The notes beneath the pieces were generated by a model. That model worked only from the letters and a program-made list of their open reading frames with translations, was not told the origin of the DNA and searched no databases. Shown here piece by piece: positions 1 to 64,000 of a DNA stretch of 64,000 bases (within the stretch, counting starts at the first letter, position 1; each line of letters begins with the position of its first letter). Position numbers and translations under genes: made by a program. The stretch is taken from NCBI GenBank assembly GCA_001179505.1, contig CDMY01001052.1, forward strand, positions 62,001-126,000, in the 5' to 3' direction. Source of the DNA: Vitrella brassicaformis CCMP3155. Its lineage: Eukaryota; Protista; Chromerida.

Positions 1-430
1 ACAAGACTCCATCCGCACCACCGACACCACACCACCGGCACAAACATACCACATGTTTGTGTGTATGTTCACAATGTGCAGCCAGCCACCCTTTGATGCA
101 TGTCATGTGCCGTTTCCATTGATTCATTCATTCATTCATAGTGTTCATTTATTGACACCCAATGAGAACGAATCAACTTAAGCAGGGTGTCTCTACAACA
201 CAGACGGAGGTGTGAAGCCGCCCCGATGAATTGAGTCAGTCATCCGTACAGCTAGCTATAGCTACCTGTCCTCGATAAGGTAGTCACCACCCCCCTCCTC
301 CTCTCTCTAGACATGGCTAACATGGTGTCTGGTGCGTGGTGTGGCCGTGGACAGACTCATCCGCCGCCCTCGTTGGACGGCGCCGTAGCCATGAACGCCC
401 CCACAGCCTGACCGACGCCTTTCTCCGTGG

Positions 431-2783
431 CTACTGCCTCCCTACCGCGCCCAGCACCACCAGGTGCTGCATCAGACTCTTGCCTGCAGATCCACCAGCA
501 CTAGCAGCAGCAGGTGGTGCCTGGCCCTGCGCCTGGGAATCGGAACTCGCTGACTGCTGCGGGGGGAGAGGGGGAGGGGCCATCGTGGCGTGGAGGTCCT
601 CTTCGGCACCTGACAACACAACCACAACATACACACATGCCGCCCGGCCCAGGTGGCTGCCTGCATCTTCAAGTGGCTGTCGGCTTGTCCTGGTCCTGAC
701 CTGGTGGTGGCGGCGTGATGCCCGGTCCGTCGACCAGCCCCATCGACGCCTGATAGGGCCGCACAGCACCAGCTGCTGGGTGGGCCCCCACACCCACACC
801 CACACCCACTCCCGCCCCTATCGGCATTCCCATGGCGTGCCCATGGATGTGCCTGTGCGCGATATGGTCGCCAGCACGACCCACGGCCCCGCCCCTGTCG
901 CGGCCGCCCTCATCCACGAGGATGTGCTCGCAGTTCTGGAGGAGAGGCACCCCGGCAATGCTCGCCAACTTATTGCGGTCAAAGATGACCTTGCTGAGGG
1001 CGTCGGTGAAGGTGGTGTTCTGGTTGACAAACACCGCCTGCGGCCCTGCTGCACCGGTGCTGCCAAACCTACACGACACGCCCATCCACACACACACACA
1101 GACACACACCTACACTGCCTGGCTGACCGGCCTGTCGCCTTTCTGCTGCTCTTCACACACACACACCCACCCACCGTGTCCTGAAGCCGACCAGCGGTCG
1201 TTTGACGACCTCTATGCCGAGAGGGCACTGGGGCGGGAGGCACTGCGAGAGCTTTTCGAGCACTCGCTCCGCCCGGGCGATCTCGGGAGCGAGGGCGGTG
1301 GACGGGGCCGACTCGTCGACGACCGACTCCCAGCCGGGCAGGAGGTGGAACTGATCGGCCTCGCCCTTCGGGCCCCAGATGTCACGCACAAACTGATCCG
1401 TCCATCGACCAAACCAAACCGCATACATCGACCGACATTCACTTTGGTCTGCGCAGTGGTTTTTTGCGGGGAGAGGGGGGCATGTGGGTGTGTGTGGGTG
1501 TGCCTGACACACCTGCTCGCGGTCTTCGCATGCCTGCTTGAAGGCGTTTTTGACCGACTTGAACTGCACAAAGTTGCGGATGCGCCCCCAGACGGCCCCC
1601 ACGCCTGCGTGGTTGAACTGGACGCGCACGCCCTTGTCCTGCACGATCTGCACGCCCAGGGGGGCCGGCCTGCCGTTGGCCTTCTTGGGGCAGTACTCCT
1701 TCAAACACTCGATGAGCTACACATACACACAACACACACACACACACAGAAAAATCTATGTTGTTTTGTTCTGTTCTGTGTGTGGCTGGGTGTGTGTGCG
1801 GGCGGTCTCTCTCTCTATCTCGCTCGCTCACGTGTTTGCCCTCCTCTCTGGGCGTCATGGTGCTGGGAGGGTTCAGTGCCTGGTGTGCCGCAGCAGCCGC
1901 CGCCGCACAGATGGCCGCCGGGTCCAGCCCCAACTCCTTCATGACCACGGCACTCTTGCCACGACCCCTCCCACCACCAGAACCGCCACCACTAGCAGCA
2001 GCGCTTTTCTCCTTGGCCGCCCGGCCCCGGCCCCGGCCCCGGCCCCTCCCCCTCCCCCGTCGGCCGCTCCCCTCATCCCTTGCCGCCGACGCAGCCAAGC
2101 GCTGCCCGGGCGTGTACTCGTCTTCATCCTCTATATCTCTGGCCGACCGTCGTCCGCGGCCGCCACCGGTCCTCTGTCGCTTGCTGCTGCTGCCGTTGAC
2201 CACCGACTCACGCTTATGGCCGGCATGGTTAGGGGGAGGGACCTGGTCGCCAGAAAACAATGGAGAAAGAAACGGGGCTATGCGTGTGTCTGTGTCTGTG
2301 TCTGCGAATGTGGGATGGTAGGTAACCTGTGCAGCGGCGCTCTGGAACAGCTGTAGCAGGCGGAGAGTCTCGGCGTGGTCGAACTTGGCCAGACTGGCGT
2401 CCATCGCCTCCACAAACCCATCACCCACCTGACACACACACACCACACACACACCACACACACACACACACCACCACATCGATGCCACCATACCCCGCAC
2501 GCACACGCATCGCAGGCTATATCACTGCGGTGTTCTCGTGTCGCCTTCTGAGTGCAGCGGCCGTACCTGAAAGCCCTGTGCGATTTTCTCGTAGAGCGGC
2601 GTATCCGTTAGAGTGGGGCACGACTCCTTGCGCAACCAACTGATTCAATTCACGCATAAGCAGCACACGGCTCTCTATAGGATATGTTGTGCCCTTCTCT
2701 TGCGACCCTGCCAAGCTTTTAAGCTTACTGCTGGAATGCGGTCTCGCCGAGCCACATGGCGCCGAGTTCGGCCAGGGCAGCAT
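431..2783 (-). CDS. Multi-exon hypothetical protein with RG-rich segment and two tandem divergent AP2-like repeats (both ends uncertain)
   Basis: In-frame exons flanked by GT/AG sites and (CA)n introns: VGDGFVEAMDASLAKFDHAETLRLLQLFQSAAAQ; GRGRGRGR-rich exon; LIECLKEYCPKK...PLGVQIVQDKGVRVQF...NAFKQACEDREQ; FVRDIWGP...CPLGIEVVKRPLVGFR; FGSTG...DALSKVIFDRNKL; GAEEDLHATM...GRQ* (stop at 431). The first exon and start codon are not resolved. Confidence 0.6.
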
Positions 2784-2999
2784 CGACGGCGCTCATGCTG
2801 CCCTACTGACGTCAAATCAAGCTAGCTGCAGAGATCCTGTCAGTTCCTCTCGTTGTGCACAAGGACTACAAACCGAGGCAGCTGGTAGAGGTGCCTCCTC
2901 GGGTACGCTCAGGCATTAAGTCGCTGTTGCAGAACTTCAAGGCGGTTTTCAGCGCTCGTGATGTGATGTCGGTGGTGGGTCGCAACCCTTGACCCTAGA

Positions 3000-4850
3000 A
3001 ACCCTGCTGGACGGCGATTAGGAACAGTTAGTGGCAGCCAAGAAGTCAGTCAGTCAGTCGGTCAGTCGGTTCCGCTATGAATTGGGAGTCCACAAATAAA
3101 TACATACGGCACACGACACGCATGCTCATAGCTCATCCATCTGACTGTCTGTCTGCGTGTCATGTCCGCCTGCCTGTCTGTCTGTCACTCTCTCTGTCTG
3201 TCTGTCCGTCTGTCCGTCTGTCCGTCTGTCCGTCTCCGACTGCAATCCACTCACTCTACTGTACAAATGGCGATAGCAATATCAATCAACGAATCATCTG
3301 ACAACAAACGACACTCTCATGCGCACCGCATGCACCCATCCTGCTGCATGCCAGCCATGTGTTTTCCTCTCCCATCGTGTGTGTGTGCATAAGTGCGGTG
3401 GGTGCGGCAGGGAGGGAGGGCACGGAAAGACGAGAGAGACGAGCGCAAAACCCTCCGCTGTCCGGGCGTGTGTGTGTGTGTGTGTGTGTGTATAGGCACG
3501 ACAGACACCCACGGCACGGCCGACACTGACTGCGACACTGCTCCTGCTTGCAAAACGGGCCATCCGTGGTGGGGGTGGGGTGGCGAGGTGCATGATATGG
3601 GTGCCAACACAATACTCTACACACACACAAACCAAACCAAACAACCGTGCGCCAACCCCCGGGAGGCAAGACATCACATACGACAGCACACGAACTAATC
3701 ATCACACATGACATGACATGACATGACAAGACAAGAAAGCCGGACATTGTTTCATGCCATGCATACCACACCTGGCCGGCCGGGAGGCCATGATGGTGTC
3801 CCCCACCCACTGCCTCGCGAACGTCTCTCTACACGCAATCCGTGCCAATACCACACACACACACACACACACCAAGAGCGACAGCGTCGGTCAGTCAGTC
3901 GGGCAGTCAGCGGCCAGGAGGGAGGGAGGGAGGGAGAAAGAAAGAAAGCATCATGCAGCATAGCATTCCAGCATAGCATCATCGACTAGTGTATCCACAA
4001 CACGATATACATGGTGGGATGAAAACGATGACAGACAGACAGACACCCAAACAAGGGATAGGGATGGGGAGGGAGGAGACAGACACAGACACAGACACAG
4101 ACACAGACAAAGCGACGAGAAAGACACCGAGGGAGGTAAGGGATGCCAAGAAGAAATGGAGGAAGAATGGACGGAATGGATGCTCGGAAGGAAGGGGCTG
4201 GATGCGTGGCCAGCCAGCCAGCCGACCGGCGCGGCAGAAAACCCTGCCAGCCGAGAGTGGGGTGAGCGAGAATGCAGAGACGCAGCCATGGATGGATGGA
4301 TGGCCTGAACTGCAGACAATGGCGTGATCAGAATAGGGGCACAGTGCAGGCGCGCAGGACATGGACACCTGTGTCGCTCTGTCTGCATTATTGCGAGTGG
4401 AGGCTGTTGCTCACCACCACAAGCACGGATGCCGGATGGACGACACAAGTGTCCATGCCATGCCGTCACGCAGAATGCCCGCCATGAGAGCCGACGCTGC
4501 CTGCCTGCCTGCCTCCCTGCCTGATCTCTCTCTCTCTCTCTCTGACTGCACACAACAATCAACCAAAGCAAGCGACTAAAGCAGTCCCTGATGTGATGGC
4601 ATCAGCTGATAGATCCATGTGTGTATGTGTGTGTTGATGTATGTGTATGTGCCCGCCCAAACTACCAAAGTACACACCACACCGCACCGTACCGCCCGTC
4701 CACACCCACACACTTGCAGATGAATATGCGCACATAGTGCCTTGCCTCCCTTCTCTCCCTAGTCAGTCTACTTCTGCACATCAGCCAGCCAGCCGGCCGG
4801 CCGGGCGGCCTGCACAATCTCGATCTCTCCCCATCTCTCTCTCCCATAGT
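3000..4850. repeat. Microsatellite-rich intergenic tract, representative of (CA)n, (CAGA)n, (GATG)n, (CT)n and (CCTG)n repeats found in introns throughout the window
   Basis: Runs such as gtgtgtgtg (about 3468-3490), acatgacatg (about 3706-3725), gacacagacaca (about 4078-4108) and gcctgcctg (about 4497-4522). The ORFs here are low-complexity artefacts. Confidence 0.8.
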
Positions 4851-4852
4851 AT

Positions 4853-6028
4853 TCATTGCCTCGCCGTCTGCCTGCTCCCATATGGGTAGCCGCTGAGGCT
4901 GGTGCTGGTGCTGTTGCCGGCCGCAGCAGCAGCAGCAGCAGCAGCAGCGATACCGTTGTTGTAGGGGTACGTCTGAGCCTGGCTGCTCATAATGGGCGGC
5001 AGCCTCTCCCTCTCCCTCTCCCTCTCCCTGTCCCTGTCTCTGTCCCTCTGCCGTTGCGGCGTCTTGGTGCGGTGTGACGATGGGGGGAGGAAGGAGTGGT
5101 AGTGGGGGTGGGGATGGCTGCTGAAGGACTCGGGATGGGCGGGGACATCCTCGCTGGTCGGGAAAACAAACGACTCACCTGTATGTGCCATGAGATGAGG
5201 AGGGAAGGAGGGCACATGTCATGTGGATGGTATGGTCTGTGTGTTGGGTGTTGGGTGTCGGCCTGTGTGGTGTGGTGCCTGCCTCTGGGTGTGAGAACTC
5301 TGCTAGATGGTGCGCCGTTGTCCTCCTCGCCCGAGTGGCGCCACAGGGACTCGCTCGTCGCCATGCGGTCCTCCTCCTCCTAACACACACGCACACACAC
5401 GCGGGGAAATAGACCTTCGGCAGCAAACATGGTGTGGTGTGTGTGTGTCTTGGTTCTTACCTGCAGGACGTGCTGCACGTACTCCTCCTGCGGCTCGTCG
5501 TCCATCAGACTGTCCTTCAGCTCGAGATGCGCAATATACATGTTGCCTGCAGCAGGGGAGCCACACACATACAGACAGACAGACAGAGGGGGGGTCAATG
5601 CGCTGGTGTGACTCTGCAGGGGTGGTGTGTGTGTGTGTGTGTTTCATTACTCGCGAGGCAGAGGACCATTTTGACAGTGTAGGCCAGGGCGTACTCGGTG
5701 AGGATGTAGAGCGCTATCACGAAGTGCTGGCTCACCGCCAAGCGATACACCATACCTGCACGTGACACCACACCACACACACGTACGTCTTATTTCCTCT
5801 GTCTGCTTTTTTCTGCTCGTCTGCGTGTGTCGTGTGAGTGGATGTGATGTGTCGGTGCGTGGCTGTCTGTGGTCTGCTCCGCGCACCGACCGATGGCCGT
5901 GTTGAAGAAAGACAGATAAACAAATGCCACAAAGGTCCGGCCCCACGCCTCCACCGAAAACAGAATCCACACAATCCCAAAGGCCTGCACACACACCAGA
6001 CAGACACACACACCCAGACAGACAGACA

Positions 6029-6066
<38 letters not shown>

Positions 6067-9000
6067 AAGGTGCGCCCTGTGTGCGGTGGTGTTGACCGAG
6101 AGTCGCGAGGGGATCATCCGCTTACGAGTGACATGACTTCGGTGAGGGGGGGCACAAACAGAACGGCAGCAAAGAGGGTGGGGGACAAGTTAAAATACTA
6201 AGTGAGAAGAACAGACAGACAAACAAACATGGCCCACACAGTCAGTCGACTCCTTGTGTGTGTGTGTGTGTGAGTGGGGGGTGGGGGGGGCTGACTGACT
6301 TGGAACAGCTGGATGAAGGCCGTCATGGCGTTCAACAGGAGCACCGACACAACCACCGTCAACGTCAGTATCCTGCAACCATCCGCTCATCCACACAGCA
6401 TCTCTCCCCTCTCCTCCCCTCTCCTCCCCTCCCTCATCTATCTCACCTGTTGAAGCTTGCCTCCCTGTTCTTAAGTATCAGCTCTCCGGGAAACCGCACC
6501 ACATTCGTGAAGCACTCGAACCACCCACCCCAAAAACCGCTTCCCCCGCCTCCCGCACCGCCCCCTTGCGGCTTATTCCTCTCCGTCCGCCGCAGCAACG
6601 TCGGCGTGACGCTGTGAACCTCCCTGCCCACACCGGGCTTCCTCTCGCCGATCCTGTCAGAGGCAGGCAGCGGCTTGGGTGTGGATGCTGCTCTTGGCCT
6701 GTCGGCTGCCGGGGGGCGGGGGAGTAGGGGGGAGGAGCTGGGGTGGGACCTGGTTGTGGGGCCGGGGGAATGGGACTCTTGATCACCGGGCCTGAAACAA
6801 AACGAACAAACAGCGACTTACGTGTGTGTGTGGTTGGTTGGTTTGCTCACCTTGTCGGCGGCAGTGTCTTCCTCCTGCCCACCCCCTCCCCTCCCTCGCC
6901 CCTCAGCTCTTCCTTGACAGCCTCAAAGCTGTCGGCACGCCCGGCACGCAGCCGGGCAGGCGCTTCGACCGTGAGGCTCGGCAGGGGGCCGGTCATCGAC
7001 CGATGTGTGACCGATGGGTCGCTGTCGGCCGTCGTGTCCTCGCCTGACGGCTGCTGGCGCAGGTTGAGGAGGTCCAGGTTGGTGAAGGAGTGCGACCTCG
7101 ACCACAGGCGTCTGTGCGAGTGGATGGCGCGGTTGCGCCCGGCCGATGGCTGGTCGATGAACGACTGACTCGTGCCGATGGGCAAGGGGGCCGCGCCCTC
7201 GAGGGCAAAGGAGGGGGGGTAGGTGGAGGGGTAGTCGACAAAGGCGGGGTCGAATCTCTGGGGGTCGATCGGGGAGGTGATGGCGCGCACCGACGGGTTC
7301 ACCGACAGCGGCACTCGCACAATGTCCGAGGACGTGGCGGGCTGCGGCGGCCGGCCCACCGTCCCGGCCGCCTGGGTCTCCTTGGCCTCGGTCAGCACCA
7401 TGGCTATCATGTAGTCCAGCGACACGTGAAGCGTGGCGCGTGTGGCGTTCTCCGCATCGGTCACTGAGGACGGCTGCCGGCCGAACGACGCGCGGCTGAC
7501 GCCATGGGGGGGAAGGAGCGCGCCGCCGATGGGCGTGGGGGGGCCGTCGGAGGCCGAGATCTGGGGCGAGAGGCCGGCGCCGGCCTGGAGGCCCACGAAC
7601 GAGTCGAAGATGATCGGCGAGGCCAGGTGGCGCCCACCGAGGGCTGCTGCTCCTGCAGTGGTCGCCTGGGTCGGCCCGTCACTTGGACTGAGGGGGTCAA
7701 TGCCGCCTGCCCCTCCCTCTGCCGAGAACGCCGCCTCCTCGAAGCCAATCAGCCGGCGGCCTTTGGTGCTGATTCCCTGCAGCACGAACACACACGCGTG
7801 GGCCCGGATGTTGTTCTGCTGCAGACACTGGGTGGTGACGGCCGAGAGGGTGCGGGCAAGCAGCGGGATGGACCGCTCCAGCTTCTCCCCGCCCTCCATC
7901 AGCCGCACCACTCGGTTGAAGCAAGATACCACTGCATGCCACGTCGGCCGCCCCAGGTACTGGGACAGAGAGTACACAAGGGGGTCGGTGAGGTCTAGGT
8001 GGAAGGAGGCCGTGTAGGAGCCGTCGCCCGCCGCAGGCAGGACCATCGGCAGCGAGGGCTTGCACGTCCAGTCCATCAAAGACCTGTCGAAGTCGAGGAT
8101 ATCGATGTACCCGAGCGTGGCGAAGGCGTCGCTGCCGAACTTGAGGCCGAAAGACAGCTGACGCGCCCGAATCGACTTCCAGAAGATCTTGTCGGGGTGG
8201 TGGCCCTCGAGCGTCGACACGAACCCCAGCATGGCCTTGGCGCGCCGCCTGCGGCCCCGCTGCCGGGCGTGGTAAGACAGAGGAAGGTACAGCACCTTCA
8301 GAGTGGCCAGCAGCACCTTCTGGTACCAGTACCAGCGGCCGATGCGGTTGACATGGTCGGCGAAGGCCGCGTAGCGGTCGGGCAGCACGTGGGGCTCCAG
8401 AATGGGTGGAGGGACAGGGTCCATCCCCCAGGGCGAGTCGTAGCTGTTGTTGCCGAGGAGGTAGATGCGCTGCACGTGAAAGGGGAGGTCTTCCAGCCCC
8501 ATAATGGGCTGGCTCATCCGCTGCTGCCTGTTCTCAGAGTCGACGGGCGTCGCGCTGGAGAATGACGTGAGAAAGGGGTCGTCAAACACGACGCGCATCA
8601 GGGGGTGCGCGTTGGCCTGGCCGATCGACATGTGCAGCCGCCTCTTCCTCTGCAGCTTCTTGACGGCGATGGACGACACCACCAGCAGCACCACCGCCAC
8701 CAGGATGCTGATCATGCCGGGAAGGCCCCCGAAGAAGGTGAAGAAGTACTCGACGGGCGTGAGGCACTTGGGGTTCTGCGACACGTCGGCAAACCCTTCT
8801 GGGCACTGGTAGGGGCAGTCGGGCAACGGCCACCCGGCCTCAGTGTAGTAGGCCTCGGGCGTCGGCTTGTTGTTGCACTTGTGGCACACCAGGCCGCCCT
8901 CCTCGTTGTAAGTGCCGACGGGGCATGGCGAGCAGGCCCAACCGAAGAACCCCGGCGCGCACGGCCGGAGAGGGATCTTCTCGCCTTCTTCGCCGATCTG

Positions 9001-12000
9001 CCCCGGGCTGGTCTGGTTGCACATGGCTGATGTGTCGGGGAGCCCCCCGTCCACTCCCACCTTGCCCTCGAAGTGTGCCGTGCCGTTCTGGCAGGGCGTC
9101 AGCCAGTGGAATGCCGTCACCCCGCCGCCCCCACCCCCCCCGGTGCACCTCCCTCCCCTCCCACCTTGCGCGAGGATCTGCCCTGACCCCACGAGATGAC
9201 ATGCCTGGATCACCACGGAGCCGCCCGCACCGCCCCCCTGACCGATCTGAGAGAGGTCTGCGACCTCAGTCAGCCAGGGGGAGGGCGCAGAGCCGTCGAC
9301 CAAGGGAGCCCCGCGCGCAGTTGTGGGGCGGAGAGTGAGTGGCTGGGTGTCGTTGTTGCTGACCGCCTTCGTGGTGATGTCGCTGGTGTTGTCATGGGTA
9401 GCGGTGGTCGTGTACGTGGCGCCCAGCTCGATCAGGGACGTTCCTTGCGCCGCTCCTGTCGTCTCATTATCATTTGTGGTGTTGGTCCGATTGTGGTCCT
9501 GTGGTCGTGAGAGGTCGGGAGGGGGCGTGACGAGGGTCCTGTTTGAGTGGCTGATGGTGCCGTCCTGGTCGAGGAAGAATGGCGGGACATCCGTCCGCTG
9601 CACGTCGATCATCGGCGCCTGCTCGTCGAACAAAACCGCCAGGCGCGACAGAAAGGGGGATGACGGCGACGAGGGCGCCCCCGGTTCCTCCCCCTCCATC
9701 CACGCAGATATCATCGAGCTCAGCTGGTACAGCGCCCCTTTGCCGCCTTCCCCGCCAGCACCGCCACTGCTGCTGCTGCTGCGGCTCGAGTTGTTCTTCT
9801 CCTTATTGTGTTCCTGGTGCCTCCACGTGACCAGCAGAGCGGCCGCAATCACGGCGGATGATGTGTCCGACGGCACCGTGACCTTCCGCTCCCCCTCGCC
9901 CTCCTCGCTGCTCTCGATGGCGTCCATGACCGTGGTGAACGAGGCCACGGCAGACGCGACGGTGGCCGCCATCTTCTCCTTGTCTGTTTTCTTCTTCTCG
10001 GTGGCCTTGTCGCACCCCCTCTTGGCCGGCGCAATGGACTCTGGCAGTGTCCTGCCGTACTTGGGTATGGGGTAGTCGCGAGTGCGATGCCCTGCTAGCT
10101 TGGCTGTGCTGCGGATGCGTCTTGGCTTGGGAAGCGGGGGATGCTGCTGCCATTGCTGCTGCTGAGCTGGGGCGGCCGTGGGAGCATCTGCTGCTGTTGC
10201 CTGTGGATGCCCCTCGCCACACGGTGCGGCAGGTAACGTGACGGGGACAGAGGACGGCCCACCCTCCTCAGCCAGCCCGCGGTAAGCGACCGGCTGGTCG
10301 CCACCCCTGCCACTGTCACTGCCGTCCCCCTCAAGACCCACGTCCTTGCCCTTCTTCCCACCCTCCTTGCTGGACCGCCTGTGCGCGTCGTCTCGGTCGA
10401 ATTCAAACCACCTGTCGACCAGGTCATCGGCGTATCTCTTCTGCCCGCCGCCCGAATCGCCGCTGCGTGGGGGTGGCGGGGGAGGGGTGAGAGGTGCGGG
10501 GGAGTAGGGGGGAGGGTTGGGGCCATCAGGGTTGTTGGGCTCGGCGTCGCCACCGTTGGCTGAGATCTCGCCCGAGACGTTGAGGAGCTGGCTGCGTATC
10601 CAGATGATGCCCCCGCCCCTGCCGGCGGCGTCGGTGTCGCCCCCGCCGCCCGATGCGCTTGTGGTGGGTACCCAGTGGTCCCATATGCCCCACTTGTCGT
10701 AGGACTCCCCGCCTGTGCCGTAGCAGAGGTCGCCGGTCATCATGTCCACACCGTCGCCGCCCTTGCCCACATGGCCGCCACCACCGCCGCCGCACACCTA
10801 CCAAGCCATGGCAGGGAGGGAGGGACGCAGAGAGATGCATTCACTCACTCACTAGGGTGTGCCTGAATGTTCCTCCCGGGCAGATGCCCTCCACTCACCT
10901 TGTTAGGTGAGTGGTGCGGCCCCTTCGGCACCGATGTGCCCTTCCCGATACCTTCATTCTGCGGACAGCCGGCACTCGACGCAGTCAACACACCTGCATG
11001 ACATGATACGCACACGGACGGGCATACCACCAGCCGGAATGAGGACTCACCAACCTCGCTCCCTCCCTCTCTCCCTTGTCGCACACACACCCACCGGCAA
11101 TGTTGGCATTGTTGGTGGCACACAGCAGCACAGACGGCGCCGTGACCTGGGCCAATGGCTGCAGGTCCAAAGTGTCGTTGGCCACGAAGGCCACATCGAA
11201 CGACACATTGTGAATGCCAGATTGCAGCTCAGTGACGTCCGGCGGCCACTCGAGCCCCAGAAGCATCTCGCACCAGTCCGTCGTCTCTGTCTTGTAGGCG
11301 TCGCACTTGCCCTGGTTGGACGACCGGACGGTCTTGCCGCTGAGGATGGTCAGGTGCTGGCTGAAGACGAACATGGACCCCACGACGGCCCCCGCCAGCT
11401 CGACATTGGACGCATTGACGATCAGCCGGTTGTGCTGCCCCTGGCCCCTCTGCTCGAGAGCCCCGTGCAGCATCATGTCGCCATACGCACATATGGTGGC
11501 ATTGCCGAACTCGAGAGTGGCGCTGTCGCCCACGTTGACCTGCGAGGCGTACAGCTGCAGGTTGGCCACACGCAGCCGGCTGTTCTGCCGCAGCTTGACG
11601 CCCACGCCATTCGGATCAAGCGCATAGAGTGTCAGCTGCTGCTGGGAGCGGAACTCAGAGCCCGTCAGGCCGGCAGAGAGAGACAGCGATGAGACGTTCA
11701 TAACGGCGGGCTCCACTGCTGGCATGGCCACGGCAGTGTCCAGCTCGACAGCGAGTTGCGGGTCGTTCAGAAGGCCCAAAGGGGTCGGCTGCTCGGGGAA
11801 GAACTGAGAGGGGGCTGGCGGGGAGGGCCCCTGCTCCGTCCTCTCGGCCGTCTCCTCCTGTCCGCCACCCGGGATGATTACGGGAAAGAATGGCGTCACG
11901 TAAGGTCGGTTCCAGATGGACAGCTTGTGGGCGTAGGCGGAGTAGATGGTGCCGGCCCCACCGCAGCGGCACGGCAGCGTATTGGGGTCGCCAGACGTGC

Positions 12001-13100
12001 CGCAGCCACCAGACGCCAGCACGGCGGGCGGCGGTGGGAGGGGTGTGCCGACATGGAAGGAGATTCTCCCGCCCCCTCCACTCGCACAGTCGAGCTGCTT
12101 GCCCTTGTCGCGCCCACCGGAGCCGTCTTTGCGCGTCAGGGGTACGTCACACCCGCCCCCAGTGGCCGTCACGCGGCCGGGCAGCAGGGGCGATGTGAAG
12201 GTGAGCGTGGGTGACCGGATCAGTATGGAGCCGCCGGATCCCGCCGGGCGGTCGACTTTGGGTGAGAATGCGCCGCCTGATGATATGGTGCCGTCGAGAA
12301 GGATACCCGTGGTGGCGTTGAGGTGGATCTTGCCGCCGCCGTTTGTGCCTCGTGCGCCGTTGGCCATGCCGGCGTGGCCGAACTCTGTCGGCATAAAGGG
12401 GTCGCCATAGGCGTAGTCGAGAGGGAAATCTGAACACACAGATCGATGGATGGATGGATGAACACACATGCGCATGGCATGGCAATGCATGTACGTGCAG
12501 TGCAGCCCACCCAGCCATTGATTTACCTGCATCCGGCCCACAGTCGGTGTTGGCGCCTCCCAGCCCCCCGTAGCTGCCGCCTCTCACCACGCCCCTCGTG
12601 CCCACTCCCCTGCGGAAATAAGACGACGTGCCGTTGGCAGACACCTCACTGAGCCTGTCGATGACAATCCAGCCGCCCGCCCACACGTCGACCGACGCGC
12701 AATGGACGAGCGAGTGTGACAGAGTCACGTTGCCCGTCGCGCAGAGAGTGCTGCTGGTCCTCAGGTAGGCCTCGTAGGTCTCGACGCACTTGAGCGTGGC
12801 GTTCTGCAGGATGACGTCGCCATCAAACACGACGGTGAGCTGTGCTCTGACGCGGCTCTGCTGCACGACACACACGCCGTTGTCCACCGTGTCGCACTCG
12901 GAGTCATCCCACTCGCCGACATTGCCGCACACGGCCGGCGGCACTGCTGTGGAGTGGGACGACAGGTCACCGTGACTCGTTTGTTGGCAAGCCGCCGGAT
13001 GTTGGCTGAGAATGACGGCGAATGTGGCTGCTAAAGCAATACAGAGGCATGCCTGGCAAATGCGTGTCAGATCGGTGGTGGGAGGCCGGCGATATGCCAT
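4853..13100 (-). CDS. Large multi-pass membrane protein: Gly-rich GGGGGR/GGxGG repeats, GCC2/GCC3-like Cys-rich module and C-terminal TM helices; homolog of plant At5g11700/At4g32920/At5g47020-type proteins
   Basis: Signal-peptide-like start MAYRR...CLCIALAATFAVIL at 13100. ORFs 12147-13100, 10985-12541, 10845-11123 and 6847-10797 splice together in frame, and short exons continue from about 6790 down to 4853. Recognised motifs: GGSYGGLGG...YGDPFMPTEFG; SGGGGGRI; CAPGFFGWACSPCPVGTY...DCPYQC...CLTPVEYFFTFFGG; HVQRIYLLGNNSYDSPW; FGLKFGSDAFATLGYIDILDF; NMYIAHLELKDSL. The position of the last exon is less certain. Confidence 0.85.
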
Positions 13101-14211
13101 CTCTCACTCCGGGAGATGCCGACAGTCTCCAAGCGCCATGGCCGATCACAGCGACGCCTCACACGCATGCGTTGCTTCTTCTGCTTCTTCTTAGAGTTGC
13201 AGATCTCGAGGGCTCGCCCTCGTTGCGAGCTGAGCTTGCAGACCTCCTCGGGGAGGCGAGCGCGGGCTGAGCTTCCTTCTGCTGGACCACCCATCTCCGT
13301 TGCAGCTGGAGAGATGGATGATTTGCAGAACGGCGATTGAGAGGACGGGGAGGACACAAGGTCGGCGCACAACAAGGAGGCGTTTGCATAGCCTGCCTCG
13401 GCAACTCGGCAGCGGCGCATCCTCCGGTCGCTGCTGCATCGACATCCCTGCTCTGCGGCTGAAAAGACGAGCCATTGAAGAGCTGGAAGAGGCACCGCCG
13501 GACCGCCCGAGAATGGTCTTGATATTCCTCTGAGTTTGGCGCTGACCATCCATCAAGATTGACGTCCGAACGGATCTGCAGAACGGCCACGACACCTCCA
13601 ATCTTAGAGGCGATCGCCACTGAGAGGACAGGGAGGGACACAACAAGGTCGGCGCACATTGGAGCGACGCGTCAACCCCACCTCATGGCGGAATTGGACG
13701 GGAGAAGGACAACTGATGAGCTCTTGGAGAGGACGACCCAGCCGCAAGCAAAGCGACGTCACGGTCCACTGCTTGCAGCAGCCCCAGGCACCAGCACCAC
13801 TACAGCAGCGATGAGAAGACGAGACGACAACCCTCTTACCTGCACGTGCATACGGAGGTACGTAGGCTCTTCTCTTCTGTGTTGGGTACGAGAAAGAGGT
13901 AGGCAGGCAGGCAGACTGACACCACTGTGTGTGTGTGTGTGTGGGTGTGATAGCTGAATAGCCCCTTGCTTGCTTGTGTCCGAGTGGCTGAGGGAACATC
14001 CTCCATTGCATTGCGTTGTGAGTGAGTCCTCTGCCGTCGATCAGTGGAGGGAGAGTCGATGGCTGAGCGGTCTACCCGTTTTGTGAGTAGATTCGTCTGT
14101 GCTCTGTATCTTGTCTTGTCTTGTGTTGTAGGGCGTATACACGTAAACACATACATACCATGCCCTGTGCGTCAGTACATATGACATACCCCGACGTACC
14201 AATGTCCTCTC

Positions 14212-14910
14212 CTACAGTTTGAGGAAGCCAAACACCCCTCCGGTGTTTTTTCCTTGCTGCCTCTCTCTCATTCTGTCGTCCCATTCCATCTTGGGGTCCT
14301 TGGCCGCCTGTCGCCTCATTCTCTCCTGTTCCTTGGCCCTTTCCTCTTCGCGCCTCTGTCTGGCCTTCTCTGCTTCCTGTCTGGCCATCTCTGCGTTCTT
14401 CTGGTGCCTCCACATGGCCTCCTGAGTGGAAACGGCTACCCAGACCAAGGAGTGCAAAAACATCAAGACTGAGACAGACAGACACACAGACAGATGCATC
14501 AGGCGTCGAAGGATGACTGTCTGACTCACTGATGCCCAAAATGGCGCCTCCAGCAATGAAAATGACCAACAGCTCCAGGCTGAACTAAAACACACACACG
14601 CAGACACATCCACACTCATCCATATTCGGTCTCCGCTACAGAGTGTGCATACCCTCATAAGGGATGTGACAGCCGTCGGCTCCCCCCAGCCAGAGAAGTG
14701 CAAGACTGTAGGCTGCCTCGTCCTCACGCCAATCCCGCGCGGTGCCTGTCCTCGCTGCAGCTGCTTCCCTTCGGCCACGGCAGTAGTCTTGCCACGCAGC
14801 ATGATAGAAGGGGCCACGAAGGACACACTGCCAGGTGCCGCAGCAGCAGGGGACCGACGAGCGGCGCCGACGGCATGGGGGAGAGTCAAGAGGACAGCAG
14901 GCAGCCACAT
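14212..14910 (-). CDS. Small protein with bipartite (signal + transit-like) leader, one TM segment and a charged coiled coil; probably plastid-targeted
   Basis: Three exons splice in frame: MWLPAVLLTLPHAVGAARRSPAAAAPGSVSFVAPS...TSLMR | FSLELLVIFIAGGAILGI | ILMFLHSLVWVAVSTQEAMWRHQKNAEMARQEAEKARQRREEERAKEQE...GVFGFLKL*. Donors are GTATGC and GTGAGT. Confidence 0.65.
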   Translation of the reverse strand: MWLPAVLLTLPHAVGAARRSPAAAAPGSVSFVAPSIMLRGKTTAVAEGKQLQRGQAPRGIGVRTRQPTVLHFSGWGEPTAVTSLMRVCTLCSGDRIWMSVDVSACVCFSSAWSCWSFSLLEAPFWASVSQTVILRRLMHLSVCLSVSVLMFLHSLVWVAVSTQEAMWRHQKNAEMARQEAEKARQRREEERAKEQERMRRQAAKDPKMEWDDRMRERQQGKNTGGVFGFLKL

Positions 14911-15233
14911 CGCTGCCTTCAACCAGATCTGTGCTGCCAACAAACGTTCAGTTTGTCTCTGATCGGCGGGGAGGCCACCAGTCGCCCACTTCGCTAATGT
15001 GTGAACGTGTGTAACGTTTCGTGACATCTGGAAGAGAACCCTTGTCTGTGTCAACTCCCATGTGATCTACTGGCCAGGAAGCACTTTCGATCCGCAAGCT
15101 CAGAGTGATCTACAAATTCAGCGACCCGGGACATTCCATCCCCTTGCGATTCGTTGCAGGAAGACTTTGTTGTTCGGATCGGCGAAAGAAGAACCGGCCG
15201 TCGGTTGACCACGTCAGACGGAGAGTGCGGGCG

Positions 15234-15605
15234 ATGACGGGCATGGCGACCACGGCGTATGCGCTCCTCATTGCCGCGGCGGCCATGTCGGCCGCAGTGG
15301 GCGCCGCTCGACGGAATTCGGACTGCGATCTGTATGGCATGAACTGCGAGGGCCCGCCCGACAGCAATGGTGGGAGAGGCTTTGAAAGATCTACGCCACA
15401 CACAGCACCGCTCGTGGATGGCTCACATGCGGCTGGCCTTCATGTGTGTGTGTGAATGTACTCAAAGCTTTAGGAAAGGCCGATTGAGTGCGGCTCTCTG
15501 TGTGCCTGTTGGATGGTAAATGTGTGTGTGTGTGTGTGTGCAGATCCAGGCGGAATACGTCCGGCCGCTAGGCAAGTAGACGCCTGGACAGACTCACACG
15601 TATAG
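15234..15605 (+). CDS. Putative small secreted peptide (3' end uncertain)
   Basis: MTGMATTAYALLIAAAAMSAAVGAARRNSDCDLYGMNCEGPPDSN: a hydrophobic signal peptide followed by a C-x6-C segment. A likely acceptor at 15543 gives a short last exon that stops at 15579 or 15605 depending on the donor. Confidence 0.45.
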
Positions 15606-18600
15606 CTAACAGACTGGTAGAGAGAGGGAGGGGGGGAGGGCACCTACCTGCTGGGGGAGAGAGAGAGAGAGATCATCCATCCATCCATCCACACACACAT
15701 TGATAGCTAAGGGCATGGGAACATATATATGGGTGGATTGGCTGTCTGTCTGACTTGCTCATGGCTGTGATTTGTGGCGGCTTGGCCTGGTCGATGTATG
15801 TGCAGCTGACTTCCCCTCTCTCTGTCTCTGTCTCTGTCTGCAAAGGGGTCACATTTCGTGTTTGGGGGGGCATGTCCGGCCCTTCGTCGGCTCGCCAAGG
15901 CCCCCTCCTGCACACGAAGTGCAACCCTCTTCTGTCTGCCTGTGGATTACTTCATGGCGTGTGGCCGTGCGATTGTCTGTCCGCTGTGTGTGTGTGTGTG
16001 TGTGCCCCATAGTGCAATGGGGGAAGGGGCAGCAAGAAATCACACAAAGGGACACGCCGGTAAGTGTAAATAACAAGTATCTGAAGGCAAACAAAGGCGA
16101 ACATGTCCAAGCAGCACACAGCAGTCGCTAGCGCTGCTCGCAACCCACACAATCTTTACCGCATGGATATATATGTCTCGGCATCACACCCAAGAAAAAC
16201 AAAGGGCAAGTGACCACCGGCGAGGCAGCTCAACCCCCCTCCCTCCTCTCCTCGCTGCTGTCAAAAACGACACAGCAGAGGGACGGACGGATTGGTGGAG
16301 CGAACAAATGACCGAATCCATCGGATGAATCAATCGGTCGCACGAATGTGGCGCCGGTGGTGCGTTCGTCGCGCGCACACGATACACACCCACACCAATA
16401 GCAGACAAACCATCACAAGACACGTGTACCCTCGCGCCTTGCGCTCTCAGTGTGTGTGTACTGTGTCGATCCATGGATGGATGGATGGATGGAGCAGGTG
16501 GAGCATATGGCGGGCCATCCACCCACCCATCCATCCAGCTATCAGCCAGCCAAGTGACAAACCAACGGCAGGGACCACGGCCTAGCTAAGCTACGTATAT
16601 ACCCTCCTCCCTCCCTCCCTCCCTCCCTCCCACACAGTGTCCATCGCTTTGGTGCCAGCCAAGCAGCAGCACACTTTGGCAAAATTCCCCCTGACCACAG
16701 CTATAAAGGGTGAATTAAGTGGGTGGCCTTTCGGCGCCTGCCTCCCGGAACACACACACAGACACGCACACACCCACAGCAGCCAAGTCTCTCTGAGACG
16801 CGCCGTGCCCCTCCCCTCCACACGCACATCCGCACACACGAGGCCGCACATTCCATCTTCCGCCCGCCCCCCACTTTGTGGCCGACCCACGCACACACAC
16901 GCATCACATTACACCGTACAAAGGTAGAAAAGGCCACTCACTCTGTCCACATGCAGCACCACAACATGCGAGGCTCCACAAAACTGCTGTCTCCCCCCTC
17001 GAGGGTGGGCCCGCAGACTCCTTCTCTCGCGCTGTCCTTCGGTGGGTCAGCCGGCCGGCTGGCCGGGCAGATGGACGCCTCAAAAAATGGCGACCCTCCC
17101 ACCCATCAGGCAATCCATCCATCCATCCATCCATCGCAGGCAGTGGGCCTGCCCGGAGATAGTAGGAAGTAGAGAATACACGCACGCACACGAACATGCA
17201 GAGTCAAAATTGCGTCCTCAGCGAGGGTGATGTCTGTCTGTCTGTCTGTCTGTGTCTCCCCCTCCTTTGCGAGAACTTGTGGACGGGCGTGTTGTGTTGT
17301 GTGTGTCATGCACGTGTCATCGATGTCCGTCGCTTTGGTAGGCAGGGCTTGCAAGGAACCGCTGGCTGCCACACGACGGAAAAAGGTGGAAGAAAAAAGC
17401 ACTCTATTCGCCCATTTGCTCGAATGACGCGTTTGTCCAAATTGTCAGGGCCCGCACGTACGTCTGTCTGCCTGCGTCTGTGTGTGTGTGTGTGTGTGTG
17501 AGTGGATTACATGATGTGTGGCAACAGAATTGACGAAAGGTAAAAGGTGCAGGCAAGGCAAGGCAAGGCAACGCCGCTCTCTTTGGGCACATGAACGAAG
17601 GACACGCAAACACACACACAAACAGGCAGACAGGCAGACAGACACCACACGAGCGAAAAGGCCGTGCCACTGAGTTGTGAGAGAGAAAGAAAGCACGACT
17701 ATGCGACACCACACCACACCACACACCGGACACCACACGCACAGGGGAGGGGGGAGGGGGGTGCATGTGCACAGGGACGCACGGATACACTCATCCATCC
17801 ATCCATCCAGATGTCATCATGGCACATGCACCATACCGACGAATGACAGCGATGTCCTACAGCCATAGAAATGATCTCTCCTACCCGACCAGGCAGCCTG
17901 CCTGGTGAACCTCGCTCCGCTCTCTGCCCTCCGCTCTATGCTGTCGTACGTGAGAGGCCAATTAAGGGAGTCAGGACTGACCGATGTGCGTGGCCGACGT
18001 GCCTTCGAGTGAGCGCACGTGAGCCACCTACCATCCGGGCGCTTCTCTTGGACGGCATTACATGTCTCTCCTCAAATGGACGTGTGTGTGTACGCTGCAT
18101 CGACGAGCAAGCAGCAAGCAGGCCAAAAGCCGCCCCTCCCTCCCTCCCTCCCTCCCTCCGTCCCTGGTCTTCTCTTGTCTCCTCCTTCGACATGAAACCG
18201 ACATGAAACGGACGAACGGCCTTCACGACACAGACAGCACCATATGAGACACGATGAACGACACGAACGACACACGAGTGAGGGGATTGGTCTGTGTTAC
18301 TGTGTGCCGCGAGGGGCGTATGAAGCAAAAATGTGATGTGTGTGTGTCCGTGTGAGAGCAGAAATACGGCTTAAGGACTAGAGAGAGAGGATTGAAAACT
18401 CGCGATAAACCAAAAGCCCTCTCCCCCCGGACCCCCCTCCTCCCAACCCCCCGCCGCATCATTGATGCCATTTCAGACATAAGCGGCTGGCCCTACACAC
18501 GCAACACGAACACACGCACACACGCACACACATGAAGCCGCACCCATGAAGCCGCACATTCCATTCGTGTGTAAGTATCATTCAGCAGCACGACACGAAG

Positions 18601-18730
18601 GAGCAGCACACACAAAGCTGACTGACACGCACACCGACACAGAGAGAGACAGGAAACAGACATGCAACTTAGCCGTGTGGGTGGCGGTATATGGTCTGTC
18701 TTTTCACGCCTTTCTTTCTCTCGCTGCTAT

Positions 18731-21700
18731 CTATCGTTTGTTGAAGAGCTTCTGCGCGGCATTGATGAGGTCCGACACGACCTGCTGGTCCGCGAGGGTC
18801 GAGACGTCCCCGAGGGAGCCCGTGTCGTTGGAGGCGATCTTGCGCAGCAGCCGGCGCATGATCTTGCCGCTGCGGGTCTTGGGCAGGGCTGGCACGATCA
18901 AACTGACACACAACACACACACACACACAGAGAGACAGAGAGAGAGAGAGAGAGGGGCGAAGGGAGAGAGAGAGTGTGCCTTAGGGAGAGGGAGGGGGGG
19001 AGGTCAGTTTGCGCACATGTGGTCAGGCGTGGCGATGGGTCCGATCTCTTTGCGCACAATGTCCCGCAGCTCATTCACCGTCCCCTCGTTGACCTCATAC
19101 TCATTCTGACACACACAACACAACACAACACAACACCACACGACACCATCACATCACACAGACCAACACACCACATCAGGCTCTCCCTCCCTCCCCTCAG
19201 CGTACATACGCACGTTCATGGTGACATAGCAGAAGAGCCCAGCGCCCTTGACACTGTGCGGGAAGCCCACCACCGCCGCCTCAGCGCATCCGGGATGCTG
19301 CACCAGTGCGTGCTCGATCTCGGCGCTGCCCAGGCGGTGTCCGCTGACATTGATGGTGTCGTCCACTCGGCCGGTGATCCAGTAGTAGCCGTCTTTGTCG
19401 CGGACCGCGCCGTCCCCCGTGTGGTAGAAACCCTTGTACGGCCGGAGGTAGACGTTGAGCAGCCTCTCGTGGTCACCATACACCGTCCGCATCATCCCTA
19501 CACACACACAGACACACACAGACACACACACAGACACAGACACCTGGGTGTGGTGTGTTGCCGTGGGGAGGGGGGGGAGGGACCTGGCCATGGTTTCTTG
19601 ATGCAGAGGACGCCGGAAACGTCGTCGCCCTCCAGTGGCTGGCCGGTCTTGCTGTCGAGTACGACGGGCTCGACCCCGAAGAAGGGCCGCGTGGCGCTGC
19701 CGGGCTTGCACCGGATGGCCCCGGGGAGGGGGGTCAGCAGGTGCCCACCTGAGGGAAGGAGTGGATGACGGAGAGAGAGGGAGAGGGAGAGGGAGAGGAA
19801 ATGGTGAATGCATCTGTGTGTATGTGTGTATGTGTCTGTCTGTTGGTGCGGCCTGAGTGTTCAAATGACTGACCGGTCTCTGTCTGCCAGTATGTGTCGA
19901 CAATGTCGCATCGCTTCCGCCCAACCACCTCATAGTACCTGCACGACAACATATGCCCCCAGAAAACAAAACGATAAACAGAGAGACCCACATACACGCC
20001 CCGCCCATGTCAATCAAGGCCTCTCATCCATCCATCCCTCCATCCATCGATTTGTCGGTACCTACCACCGCCATGCCTCCGGGTTGATGGGTTCCCCCAC
20101 AGTGCCGAGCACACGGAGCGAGGAGAGGTCGTGTTTGGACACCCACTCGTCGCCATGCACCATCAGCGCCCGGATGGCCGTGGGGGCCGTGTAGAACTGG
20201 CTGATCCCGTGCTTCTCAATCATGTGCCTGTCTCTCACACACACGGATGCATGGATGGATGGACAACGATGGCAGAAAACCAGGCCATTGTCCCACAGAA
20301 ACACACGCACACCCTACCAGTATCGCGCCGGATCAGGGTAGGTTGGCACCGACTCGAAGAGCACGGTTGTGGCGCCGTTGCAGAGAGGCCCGTAGACGAC
20401 GTACGAGTGGCCGGTGATCCAGCCGACGTCGGCCACACACGCGTGCACGTCGCCCGGGTGGTAGTCGAACACTGAATGGAATCAATGGATGCACCGAATG
20501 ACACACAAATCAAGGTGACAAGCACAGAGCGGCAAGGATGCTGGCTGACCGTATTTGTGTGTCATGGCTGCGTAGAGGAGGTAGCCGGCACTGGAGTGGG
20601 CGATGCCCTGACAAACAGACAGAGGGAGGGAGGGAGGGAGGGAGGAATGGGTGCATGTGTCGCCCGTGTCTTGTGACAGACACCCGGGCGTCGTACCTTC
20701 GGCTTGCCCGTCGACCCAGAAGTGTACAGCTGACGATGAACGAGCCACACACACACACACACACACACAATCCCTCACCTGCACAGGTGCGCCTGCGTGT
20801 GGATGGCTGACGGTGTGGCTGGCTGGCTGACCATGAAGAGGAGGTCTTCGTTGTCCATTGGCTCCAAAGGGCAGTAGGGGCGCATTGCCTCCTGGTGGCC
20901 ATGATGGTATCATCACGCACACACACACACACACACACGCACAGCACATGGATGGATGGACAGCACACGCCCGCGTTGATGGATTGCTGAGCCACTGACT
21001 GACTGACTGACCGACTGACCATCATTTCATGCCCTCACACGTCACGCCCCTCAGTCCAGTCGATGTCGTGACCTGCACTCACCAGAACCACACATACACA
21101 CACACATACACACACACATCCAGAGGCCCAAGACAGATAAGTGTGAGCACCCCCATCCCCCCTGTGTGTGTGTGTGTGTTCATGTGCGTGCGCACCCCAC
21201 CCTGGTGCTTGAAGACGATGCACTTCTCCACCAGAGGGCACTCCTTGAGCGCCTCGTCCATCACGCTCTTCAGAGGAATCACCTTGCCGCCACGGACGCC
21301 CTGGTCTGCCGTGATCACCTGCACACACACACACACGACCAGACACGCTTGCGTCATCTGGCTCCCCGCGTCCTTCTCTCTGCCTCCCTCCCCTCCTTCG
21401 CTGACCACTTTGCAGTGAGCGTCGTCGAGTCGATCTCTCAGGGAATGCGAAGAGAACCCCGCGAAGACCACACTGTGTATGGCGCCCAGCCTGGCGCAGG
21501 CCAGCATGGCGTAGACGGTCTCGGGAATCATCGGCATGTAGATCCCCACTGTGTCGTGCTTCCGGACACCTGCGCACACACTCACAGGGAGGCGTGGATG
21601 GACGGGTGGATGGCCTTGTGTGTGTGTGGAGACGGGGGGGGGGGGTACCAAGTCGTTTGAGCATATTGGCGAACTTGCAGACTTGTGTGTGGAGGTCCCT

Positions 21701-22840
21701 GTAGGTGATCCTCTTACTGTGAGACGGATCGTCGCCCTCCCTGGTTGATGTGATGCATCCACGATGGATCCACACACTCTCAAATACGCCCCATAGGGAT
21801 GTGTGTGTTGAGTCGTGTGCTGGGCTGACCAGATGAGTGCGATCCGGTCGGGTGTTTCCTCCGCCCAGCGATCCACGCAGTTCTCGCAGACCTACAGGAG
21901 CCAATTGCAGACACACACACACAGACTGCCTGCCTGCCTGCCTGCCTGCCTGCCACCATTATATATTCCACAAGCTCACTCACATTGAGTTTGCCGTTGA
22001 GGAACCAGCTGACGTGTCCATCGGGGTGCATCTCACTGCGGGCATCGCATCAAACACACACCCCACCCTGCCTGCCGACACTGCAGCTAGCTCATCTCAG
22101 GCCAGGCCGGCTCGCCCACCACCCGTGCTGCACTTTGGTGAAGGGCTGTTGCCACGTGAGAGTCTGTGTGGCCATGTCGGCCCAGAAGCCGTGGGGGTCC
22201 TCGATGCTCCGGGCGTACATCTCCTCGTATGACTCCTGCAATACACACACACACACACACAGATGGATGGATGGATGGATGGACAGCAAAAGTGGAGTGG
22301 TGTGCGGTCGTTTCTTCCGTGTCTGTGTGTGTCTTGCCGTGGACCCGCACCAGGCTGTCTATGTGGCGGGCTCTGTCCTGCACACACGCACGACAGACAG
22401 ACAGACAGACAGACAGACAACCAATCATCCCCTCATGTGCAGCTAGAGTCAGTCACTCCGTATGTCCCGCTCACGCCACGCACCTGAATGCTGACGGGAT
22501 ATATCTCATCGACAGGCAGCGCTTGTTGCGCCGCAGCAATGGTGTCCACATGCTCCATCGATAAGGAGTCCGATGAGTCGTCACCCTCACTATCGTCTTC
22601 ACCATCAGCAAAGCCGTCACCCGTGGTAGCCTCGCTCTGCCTTTCGTCCGCCACAAGCGTCATGCCCCCTGATGGGCTCAGATCCACCTCCTCCATGTGC
22701 AGCTGCAGTGGAGGCTTCCGAGCGGCCCTCCTGCTGCCTGCTGCTCGCATCCTCATGTTGGGCAGCAGAGGCGTGGGCGTGAAAGCAGCAGCCCATGCAA
22801 GCAGCAGGGCTAGCAGGGGGGCGGCCTGCACCAAGATCAT
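18731..22840 (-). CDS. ACS: Acetyl-CoA synthetase (AMP-forming) with bipartite plastid-type leader
   Basis: Spliced exons contain [37 protein letters not shown] (AMP-binding motif), [47 protein letters not shown] and [16 protein letters not shown]. The N-terminus is [26 protein letters not shown]... Confidence 0.97.
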
Positions 22841-23001
22841 GGGGAGATCTTTTCAGCTTTCGCACGATGAAAGTTCAAGCTCGCGAGTGCGAGTCCAAGA
22901 TCGGTGGCCGGAGAAGGGACGGGATGGCCGCGTAGATCCATTCGTCGGCGGGAGGACGCGAATGCAAGATCTTTCGAAGCTGACCGCTTTGTCTTGACCT
23001 G
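22841..23001. promoter_or_regulatory. Probable bidirectional promoter region (ACS / jacalin-like gene)
   Basis: Only 161 bp separate the two divergent ATGs at 22840 (-) and 23002 (+). Confidence 0.4.
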
Positions 23002-24037
23002 ATGTCGTCTCGCGTCGTTTTTGGGTGTAGATTGGACGACGCAGCCGATGACCGCGCCGTCCTGACGCAGAGGCATCCACACAGGGACGTCAACGAGTGG
23101 CGCCTCGCGACGATTCGGCTCTGGGAAGAGGGCGGCGAAGAGGAGGATGACAGAGACTTGGGATATGACATCATGACGAAGGTGCGGCTCTCATGCAATA
23201 GCCAACCATCATCTGAATGCGCGTTTTTGATGCTGCACGACATTGATGTTTCAGGTGTCCACGACGTACGTGTCTGTCGTCGACGGGGAGCGTGAGACCA
23301 TCACAGCCGGCGGGTCCCTGGCCTGGAGAAGAGGTTCGGAGCGCCTCAACTTCCGTTCGGGCGAGTGGATCAGGTCGATGAGAGTCGTCTTTGATGAAGC
23401 AGACTACGCCGCCCATCGCTTCGTCGGCGGTGCGGTGTTCACCACCAGCAGCGGTCGCGCAATTAGGTGTGGTTGTGTGGGTGATGACGTGTCGGAGTGG
23501 GAGGGCGGTGAAGCGGATGGAGTAGTGCCAAGATACCTGATGAGCGGGCCGACCGATAGTATCTACGGATGCATCGGGTAAGAGGTTTTATGGATAGTCA
23601 GATGCATCCTGTGTGTGTGGTTGCGTGTCATGTGCTCGTCAGGGGCGTTGGGTTCTGGCTCGGCAAGCGCGTTCCCGGTGAGAGGAAGGAGCACACGCGT
23701 GAGTGTGTGTCCATGTCCATGTGGGTTGCGTGCATGGTCTCGATCAGAGGTGCTGGGCGAGAACTTCACTCCGGCAGACTTCACCGACCTACCTAGAGGG
23801 GTCCAGCGACAGGTGACGCGATGCCAGCAATGGACAAACATCGCCCGTCTGACCATTTTTTGCGCCACACGTGCCCTGCAGATCGTCGCCCTTTTCTCGG
23901 TGGACATCTTCCCGGAGTGCGTGCTGCGAGCGATCGCGTCATGGGCATTCCCGACCCCCGCAACCATACCAGACGATGATCGGATTGACGACGACGACGA
24001 CGACGACGACTTTACGGAAGACCCATTCGAGGATTGA
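23002..24037 (+). CDS. Jacalin-like (beta-prism lectin) domain protein with acidic tail
   Basis: Four exons (23002-23181, 23255-23577 and two more, ending at 24037) splice in frame: ...WRLATIRLW...VSTTYVSVVDGERETITAGGSLAW...LNFRSGEWIRSMRVVF...FVGGAVFTTSSGRAIRCG...IYGCIGGVGFWLG. This resembles the jacalin pattern 'GEyItsi.g...v.sl.F.Tn.gr..g..G...aiG'. No signal peptide. Confidence 0.65.
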
Positions 24038-24627
24038 GGCAGGCCATTTCATCGGCAGGGTGTACTCTGGATAGCTTGCTACATGGGAGGTGGGAAGTGT
24101 GTGTCTTGTTTTCGCCGTCTGCTCGGTTTGCAGCTGCAGAATGCCTAGTACTGGCTGTGCGGGTGGTGTCTTGCGTGTTCGAGCTCTCGCTGATGTGCTG
24201 AGAAGGACAACCATCGCCGGTTTGTGTTCGTTGATGTGTGAAGGTGCGTCGTTGCAGACTCGTCTATCAGTGTGTGTGACACGTTGAGTATTTCCCTCTT
24301 GCCAGTCTGTCTTTCTCTGTCGGTGCTTCAATGAAAAGAAAAGTAAACCGAACACATGCATGTACGACTCATGTCACTGAGCAGCAGCCCACCCACCCAC
24401 CCCGCTCCCCTACCCACACAAACTGACATAAACGCCCATTCAAGCACAGATCAATCTCTCTCTCTCATGGCGGCACTTTAGCCAAAGAAGCGATAGCTAC
24501 ATGTGTGAAAACCGACTAAACAGAGGCAGGGCACAGCAGAGCAGAGCCCTAGGAAATCATGCAGCAGTGAGACTGTAACCAAATACTTGGCTCATGCATT
24601 CCCTCCCCCCCTCCCTGCAGAGCCCAG

Positions 24628-25682
24628 CTAGTAGTCTCCGCGCCACATAAATGGCACAAACGTATAGTAGCAGCGCACCCGGCCCCCTACATGGCCCTCA
24701 TACCCGAGGTCACAGCGGCCCTCGGGGAAGTGGTCGTCGTCGTGTTTGTCGGAGCGGTGCAGGTCGATGACGTGGGCATCGATGCGGTCGTCTTCAGTTT
24801 TCCTGTCCTTGTCCTTGAGCACCAGCCTCACCTTGGTGTACGCCCTTGGTGCGAAGTACAGGTCCTCGTGCGAGAAGTCGGGCGTGTCGTCTTCGCGAAT
24901 GACGCGGGTCTTCTTGACGATGGTGTCGGTGTCAGAGGCCTGCTTGTGGCGGCCGTCCAGGTACCAGGCCTTGGCCTTGACGTAGAGGTCGGCCTTCGTG
25001 TAGCGGTCCACATGGCTGAAGTCGCCGCGCTTGGTGCGGCCCAGGTCGATCTTCACGCACACACAGAACAGACAGATAGATAGAAAAAAAGAAAGAAGGC
25101 CACAGAGTAGATGTGCGTCTGGCCGCGTTCCTATGTGTGTGTCCGTGTGGGTGTGCATACCTTGATGGCGCCATAGAGGTACTCACACTTTGGCCCAGCG
25201 TAGCCCTTGCGGCACCTGGGACGGCCTGCACACACAAGGCACAAACCACACACAGCACACAAAGACATGCATCCACGCACGCACGTGAGCGTCATGCACA
25301 GCACATGACCCGAACCCCCCGTCGCTCATCTTTGTCGCTTACATACGCCCTTTTTGTCGTAATGGTGTCGTTTGTGGCAGTAGCCGGTCTTGCAGTCGTT
25401 ACCGTGACGGCACGAGTGTCCACGGGGCGCCAGCTCGCCACGCGGCCAGCACTCGCCATCCACGCAGTTGTTGGAGCAGCAGTCATTCGTTCTGCGGCAC
25501 CGCTCGTACAGCGAGTAGCACCTCTGTGTGCCACGCAGCTGCGGCTCGTCGATGCCGGAGTCAGTGGTGGCGGTCAGCTCTTCAGGTGGAGTGGTGGCTG
25601 TTGTCGCCGTGAGGACCAGCAGGCAGGCCAGCAGGCACATGGAGAAGAGGCGCATGAAAGAGGCGGACGTAGAGGCGGACAT
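24628..25682 (-). CDS. Secreted 275-aa protein: signal peptide, knottin-like Cys-rich module, EGF-like module and Ca2+-binding C2 domain
   Basis: Exons 25343-25682, 25161-25225 and 24628-25050 (donors GTAAGC and GTATGC) total 828 nt in frame. Sequence includes ...CYSLYERCRRTNDCCSNNCVDGECW...CRHGNDCKTGYC...GVCRPRCRKGYAGPKCEY, then the C2 loops VDRYTKADLYVK, KTRVIREDDTPDF and LKDKDRKTEDDRI. Confidence 0.85.
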
Positions 25683-26540
25683 CTTGTTTTGAGATGAACA
25701 GTGGCAGATGTGAGGCCGCAGGGAGATGTGACAGAGCAAGATGATGAGGAAGGTGTTGAAAGTCTTTCCCTCCCTCCCCCTCCGCCAAGTCGTTCGTCAA
25801 GCTTACCCTAAATCATCTCCCTTACCCTAAAGCCCGAACCCTGCAGTCAGGCAGCAAAGCACCAAGTTCAGCCCTATCGCCTCTAGCGGTGCATGGCTGA
25901 ACGGCCTCGCTATGACGATGGTGAGCCACCATTTGCATCAGAGCAGCAAGGCACGCGCAGCAGCCTGTCTGCATGTCTTGTTTCTGGAGGCGGCGCCTTC
26001 AGGCCGCTGGGGTGGCGTGTGTGCAACGTTATGTGCCTGCTCGTATGTTGCCGTCGTTCGCAGCGCATTGCATATATAGAGGGAGGGAGCGAGCAAGCGA
26101 CGGTGTCACATGCGCGCCATACCTGACCTTCCTTCCCCCAATCATCCCTTGAAAGCAACTGCGTGCGTGCAACAGAGACACACGCAGACACACACGTGGA
26201 TCGATGCACACGCACATGTACACGCGACTTCAAAAAGAGGCAGCAATGGAAGCCGTTGGCAAGGAGCAAGCAATGTGTGTCTCTCTCTCTGGTTGGCTGG
26301 CTGGCTGGCTGGCTGGCTGATGGTGTGTGCATGGAGGCATGGAAAAAATGACAGCGTGGAGCATGCAGAGGGTGAGCAATCGGACAATTCACGTACGTAT
26401 ATGGGTGGACATCGATGCATGCAATCACGGTGAGAGAAGCGCCACGGCGGCCACGCGTGCAAGCGGGTGTATCTCGCGAGAGACAAACGACGACACATTG
26501 ATGCCGTCCGTCCGTCCATCCATCCACCGATTTGTATCGA

Positions 26541-29500
26541 TCACATGATGCTGCATGCGACGGATCCGTCTTCATTGTAGAGCTGTTTCCCCTGCTTGGC
26601 CAGCTCCATCTCCACCTGCTTCAGCAACTGCACACACAGTGGATGGACACAGCCGGATGGAGGGTTCAAAGAGGTACGTGAGGACGACGCGGCAGCCAAG
26701 GGTGGGTTGGTGTCTCTGTGTGTGACCTACCTGTTCCTTGTCGGCGAGTTGCTTCTGCAGGTCCCCCACGGCTTTCTCCTTCTCATTCAACTCCTCCTCC
26801 TTCTCATTCAACTGTTGCTGCAAGCAACATGTGAAGAACAATTTACGTGCAACAGAGTGCAAACAAGACAGTGAGTGGCGCAGAAGGCTGCATGGCCGGC
26901 ACCGGCGCACCACGCCCACCTGGAGGGCTTCGTCATCGCGACCACCCTGCGTACACAGAACACAAGAAGATAGAGCACAAAGAATCCCATTCCATTCATT
27001 CGTCCCCTCCTCCGCATGTCCATACCCTCAGAGTGGTCTTTCTTCTGCCGGGTCCCTTCCCGGCCCACTGAGACTCGCCCGACGGCTGCCTGCAAAACCG
27101 ACAGACACCGACACAACGAGACAACGTTGGCTGAAGCGTGGGACGGGGTACGATGCTCTGCTCTGTGTGTCAGTGGCTCGCCTTTCGAGTTCAGCTTGCT
27201 CGCCCACCGTCATGCCATATACCTGACAGAAGGAGGAAGGAGCGTGTGTGTGAAGTTGCGCCAAGACAAGACACGCACACACGCACCTCAAATACGATAG
27301 CGCCGTCGAACCAGGGGAGGGTCTCCTCATTCAGCGGCACGTAGAAATTCTGCATCAACCAACCAAAGATTCTGAATGGGCATGCACCTGAATATATGTG
27401 GATGGTCGGTTACCCACCTTGACGTATGAGAATTTAGGCTGGGGTGAGACGACGTCTTTGAGCTTCTTGATGGCAGGTGCCTCCCCCTCGTCGTCCTGAT
27501 CGGTCTTGACCATGACCGACTGCCGTTCGGGCACCTGCGCCTTGTACTCGGACACACCATCAATCCACTTGTACACCTGAGGGAGTGTGTTGATAGGATG
27601 GATGGATGGATGGACGGATGGTTGAGTGGTGTGCCAGGCTGACCACTTGTGGGTTTCTGCAGTACTTCTCGTTGAGGTTTCTGGCGCTGTCGAGCCCGAC
27701 AGTAAGCTTTAGTGTGCGGCCCAGCAGCTCGTCGACAGTGTCGTAGTCTGTCAGTGGATTCTGACGCGCACATGAGCGGACAGAGAACAAGTGCGTGCGT
27801 GACAATAATATTCTCTTGTCATGTCATCTCACGTTTGCGAAGTCTTGTGCAGCGACTGTCCGCGCTGTGCCGAAGACCGCCTGGCTCTTCTTCTACCCGA
27901 CACGAGACAGAGCAACAAGAGACACAGAGACAAGTTGATAGGTCGACGCTGTGACGGCTTGCTGTCACACATTTCTGACCTCTTCCTTTTCGATTTCTGC
28001 GGGCGTCCAGTCCTCCTTGAGCAGCTCCATCTTGAGCGCCACGATGAGCTCGCCCTCCTTCTTGCCCCTGTGGCACACATGCACGCGATACGTGGACGAG
28101 AAACAACCAAGACACACAAGGAAGCAGACCATGCATACTCACTTATAGTCGAATATGGGTGTGGTCTCCTTCTCGATGTCGAGCAGGTTGCGAATGGGGT
28201 CGAGATACAGGTAGGCTTGGCCCAGCTGTGGAGACAGACAGACAGACAGACAGACAGACAGGCAGACAGACCGACAGACAGACAGACAGACCGACAGACA
28301 GACATGCACGTGTCCATCTCTGTGCGTTTGACTCATTTACCATGTGCAGTGTCTCTGGGTCGGAAGCGAATGGGTCCTGGCCGCCCTCTATCCCAATCTG
28401 GGTCTCGTCGTCAGACATCGACCAAGTCGAGTACAGCTGCACACCGAATGCACGGACGCATGGACAGCCGCCAACGATTCAGAAGAGGGGCACACGATTA
28501 TGCGTGTGTGTTCGCCGACCTCTCTTATTTCAAACATTTTCTCCTCAAACACATCGAGTGGCCAGAACTGCACAATGTCTTCGTCGAAACGCTCAACGCG
28601 AATTTGTATCTCCGTGTTCTGCATCGCTGTCTGCAGCACACTCACACACAGGACGCACGCACGAGACGCATCACATCGTCCCCTCACCCGCACCGTCTAC
28701 CCATTTACCCTCTGCAGCTTCTTCTTTGCGACGTCCATGGCGTCGGCGCGCGTGATGAGCTTGATCGAGAAGAACACTCCCTTGCCCATCTCATCTGCAG
28801 ACATACATCGAGCCACCAGGTATGAGAACAACACGACCAGGGGAGCAGGAAAACCGACCAGCGATGCAGTTAGCTTCCTCGAGGAGCATGATGGTGCGGG
28901 TGAGGACCTCTTCCAGCACCATCTTGGCGCGGATCTCTGCCTCGGCCTGGCGCTTCTCTTCATCCTGTCGACCCACAGACAGACAGACAGACAGACAGAC
29001 ACGGCCACGCAAGACAGTCAGTCCCACAGCGAGACACGTGTGTGGACGTGTCCTTCTGGCCTGTTCTCTGCCCAGTTCGACGAGCTTCTTCTCCAGCTCC
29101 CGCTTTTTCTTCTCAATCTCCTTGTTCTGCTTCTCGCGCTCCTTCTGAAAGACACACAGAGCAGGTCTGATGACACCAGCCGGCAGTCTGCATCTACGGT
29201 ATGACTGATTGACCTCCAGCTGCTCCTTCAACTTCTTGGCCTCCTCTTTGTTCTGAGAGAGAGAGAAAGAGAGAGAAGCATCCCGCTCGCGCACTGTCTG
29301 TCTCTGTGTCCCTTTTGCTCTCTCTCTCGCGCACATACCCCTTCTGACTTGAGTTTCTCTTCCTTCTCCTTGATCTGTTTCTGCCACTCCTTCTTCTGCT
29401 TCTCGAGGGCCTTCTTCTCCTCCTCTATCTTGCGCTCGGCCTCCTCTCGCTGCACCTCGAGCTTGGCATGGAAGGCGCGCATGGACAGGTCGGCCTCCTC

Positions 29501-32468
29501 GTCGCCCGCCATGGCGCCGATGAGGCTCTTGTTGACCTCCTTCATGGCCTCCTCCCAGTCGGGCATCGACTTGTCCACGTCGCTTGGGTCGAAATACACA
29601 AACAGGTTGTGGTTGCCTGACAGAGACAGACAGACATACAGACGGACGGACACCCAGAGAGACGTAGAGAGGTGGGCTGAGTGTCCTGGCGTGCGTCTTC
29701 CATCTCACCGACCGAAAAGGATTCTGTCTTTGTGAGAGAGTTCGACACTCTGTCCGGCCTCGACCAGTTTGCCGTTGACGTGGGTCTTGGCGCTGGCAGT
29801 GATGTGGCAGATAAACGTCTGACAGGAGGAGTGGACGCGAGCAGGCAGGCAGGCAGGGATTCATCCACCGGTCCGTCGAAGTTACCTCTTCGTCGTCATC
29901 CTCGTCTTCCTTTTCCTTCTTGCAGGTGATGGTCGCATGGCACTTGGAAATGCCCAACCCACCTGCACACACATATGCCCCAAACGAGGAAGGCAGCCGT
30001 CGATCGCTCGATCGATAGATGTTTGAAGGAGGAAGGGCAAGCACGAGCCCGTCGCACACACGGACGGCTGACCGAGCATGATGTCTGGGGGGTTCTCCTT
30101 GTCCTTCTTGCCCAGTACGTTGGTGCCCTCCTTCAAATTGCACGACTGTTAGCACCAAACGCACGACAGACACAGACACAGACACATTGATCAGAAGGCT
30201 GGCTACTGCTACTGCACGACGGGCGATCACGTAGGCATCGATCCTACGATTTTGCCCGACAGCAGTGGGTCCTCGTTGAGGTTCTTGAGCATGGGACACA
30301 CCTGGCCGATACACGTCAGGCAGCCACGTCAATCGACCTCTAACTCTTCTCCCCTCTGCAGGACAAATGACTGACCGCATCGATCTCTGCCTCCTGGGTG
30401 GCCAGGTCTCGCGCCTTGGCCTCCTGCACCTTCTGTGACCACGACTTGGACATTTCCTCCAGCGCACGCTTGTTGGCCTCCAACTCTTCCTTCATACGAG
30501 CGATCTCCTCAGGGTCACCGGAAGGCTCGCCGCCACCAGGACCAGGCAGCACACCGCCTGAGAATAGCGGACGAGAGGACCATGGCTTGGAGGACGACTA
30601 CGTATGTGTGTGGATGGGTAGGTGAGACCTCCTGCAAGTTTTTTGAGTCGTTCGTTCTCCTCCTTGAGCTCTCGGATGAGCTTCTCCATGGGATTCTCGT
30701 TGACCTGCAGACACAGCCGAGGGCAACCACATGGATGCCATGGCTTGGGCGGGGCGCATTGGGTGACCTACCTGTGCGTCGTTTTTGATTTGTTTGACAC
30801 GATCGGCGTATCGGAGTGTGGAGAGGGTCTCGTCGTAGTTGACGCTCGCCGGAGACAGAGCGGCAATCTGCACCGAACCACACCGAAAGACGAAGAAGGA
30901 GACATGGTCGGTCATCGGCCGACCCCGTTCCTCCCGTCTACCATAGCTGTCTTGGAGTTGCCTCCGAGAGCTGTTTGCAGGATACGAGTCAACGCAGAGT
31001 CACGATAAGGAATCACCTGGCCCGGCTTGAGTTTGCCCGCGGCTTTGTCGGCCAGAGCGGAAATCACGTTACCCAACGCAGACAAGGACTGCACACACAG
31101 GTAACCAAGCAAAGCAGTACACACGACATGCTGTGGCTTACCTTGTTGATGTTGGCTCCCTCCTTGAGTCGATCTCCTGAGGCGCCTGTAGATCCGGCAC
31201 GCTCCGAGCCCGCCAGATCCACCAAGTTGATGTCAGAGGCCTTCTGGCTCAACGCCTCCTGAGTAACACACATGCACACACAAAGAGAGACAGACAGAGA
31301 TGGGCTGATTGGTGGTGGTTGGGGAGGTTAGTATGTGCCTGCATGCCTTTGTGTCAGGGTCGAGAGAGATCTGCTTGAACTTGATGGTGAGGACGGTGTG
31401 AGCCCGGGACGATGTCGCGTTCATGAGTGTGGCCCCCACAGTACGATTGCTCGTCCCCTCATCCAGCTTCTTCGAAATGGCGTCGTACGAATCCACGGGG
31501 CTGCACAAACACACCCATCCCAGCAATGGCCTGCAGCCTCCCTCGTCCCTTCTCGTTTCTTTACTGTTCGGTGAGGTCCTGCACGTAGGTGCCGAGCTGT
31601 GGCGTGTGGCGGATCTTGAGGCCGCCACTTTGCCTGAGGCTGGGCTTGACGAGCAGGTCCTGCACCTGCTCGTTGTAGATCTCCAGCATCGACACCAGCA
31701 CCTCAGACTGCCAGTTGGGGTCCTATGAGAAGAGACACACACACATCCATTCATCCATCCACATACCTGGTGAACGGATGGATGTGCGCCTTGCGGACCT
31801 TGTTCTTCTTGATACGGTCGAAGATTTCTTCGCAAGTCCGCACGACGATGCCTTTGTTGGCGCCGTAGCCCACCATAGAGTAGCTCTTGCCGGAGCCCGT
31901 CTGGCCGCTGCGTGTGAGGACAACCGTCCGTCGGACACATCCATTCATCCCATCAAGGGAGTGTTAGAGGGCTTACTAAGCGAACAAACATGCGTTGTAT
32001 CCCTCGAAGGCATTGTCTGGAGGAGACACAGCCGAGAAAGACCACATCCCTCCATCCCTCCACTCGCTTCCTGTGTCCCTCCCTCATGGCATGTGTCTCC
32101 CTCCCTCTCCTGCTTACTGAGCACCTCCACGCCAATCTCGCTGTAGACTTTATGCTGATCGGCATACTTGGGGTTCACAGGGAAGGAGTACCTGAAGTCA
32201 GCACAGCCCGCCATCATTATCATCGCCTGCCATCCATTCTCTCATAGATGGCGCCATCAAGTGACCCGTTCTCGTCGGTCTCGAAGCCGTCATGGGACCA
32301 GTAGGAGTAGTCGAAGGCGAACTTGCGCTCGCCGCCCCTTCCGCCCTCTTCCTCGAGGTTTCTGATGACGGTGTTCTTGCCCTGCATGTCGATGCACAGC
32401 TGGGCGCCCATGTTCTTCTCGCGGTCATTGAACGGACGCACGCGCACAGCCACCTTGACGGACGACAT
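26541..32468 (-). CDS. Kinesin-3 family motor (KIF1/KIF28/Unc104-like) with FHA domain, stalk, C2-like tail and C-terminal CaaX
   Basis: Motor domain: [34 protein letters not shown] (P-loop), [50 protein letters not shown] region: [25 protein letters not shown]. The last exon 26541-26627 reads [28 protein letters not shown]. Confidence 0.95.
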
Positions 32469-34358
32469 GGTTGCGGCACACGGAGATGCTCACGAGTCAA
32501 GACACCACACGAGTAAGGGTGGAGACGTGGGGGCCTGGTGGGGGCCGGAGAAAGACGGAGGGGAAGGGAGAGAACCTAAAGCCGAACAAAGACTTTGCTA
32601 TGGAGCTGCGAGGCTGTGTGAGCTGTGGCTGCAACAATGTGGGCGTGGTGTGCATCTTATCCTCCCTGCTGCATTTCATCCTCTGTGCGGAGGGGCTGGG
32701 ATGGGCCATGAAGAAGAGCGACGACTTCATTCCCACGCTTGTGGAGGGCATATGTAGGCAGCTGACGGGCGCTGTTCTATCCTGCCATTCACCATTTGCA
32801 ATGCTGACTAACTAAGCACCCATGTGTGGCATGCAGGCTCGTTTATTTCTCTGGCTGGTATTGCTGTGACGGTGGTGCATCAGACGACATCCTTCATGAT
32901 TGTCGCACTCCTCAGCCTCGTCGGGGTGGGTTTCAAGGTTTGTCCACGACGTGCACGGAGGACTGACACACAGTGAGTGTGTGCAGTGAGTGACACGCAT
33001 CTCTGTCTATCTGTTGCTCACTTAGGTCTACATGCACACATCTGCAATCAGCGACGATACGCCAGAGAGGGCCGTCGATGCAGGTTAGTGACAGAGTGCA
33101 AGGGACAAAGACGTCTTCAATGAAAGCACTCACAATCGCACCCCTCAATGTTCACGGGATACACAGCGTCCGTCCCTTCCTCACCTTCGGTCTGTGTCAT
33201 CGTGTAAACAGCTTTGTTAGCTGAGTGGATGGGCGGGGACGTGAGTGACTCGACATGGCTCATCTACCTCACCATGGCAGTGAAAACCATCACAGGGTGA
33301 GGATTGGGGGGGGGGGGAGAGGGAGAGAGGGAGAGAGGGAGAGAGGGAGAGAGATGAAGCGGGGATGCAGGCAGTCGATTCCTGTATGCATTCGCGAATG
33401 GATGAAGGACGTGGATGACCCTGGCCCTCTTCGCTGCGGGGATGGGTACTCAGCTGAGAAGGAGAGGCGACACACGCTTCCCAATCACTCCTACAGTGAC
33501 CTACATTACATGTGTTTGTATTGACAGAGAAGTTGTATTACGGGTCTGTGTGGTCTCGCGGCCCGCACGAGCAGACGCCGCTGAAAGGCAGCCAGGCTAT
33601 AGCCGGTGGGCAATAAATGCTGCACACATGCCGAGACAACACGTATGCCGGTCTGCCTGTGTGCCTGTCTCACCTCACATGTGACATGCCTGCAGGTCTC
33701 ATATCAAGAAGAGAAAGCAAAAGCGATGATGCGATCCAAGGTCAGCAAAGAGAATAAAAAGGGCAACACATGGCACAATCCTTCGCTCGTGTGGCGGACT
33801 CTCTCCAGGGCTCGTAAGGAAGCCTGCGCGCAGCAGCGCCCTTTCTGGGCTTGTGCCTGACCATCCCCCCGCAGCGGCTGCTGCGGCTGGATGGCGGCCG
33901 TCATCACGAGGAGTTGAAGGTACCTAGATGCGTTTGGGATGTATGGACGCCCTTGTCTCGATGTGTCCATGCAGGCCTGGTGCCGAGCACCTCAGGCAAG
34001 AAGGCTTCCGTGTTGGGCGCCCCGAGAAGAGATCGACCGCCATCAGGGCTTGATGGTGAATCATGTTTGACACACGGAACCCTGCGGATGATGCTCTCTT
34101 GTTGTGCATCTCGCCTGCAGGGCTTATTTAGGTGAGGCATATGGATATGCTTGTAGGTACTCAGGTGCATGTGAGTCGATAGGTCGTGTGTGCGCCGTTT
34201 CCCTCGTGACGACTTGTAAAATTGTCTTGCGAGTAGTTGCAAATGGGGCTGGAGACACTGTATGGTGGGCAGCTTTGCTCACGCTTTCGCAACGAGAATC
34301 CTGGCCGTGGCCCTTTGCGAGCTCATTTTGTAAACACCCGGCCGTTGGATTGCGCGGA

Positions 34359-36212
34359 ATGGGTTTCCGTGTTCTCCTGTTCTTCGGGCTCCTCTCCTTT
34401 CCCTTCCCGGGCCCGGGCGTCGCTGCGCAAAAGGCCGCAGAGGTGCTGCTTGATGAGAGCCTCTTGGATGCAGGTAGAAACACACATACGCACACACACG
34501 CGCGCACGGACCCACAAACAAGAAGGGGTGCACACAGGGGCTCTTTGCTGTGATGTTTGCAGGTAGCCCTGCTCCTCCTGTGTCTTCGGAAGACGCCAGC
34601 ACACCAGCTCCGGAGGGCGACCTGAGCACCCCACCGCCCGACTGCTGGGACGACTCTGGCGAGTGCAATGTGAGTCAGCGGGAGGCAACACAAGCTCACA
34701 GAGGCAGGCGGACTCACCTCACCTCCATCTGGCTTTTATCCTGTAGCTTGCCGAAGTGGTGCAGTCGCCTCCCGCCAATGACACCTTCATCAAGACGCTT
34801 ATCGCCCACCCGGCTTCCATCATTGGCGTCGAGTTCAAGACAGGGCACCCCGGTCAAGACGCGCCTGCGTTCGAGACGATGTCGTTCGGCGTCCCCTACA
34901 CGCGATTCGTTCAGGAGCTGATGGCACTCGGTGTCAACACGCTGCGCATACCCGCGGCCGGCATGGACCAGCTGCAGCGTGTGAGCGTCCTTCAGAGGTT
35001 CCTGCAGGGACTGGTCGACCACGGTTTCGTAGATTTCGGAATCGTCCTTTCACAAAAAGGGTGGCATCTTCACCGCCCCGCCAACCAAGAGGCCCTCTCT
35101 GACGCATTTGCCAACGCCTACAGAGCGCTCGCTCAGATTGGTCTTGACGACCGCATCCTCGGGGTCATGTTTGGTACACAAAGACACCGGGAGGGGGAGG
35201 GAGAGGTTTGTGTAAGTGACCACGTCACGTCTTGGCTTGATCGATCCTCAGGTGAAAACGAGCCACTCAAGGGTCTGCAGTCCGACAAGCAGCAGTGGGA
35301 CAAGCGACATATGAGCGTCCTTAAGACGATGGCGATGGTCAACACCAAGACTGACGGCTTTTTCACCTCGAGAGCCGTCTACATACTCGGGAGGGGCCAC
35401 GGCTCCCAATTCACGGGCGTCAAGGCCTCATCCGACTTCCTGGGCTTCCACCGCCAAATCCGCGACTACGCCGCCAATCACGTCTACTCATACAAGCTCT
35501 TCCAAGAGGGCAAGCCGTCCAGCCTCTCTCTCGACAGCTGGCGAGCCCACTTTCGGCGCTATGACGGCCTGGACGAGGTCACTCAGTTGGCCGTGCCGAT
35601 AATCTTCGTCGGCGATGCGAGCGATGGCCTGCGGGGTGGGTCGTTTGTTGAGGGCAAGAGTCCGTATGGTGGCGGGGCGGGGCAGTATGTGATCAAGGCG
35701 CTGCGGGACGTCTTCCTTACCAACAAATGGACGGGCTTCGCTCTCGGGCCTTTCCTCGTCGACCCGGCGGTTGAGAAGGTGGGCCGGACCACCCTGTTTG
35801 TGACCAATGGGGGTGACGATTGGCTGCCTCAAGAAGAGACCATCGCCGCATTCATGACCTGGCGGGACAGCACCAGGTGAGGCCACCGCCACCACAGACA
35901 CCCTCACAAATGCCCCTCCCTATGTGTGTTGCTGTGTGTGTTGTGTTTGTTGTGTTTGTTTCTGGCTGCAGGAGTGAGGGGTCGGTTCGCAAGAGCTGCG
36001 ACTCGTCTTCCCTGTGGCGCTTCCTGCCTAGAAGGAGACGCGTATTCGTCACCCACTGCGACCCAGACCGCCAGACCGCCGTGTCCAGGGCAACCGCCCC
36101 CCCCATGCGCACAACACGAGAGGACGTGCCCAGCGGTGCGGTGGGGAGGACATTGTGTCCTTTGGTGCTGCCTTTCACCGCTGCCGTGGGGCTGATATGG
36201 CTCTGGCCCTGA
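34359..36212 (+). CDS. Secreted, predicted GPI-anchored glycoside hydrolase clan-A (GH5-like TIM barrel) protein with atypical catalytic motifs
   Basis: Five exons (34359-34473, 34563-34669, 34747-35173, 35252-35876, 35972-36212) splice in frame. Features: signal MGFRVLLFFGLLSFPF; LMALGVNTLRIP; ILGVMFG|ENEP; NHVYSYKLF; PIIFVGDAS; C-terminal PSGAVGRTLCPLVLPFTAAVGLIWLWP*. Confidence 0.75.
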
Positions 36213-37842
36213 TGAATGGACGGATGGATGGATGGATGAGCCACGGGGAATGAGATCTCATGCATGGATGAGGGGGCGCGGATGGGAACGAGCCATGCGC
36301 GCCTTCTCTATCTCTTTCTTCTCTGAGGGATTTTGATTTGAGTGTTTTTTGTAAGTAAGATGGATGCAAACGACATGCATGTGTTGTGTGTACCTGTAGG
36401 TATCAGTATCATTCGATCGTGGGTGTGCGCCCTTCGAATGAAGGGAAGTCAGATCGTATGTGTTCACTTGTACGGGTGTGTGTGTGTGTGTGTGTATGTG
36501 TTATCTATCTATGGGGGTTGGTTGGAAGTCAGCTTGACGCCAGCAAGCATTTTGGGTCAGCCAGAGGGGCGGGCCTAGGGGGCATCCACGCCTATACTGA
36601 CGATACTTACCCAGAATTTTGCGTAGGAGGAAACATACATACATACATACAAAGATCCTGTCATGTGCCCTCTCTCTCGTGTGTATGCTTGCATTTAGAG
36701 AGAGACCTTGCGTGTGAATGTATGTTTATCTAACCATGTGTGTGTGTGTGTGTATTGGTTGGCGCCAGTGGTAGCGGGTGGGTGGTGTGGCCGACAAAGG
36801 CACGCAGGTACCTGAATGCTTCATACCGACCGATGTTACTATGTGTCGACGAATGGGACTACCCATCGACTAGTGGGGACACTACGTCATGTGGTGTGTG
36901 TGTGTGTGTGTGTGCATATGTCGTATTTTTCTAATGTTCAGCCATGACAGTTGAGTGAGTGGATTAGACAGACAGACATTTGATAAATCCTCCATCTATC
37001 TATCCAGTGATGACACCTTTCACATCACACACACAGCCATACGAGTCGGTCGGTCACCGCACGCTCCCACACACCTGCTGGATGGGAAACACATACACAC
37101 CCACACCCACACACACGGACTGCCAGCCCGTCGTTGAATGACCAATAAAGGGCCACAAGAACCAACCAGCAAGACACACACACACATGAACGGATGGATG
37201 GATGGAGAAAGGAATTGCTACTCGCGCCACACGGACAGGCAGACAGACGGACAGGCAGCCCTTGACAGGGATGCACACTACACCGTCCTTGCACAGAAGA
37301 TGAGATGAAAAACAAACATCCCAACTACCTCTACGCCTGCATGCCATGCGTGTGTGTCTGGATTGCCAAACCACTGACTGATCAAGTGGGAGAGCCCGCA
37401 CGCCTAACCGGGCGCCACACACACACACATATAGGAACAGGGAGGGAGAGAGGGATGGAGGGAGGCAGAGAGGGGATACCCTTATTGACACACACACACA
37501 CATGCATCGCATCGCAAGCTCTACTTACTTACAAAGAGGGACAACCGCAGGCACACACACACGGGCACACCTCCACACTGACACACTCATGCACGCACAG
37601 CACACGCAGACAGAGACTGATAAAAGAACCACCAAAGCCGCACGCACACCACACCATACCATTGGTTGTCCTTTCTTCACAAAACAAGACAGAAACGAAA
37701 AAAACAGAGATACTTCCCCCTCCCCCCCCTTCCCCCTTAACAACCCCCCTTACACACTACCAGCCCACGCACCCCCCATAAATACTTAGCACACCATGAC
37801 CAATAAGTCTATCATCATCCATCGACTAGATCGATCCCTCCC

Positions 37843-40800
37843 TCACTCCTGCCCACTGCCCACATCGCTGTCAGCATCCTCCTCTGGCCCGTCGCTCTCA
37901 TACTCGTCGCCACCATAGCCATCAGCACCAGCACCACCAGCAGCAGCAGCAGCGGCCCCATACATCATGTGAGGCGGCGGGGGCGGGGGCTGGTACATCC
38001 CGTAGTAGGGAGGATACGGCGGGTACGGGTAATGTGGAGATGGAGGCGGCGGGTGGGGCGATGGCATGGGGGCACTCCCCCTCTCATGCTTGCTCCTCTC
38101 CACTCCCACTCCTCTGTTGGCCTTGCTGCTGCCGCTGCCGGTGCCATCGGCCGTGGCTGATCGATGGAGTGCCGTTGGCGGCGGCTGCTGCTGATGCTGA
38201 TGCTGGCTCGCTGACGACGGGAGAGTTGGGTCAGACGTGGCCATGGGTACAGCTGGTGAAGTCACACTGACGCTGACGCTCGATTGCCGAGATGGTGGCT
38301 CGGGGTCGGTCACCTCGTCTGTCCTAATGGCCGGGGGCCCAGCCGTCCTTCTCTCCCACCCTCCTCCTCCTCCGCCCGCACTCGTTTCGTCTACCGATGA
38401 TATGCAGCGGCCGGCCTTCTTGCTGGCAGGAGGGGTCGCTCTCCTCTTGACGGGGGGGGGCTCGTCCGCAGCATCGTCACTGCCGAATGTCGGCATGCCC
38501 GGTCCATCAAAGTAAGAGGGGTAGGGAGGCGGCCATCCATACCCATATGAGGGTGGGGGGTACATGTATGGGTGGTGAGAGGGAGGATAGCCCATGCTTG
38601 GAGGCTGAGGCTGCTGCTGCTGCTGCTGTCGACCGCCCCGCTCCTCGCCGCCTTCGCGCGCGTCGCTCTTCCGTCGGCTGCCCTTCTTCTTGCGTTGAGA
38701 CCCGGCTGGCGGCCCATATCCCGATGGGGGGTACTGCGGCGCCCAGTAGGGCGGCATGCCTGGGTGCGTCTGCTGGTGGTAAGGACCAGGGGGGTATGCG
38801 TAGGGCGAGAAGCCGCCAGCCTGGTACCCATAAGGCATTGGAGGGGGGAAGGGGTACCCACCCCCGCCGCCGCCCCACATGTGTGCAGGCGTGTACGAGT
38901 CGCCAGGGCCCTGTCCAGGGCCCTCGGGTGGCGTGGATGACCGCGACATGGACGCCGCGCTGCTGCCGCGGGTTGGGGGGCGGGGCGGCTGCGCCGGCAC
39001 ATCGTGCCCACACGATGGCGACAGGTCTTCATCAGGCGACCTTCGTCTGCTCTTGCGCCGCGTGCCGCTGCTGGCAAGCGAGACCGGGGGAGTGGTCGGT
39101 CGATCCTCTTCTCCATCGCTCTGGGACGGCGCAGCCACAGGCTCGGCGACCGGCTGCCGACGGCCGCCTCTTGGGAAGTCCCGCTCGCTCATGCCGCTCA
39201 TGCTGTCAGTGGGAGAGCACGATGGCGCCTCCAGCAGCTGCGCGACCACAGGAGTGGACTCAGCCACCACTGTCTCGTTGCTCATCCCGTGGCCGAGGGT
39301 CGACTGCGTGCCGGACTGCCGCCGTTCGAGCTCTTCCTCCTTCTCGGCCTTCTCCTCTTCTTCGCGATCCTCGAAGATGGTCTCGTGGACGACGACTGAC
39401 GCGCAGGAGGACGGCCGACGACGCAAAGACGCGGGCATGGACCCTGTTGAGGCGAGAGATGACGCCGACTCGCTCGATGGGCTCAACGGGGCGGCCCCTG
39501 CCGCTTGTGGGGACTCGCCGCCCTCGGAGCTGTCCGCCCCGGTGTAGATGCTCCACTCCTCGCCGCCTCGCAGGATGCCGCCCACGCCGTCCTCCCACCC
39601 TCTGGAAGCCTGGACCTGCGCCTGCCTTGGCGACGTCATTCTGGCAGGCTTGTCGCGCTTCCTTACTCGGAAGTGGCCACTGCGGCTCTTGCGCACACGA
39701 ATGCCCTTGTTGCTGCGCGCGGGCGATGCCGGGGGTGCCACCCCTTGTGCAGATGTCGGGCCGGCGGAGCTCTCGAGCACTGCCACGGTGGACAGGGAGC
39801 TCCTTCGGGATGGGCCATCTTCCCGTGAGATGGGGCTCTCTGGTGACGCTGACGCTGAGTCGATGGACGGCACCGACGACAGCCGACTGGGCGGCGAGGG
39901 GCGGGCGGTGGATGTCGATGACGATGTCGATGACGGTTCTGCTGCCGGTGGTGGTGCTGGTGGTGGTTGCGGCGGTTGCTCCTCTGCAAGGCCCCCAGAG
40001 CGGCCTGGCTGCTGTGTCTGGACGCTGACCGATGTGCGGCAGCCGGCGTCGGCGTCAGCCTTCTCTGTGGTAATAATAATAGGGGCGTCGGGTGCCATGG
40101 CTTGGACGGCTTTCTGGGTGTCGATCATGACGGCGGTTTGCTGTTTCTGGGCCTCGAGAGTCGACATGAGGTATTGGTGGGCCACAGAACGGAAATCCAG
40201 CTGCAAAACACACACGGGCACAACACACAACCACAGAGGGGTGTGAATGAATGCGCAAGAGAGAGGGGAGAGGGAATGCTTGGCGGCTCACCATACCGTC
40301 AGCTGTCTGAACTCCTTGCACGCACGTGGCGGCAATGTGGCCGCCCCCGCCAGATCGCCCGCCACATCCTGCTGGCCCGTTGGCTGCAGTGGCGGCGTGG
40401 GCGACTTCCTCAGGCCCCCATCAGCCGTCAGATTGACGGGCGACATCGAGCACCGGCTGCCAGCGACAGAGGTGGGCGTGATCGGCGTCGACTGGCTCAG
40501 ACGGCGATCGTCTGCCGGAACCTCACCCTCCTCCCGGAACAAGGTCGACGGAGCCGACTTGTTGGCAGGCTGCCCTGTGGTGGTGGTGGTGGAGATGTCG
40601 CGCACAAACTGCCTGTAGACTGTTGATGAAGGGGACATGTTGGGCAGCAGCGGCGTCGACGACGTCCCCTGCCGCCTCGCCACCTCTCGTCGGTCGGGCG
40701 ATGTGGAGGCCTCGGCCATTGGGGTGTCCGAAGGCTCCTTCCCAGACGGCATGCGGACCATCCCGAACCTGTTGCGCCGGCTCGGTGAAGCGCTGACCGA

Positions 40801-43800
40801 GTCGCCGCCAGTGCTCTGGTGCCGCAGGGCTTCGCGCGATCGCCCGCTGTCCTCCTCCCCCTTGTTGTCGTCGAAAATGCGTTGCCAGAGGGTGGAGAGG
40901 AGTCCGGCGGGTATGCGGCCGGAGGGATTGCTCTCGCCCAGCTCGCTGATGAGCCGGCCGGCAAGCCGCATCAGCTGCTGGGTCTGGGCGCTGACCTTCC
41001 TCCTGTCGCGGACTGATGACCGCGAGCCGCCCTTGCGCCGACGGAAAAGCCTGGAGATGCTCCTGCCCCTGGCTGCCGCGATTGTCGTCTCGTTGGGTGG
41101 AGTGGCGTCGTGCTCCGCCTGCGGCTGGGTCTCGGCCTTGGCCCCTTCGTCACATTCACGAAGGTCCATCACAAGCAGGTCCAGACTCTCTGGATCGAGC
41201 GTGACGCCGGTCTCCAGCTGAGGCGTCGATTGCCTCGGTGTGGAGGAGAACCGCCACGCCCATCGGCCGACCTTGGAGCCGCTGCCGCCGGCCTTGTAAG
41301 AGGCGAAGAGCATCAGCAGCTGGAAGGCGGCGAACATGAGCAGGCCCGTGACGAAGAGCAGGTTCACCACAGCCACGCCGACGGCGAACCCGACGGCCCC
41401 GGCGGACGATGAGGGGTTGGTGAGCATGAGGGCGGGGCAGAGGGCGATGACCCAGAGGGCGATGGCGCTGCCCTGCAGCCGTTGGAGGGTCTTCTCTTGG
41501 GGGAGGAACGGGGTCTCCAGAGGACGGCGCGCCCAGTGGTAGGAGAGGTTCAGGATGGCCACTGCCGCCCACACCCACAGCACCGTCGAGTCGTGGAACA
41601 GACCTGAGGAGGGAAACAGAGAGAGAGAGACACAAAGGGACCGGTCGGTCTTTGTTGCGTTGCGGCTTCTCGCCGCTCGATGTGTGCATACAAACAAACG
41701 CACCGGCAGGGATGAGCGTGACGGCGATGACGAGCAGATTTCGCGCCTTGATGGCGCACTCCCACCCCCAGTACCTCGCCCGATAGCCCAGATACATGAG
41801 CCCCCAGGCCTTCCTCAGCTCCGGCCGGTGCATTTCCCTCGCCACGCTGGCCTGGTGCAGCGTCCAGCACCCCCACGTCAGCCACCCCACCGCCCATATG
41901 CCGATCCCCAGGAGGCCGGCAAGCAGCCACGGCAGGTGCTCGAGCGACCCGCATGCGATGTCTGGCGCGACCATGAGACGCGGCGACGGCCAGGGCGCGT
42001 TGGGGTCTGTCGGCTGGAAGGCGATGCAGCGGAGGAGGGGGGTGAGGTTCATGAGCACCGAGGGGAAGAGCACCCACATGACGGCCACCCACACGGGCTT
42101 GCACCGGGCCACCCACTCCTTCAGTGGGTCCCATCTTTCGCCGCTCGATCGGCTTTTGGGCGTTTCCGCAGTTTCTGCTGCCGTCGCGAGTGTGACCTGC
42201 GCGGGGCTGAAGGTGGGTGTGGCCGTCGTCTTGCTCTCCTCTCCGGGCGCTTTCATCTCTTTCGCGGACACCTCACCATCACCTTCACCATCACCATCGC
42301 CATCGTCCTTCTTGGTGGTGACGGAGTTCTCGTCTTCTCTCCCTCTCTGCGCAGGTCGCAAGCAGCTCTTGAGTTGGGGCGCTGTGATGATGGTCGAGTA
42401 GAGGAGGGCCAGGATGGGAGGCAGGAACACCCAGAGAATGGCGTAGGCCAGCGGAGAGTTGGCGACGGGGAAGAGGCACTCGATGTGGATCCGCAGGGCG
42501 TCGAGGGGTGGGCCACCTGTCCACCCCATCAGCCCCCGAAGAGCTTCCTTGGACCAGAACGGCACGATGCTGTCGGGGCCAGCTCGGCCGTCCCTCTCCA
42601 ACACTGCCCAGGTCACCAATCCCATCTGCAGACAGCGGACAGCGGACAGGAATGAGGAATCTGTGTGAGAGCAGTGCTTGGGTGGGGTGTGGGCTGTGTG
42701 GCGTACCACAAAGGAGTGGTTGGCGATGATGCGGAGCGTTGCGATGAAGGCCACGGCATGGCTCCCACGCTGATCGTACCAACGGCTGGCTCTGAAAGGA
42801 CACACGACACACACGCGGGCATGCATAGATCATCCCATGACCAGCAACCTCCCTGTTTTCCTCTGTCTTCCTTGCCAACTCACTCACCGCTTCCCAACAG
42901 TCACGAGCAGCCACACGACCACTCCCACAATGACCACCACCAGCGCCGCCCCCACGCCATCCCACGCCCTCTCGCACTCCAGGCACCCATCGTCAGGGCC
43001 ACCCAGCTGCCCACGCATCACATCTCGGTACCACCCCTTCGAGCACGACGCACACGCAAACCCGCCATAGCCCTCGGCACACACGTCTGGTGCGATGCAC
43101 GACCGAGGGAAGGGACAGCGGATGACAGACAGGGGGGTGTCGAGGTCGAGAAGGGCCGATCTCGGTGTGAGTGGCCAATAGCCTGGGAGGGTGAAGGCGT
43201 CCGTGACGTTGGGCGAGGTGCAGTTGGCGCCACGCGGGCAGGCGCGGCAGGAAGCGGACGCGACGTCGTGGTACAGCCTGTACCTGCTGGGACAGCACTG
43301 GCGGTTGGATTCGTTATCGGCCTCCCACTCGGCACACGACACACACGGGGTGTTTCCAGCCTTCCACTTGGCGTAACCTGCCACAAAACACAACACAACA
43401 CGACACAGACTCCCAGATGCATCCACAGTAAAGAGACTCCCTCCCCCCCAATCTCCCTCTCTCTCTCTGACTCCCACCTGGCTTGCACGGGGTGCATTTG
43501 CTGCCGACCGGCTCGTACCCAGGGCGGCACTTGCAAGCATCCCGGCCGTCATATGGCCGTACGCTGCCCTCAGTGGACGAGTTTTCGGGACAGGCCGTGC
43601 AGGCACCGACCCGCGGTGGGTCGCTGAAGGTGTTGTCTGGGTCGCTGAAGGTGTCGACGGGGCACTCGTCGCACTGGTTCCCCGTGCCCTGGTAACCTCC
43701 ACGACACCGACACAAAGCCTCGGGCGACACAAAGGGGTCAATGCGGATGGTGCGGAGGGGCGAGGAGCAGAGGCGCGTGCACTCGACTGCCGTGTCAAGG

Positions 43801-46658
43801 GGCATGTAGCCGTCGGGGTTGGCGCTGAGTGGCGTGAGGGCGTGGGCCGCGATGGTGGTGTTATTGAGGGGGGACTGCAGCTCGCGCCTTCCGAAGATCC
43901 GCCTGGACAGCTGCCTGGTTTCCATGAGGCGAAGCGAGAAGGTTGCCGACTCGCTCATCACCTTGGAACACTTTTCCCGGGGACGCCGAATCCTGCAGAG
44001 CACACAATCCAGACATTTCTAGATACACATTGCAATCCATCCATCCACCAGGCCATCACTGACCCGCCGACTCTGAGATTGGGGTTGTCCGAGTAGTCCT
44101 GCAGGGCCGCGCCGGCGAATGGGATGGGGATGCCGAAAGAGGGTGTGCCGGGCGGCGCGGATGGGCGGGGAGGGGGGGCGAGGTGGACAAGGGCGTTGCC
44201 TCGCAGCGAGACGGTGGTAAGGGCGTTGAGTGAGACCACGTGGGGGAGCTCGACGGCGCGGATTTTGTTCGAGGAGAGGTCCAGGTGGCTCAGCTGCTGA
44301 AAGCCCAAACGATGCTTGGGCACTCCGTCTGACAGCAGAGACAGAGACAGACACACAGAGAGAGTGGGTCCATTGATCCATCTCTGCCTGCGCCATCCTT
44401 TCCCCTCCCCTCCCCTCCCTTCCCTCCCCCGCACCTTCATCCTTGTCGATCGCCCAGAGCCCGCCCTCCACCAGAGTCCCCGTCAGCCCACAGTTGCTGG
44501 CCTGCAAGATCCGCAAGTTCTGCGCGTAGGAGAAGGGCAGCAAGAAGGCGTTGACGTCCGCTTTTAGTGCAGGGTTGCCACTGATGTCGACAGAGACGAG
44601 CTCGTCCCAACTGGGGCCCTGGTCCATCGACTCGAGCATGACGCGCAGGTTGGCCAATTGGGTGACGACGAACTCGCCGTTGACGAACCAGTCGGTAGGG
44701 TGTCTGCCCCAGGTGACCCACTCCTTGATCCGGTTGTGGTCGAGCTTCAGGTGCTGGACAGATCCCAGGGACCGCCACGACCGGGGGAACTCCTTGAGGC
44801 TGTTGTGGCTGGCTGACACCTCCCTCAACTCGCCGGCGGGGAGCTCGCCGTCGAACTCTTCCAGCTTGTTTGCGGAAACGTCCAGGTACCTGCACTCATC
44901 GGGGGAGGGAGGGAGGGGATAGATGGGCGTGGCGCATCATGGTGCTGGCTGGCTCGCGTGCAGACAGACGCACCTGAGATTTGTGAGGTTGGTGAGGGGC
45001 GGGACGGCTCCGTCCAGGTGATTTCCTCTCAGGTCGAGCTCCTCCAACGCAGTCTGAACAAACGAGCAGCCATATGCAAAGGCATCCATTCATTGTGTCA
45101 CTATCTGCGCACCAGGTTGCCAAGTGACGAAGGTATGCTGTCTTTGAGCTGATTGTTGGCCAGCTTCAGAGACCACAGTGACTGCAGCTTCCCCAGGGTC
45201 GCGGGGATCCGCCCAGTGAGTTCGTTGCCGCTTAGGTCCAGGGTTGTCAGGTTCGCCAAGTCTCCCAGGCACTCCGGAATGCTGCCCTTTAGCCCGGCGC
45301 GGGCGATGTTGAGATCGTACAAGGACTTGATCTCACAGAGGGCTTCGGGGATGCTGCCTTCAAGCGATGTGTCTTGCAGCTCGATGATGCCGAGGCTGGT
45401 CAGGTTCTTCCACTCGGGGGGAATGCGCCCTGTGAGATTGCGGTTGCCCTGGAGCTTCACGGTCTTGAGGTCGGGGGACTGGCTGAGCAGCGGCAGATTG
45501 CCGGACAGCTGGTTGCCCTCCAGGTCGAGAGTTCTCAGCTTCGGCAGCTGGCTCTCAAGCAGGGGGAGCGGGCCAGAAATCATGGTGTACTTGAGCCGCA
45601 GGGTCGCCAGCTTCTGCAGGGACCCTATAGATGGGTCAAGGGTGCCGGTGATGGGCGTCCAAGATATCGACACGCGCTCCAGGGAGGTCATGTTGCCAAA
45701 GGAGCGGGGAAGCGGCCCATCAAACGATGTCAGGTGCGCCAGGACCAGCAGATTGAGCTTGGAGAGCAAGCCGATAGACTCGGGCAGCCCCCCTTCGAGG
45801 TAGGGGCACTGGAAAGCCTCCAGCCTGCGCAGCTCCGGCAGCTTGGTGCCGAAGTCGTCAGGGAGCCGCCACCGGATTCGCAGGTTCCGGAGGATCAGCC
45901 CTCTGAGTTCGGTCAGCTTGGTGATGGCGGGCGGCATCTCGCCTTTGAGCTTGCCGAGTAGAGAGAGGTAGAGCCACCGCATGTGTGTGAGGTTGCCGAT
46001 CTCTGGAGGAATCTCGCCGACGAAGTCGCAGTTCTCGATGAAGAGCGCCATGATGGTCTTGAGAGAGAAGAGCTCGGGTGGGATCTGCGCCTCGTCGACC
46101 CCACACGTCGCCGGCTTGTCATCAAAGCCCCTGGTGTGACAAACAAATAAACAGCACAACCACGCATCGTGTCGTGGGCAATAGTGCGGTTGGCCCCCTG
46201 ACTGCTTACTTGACGATAGTTCCGTAGCCCCTCCGGAAAGTCAGCATGAGCCCCTCCTTTGGGTTGTCGTCGCCGTCTTCATCCCACCTAATGCAGAAGG
46301 CCCACCCCAGATCTGCCTGCTCGCATATCGACTTGTCCTCCTGCGGCCTGGGGATTCCCAGCGCCTGGGCTATCGCCACCAAAGCACCACGGTCCTCCTC
46401 ACAGTCGGGACAGTCATCGCGGCCGTTGAGGAACTTGTAGCCCGATCCCTCGGCCAGTTTCTGCCCACCTGCCGACGCCGAGCCGTCCTCATCGTCTTCA
46501 CCGTCCTCTTGGAGAGTGCGGGCGAGTCCCGCGAAGGGGAAGGGGAAAGCCGCCCTGACAGAGGGGGACGCCGCGTCTGATGACTGCTGTCCACGGACGA
46601 TGGCGAGGGGAAAGAGCCACAGGTGGACGCACAAAACCAGCCAGATTCGGAGCGCCAT
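37843..46658 (-). CDS. Receptor-like protein: signal peptide, LRRs, GCC2/GCC3 Cys repeats, ~9-TM domain (CRMP/TRP-like) and long Ser/Pro-rich cytoplasmic tail
   Basis: Signal MALRIWLVLCVHLWLF. Plant-type LRRs (LANLTTLDLSGNELTGRIPATLGKLQSLWSLKLANNQLKDSIP). Cys repeats CDECPVDTFSD, CTACPENSST, CKCRPGYEP, CRACPRGANC, CPFPRSC, CAEGYGGFACASCSKGWY. TM block with PRLMVAPDIACG and WGLMYLGYRARYWGWE. The ORFs 40288-41703 and 37843-40230 join via the GTATGG donor. Confidence 0.85.
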
Positions 46659-47077
46659 CCGCAGATCTCATATCGTGATCATCTCACGTCATCAGTCCTC
46701 CTGAGTTGCTCAACAGCGGGGGGGGAGAGGCTTCGCCGGGTCATGCGAGCTTTCTTCCACCGATCGACAGTTTTTTCGTGGCCCTGAAGCGCGGCTTCTT
46801 TAAACAGGTACGCGTCTTTCCCATCTCCAGACTGTCCGGCGACCTCTTCTTCACTGTTTCTCATGCATATTATGGTTTCTGGCAGGAGCAGAGCCGTGCA
46901 GGGCCCCTTCGGAGCCACAGAGGCCTGTAGAGGGCACTTTCGTGTACTTTGAAGCGTGAAAACCGTCGACTGCGGAGACAGAAGAGGGCACCGTCGCTCC
47001 CCCATCCACACGAAAGGGTGCGAAGACACTCGACTCCTGAAGCCGACTTTCTTGCTGCATGATGATCCCTTCAGGCC

Positions 47078-48591
47078 ATGAGCTTGACTCACGCCCCACC
47101 GATACCAGGCCCCTTCGCGCAGCCAGCCGCGGTGGCTGCGCGACCGGGCCCATTGATGTCACAGATGGATCCCATGCCCGTGGGCAAACACGGAGACATC
47201 CCCAGATTCACCGTTGGACAGCCCGGCCAGCCCACCAGCAAGAATCCGAAGAAGGGCAAGGGGGGCAAAGACAAGCCCCACCAGCCGGCGGGAGGCGCCG
47301 AGGGGGGCGGGGGCGGCAAGCAGCCCGCCCTGACCAAGGAGAAGGAGAAGCAGGACGCCAGTCGCAAGTGCACGACGGTCAAGGGTGACCAGTGTGGGTC
47401 GACGTCGAGCGAGGAGGGCTCGACGGGTTCCACCAACGACACCAATACGCCGGTCAGCTGCTGCGACCACAACGCACCGAGCCACCTGACCCAGGGAGAC
47501 TTCGTGGCCATACCCCCCGGACACATGGTGAGCGTGACATGCCATTCTGAGATGCCAATCGACGCAATCAAGAATCCACGTCCGCCTTTGCCTCGTTGTG
47601 TTGTGTTGTGTTGTGTTGTGTCTGTGCCTATGCCTGTATGCAGGCAACGTTCAAGCGCATCCCTGGCGGCGACCCCCTCATGAGTGGGTTCGACGAAGTG
47701 GGAGTGGATTGGAACCTGCGAGACCCCGGCAAACGAGGGGGTCCCCCACTGAGTTTGATGCAGGTCGCTGCCCTACACGGCGCCACCCAACTGGTCGACC
47801 ATCCCCACCAGGCAGCGAAGCAGCCGCACCAGGCAGCCACACCCATGGCCGTGGTCGACGCCGGCCGGTGGGAGTTCGAGGGCACAGTACCCATACCGCC
47901 CAACCTGCCGGCGCCCAGCACTCCCAATGCCCATCAGGAGGGGGCGGGCAGCACCAACGGTGGTGGGCCGCCTCTTGCAGCAGCCGGGGTGGCCCGCGAA
48001 CACGGGCAGAAGCCGCCTGGCGGTGCGGGGGGGCAGCGTGACCATGGCGGGGGAGGCGGAGAGCAGAAAGAAGGACCGTTCGACAAAGGCAAGCTGGGCA
48101 CCAAGGCCTGCGTGGCGGCGGCGGCGGCAGCACCAGCGGCGCACCACAGCTGCCACACGGGGCAGTGCTGTCAGCAGCATCGGCCGCCTGACAAGAAGGA
48201 CCCCGGCGGCACCAACACGCAGCGAGACACAGCAGCAGACGAGCATGCAGCCAAGAAACAGCAGCAGCAGCAGCAGCAACAGAAACAGCAGCAGCCGCAG
48301 CAGAAGGGCATAGTGGTGACGGTGCCGCACCCCGAGGCGTGGAAGCCGCTGCGTGAGGACCTGTGGGAGGTGGAGAAGGCGTGTGACGACTTCGGCGCCC
48401 TGGCGACGGTTGCCGACGTGGTGCGCATGGACACGGAGGTGTTTGACGACATCGTCCTGTCTGTGGGCAACAAGCCCAAGCTCGACATCACCGCCACCCG
48501 CAAGGACGAGACGCCGGCGTGCCTCAAAGGGGGCGGGGAGGGGGAGGAGAAGGATGATGAGGAGGAGGAGGAAGAGGAAGAGGAGGAATGA
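47078..48591 (+). CDS. Hypothetical low-complexity protein (two exons, acidic C-terminus)
   Basis: Exons 47078-47527 (donor GTGAGC) and 47644-48591 are in frame. A small globular-looking segment VVTVPHPEAWKPLREDLWEVEKACDDFGAL... precedes a poly-E end. No family recognised. There may be an additional upstream exon. Confidence 0.55.
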
Positions 48592-49301
48592 GCAGTGAGT
48601 GATTGATTGATTGAGCCAATGGGTGAACGAACGACCAACCACCGATCATTGATTCCACAGGTACATACCATACGCACAGACAGAGGCACATCGATCGCAT
48701 GAGTGAGTGAGTGAGTGAGGAGAGGAAGGGATGGTTGGATGGATGGATCGAGCCGGAGGGAAGGGAAGGGAAGGGACTGTGGCGAAATGGATGGATGGCG
48801 CGTGTGGATATGAGTGTGGATGGATGGATGGCATGGGATGGCATGGGATGGGTGGGCAGTGCAGTGCAGCGCGAGAGCAGGCGGGAGGGCGGGCAGAGAC
48901 AGAGAGAGACAGGGAGACAGAGAGAGAGAGAGCACCCGAAGACATACACCCCAGTCCAGGACCTCTTCTGTCAGACCGCCTCCATCCCTTCCTTGCCATG
49001 CGCTCACTCGCTCAATCTCTCGTGTGTCTCTCCCACCCCCTCCCATTGCATTGCACCCATCCCATCCTCTCTATCTACTAGCCTGGTGGATGGCCTGCCT
49101 GGAGTCTGCATGGCATGTGTGTGGCGGGGCGGGAGGGGCGTCGCGTTCGTTATTTTTGCATCAAGACCGACCGACCGACCGACCGACCAACCAGTCAGAG
49201 CATGCACATGAAATGGATGGATGGATGCCGTGTATCTATCGTCTGTTCGCCTGAGTTGAGTCAAGTCAGCCGGACTGCTCGTATGTATGTCATCTCACAT
49301 C

Positions 49302-49601
49302 NNNNNNNNNNNNNNNNNNNNNNNNNNNNNNNNNNNNNNNNNNNNNNNNNNNNNNNNNNNNNNNNNNNNNNNNNNNNNNNNNNNNNNNNNNNNNNNNNNN
49401 NNNNNNNNNNNNNNNNNNNNNNNNNNNNNNNNNNNNNNNNNNNNNNNNNNNNNNNNNNNNNNNNNNNNNNNNNNNNNNNNNNNNNNNNNNNNNNNNNNNN
49501 NNNNNNNNNNNNNNNNNNNNNNNNNNNNNNNNNNNNNNNNNNNNNNNNNNNNNNNNNNNNNNNNNNNNNNNNNNNNNNNNNNNNNNNNNNNNNNNNNNNN
49601 N
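49302..49601. other. Assembly gap (300 N)
   Basis: Run of N. Confidence 0.99.
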
Positions 49602-50055
49602 CTCCCACCCCCACTACCCCCCATCCCCAGCCAGCCAGCCAGCCAGCCAGCCTGCGTGGCGTGGCGTGGATGTGTGCATGTGGTTGGTTGGTCTGCTGGA
49701 CCGGTACACGCGCGTGTGTGTGTGAGTTGGTCAGTGGGTGCAAATGAGGAACAGACCTACCTGCCAGAGTGAGTGGCTAAGTCAGTCGGTCCGCCGTAAG
49801 GCGGCGGATGGATGGATGGATCGATGTGCAGTGCAATCCATGGCTGAATGAATGGCTGGCATCGGGTGGAATGAATGCACAGCACTCACACTGCTTTGTG
49901 GCTCTCTCTGCCTTCATTGGGTTTGCGGCACGTCACCTGTGGGCCACGAGCTCTTCGCTCGTCCACAGGCAGGCAGCCAATTTCAATCATAATCAATCCA
50001 CTTCAACAAAACGACCACAGGCTGCCACGCACGCAGCACACGTGTCCCTCACTGC

Positions 50056-53000
50056 TCATTGGCCATTTTGTGCCTTGGCAGCGGCGGCAGCGCCCCCGAG
50101 TCTGCCGCCGCTCATCATGGCGGCGGGGTCGAGCTTCGTCGACACGGCCGACATGGGCTTGCTCTTGCCATCCTGCACACACACACACACACACACAGTG
50201 ACACGAACGAGCCCCCGGCTGACTGACCTACCGGGATTTTGATGAGGACGAGTGCCCTCTTGCCCGGCCAGTAGACCTGGTCAACACGGAAGTACCCTCG
50301 CCGTTCAAGCTGCATCACCGAATCTGACACACCGACCCAACAGGCAGTCCACAGCCAATTGCACGCCCTGTGGGTGGTTGTGGGTGCCATTCATCCTTTC
50401 GTGTGTCGGCACCTTCTTTGAGGTGTTTGAGCAGAGGGTCGCCCATGGCCGCGGTGTCGAATTGGCTGTTGCGGTTCGCCTGAAGGGAGGGAAGCCGCCA
50501 TCCATCCATCCATCAGAGCACAAGTTTATATGTCAGATACACGGCTGCCGCGCTGACCAGGTCTTGGATCTTGTCGTCCTCCTCAGGTTTCTTCTTGGAG
50601 ATGATGTGATCGTACTCACGCAACACACACGGGGCTAGCTGATACACACGCCACACATGTTCACATATATATATCCGTGTTGTGTTTGGGGGGGTCGCTC
50701 AATCACTCACTGACTCACTGACTGACGCAATGCAACGCACTCACTCTTGTGTCGAGAGCCGGCAGCCAGTGGAGTTTCTTCTTGGTCTTCTTGACGTCGC
50801 CATCCAAGTGAAGATGGCCTGGTCATGACATCAAGGAAGGACCACACACAGACAGACACACGGCCAGGTCAGCCAATCAGCTGTCTGATAGCATTCGAGT
50901 TAGTCGAGTACCGCACCCTCCATGTGTGTGACGTTTCCTTCGCCGTCCTTGTCGATCCGGTCGACCACGCAGTTCCCCCAACGCATCAACGTCACCTGAA
51001 TGAAATGAGGGACACACACACGTTTGCAACATCAGACAAAGACGCCACTCCCTCCCTCCCTCACTGCCTGCCTGCACGACTGCGTGCGCATGTTTGTTGA
51101 CCTACCTCTTCGCCCTGCTCGCAGAGTGCCGCATCGTCCTTCTCGATGAGCACGTTCTTGTAGACGAAGTAGGCGGCCTCGCCCACCTCGGCGGTCTTCG
51201 GGTGCAGCGGACGCACTCGCGCCAGTGGCTCAGGGGGGCCGTCCACCAGATGGAACAGCACCGCATCGCCTGACCACACCACCACATCAGCCTCATGTGT
51301 GGCTGTGCTGTGCTGTGTGCGTGTGTGGTGTGGTGTGGTGTGGTGTGGTGACTGACTCCCGACGGCCGAGTATCTTGGGACGATTGGGTCGATGATCTGT
51401 TTGTTCTTGGTCCACAGCTTGTCCCACTCCATCAGGTTGTTGGCCTTGGTCGGGCCCTGCTCGTCGATGAAGTCCCACAGCGCCTTGACCTGCAGGCCGC
51501 GCCGAAGCATACCTGAGTGAGAAGAAAGAACCAACGACAGACAAGCAAGTGGACAGACAGAGCCACGGACACGCCTCTGCAGATAATGCACAGCACACAG
51601 ACAGACGGCTGACCCTACCCTGGACAGTGGGGAAGCGTGGGTCTTTCCAGCTGTCGACGATGCCCTCATCCACAAACCACTGTAGCTTCCGCTTTGACAA
51701 CACTGACACAGACACACCGACACACACACACAGAGGGAGGACAGTATCAACCACCCCTCCCTCCCTCCCTCCCTCTAGTCTGAGTCTACCAGTGTTGACA
51801 AAGTTGAGCCTCGAGAACTCGAGAACGTGCACGTCACGCAGCCCACACGCCTGCAACATCTGAAACGAACGAAAACGGGCAGACAGGGAGAGAGGCGTCA
51901 AACACCCACCCAATCGCCTCTGTCTGCGCGCACGCACGCACCGTACGTACCCATTTGTATTGGTCGTATCTGTCGGCGTATTCGCTGGTGCGCATGGCGT
52001 GTGTGACGCCCTCCAGGGCGTCCACCACAGGGCAGCAGAAATCGTACATCGGATAAGCCGTGAAGGCCGTCTCTGGGCAGGCCAGGCCAACCACACACAC
52101 ACACACACACACGAGGGGGCATACATTTCATTTGTGTGGGTGGAGGGGGGGAAGGGTGTGTGTAGTGTCCAGTCCATGCCATGCCATGACCCTACTTGTT
52201 CTGTGGTGCGGTATGTCAGTGACGCATCGGTAGACGGCCGGGTCGCGCATGCACTTGTTCTTGGCCTGCATGTCGATCCTCGCACGCACGCAGCACTCCT
52301 GGCCCTTCGGGGTGCCCTGAACGGACCAACGCACCAACACCACACACACACCAACACACACCAACACTCGAGCCGGCTCATCTACGTATGTCTGTTGGGT
52401 GTGTGTGTGTGTGTGTGTGCCTGTGCCACTGACTGACCTTGAGCATCTCGTCCCAGAGCTTGAGGTTGTCCTCCACGGTGTTCTGCCGGTTGCGGCTCTC
52501 GATGCCCTCACCACGCTCCAAACGCATCTATGGCACACACACATACAGACACACATATGGTCGGCTGGGAGTGGCAGTGGTGCGTGCCGGCCGTCGGTCG
52601 CTCACCTGCTCCTGCGGCGTGTCGTCGACGTAGGCCTTCCCTGGCGACAAAACACACGCGCACACAGGCCACACAGGAGTGTGTGTGTGTGTAGGTTGGT
52701 TGGTTGTGTGTTTGTTGCCTCACTCACCTTCCTTGATGAGCTTGGTGCACATGTCCTGCAGCTGCGGGAAGTAGTCCGACGTGAAGGACACCTTGTCCTG
52801 CACCACAGCACACCACACCACACACAGGCAGTCCATTCATTCACAAAGCAAGGCGGCCGCTCCCTCCGGTATGTCTGCTCTGGCTGACCGCCTTGATGCC
52901 GAGCCGCTTGCAGTCCTCGAGGATCTCTTCCTGGAACTCCTCCTTCTCGCGAGCAGGGTTGGTGTCGTCAAACCTGCCACACAGAGAGGAGAGGAGAAGG

Positions 53001-54454
53001 ACACAGACAGAAGTCCATCCACTGCCTCCCCTCCCTGTCCTGCAATGGGGCCTGGCTGGCTGATGGACAAGGGGGAGAGAGAGAGGGAGGGAGGGAGGGG
53101 GGGGAGGAGTGGTGTGTGTATGTGTGTGTGTGTGTGTGTTTGCTGGGCTGATGCACCTCCAGCCCCATGAAGCCGCACACGCAGAGAGCCTCTCTCTGGT
53201 AAGGTTAGACAGAATCGGCCAAAAAGCCAGCGGACATCCCCCGAGAAGGCCAGCACTCAACAGACAGCCACCTGCCTTCATAAAGACATGCTCTGCAGGA
53301 AAAGGGCAACAGAGGCAGGTCACTGCACAGATCGCTTCACCACACGCGTCTGCTCTCCTTCACCACTGGCTGACCGGGCGAGAAAGACAAAAGAGACATT
53401 CTCTCACCCGCTCCCTGTTCCCTCTCTCTGTAGGCCATTGCACCGCGCAGACACAGACTGACAGCCTCCATCGAGGCCGGTGTCAGCCTGCATTTGCGGG
53501 GGGCCTCATAACGCAGGCGCCATTCGGCCCCAACTGGGGGGCGGCAAGCCCGCCCCAGTCCTACCAGCCGTGCTATACCTGCCTACCAAAGAAGCCAGCC
53601 GGCGAAAAACGGCCGCGGCTCACTCTCTGTCAGAAGCTTATGGGTACTAGGCCTTGTCTGGAGTGAGCATTGCATCCATCCGCTCTCCTGCCTGCCCAGA
53701 GAGAGGTGGCTTTCCATGGCAGCCTGGCTATTCGGTGAAGGTCGGCTGGCTTCGGTCAAAAATCGCCTAGCTGTCCACAAAGAGTCTCGCTGACAGGTGC
53801 GGCGGTCACGGCATGGGGCTGGAGGGAGGTGCATCAGGCGCCAGCAAACACACACCGCACACACACACACACACGCGCACACCCCACTCCACTCCCCCCT
53901 CCCTCCCCTCTCTGTCCCTCCTTGTTTGCTCATCAGATCTATCTGCCTCTCGGCGCCCACTGGCTTGTGTGCAGACTCTCGCCGCCAGTCGCAGTGACCG
54001 ACCTGATGATGAGTGTGCCGTTGTAGCTCCGCGCGTAGAAGTTGTTGATCATGGCCGCCTTGGCGTGACCCACGTGCAGGTACCCGGACGGCTCGGGGGG
54101 GAACCGGACGACCACCTCGCCCATCACACCACCCTCCAGCTTGCCTGCACACACACATAGACAGGGAAGGAGAGGGAGAGGGAGAGGGAGAGGACGGTCG
54201 GGGACTCCGTAATGCGTGAGTCTTTCACCGAATTGGCTGGAAGGCGCTTCGGCGGCCGATTGCCCGCCGCTCGCTGGTCCCTTCTTGTGTGGGTGTCCGC
54301 CGCCTCCGCGGGCAGGCAGCCCGCCGCTGAGTGCCGCGGTGGTCTGCACCACCTTCAGCTCGCAGAGAGTGAGGTGGACGACGGGCTGTCGGTAGACAAA
54401 GGTGAACCACCGCTTCACATGGGGATAGGCCTTCAAGAGGTGGTCCCTAGTGGT

Positions 54455-54487
<33 letters not shown>

Positions 54488-55023
54488 GCACACGCACAGA
54501 AAGCCATATGCATGTGTCTGTCTGTCTCTCTGTGTGTGTGTGTGCTTGTGTGCGGCTCGGCTCACGTCTGGAACTTGCTTTGCTTGCCGATCTTAGCAAA
54601 CACCGCCAGGTCCGCCAGCGACAGCCGCCTGCCGACAATGAAGGTCCGCAGCTTGAGCCAGCCATCCAGCTCGCCAAGAGCACCCCCCTCGCCCCCCCTA
54701 GTCGCCGCCCATTCCACCCAGTGGTCCACGCTCGACATGGCCACACTGCCACTGCCGCCATACAAACCGAGCGTGTCATTGGTCAGCCGCGCCAGCAGCC
54801 GTGCCACTGACTGATCTGAGGCCACAAACGTCTTCTTGGACGGCAGGTCGAGCCTCACCTCGCCATCTGCTGAAGATGACGATGCTGTCGTCTGGTCTAT
54901 GTGGTTGTTGACTTTGAGGTCGCCCTGCCAGTTGACGAGTGCGGCGGTGATGAGGGAGCAGAGGGGGTAGGAGGAGGCATCGGTCGACGAGGGCAGGTGC
55001 AGTGTGTAGGCGTTGCCCGACAT
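50056..55023 (-). CDS. GluRS: Cytosolic glutamyl-tRNA synthetase (eukaryotic type, GST-like N-terminal domain)
   Basis: [19 protein letters not shown] (HIGH motif), [56 protein letters not shown] (KMSKS equivalent), [22 protein letters not shown]. The last exon DGKSKPMS...AQNGQ* ends at 50056. Confidence 0.97.
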
Positions 55024-55191
55024 GACGCAAGTCGATTGACGCCGTGGCCAAGATCTTAGAGGGCCTAGGCCACGGCGGAGCATGCCATAGCCTGCTGCCG
55101 TTTTTGTCGCTGATCTTTGTCGCGCTGATCTTTTCGAGCTCGCCCTCTGAGGCTAAGCTCGCGCGCAGATCTCTCTCCCCCCGCGAGCGCC
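55024..55191. promoter_or_regulatory. Probable bidirectional promoter (GluRS / RRN3) containing a 10-bp inverted repeat
   Basis: 168 bp between divergent ATGs. CGCCGTGGCC (55040-55049) and GGCCACGGCG (55068-55077) are reverse complements. Confidence 0.45.
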
Positions 55192-58100
55192 ATGTACGGC
55201 AAGGGGCACGTCGACCAGGATGCCTTCGCATCCACCACCCAAAGCGCCAGTGCCTCGCAGCCGAATGCGCCAGCGACAAGCAGGGCCAAACAGGCGGCAA
55301 GACAGACCAAGCAACACGCCAAGACAGCCACAAACGGTGCCACAGCCGCTCCCTCGAGCCAGGCGAGGCGCGTCGGGCCGCCGGCAGTCGAGAAGGTCTC
55401 GCCCACCAGGGTGAATGTGGAGCTACTGAATGAGGCGGCGGCACTGCTCGAGAAGCAGGGCGACAAAAGCCGTGAGAATGCCGGCGTTGCCTTCATAGAG
55501 CGGTTCGTCAAGGGCTTCAACTGGTTCATGGCGAGCGATGGCGTGGCCAGGAGGTTCACCAGCCTGCTGCTTGACATGCTGGCGACCAACGGCGATGCCA
55601 CCTCGATGGTGCTCGCGCAGCTTGTCAAGAAACTCAGGATGAGGTGAGTGAGTGGGTGGGTGGGTGGACAGACTGACATTGGATGGATGGATGGATGGAT
55701 GGATGGCTTGATGCTTTCAGGCCGAGTGACGAGGAGCTCGACGCCAAGACACCGACGATTGTCGTCGGTGAGTGAGTAATGAATGACAGAGCGGGAGGGA
55801 CACTCACACACGTCATCCATCTGGCTTGTCGCCTCCCTCTCTCGCTCTCTCTCTCTCTCTGTGTGTGTGTGTGCGTGTGTGTGTGTGTGTTGTGTGTCAG
55901 GTCGGTTTTCGTTTGAGTCCAGGGTGGCCCTGAAGCAGCGGATACGGACCATCATGACCGATGCAGGTACGCAACACAGACAGACAGACAGACAACACAC
56001 TCTGTGTATGTTTCTCTGTGTGTGCGTGTGTGCGTGTGTGTGGCATCCATCCCTTCACACACCTGACCTGTCAGCCGACGGTGAGGATCTGAAGGGCGAG
56101 GATTTCGAGCTCTTGCGAGAGGTCCTGAGGTACCATCCCAGAGCCGACTACAAACAAAAAGGTAAGGCGCGTTTGACGCCCGACGGCCGATCGGCCTCTC
56201 TCTGTGGAGTGGCGATGTGTGTGTGTGTGTGTGTCTGTCTACAGACTGTGTGGGTATCTTCGTGGCCCGCCATCCGAATGTCAAGTTCGACTGCCGGGCA
56301 TTCTTCGTCCGGAGGAGCGTCGGTGAGTTAGTTGAGGGAGGGAGGTAGGGAGCTGTTGAGTCAGGCATGCATTGACCCAACCCAAGCCAGCTCACACCAC
56401 ACCACACCACACACACAAGCCAACGAACACACCACACCACCCTGTGTCTGTCTGCTGCTGCAGGAATGCACGAGGACTTCAGCTACGTCCGGTGTGTGGA
56501 CGGCCTCCCCTCCGCGGACGCCTACGCCTACGAGAGGATATGCGACGCCATCGACCGTGTCTGCAGCTTCTTCCCACAGGCCACCCAGCTGCTGGTCAAG
56601 GTCCTGGGCGACAACCAGCCGCACCACCGCAAGAACGTCGAGGAGCACCAGAACTACACCCGCAGCATGCTCTGGCTCTGCAGACGCAAGCCGCAGATGC
56701 GCGCGGGGATACTCAAGCTCTTCATTGCGAGGCTCATCGACTTCGACGTCGAGATTAAAGAGGTGTTGTCGGGCGTGGTGTGGTGTGCTGTGGTGTGGAT
56801 GGGCGGGTGATGAGTGTGCGTGTGTTGTGTTGTGTTGTGTTGTGTTTGTGTGTAGGACGATCCCAACTCGATAGACATTGAGGAGTACGAGCTGTGGAAG
56901 CGCGAGCAGCTCAACTTCCTCTCTGTCCAGGTGTCCGTCGGCGCCAAAGACCCCGCAGAGGCACAAAAACTCCTGAGTGAGTCAGCCAGCCAGTCAGCCA
57001 AATCACATCACATCACACACACCGACACGTCAACATCAACACTGCCTGACGAATGAGTGAATGAATGCACCGAACCATCCATCAGATGACGAGGAGCGCC
57101 TCCGCCAGCTCTACCGGATGAGGCGGGGCGAGGAGGACATCGACAAAATGGCACAGGGCCTGGGTAAGTCAGTGAGCGACATCAACACGCGTGTACTGTA
57201 CGTGACAATGATTGGCCCATGTCCTCTCCCTCCCTTTCCCGTCTCCATTTCAGACCACCTCATGTCGATGGGCTTCGACTTCCTGCAAGCCGAGCTGCTC
57301 TCGCTCAGCCACAGCCCGCCCGTTAACCCGATCAAACCAGATCCCGACACAGACGGGGCCACACCACCACAGCCACAACAGCCACAACAGCAGCAGCAGC
57401 AGCTGCAGCAGCAGGCCTCCAGTATCAGCAGCAAGAGGGGCCGGGGTTTGAGTGTGGCGCACTGTGAGGGCGACGTGCTCATGGACGAGCTGCTGATGAT
57501 CTTCGAGCAGATCGTCTTGCCCACACACAGGTGAGGTGCCTGCACACACACACACACACACATACACACCCTCAGACAAACAGGGGAGGCGCGTGTGATG
57601 GTGTGGTGGTTGTTCTTTCTTGTGGTCTCTCTCTGTGTGTTGGTTGCATCGCATCAATCCCCTAGGTGCCGTCACACCCAGTTTCTGCTCTTCTACGCGA
57701 CGAGCCTCAAGCCGGCGTGGGCGGAGCGGTTTCTGCAGCTCCTCTTTGACCGCCTCTATGACTCCAACGTATACGTCGCCACGGTACGTGACGTGAATAT
57801 ATGTGTGTGTAAACACCCACAAGCCTTCTCGTCTCTGTGAGTGAGTGCCTTCATCGTCCGTGTGTCTGTCCCTCGTTCGATGCCAGCGTCGCAAGTGCGC
57901 CTTCTACATCGCTTCCTACGTCTGTCGGGCTGAGTTCCTGCCGGTGAGCAACCAGCCAACACCACACCACACCACACCACACCAATGCCAATGGATGCAT
58001 CAGTCAGAGGCAGTGCGTGTGGATGGATGGATGGTCTGGTGGGTTTGGTTTCTCTTGCTTTTTGCCTTTCGTTCCTCTCATCAGCTGGAGTTTTCCCGGC

Positions 58101-60716
58101 AGAGCCTGGTCTACCTTCTGGGGTTCCTGCACCAGCACTGCAACAAACTCGCCATCACCAACACACCCCACAACGTCCGTGAGCCAACAGAACAGCCAGC
58201 CACTGACTTGACCCAACACATCACATCACATCACATCACATCACATCACACACACGCGCCTGTCTCGGGGGGTGAGGTGCACTTCTCTCTCTTGAATCAG
58301 ACGGCGGAGCGGGCGGCAGGTTTATTGCGCGCCGGCAGCGCGTCGGCCTACCCCATCAACCCCGAAGGCAACCGCACCCTCTTCTACGCGGTGTGCCAGG
58401 CCGTCTGCTACATCGTCTGCTACCACGGCGCCGCCTTTATGGCCGACACAAGGAACGGCGGGCTCGACTCCATCCTGCATGGAGAACAGTCGCTCATCGC
58501 CATCTTGCAGAGCCCCTACAGGCCGCTTGCGAACATACGCAAGGGAATCGCCACGTGAGCTGAGTGTGTTTCTGTTTGTTCTGTTTGTGAGGGTGCCGGT
58601 GGGGTGCATGGCGTGGCGCGGCGTGTTGTGCGTGGGTGTGGTTGTCAGGGAGCTGAGGAACTTGTTCCATCGTCTGCCGGGGTACGATTACCTCAGGCCG
58701 CTGTTCGAGCAAGACGCTGCGGTGGGTCGGTGGGCGGACGGGATTGACACACACACACTCCCTGCTCCTTCGTGTCAATCCAATCCACCACCTTGTTTGT
58801 TCTTGTCAGGGCGGCGGCGGCGACCACGGCGGGGGCGAGCTGGAAGCAATGACAGACGACTCATTCGGTGAGGGAGTGCAGCAAACACACCGAAGACCCA
58901 CAGCGGCAGGAAATATCGGAATCCCATGCCGTTGCTCTCTCTGTTTTGGTGGGTGGATGCCTCGCAGATCCTGTGGATGCGATGTTTCCCTTCGGTCCCT
59001 ACCGTCTGCGCCACTCGGTGCGGTTCGTGCAGGACAAGTACCGTGACTACGCCGCGCCCGCCCTGGCAGACATAAAGGCAGAGGGCACCACACAGTTGGC
59101 CCTCCCCGACCAGGCTGCCATCAGGAACACCAGCATGACCAGCAGCTCGGTAAGACATACAGACAGACGTGCTGCTTGACAAGAGGGTGTCTGGATGGAT
59201 GGATGGATGTGCACTCTCTCTCCCTCTGTCTCTCTGTGTGTGTGTGTGTGTGTGTGTGTGTATCAGGGTGGTGGGGTCGGCAGCAGTGAGGGTGGGCGTG
59301 ATTCTGAGGCGCTTGTGGGGATGGAGGAGGCCATTATCTATGAGGAGGAGGATGACACTGAGGGGTTCGATAGGCTGCAGGTACACACATTCACTCTCAC
59401 ACACACGGACCGACAAGAAACGCGTCACTCTTTTCCACGTGTATGTGTGTGGATTGCGCCCTTTTCTTCAGTCCGACCGTCGGGTGACGGCCATGACGGC
59501 GAGTATGTGCGAGGAGGATGACGAGGACGAAGACGCACCCATGTCAGACGACCACGGAGAAGACGAGGACGACGGTAAGAGTAGAGTGTATGCCACGCCA
59601 TGCCATGCAATGCCTTGCCCTATCTGTCGTGACTCCGTTCCTTTCTGCACCCCTCCTGTGTGTGTGTCTGTGTCTGTGGGTGTGCAGTGTTCAGCCCCGA
59701 CCTGAAGCCCTCGGCCTCCTTCTTCCCCCGACCTGAAGCCCTCAGCCCCCTGCTGGCCACCAAGGATGGCGGCCCCATGCTGGCAGACAGCGACCCTGTC
59801 GACGCCACCCAGCACCACGACACACACCACGAGTGCGACATGCAACTCATGGACATTGACGTAAGCGCGCTTGCGAAGGCAACGAGGCGGGCAAGGAGGA
59901 AGGCATGGCAACATTCCCTCGTGTGTGTGTGTCTCTTGGGTGCAGGAGGAGGGCGAAGAGGCGTATGAAGCAGACGAGCCCTTCACGATCGAGCCCTTCA
60001 CGATCGAGCCCTCCGCACACACGCTGTCATCGTCCCTCCGCCAGACCACCCCCCTCCCGCACTCGCCCAACATGTCCCCTCCCCTCCCAGCACTCAACCC
60101 ACCGCACACGCCCGAGTCACCCAAGCCGCCCGAAGGCCCCTCGTCATCTCTCGAGCGCATCCTGCAGTGCCCCGCCTTCAAACGGTCGGGCTTGCGTGGC
60201 ACCAGCAGCAGAGACTCAGACGAGTGTGAGTCACCCGAGAGCCGTCGGTCGAGCCTCCGGGAGCGGCCCTGGAGCTACGACCACAGCCCGGGCCACTCTT
60301 TCCGCAACGACACGCCGGGCAGCTCGGTGCTCGAGACGCCAATGCTGCAGAATGGCGCGACGAAGAGGGAGTTCTCGCCGCCCTTTGAGTCGCTCCCGCC
60401 CCCACTGACGACGTCGACAGTGACAAAGGCAGCAGCCATGGGCGGTATGATGCTGCGGGAGTCGTTCCGGGCGGCCAGCGGCCCGCTCCCGCCCACGTCG
60501 CCGCTGTCACTCAAGGGCAAGATGCTGAACCCTAGGGGTCTCTTCACACATGGCAAGATGCCCACTCAGACGAGACGGCCAGGCCGCAAGAATTCGACAG
60601 GGAGCGAGGGGTCGTCGAGCAGCTGCCTGAGCAGCACCGCAGGCAAGGGCGGCAAGGGCGGGCGGAACAAGGCCGGGCTGGTGAGGAAGACCATGAAGGA
60701 AGATGGCGGCGCATAA
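55192..60716 (+). CDS. RRN3: RNA polymerase I-specific initiation factor RRN3/TIF-IA homolog with inserted DUF3223-like domain and long disordered C-terminus
   Basis: RRN3-like segments: ICDAIDRVCSFFPQATQLLVKVL...NYTRSMLWL...ILKLFIARLIDFDVEIK; ELLMIFEQIVLPTHRCRHTQFLLFY; RRKCAFYIASYVCRAEF; FYAVCQAVCYIVCYH; SLIAILQSPYRPLANI; MFPFGPYRLRHSVRFV. The spliced exons 55900-56500 give the DUF3223-like pattern. Confidence 0.85.
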
Positions 60717-61125
60717 TAAATATGCACAGACAGAGGCAGGTGGGCAGATGGGGAGGTGGGCGGGCTAGACGGTGGTCACAAGAGAGAGAGATGGGACGGG
60801 CCAGCCAGGTCAGCAGCAGCAGGGTGTCTTGCTTGCTCATACAGCAAGGGCGATAAGATCACTCACGCCGCTGTCTGTCTGTCTGTCTGTCTGTCTGTCG
60901 GTTTATGTGGCCGTCAATCCATTCATCCATTCATCCATCCATCCATGCAGTGGTTGGTCGGGGCGGGATAAGGTGTGTGTGGCTCGGCGTGGGGTCTATG
61001 TGCCTGTGGTGTCGGTGAGTGCTGTTTTTTTTTGGTCGTTCGTATCGGTCTCAACGTTGGGCTGGGGGGGATGTTTCTCTCTCAGTTGGGCTGATTGACT
61101 GATTCCATGTCCATGTCCATGTCTC

Positions 61126-61425
61126 NNNNNNNNNNNNNNNNNNNNNNNNNNNNNNNNNNNNNNNNNNNNNNNNNNNNNNNNNNNNNNNNNNNNNNNNNNN
61201 NNNNNNNNNNNNNNNNNNNNNNNNNNNNNNNNNNNNNNNNNNNNNNNNNNNNNNNNNNNNNNNNNNNNNNNNNNNNNNNNNNNNNNNNNNNNNNNNNNNN
61301 NNNNNNNNNNNNNNNNNNNNNNNNNNNNNNNNNNNNNNNNNNNNNNNNNNNNNNNNNNNNNNNNNNNNNNNNNNNNNNNNNNNNNNNNNNNNNNNNNNNN
61401 NNNNNNNNNNNNNNNNNNNNNNNNN
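61126..61425. other. Assembly gap (300 N)
   Basis: Run of N. Confidence 0.99.
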
Positions 61426-61611
61426 GGGGGGGACGGCTGGGAGGGACGGTTGCATGTCGACGACACATCCATCTTGCCTGTCCATCCTGTCTGCCTGTGG
61501 AGTGAAGGAGTGAATGAATGGCTGGCTCATGGCCCAGAGACGTGCCACTCCACTTTTCTGTCTCTCTGTCAGTCAGTCAGTCCCCTATCTGTCTAGATGT
61601 CTATATATTCC

Positions 61612-63993
61612 TCACACACTGCCGCCGCGACCGCCTGATCCACCCGGCATACCCGGGGCTCCACCATGTCCACCACCTGCTCCTCCATAACCACCTGGGG
61701 CTCCACCCACTCCGCCTGGCCCCTCGTCTAGCGATTCCGAGTCATCCGCTTCAGACACGCTAGATTCTCCCTCTGATTCATCAGGCTGCATTCCTCCCGC
61801 CCCCCTCTCGCCCTCCGTGTCTCCACTCACCTCACTCTCACTCTCACTATCACTCTCACCCTCAAGTGTCTCAGACTCGCTCTCTCCCTCGCTCTCACTC
61901 GGTGCCTCTTCCTCTTGCTGCTCGGACTCTTCTTCCTGCCTGATAGTTGTCGGTGGCCGATAGACGCGGATCTTCTGGGGTCGTGAGGCCTCCTTGGTGG
62001 GTGTGTCTTTCGCAGGGACGAGGCGGCACACCCCTCCCTCGCACACGACGCCTGAACACACACACGACACGACACGACACAGCATCTTTACCCAGAGCAG
62101 TGATGTCGTGCGGACCTGGTGGCATGCCCGAGTCAGTGTCTTGCTGCTGCTGTGCGGGCCGCGGAGGGGCCACAGCCGGATGGATAGCGCTGCTGACGCG
62201 CTTGGCGGCGATAAGCTTGGTGGGGGGGTTTAGGAGAGGAGGCGCCTCCTTTTGTTCTTCGTCCTCTTCCTCTTGTTCGTCCTCTTCCAGAAGGTGGGGT
62301 CCGGTTTCTTCCTCTGAGTCACCCTCAAAGGACTCGCTGTCGCTCGGCTCGCTGGCAGTCGTCTCAGCCTCGCTCTCAGCCTCGCTCTCGCTCTCACTCT
62401 CGATTTCGGATTCCTCTTCTGCACGGAGGGCCATTGCCGCCCCTGCCGACGTCGGCGGCCACTGGAATCGGTGGCGGAGGGCCCTCTTTGTGCTGCATGT
62501 GTGCGACCAGATGCCTTCCGTGCTGTGTCTTGTTTAGCTCGTGCAGGCGTCTTGTGGCCTCGTGCAGCATCCTCTCGCTGCGTTCGCGGATCTCTCGGCT
62601 CTTCCCTGAGCGAGCGACCGACGAACAAAGACCACAGGGAAGAAAGGATGGATGGATGGATGGATGGATGGCAGATAGACAGACAGACACACAGACAGAC
62701 AGACAGAGAGACAGACAGGCATCTCTCTCTCTCTCTCTGTGTGTCTCTCTCTGTGTGTCTCTCTCTGCCCGCTTGCTTACTGTCTACTTCTTGCAGGTGT
62801 CTGAGGTTGCTCTGCGCGTGTTCGACCTGCCTGACGGCGTGCAGCCGCTGCAGCTGGGTCCTATTGAGGATATGCTTCAGCTCATCCGGGAGCGGGGGCA
62901 GCGTCTCGACAGAGGGACACTCGTGCGTCGTGGTCGCCGGCTCCAGCAGCCTTATCTTCACATGCCTGTGCCTGACAGGCGCCTGTGTGTGGGGGGGTAG
63001 CGGCATCGTGGTGGTCGTTGGTGGCTTTGGTCCGAGCCCGAAGTGGTGGCCGGAGGGGAAGGGGTCTGGCGGGACTGTGTGGTGTTCCGTGAAGGGGCAC
63101 GGCTTCTTGCCCATGTTGGCCGGGAGGATAAACTGGTCGCACCTGAACCCCTGCCAGCCGGGGCGGCACCTACAGCCACCGGTGTCCTGCAGAGACAGAG
63201 GGAACGAACGGAACACTCATTTGTTGGCCGATGGGATCGTGGTGTGTGCCTGTCACTCACACACCGGGTCGCACCCGTAGTCCGTGCAGCCATCTGAGCA
63301 CTCGACACAGACGCCGAGAGTCTCGCGGAGGTTGCCGTGGGTCCCCGGTGGGCAGCAGTAATGGCCGTAGAATGGGGGGTCAGTGCCGCCTGCATATTGA
63401 TCATCAACACCACAGACGCACCACAACCATATGCACATCTCTCCCTCCCCCCAAGCCGACCGTCCAGGACTCACATTCATCGCAGTATCGCAGCTTCCCG
63501 CGGGTGTCCTTGAGATGCTCCAGCCCCGCCACGCCAGCAATATCGATGACCTCCATGGTCTCAACACACGTCTTGCACCGCGGCGCCTGACAAAACTCAG
63601 GCACCCCAACACCTCCACCCTCACCCTCCAGCAGTCGACGATGCTCGCCTCCACTGGCGAATCTCAGCAGAGCCTCGAGACTGCGCTCCCCCATCTCCCG
63701 CCCCACCACTGGCAGGCTGACAGCCAGTCGGTCTTCCCCCGAGACACCCTCAAAGCCGCCCGAAGAGTCATCCTCCTCGTACTTTGCCACCGGCTGCGCG
63801 ATGACATACTCAGTGCCATTGCGCCGGTCATCAGAAGCAGCGATGAACGCTGCAGGGGGGAGGGGGCTGGGCAGCGAGGCTGACGGAGAGGGAGGGGGGA
63901 CGGGCGCCTGGTGGATGCGCCTGCGCCGTTGATGAAGTTGATGGTGCTTGTGGGCTCGGCTGACATTGAAGCGCGCCCCATGGGCGCCGTCAT
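61612..63993 (-). CDS. Multi-exon Cys-rich/EGF-like protein with coiled coil and Glu/Ser-rich repeats (5' end probably outside the window; internal frame uncertain)
   Basis: Exons: FIAASDDRRNGTEYV...FCQAPRCKTC...YCDEC; YCCPPGTHG...CVECSDGCTDYGCDP; GGCRCRPGWQGFRCDQF (EGF-like); coiled coil; ESEIESESESEAES repeats; GVVCEGGVCRLVP; Gly/Pro-rich end GGAPGMPGGSGGRGGSV* at 61612. Confidence 0.6.
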
Positions 63994-64000
63994 GTAGTAG

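What the first reader, a model, noticed from the sequence alone, without database searches (positions are those of the whole stretch)
55720..56520. RRN3 with a DUF3223 (DCL/DOMINO1/NRPD1-NRPE1 'DeCL') domain inserted into its first acidic loop
Seen in sequence: four small exons inside the RRN3 gene, plus the start of the next exon, splice in frame to RPSDEELDAKTPTIVVGRFSFESRVALKQRIRTIMTDAADGEDLKGEDFELLREVLRYHPRADYKQKDCVGIFVARHPNVKFDCRAFFVRRSVGMHEDFSYVRCVDGLP. RRN3 helical sequence resumes immediately afterwards. Established: the pattern 'l.ell..HP...K....I.V..HP.f..rcF.v.R..G..eDFSy.kC' is DUF3223. It occurs in the rRNA-processing proteins DCL and DOMINO1 and in the C-termini of the plant Pol IV/V largest subunits. 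Human RRN3 has a phosphorylated acidic loop at about this position. Inference: this lineage has fused an rRNA-maturation/polymerase-associated module into the Pol I initiation factor, which could couple rDNA initiation to processing or silencing.
Basis: partly seen in the sequence, partly recalled or inferred. Interest (0 to 1): 0.8.

Follow-up and report, generated by a model that had tools for sequence, protein, structure and literature searches.

The report
RRN3 carrying an inserted DeCL domain
The RNA polymerase I initiation factor RRN3 of the alga Vitrella brassicaformis really does carry an extra, expressed DUF3223/DeCL binding domain. The same insertion is present in every dinoflagellate and apicomplexan RRN3 I could test, yet I found it mentioned in no paper.

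Summary
A 20-exon gene on the + strand (CDS 55192-60713) encodes a 1165-aa protein identical to the public Vitrella brassicaformis CCMP3155 entry CEM39811.1 / A0A0G4H7C7. Spliced transcript contigs from four runs in three studies contain all four small exons, and one 3687-nt contig matches the model's spliced length exactly.

Pfam finds DUF3223 at residues 183-255 (E 6e-13) directly followed by RRN3 at 262-747 (E 4e-69). An AlphaFold model (pLDDT 84) superposes on yeast and human RRN3 (Z 28-32), and its insert superposes on the bacterial DUF3223 structure 2K0M.

It is a true insertion between two HEAT helices. The site matches the human loop that carries the CK2 sites Ser170/172, not the large acidic loop further downstream.

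It is not specific to Vitrella. All 16 proteins scanned with Pfam have DUF3223 followed by RRN3: Vitrella, dinoflagellate-type transcripts, Babesia, Theileria, Neospora, Besnoitia and Digyalum. Fungal and Ancoracysta RRN3 lack the insert.

The insert is as conserved as the RRN3 core. Public protein tables already list both Pfam domains, but I found no paper that mentions the fusion. Its function is inferred, not shown: an RNA- or protein-binding surface on the Pol I initiation complex.

The parts
55192..60716 (+). RRN3 gene (Vbra_19783 / CEM39811.1). It has 20 coding exons and encodes 1165 aa. The stop codon is at 60714-60716, and the transcript contig reaches at least 55149-60863.
   Evidence: Gene model. 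The protein is identical to P0001.
55399..55641 (+). The last part of exon 1, encoding four N-terminal RRN3 HEAT helices (residues about 70-150) that precede the insert.
   Evidence: AlphaFold helices at model positions 12-90. VIA-align maps model residue 11 to yeast Rrn3 residue 88 and model residue 41 to human residue 108. hhalign to the canonical RRN3 'NLVSA' repeat gives probability 86%, E 5e-6.
55642..56516 (+). The inserted DUF3223/DeCL domain (residues 151-261). It is encoded by exons 2-5 (55721-55767, 55901-55966, 56075-56161, 56245-56322) plus the first 53 bases of exon 6. Four introns lie within it (introns 2-5, all phase 1); intron 1, at its 5' edge, is phase 2.
   Evidence: Pfam PF11523, E 6e-13, covering profile positions 2-75 of 75. 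The domain model has pLDDT 90. Its only significant PDB fold match is 2K0M (E 1.2e-5, TM 0.69/0.76; Z 13.2). The domain profile hits NRPD1 at 9e-15, NRPE1 at 3e-13 and 2K0M at 6e-13.
56517..59053 (+). The RRN3 core (residues 262-747, exons 6-16). It includes the large acidic and poly-Q loop at residues about 346-478.
   Evidence: Pfam PF05327, E 4e-69, profile positions 134-554. Fold matches: yeast Rrn3 Z 31.8 and human RRN3 Z 28.2 with rmsd 2.2 A.
59054..60713 (+). An acidic, Ser/Pro-rich C-terminal tail (residues 748-1165) with no recognised domain.
   Evidence: Translation. Pfam finds no further family. pLDDT is below 50 at the end of the modelled part.

Best explanation
Shown. This is the Vitrella brassicaformis orthologue of RRN3/TIF-IA, the factor that makes RNA polymerase I competent for initiation. 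It has a folded DUF3223 (DeCL) domain of about 105 residues inserted between two N-terminal HEAT helices. The insert is transcribed and spliced into the mRNA. The same insert at the same site is present in dinoflagellate, chromerid and apicomplexan RRN3, and it is as conserved as the RRN3 core. It is therefore an ancient, selected part of the myzozoan protein.

Inferred. The domain most likely acts as an extra docking surface on the Pol I-RRN3 initiation complex. By analogy with DeCL in plant Pol V (which binds the exonuclease RRP6L1), DOMINO1 (which binds RNA and La1) and ciliate Mlp1 (where it aids RNA folding), I commit to one reading. The domain tethers an RNA-processing or surveillance partner, or the emerging pre-rRNA itself, to initiating Pol I. 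It does so from the loop that in mammals holds the CK2 Ser170/172 switch for RRN3 release.

I put the identity and conservation at about 0.95, and this specific mechanism at about 0.35. The single confidence figure given for this explanation (0.75) is for the shown part together with the general claim that the insert is a functional binding module.
For: - Splicing and transcript evidence.
- Identity to CEM39811.1.
- Both Pfam domains above their curated cut-offs in Vitrella and in all 15 other homologues scanned. Precomputed PF11523+PF05327 in 26 dinoflagellate-type proteins.
- Taxa: Babesia, Theileria, Neospora, Besnoitia, Digyalum, Polykrikos, Ceratium, Effrenium and Breviolum.
- Fold: RRN3 Z 28-32 and 2K0M Z 13.2. 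The domain alone matches 2K0M and the Atlas clusters of bacterial DUF3223, ciliate La/DUF3223 and plant NRPD1/E1 tails.
- Insertion site.
- Conservation: the insert has 39% mean pairwise identity against 37-41% for the RRN3 core and 22% for the N-terminal helices.
- Function of DUF3223 elsewhere: PMC12972900 (RNA and La1 binding; RRP6L1 binding in NRPE1), PMC9705548 (Mlp1).
- CK2 loop: PMC5041454.
- Yeast HEAT repeats H2-H4 form the A43 stalk interface: PMC4947163.
Against:
- The domain's net charge is about zero across 35 homologues, which does not favour non-specific RNA binding.
- Helix geometry suggests that the insertion loop lies on the edge of the solenoid opposite the serine patch that faces A43. 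This is my inference, not a measurement.
- Ciliate, perkinsid, Chromera, Cryptosporidium and gregarine RRN3 could not be fetched, so the age of the insertion is only bounded.
Confidence: 0.75

Rival explanations
1. The domain is a protein-only adaptor. It contacts Pol I itself or a lineage-specific promoter factor, and so compensates for the SL1, Core Factor and UBF components that cannot be recognised in alveolates.
For: PMC12235521 reports no recognisable SL1, CF, UAF or UBF in the alveolates it queried. DeCL has documented protein partners (La1, RRP6L1; PMC12972900). The net charge is neutral. The insertion lies in the N-terminal third of RRN3, which in yeast forms the stalk and clamp interfaces (PMC4947163).
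Against: No partner is known. Dinoflagellates, chromerids and apicomplexans would all have to share that partner. This reading overlaps with the best explanation, and nothing here separates the two.
Confidence: 0.3
2. The domain is an RNA-sensing release switch. Binding of the nascent 5' pre-rRNA at this loop ejects RRN3 from Pol I after promoter escape, doing the job of CK2 phosphorylation of Ser170/172 in mammals.
For: The insert occupies the loop equivalent to human residues about 153-185. Phosphorylation of that loop triggers TIF-IA release (PMC5041454). DUF3223 of DOMINO1 binds RNA with nanomolar affinity (PMC12972900).
Against: This is purely positional reasoning. The domain is not basic. 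The distance to the RNA exit channel is not known.
Confidence: 0.15
3. The insert is an inert structural passenger, a stable domain tolerated in a surface loop with no binding function of its own.
For: Surface loops of HEAT proteins tolerate insertions. Coccidian versions even carry a low-complexity stretch inside the domain.
Against: The insert is as conserved as the RRN3 core across dinoflagellates, Vitrella and apicomplexans. The family-wide HP and FSY.RC motifs are nearly invariant.
Confidence: 0.1
4. It is a gene-model artefact: the DUF3223 exons belong to a separate or nested gene, or are usually skipped.
For: Exons 3, 4 and 5 are each a multiple of three bases flanked by phase-1 introns, so skipping them would keep the frame. 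Assembled contigs can hide rare isoforms.
Against: Single transcript contigs run from exon 1 to exon 20 with exactly the predicted length in three studies. Transcriptome-derived proteins of dinoflagellates have the same architecture. No competing ORF lies on either strand.
Confidence: 0.03

Closest known systems
RRN3 / TIF-IA (yeast Rrn3 3TJ1, 6RRD; human RRN3 7OBA)
   Same: Pfam RRN3 at E 4e-69. The HEAT-repeat fold superposes at Z 28-32 (422 residues on yeast, 344 of 347 on human). The conserved C-terminal FPF.PY.L motif is present, and a large acidic loop follows the equivalent of human residue 260.
   Different: A folded 105-residue DUF3223 domain replaces the short loop between two N-terminal HEAT helices. 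In human that loop is the acidic stretch with the CK2 sites Ser170/172. The positions aligned to human Ser199/Thr200 are Gln/Ala in Vitrella. The first HEAT repeat of yeast (before residue 88) has no modelled counterpart. There is also a long acidic, Ser/Pro-rich tail.
DeCL domain at the C-terminus of plant Pol IV/V largest subunits (NRPD1, NRPE1)
   Same: Same Pfam family. The profile of the RRN3 inserts hits NRPD1 at 9e-15 and NRPE1 at 3e-13, with a shared HP...K and rcF.v.r.dG..dFSY.kC pattern. In both cases the domain is attached to a non-Pol II nuclear transcription machine.
   Different: In plants it is a terminal appendage of the polymerase subunit itself. Here it is internal to a HEAT solenoid of an initiation factor, in a different eukaryotic supergroup.
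Alveolate La/DUF3223 proteins (Tetrahymena Mlp1)
   Same: The same domain is fused to a factor that handles nascent non-Pol II transcripts, in the same broad lineage (PMC7928011, PMC9705548). The Atlas fold match has TM 0.78.
   Different: The partner domain is a La motif and the DUF3223 is C-terminal, acting on Pol III transcripts.
Stand-alone DUF3223 proteins (plant DCL and DOMINO1; bacterial Rru_A0810, PDB 2K0M)
   Same: The fold matches: 2K0M rmsd 2.8 A over 97 columns, TM 0.76. Sequence match E 6e-13.
   Different: Those are single-domain proteins. Here the N and C termini of the domain are stitched into another protein's loop.

Membership tests
RRN3 (PF05327) | Sequence match to the family profile above the curated cut-off | tested here: met
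   234.1 bits against a cut-off of 25, E 4e-69, residues 262-747 on profile positions 134-554.
RRN3 (PF05327) | HEAT-repeat solenoid that superposes on solved RRN3 structures | tested here: met
   The model has pLDDT 84 and pTM 0.82. 6rrd_O gives Z 31.8, rmsd 3.2 A, 422 residues. 7oba_O gives Z 28.2, rmsd 2.2 A, 344 residues.
RRN3 (PF05327) | N-terminal HEAT helices continuous with the core, meaning an insertion rather than a replaced N-terminus | tested here: met
   hhalign of the pre-insert segment to canonical RRN3 gives probability 86%, E 5e-6. The VIA-align ranges start at model residue 11 = yeast residue 88.
RRN3 (PF05327) | [quoted passage not shown] | not testable with these tools
   There is no complex modelling or assay here. 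The Toxoplasma orthologue is listed with a fitness score of -3.78 in the supplement of PMC12235521.
DUF3223 / DeCL (PF11523) | Sequence match above the curated cut-off over the full profile | tested here: met
   49.6 bits against a cut-off of 21, E 6e-13, profile positions 2-75 of 75. Exon 4 alone gives 20.6 bits.
DUF3223 / DeCL (PF11523) | Same fold as the solved family member 2K0M | tested here: met
   Foldseek E 1.2e-5, TM 0.69/0.76, rmsd 2.8 A. It is the only hit below E 1e-3. VIA-align Z 13.2 with 103 of 104 residues aligned.
DUF3223 / DeCL (PF11523) | Conserved HP and F-S-Y-x-R/K-C motifs | tested here: met
   They are invariant or at least 90% conserved in 35 RRN3 inserts, and they are aligned to the same motifs in NRPD1 and NRPE1.
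DUF3223 / DeCL (PF11523) | RNA-binding and/or protein-binding activity | not testable with these tools
   Known only for DOMINO1, NRPE1 and Mlp1 (PMC12972900, PMC9705548). The net charge here is about zero.

The most novel reading that the evidence does not exclude
DeCL/DUF3223 is an ancient accessory module of the non-Pol II nuclear transcription systems. In Myzozoa it is built into RRN3, where it senses the nascent pre-rRNA or recruits an exosome-type partner. It thereby replaces the metazoan CK2 Ser170/172 release switch, or substitutes for the missing SL1/Core Factor contacts. If so, Pol I initiation in apicomplexan parasites would depend on a domain that their animal hosts lack.
Probability: 0.2. 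Interest if true: 0.8.

Novelty: new variant of a known kind. Interest (0 to 1): 0.6.

Why it matters
RRN3 is the universal on-switch of ribosomal RNA synthesis. Its architecture is reported as uniform from yeast to human. A recent survey of the alveolate Pol I machinery aligned this very protein (Vbra_19783). Neither its text nor its supplements contain the term DUF3223 (PMC12235521).

A 2026 paper states that DUF3223 is so far known only in plant DCL proteins, Pol IV/V and ciliate La proteins (PMC12972900). The finding therefore adds a fourth, widely conserved context for the domain. It links the domain to Pol I as well as to Pol III (La) and Pol IV/V.

It also marks a parasite-lineage-specific, conserved feature in a protein that the Toxoplasma fitness score listed in that survey's supplement (-3.78) suggests is important for growth. 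It offers a concrete, testable handle on how Pol I is recruited and released in organisms where SL1, Core Factor and UBF cannot be found.

Tried and rejected
- Word-index protein search with a 20-sequence full-length alignment, and with P0001 restricted to residues 150-345. Each returned only a single protein: the alignment's own first sequence, P0031, and P0001 itself. I therefore could not fetch ciliate, perkinsid, Chromera, Cryptosporidium or gregarine RRN3.
- ESM Atlas search by features. It gave only generic RRN3 clusters at scores of 0.79-0.82, below the level worth trusting.
- phmmer of exon 4 alone against PDB sequences: no hit, because the piece is too short.
- The machine-read alignment in the supplement of PMC12235521. 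It shows the FSY.RC motif in the Toxoplasma, Sarcocystis and Eimeria rows, but the text is visibly corrupted. I use it only for the gene name and for the absence of the word DUF3223.
- My first reading was that the insert lay well away from any acidic loop. I dropped it. The insert is not in the large acidic loop, which follows the equivalent of human residue 260. It does sit at the smaller acidic CK2 loop.
- A nested or antisense gene was ruled out from the ORF list and from the continuous transcripts.
- I built no phylogeny of DUF3223 domains, because no non-RRN3 DUF3223 sequences were available as references.
Full report
OBSERVATION

The region lies in a GC-rich, intron-dense eukaryotic gene on the + strand. 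I enumerated GT-AG pairs that keep the frame between the open stretches. This gave one canonical solution per intron for the first eleven introns. The remaining introns were fixed with the transcript joints.

The model has 20 exons. The CDS runs from 55192 to 60713 with the stop at 60714-60716, and it encodes 1165 aa. Exons 2-5 (47, 66, 87 and 78 nt) and the first 53 nt of exon 6 encode residues 151-261.

An HMMER scan of 1.84 billion representative proteins, using exon 6 as query, returned a 1165-aa protein at 100% identity. That protein is letter-for-letter my model. It is CEM39811.1 / UniProt A0A0G4H7C7, named 'unnamed protein product' or 'uncharacterized protein', from Vitrella brassicaformis CCMP3155. 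PMC12235521 lists it as Vbra_19783.

EXPRESSION AND SPLICING

Eight public runs hold the stretch. I laid four of them, from three studies, and all four contain spliced contigs.

X7 record 9 covers window 55150-60863 in 3687 nt, which is exactly the spliced length of the model. In X1, X7 and X8 the contig segment between the end of exon 1 and the start of exon 6 is 282 nt. That equals 5 + 47 + 66 + 87 + 78 - 1, so all four small exons are included. Without exon 3 it would be 216 nt.

Junction 5 and eleven downstream junctions are listed directly as GT..AG joints. Junctions 1-4 are not listed individually, because the microsatellite-rich introns were masked. Contigs also cannot exclude rare exon-skipped isoforms. 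Exons 3-5 are each a multiple of three bases with phase-1 introns on both sides, so this caveat is worth stating.

No competing ORF lies on either strand.

WHAT THE PIECES ARE

Pfam on the whole protein gives two families:
- DUF3223 (PF11523) at residues 183-255: 49.6 bits against a cut-off of 21, E 6e-13, profile positions 2-75 of 75.
- RRN3 (PF05327) at residues 262-747: 234 bits, E 4e-69, profile positions 134-554.

Exon 4 alone already hits DUF3223.

A profile of 35 RRN3 inserts hits the DeCL regions of plant NRPD1 (E 9e-15) and NRPE1 (3e-13), and the bacterial DUF3223 protein 2K0M (6e-13). The alignments share the HP...K and rcF.v.r.dG..dFSY.kC motifs.

An AlphaFold2 model of residues 60-780, built with a 42-sequence alignment, has mean pLDDT 84 and pTM 0.82. 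It superposes on three structures:
- Yeast Rrn3 in the Pol I pre-initiation complex: 6rrd_O, Z 31.8, rmsd 3.2 A, 422 residues, model 11..688 on chain 88..614.
- Human RRN3: 7oba_O, Z 28.2, rmsd 2.2 A, 344 of 347 residues.
- 2K0M, through its insert: Z 13.2.

The domain modelled alone has pLDDT 90. Its only significant PDB neighbour is 2K0M (E 1.2e-5, TM 0.69/0.76, rmsd 2.8 A). In the ESM Atlas it matches bacterial DUF3223, ciliate La/DUF3223 and plant Pol IV/V tail clusters (TM 0.70-0.79).

WHERE IT IS INSERTED

Four helices (residues about 70-150) precede the domain. By hhalign they match the conserved 'NLVSA' HEAT repeat of canonical RRN3, aligning to P0034 residues 106-156 (probability 86%, E 5e-6). 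Structurally they start at yeast residue 88 and human residue 108.

The helix after the domain aligns to human RRN3 from residue 186-188.

So this is a true insertion between two consecutive HEAT helices. In a canonical fungal RRN3 the two helices are joined by about 14 residues. In human the equivalent is the loop of about residues 153-185. By my knowledge of the human sequence, and consistent with the published alignment in PMC12235521, that loop is acidic. [quoted passage not shown]

The large acidic loop of yeast and human RRN3 lies further downstream. It corresponds to Vitrella residues about 346-478.

In yeast, HEAT repeats H2-H4 form the interface with the A43 stalk, and helix alpha-6 touches the clamp (PMC4947163). 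The insert is in that N-terminal third. From helix geometry I infer that the insertion loop lies on the edge opposite the serine patch.

The residues aligned to human Ser199/Thr200 are Gln/Ala in Vitrella.

DISTRIBUTION

Most hits to exon 6 align from its second to fourth residue. That means they share the tail of the DUF3223 domain.

All 16 proteins I scanned with Pfam have DUF3223 followed within a few residues by RRN3 starting at profile position about 127-147. Those whose species could be identified are:
- Chromerid: Vitrella.
- Piroplasms: Babesia bigemina, B. duncani and B. bovis; Theileria equi and T. orientalis.
- Coccidia: Neospora caninum and Besnoitia besnoiti.
- Digyalum oweni.

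The other seven scanned proteins come from transcriptome or metagenome assemblies without a species label. Six of them group with the dinoflagellate-type set.

Three further lines of evidence add to this:
- B. gibsoni (P0032) and Polykrikos kofoidii (P0027) match an HMM that I built from the RRN3 inserts.
- A further 26 dinoflagellate-type proteins, including Ceratium, Effrenium and Breviolum, carry precomputed PF11523+PF05327.
- That insert HMM matched 54 of the 70 proteins fetched.

Nine of the 16 non-matching proteins can be explained. Three are fungal (Umbelopsis, Paraphysoderma, Dispira), one is from Ancoracysta, and these four are canonical RRN3. Five are short or N-terminally truncated fragments. 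The other seven are unlabelled assembly proteins that I did not characterise.

Coccidian inserts have a low-complexity stretch inside the domain.

PMC12235521 reports that Haemosporida lack any recognisable RRN3. I could not retrieve ciliate, perkinsid, Chromera, Cryptosporidium or gregarine sequences. The insertion is therefore at least as old as the common ancestor of dinoflagellates and apicomplexans, and possibly older.

Among the fusion proteins, the insert has 39% mean pairwise identity. The RRN3 core segments have 37-41% and the N-terminal helices 22%. For Vitrella against the others, the insert is the best-conserved segment at 35%. Five exons and four internal introns also argue for an old, integrated part of the gene.

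HOW IT PROBABLY WORKS

What is known about DUF3223:
- In Arabidopsis DOMINO1 it binds RNA with nanomolar affinity and binds the La1 protein.
- In NRPE1 it binds the exonuclease RRP6L1 and is required for Pol V function in vivo but not for catalysis (both as summarised in PMC12972900).
- In Tetrahymena Mlp1 it is needed for RNA-chaperone-like activity (PMC9705548).
- Alveolates also fuse it to the La motif (PMC7928011).

I therefore take the RRN3 insert to be a functional binding module on the Pol I-RRN3 complex. My preferred reading is that it tethers an RNA-processing or surveillance partner, or the nascent pre-rRNA, to initiating Pol I.

Two rivals remain that I cannot separate from it here. 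One is a protein-only adaptor to Pol I or to an unknown promoter factor; alveolates lack recognisable SL1, CF and UBF (PMC12235521). The other is an RNA-triggered release switch that takes the place of the CK2 loop.

The near-neutral net charge of the domain (mean -0.6 over 35 sequences) weighs somewhat against non-specific RNA binding.

An inert passenger is unlikely given the conservation. A gene-model artefact is excluded by the transcripts.

NOVELTY

The two Pfam domains are listed side by side in precomputed public tables, so the architecture is machine-annotated.

In the held literature, no paper contains both 'DUF3223' and 'RRN3'. The 2025 review of apicomplexan Pol I aligned these proteins, and neither its text nor its supplements contain the term DUF3223. 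A 2026 paper states that DUF3223 has so far been found only in plant DCL proteins, Pol IV/V and ciliate La proteins.

I class it as a new variant of a known kind: real, ancient, conserved, unremarked in the papers I could search, and of untested function.

The scan's earlier notes held nothing on this gene.

Noticed in passing
window 53942-55023, - strand: A divergent neighbour gene starts about 170 bp upstream of the RRN3 ATG. Its first exon has a GST_C / Arc1p_N-like domain. A following exon carries the class I Glu/Gln-tRNA synthetase catalytic start with an HVGH motif (PF00749, E 6e-16). The two genes probably share a bidirectional promoter.
   Followed up: partly
window about 61120-61440: A run of N, an assembly gap, lies just downstream of the RRN3 3' end. 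It shows up as X-runs in all reading frames of the ORF list.
   Followed up: no
window 55644-56463 and other RRN3 introns: The introns are packed with GT/CA and GGAT/CAGA microsatellites. The reads tool masked these stretches (55639-55716, 55829-56045, 56207-56248), which is why junctions 1-4 are not listed individually.
   Followed up: partly
window 57339-57537 (exon 9): A CAG/poly-Gln tract inside the large acidic loop of RRN3 attracts many unrelated contigs. The depth spikes there and many loose ends appear. It is not a feature of expression.
   Followed up: no
P0010 628-786; P0012 676-919: In coccidian RRN3 (Neospora, Besnoitia) the DUF3223 domain is itself split by a low-complexity stretch of 60-150 residues before the final FSY.RC strand. 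The whole proteins are 2273-3087 aa long.
   Followed up: partly
window 56544-56552 (P0001 residues 281-283): The positions aligned to human RRN3 Pro198-Ser199-Thr200, the inhibitory phosphosites, read Pro-Gln-Ala in Vitrella. The fusion-family consensus there is HP.A. That mammalian regulatory site is therefore not conserved.
   Followed up: partly
runs X1, X2, X7, X8: Transcript contigs identical to the window occur in runs labelled with three different coded organism names (A, B, C). These are presumably strain or label variants of the same culture.
   Followed up: no
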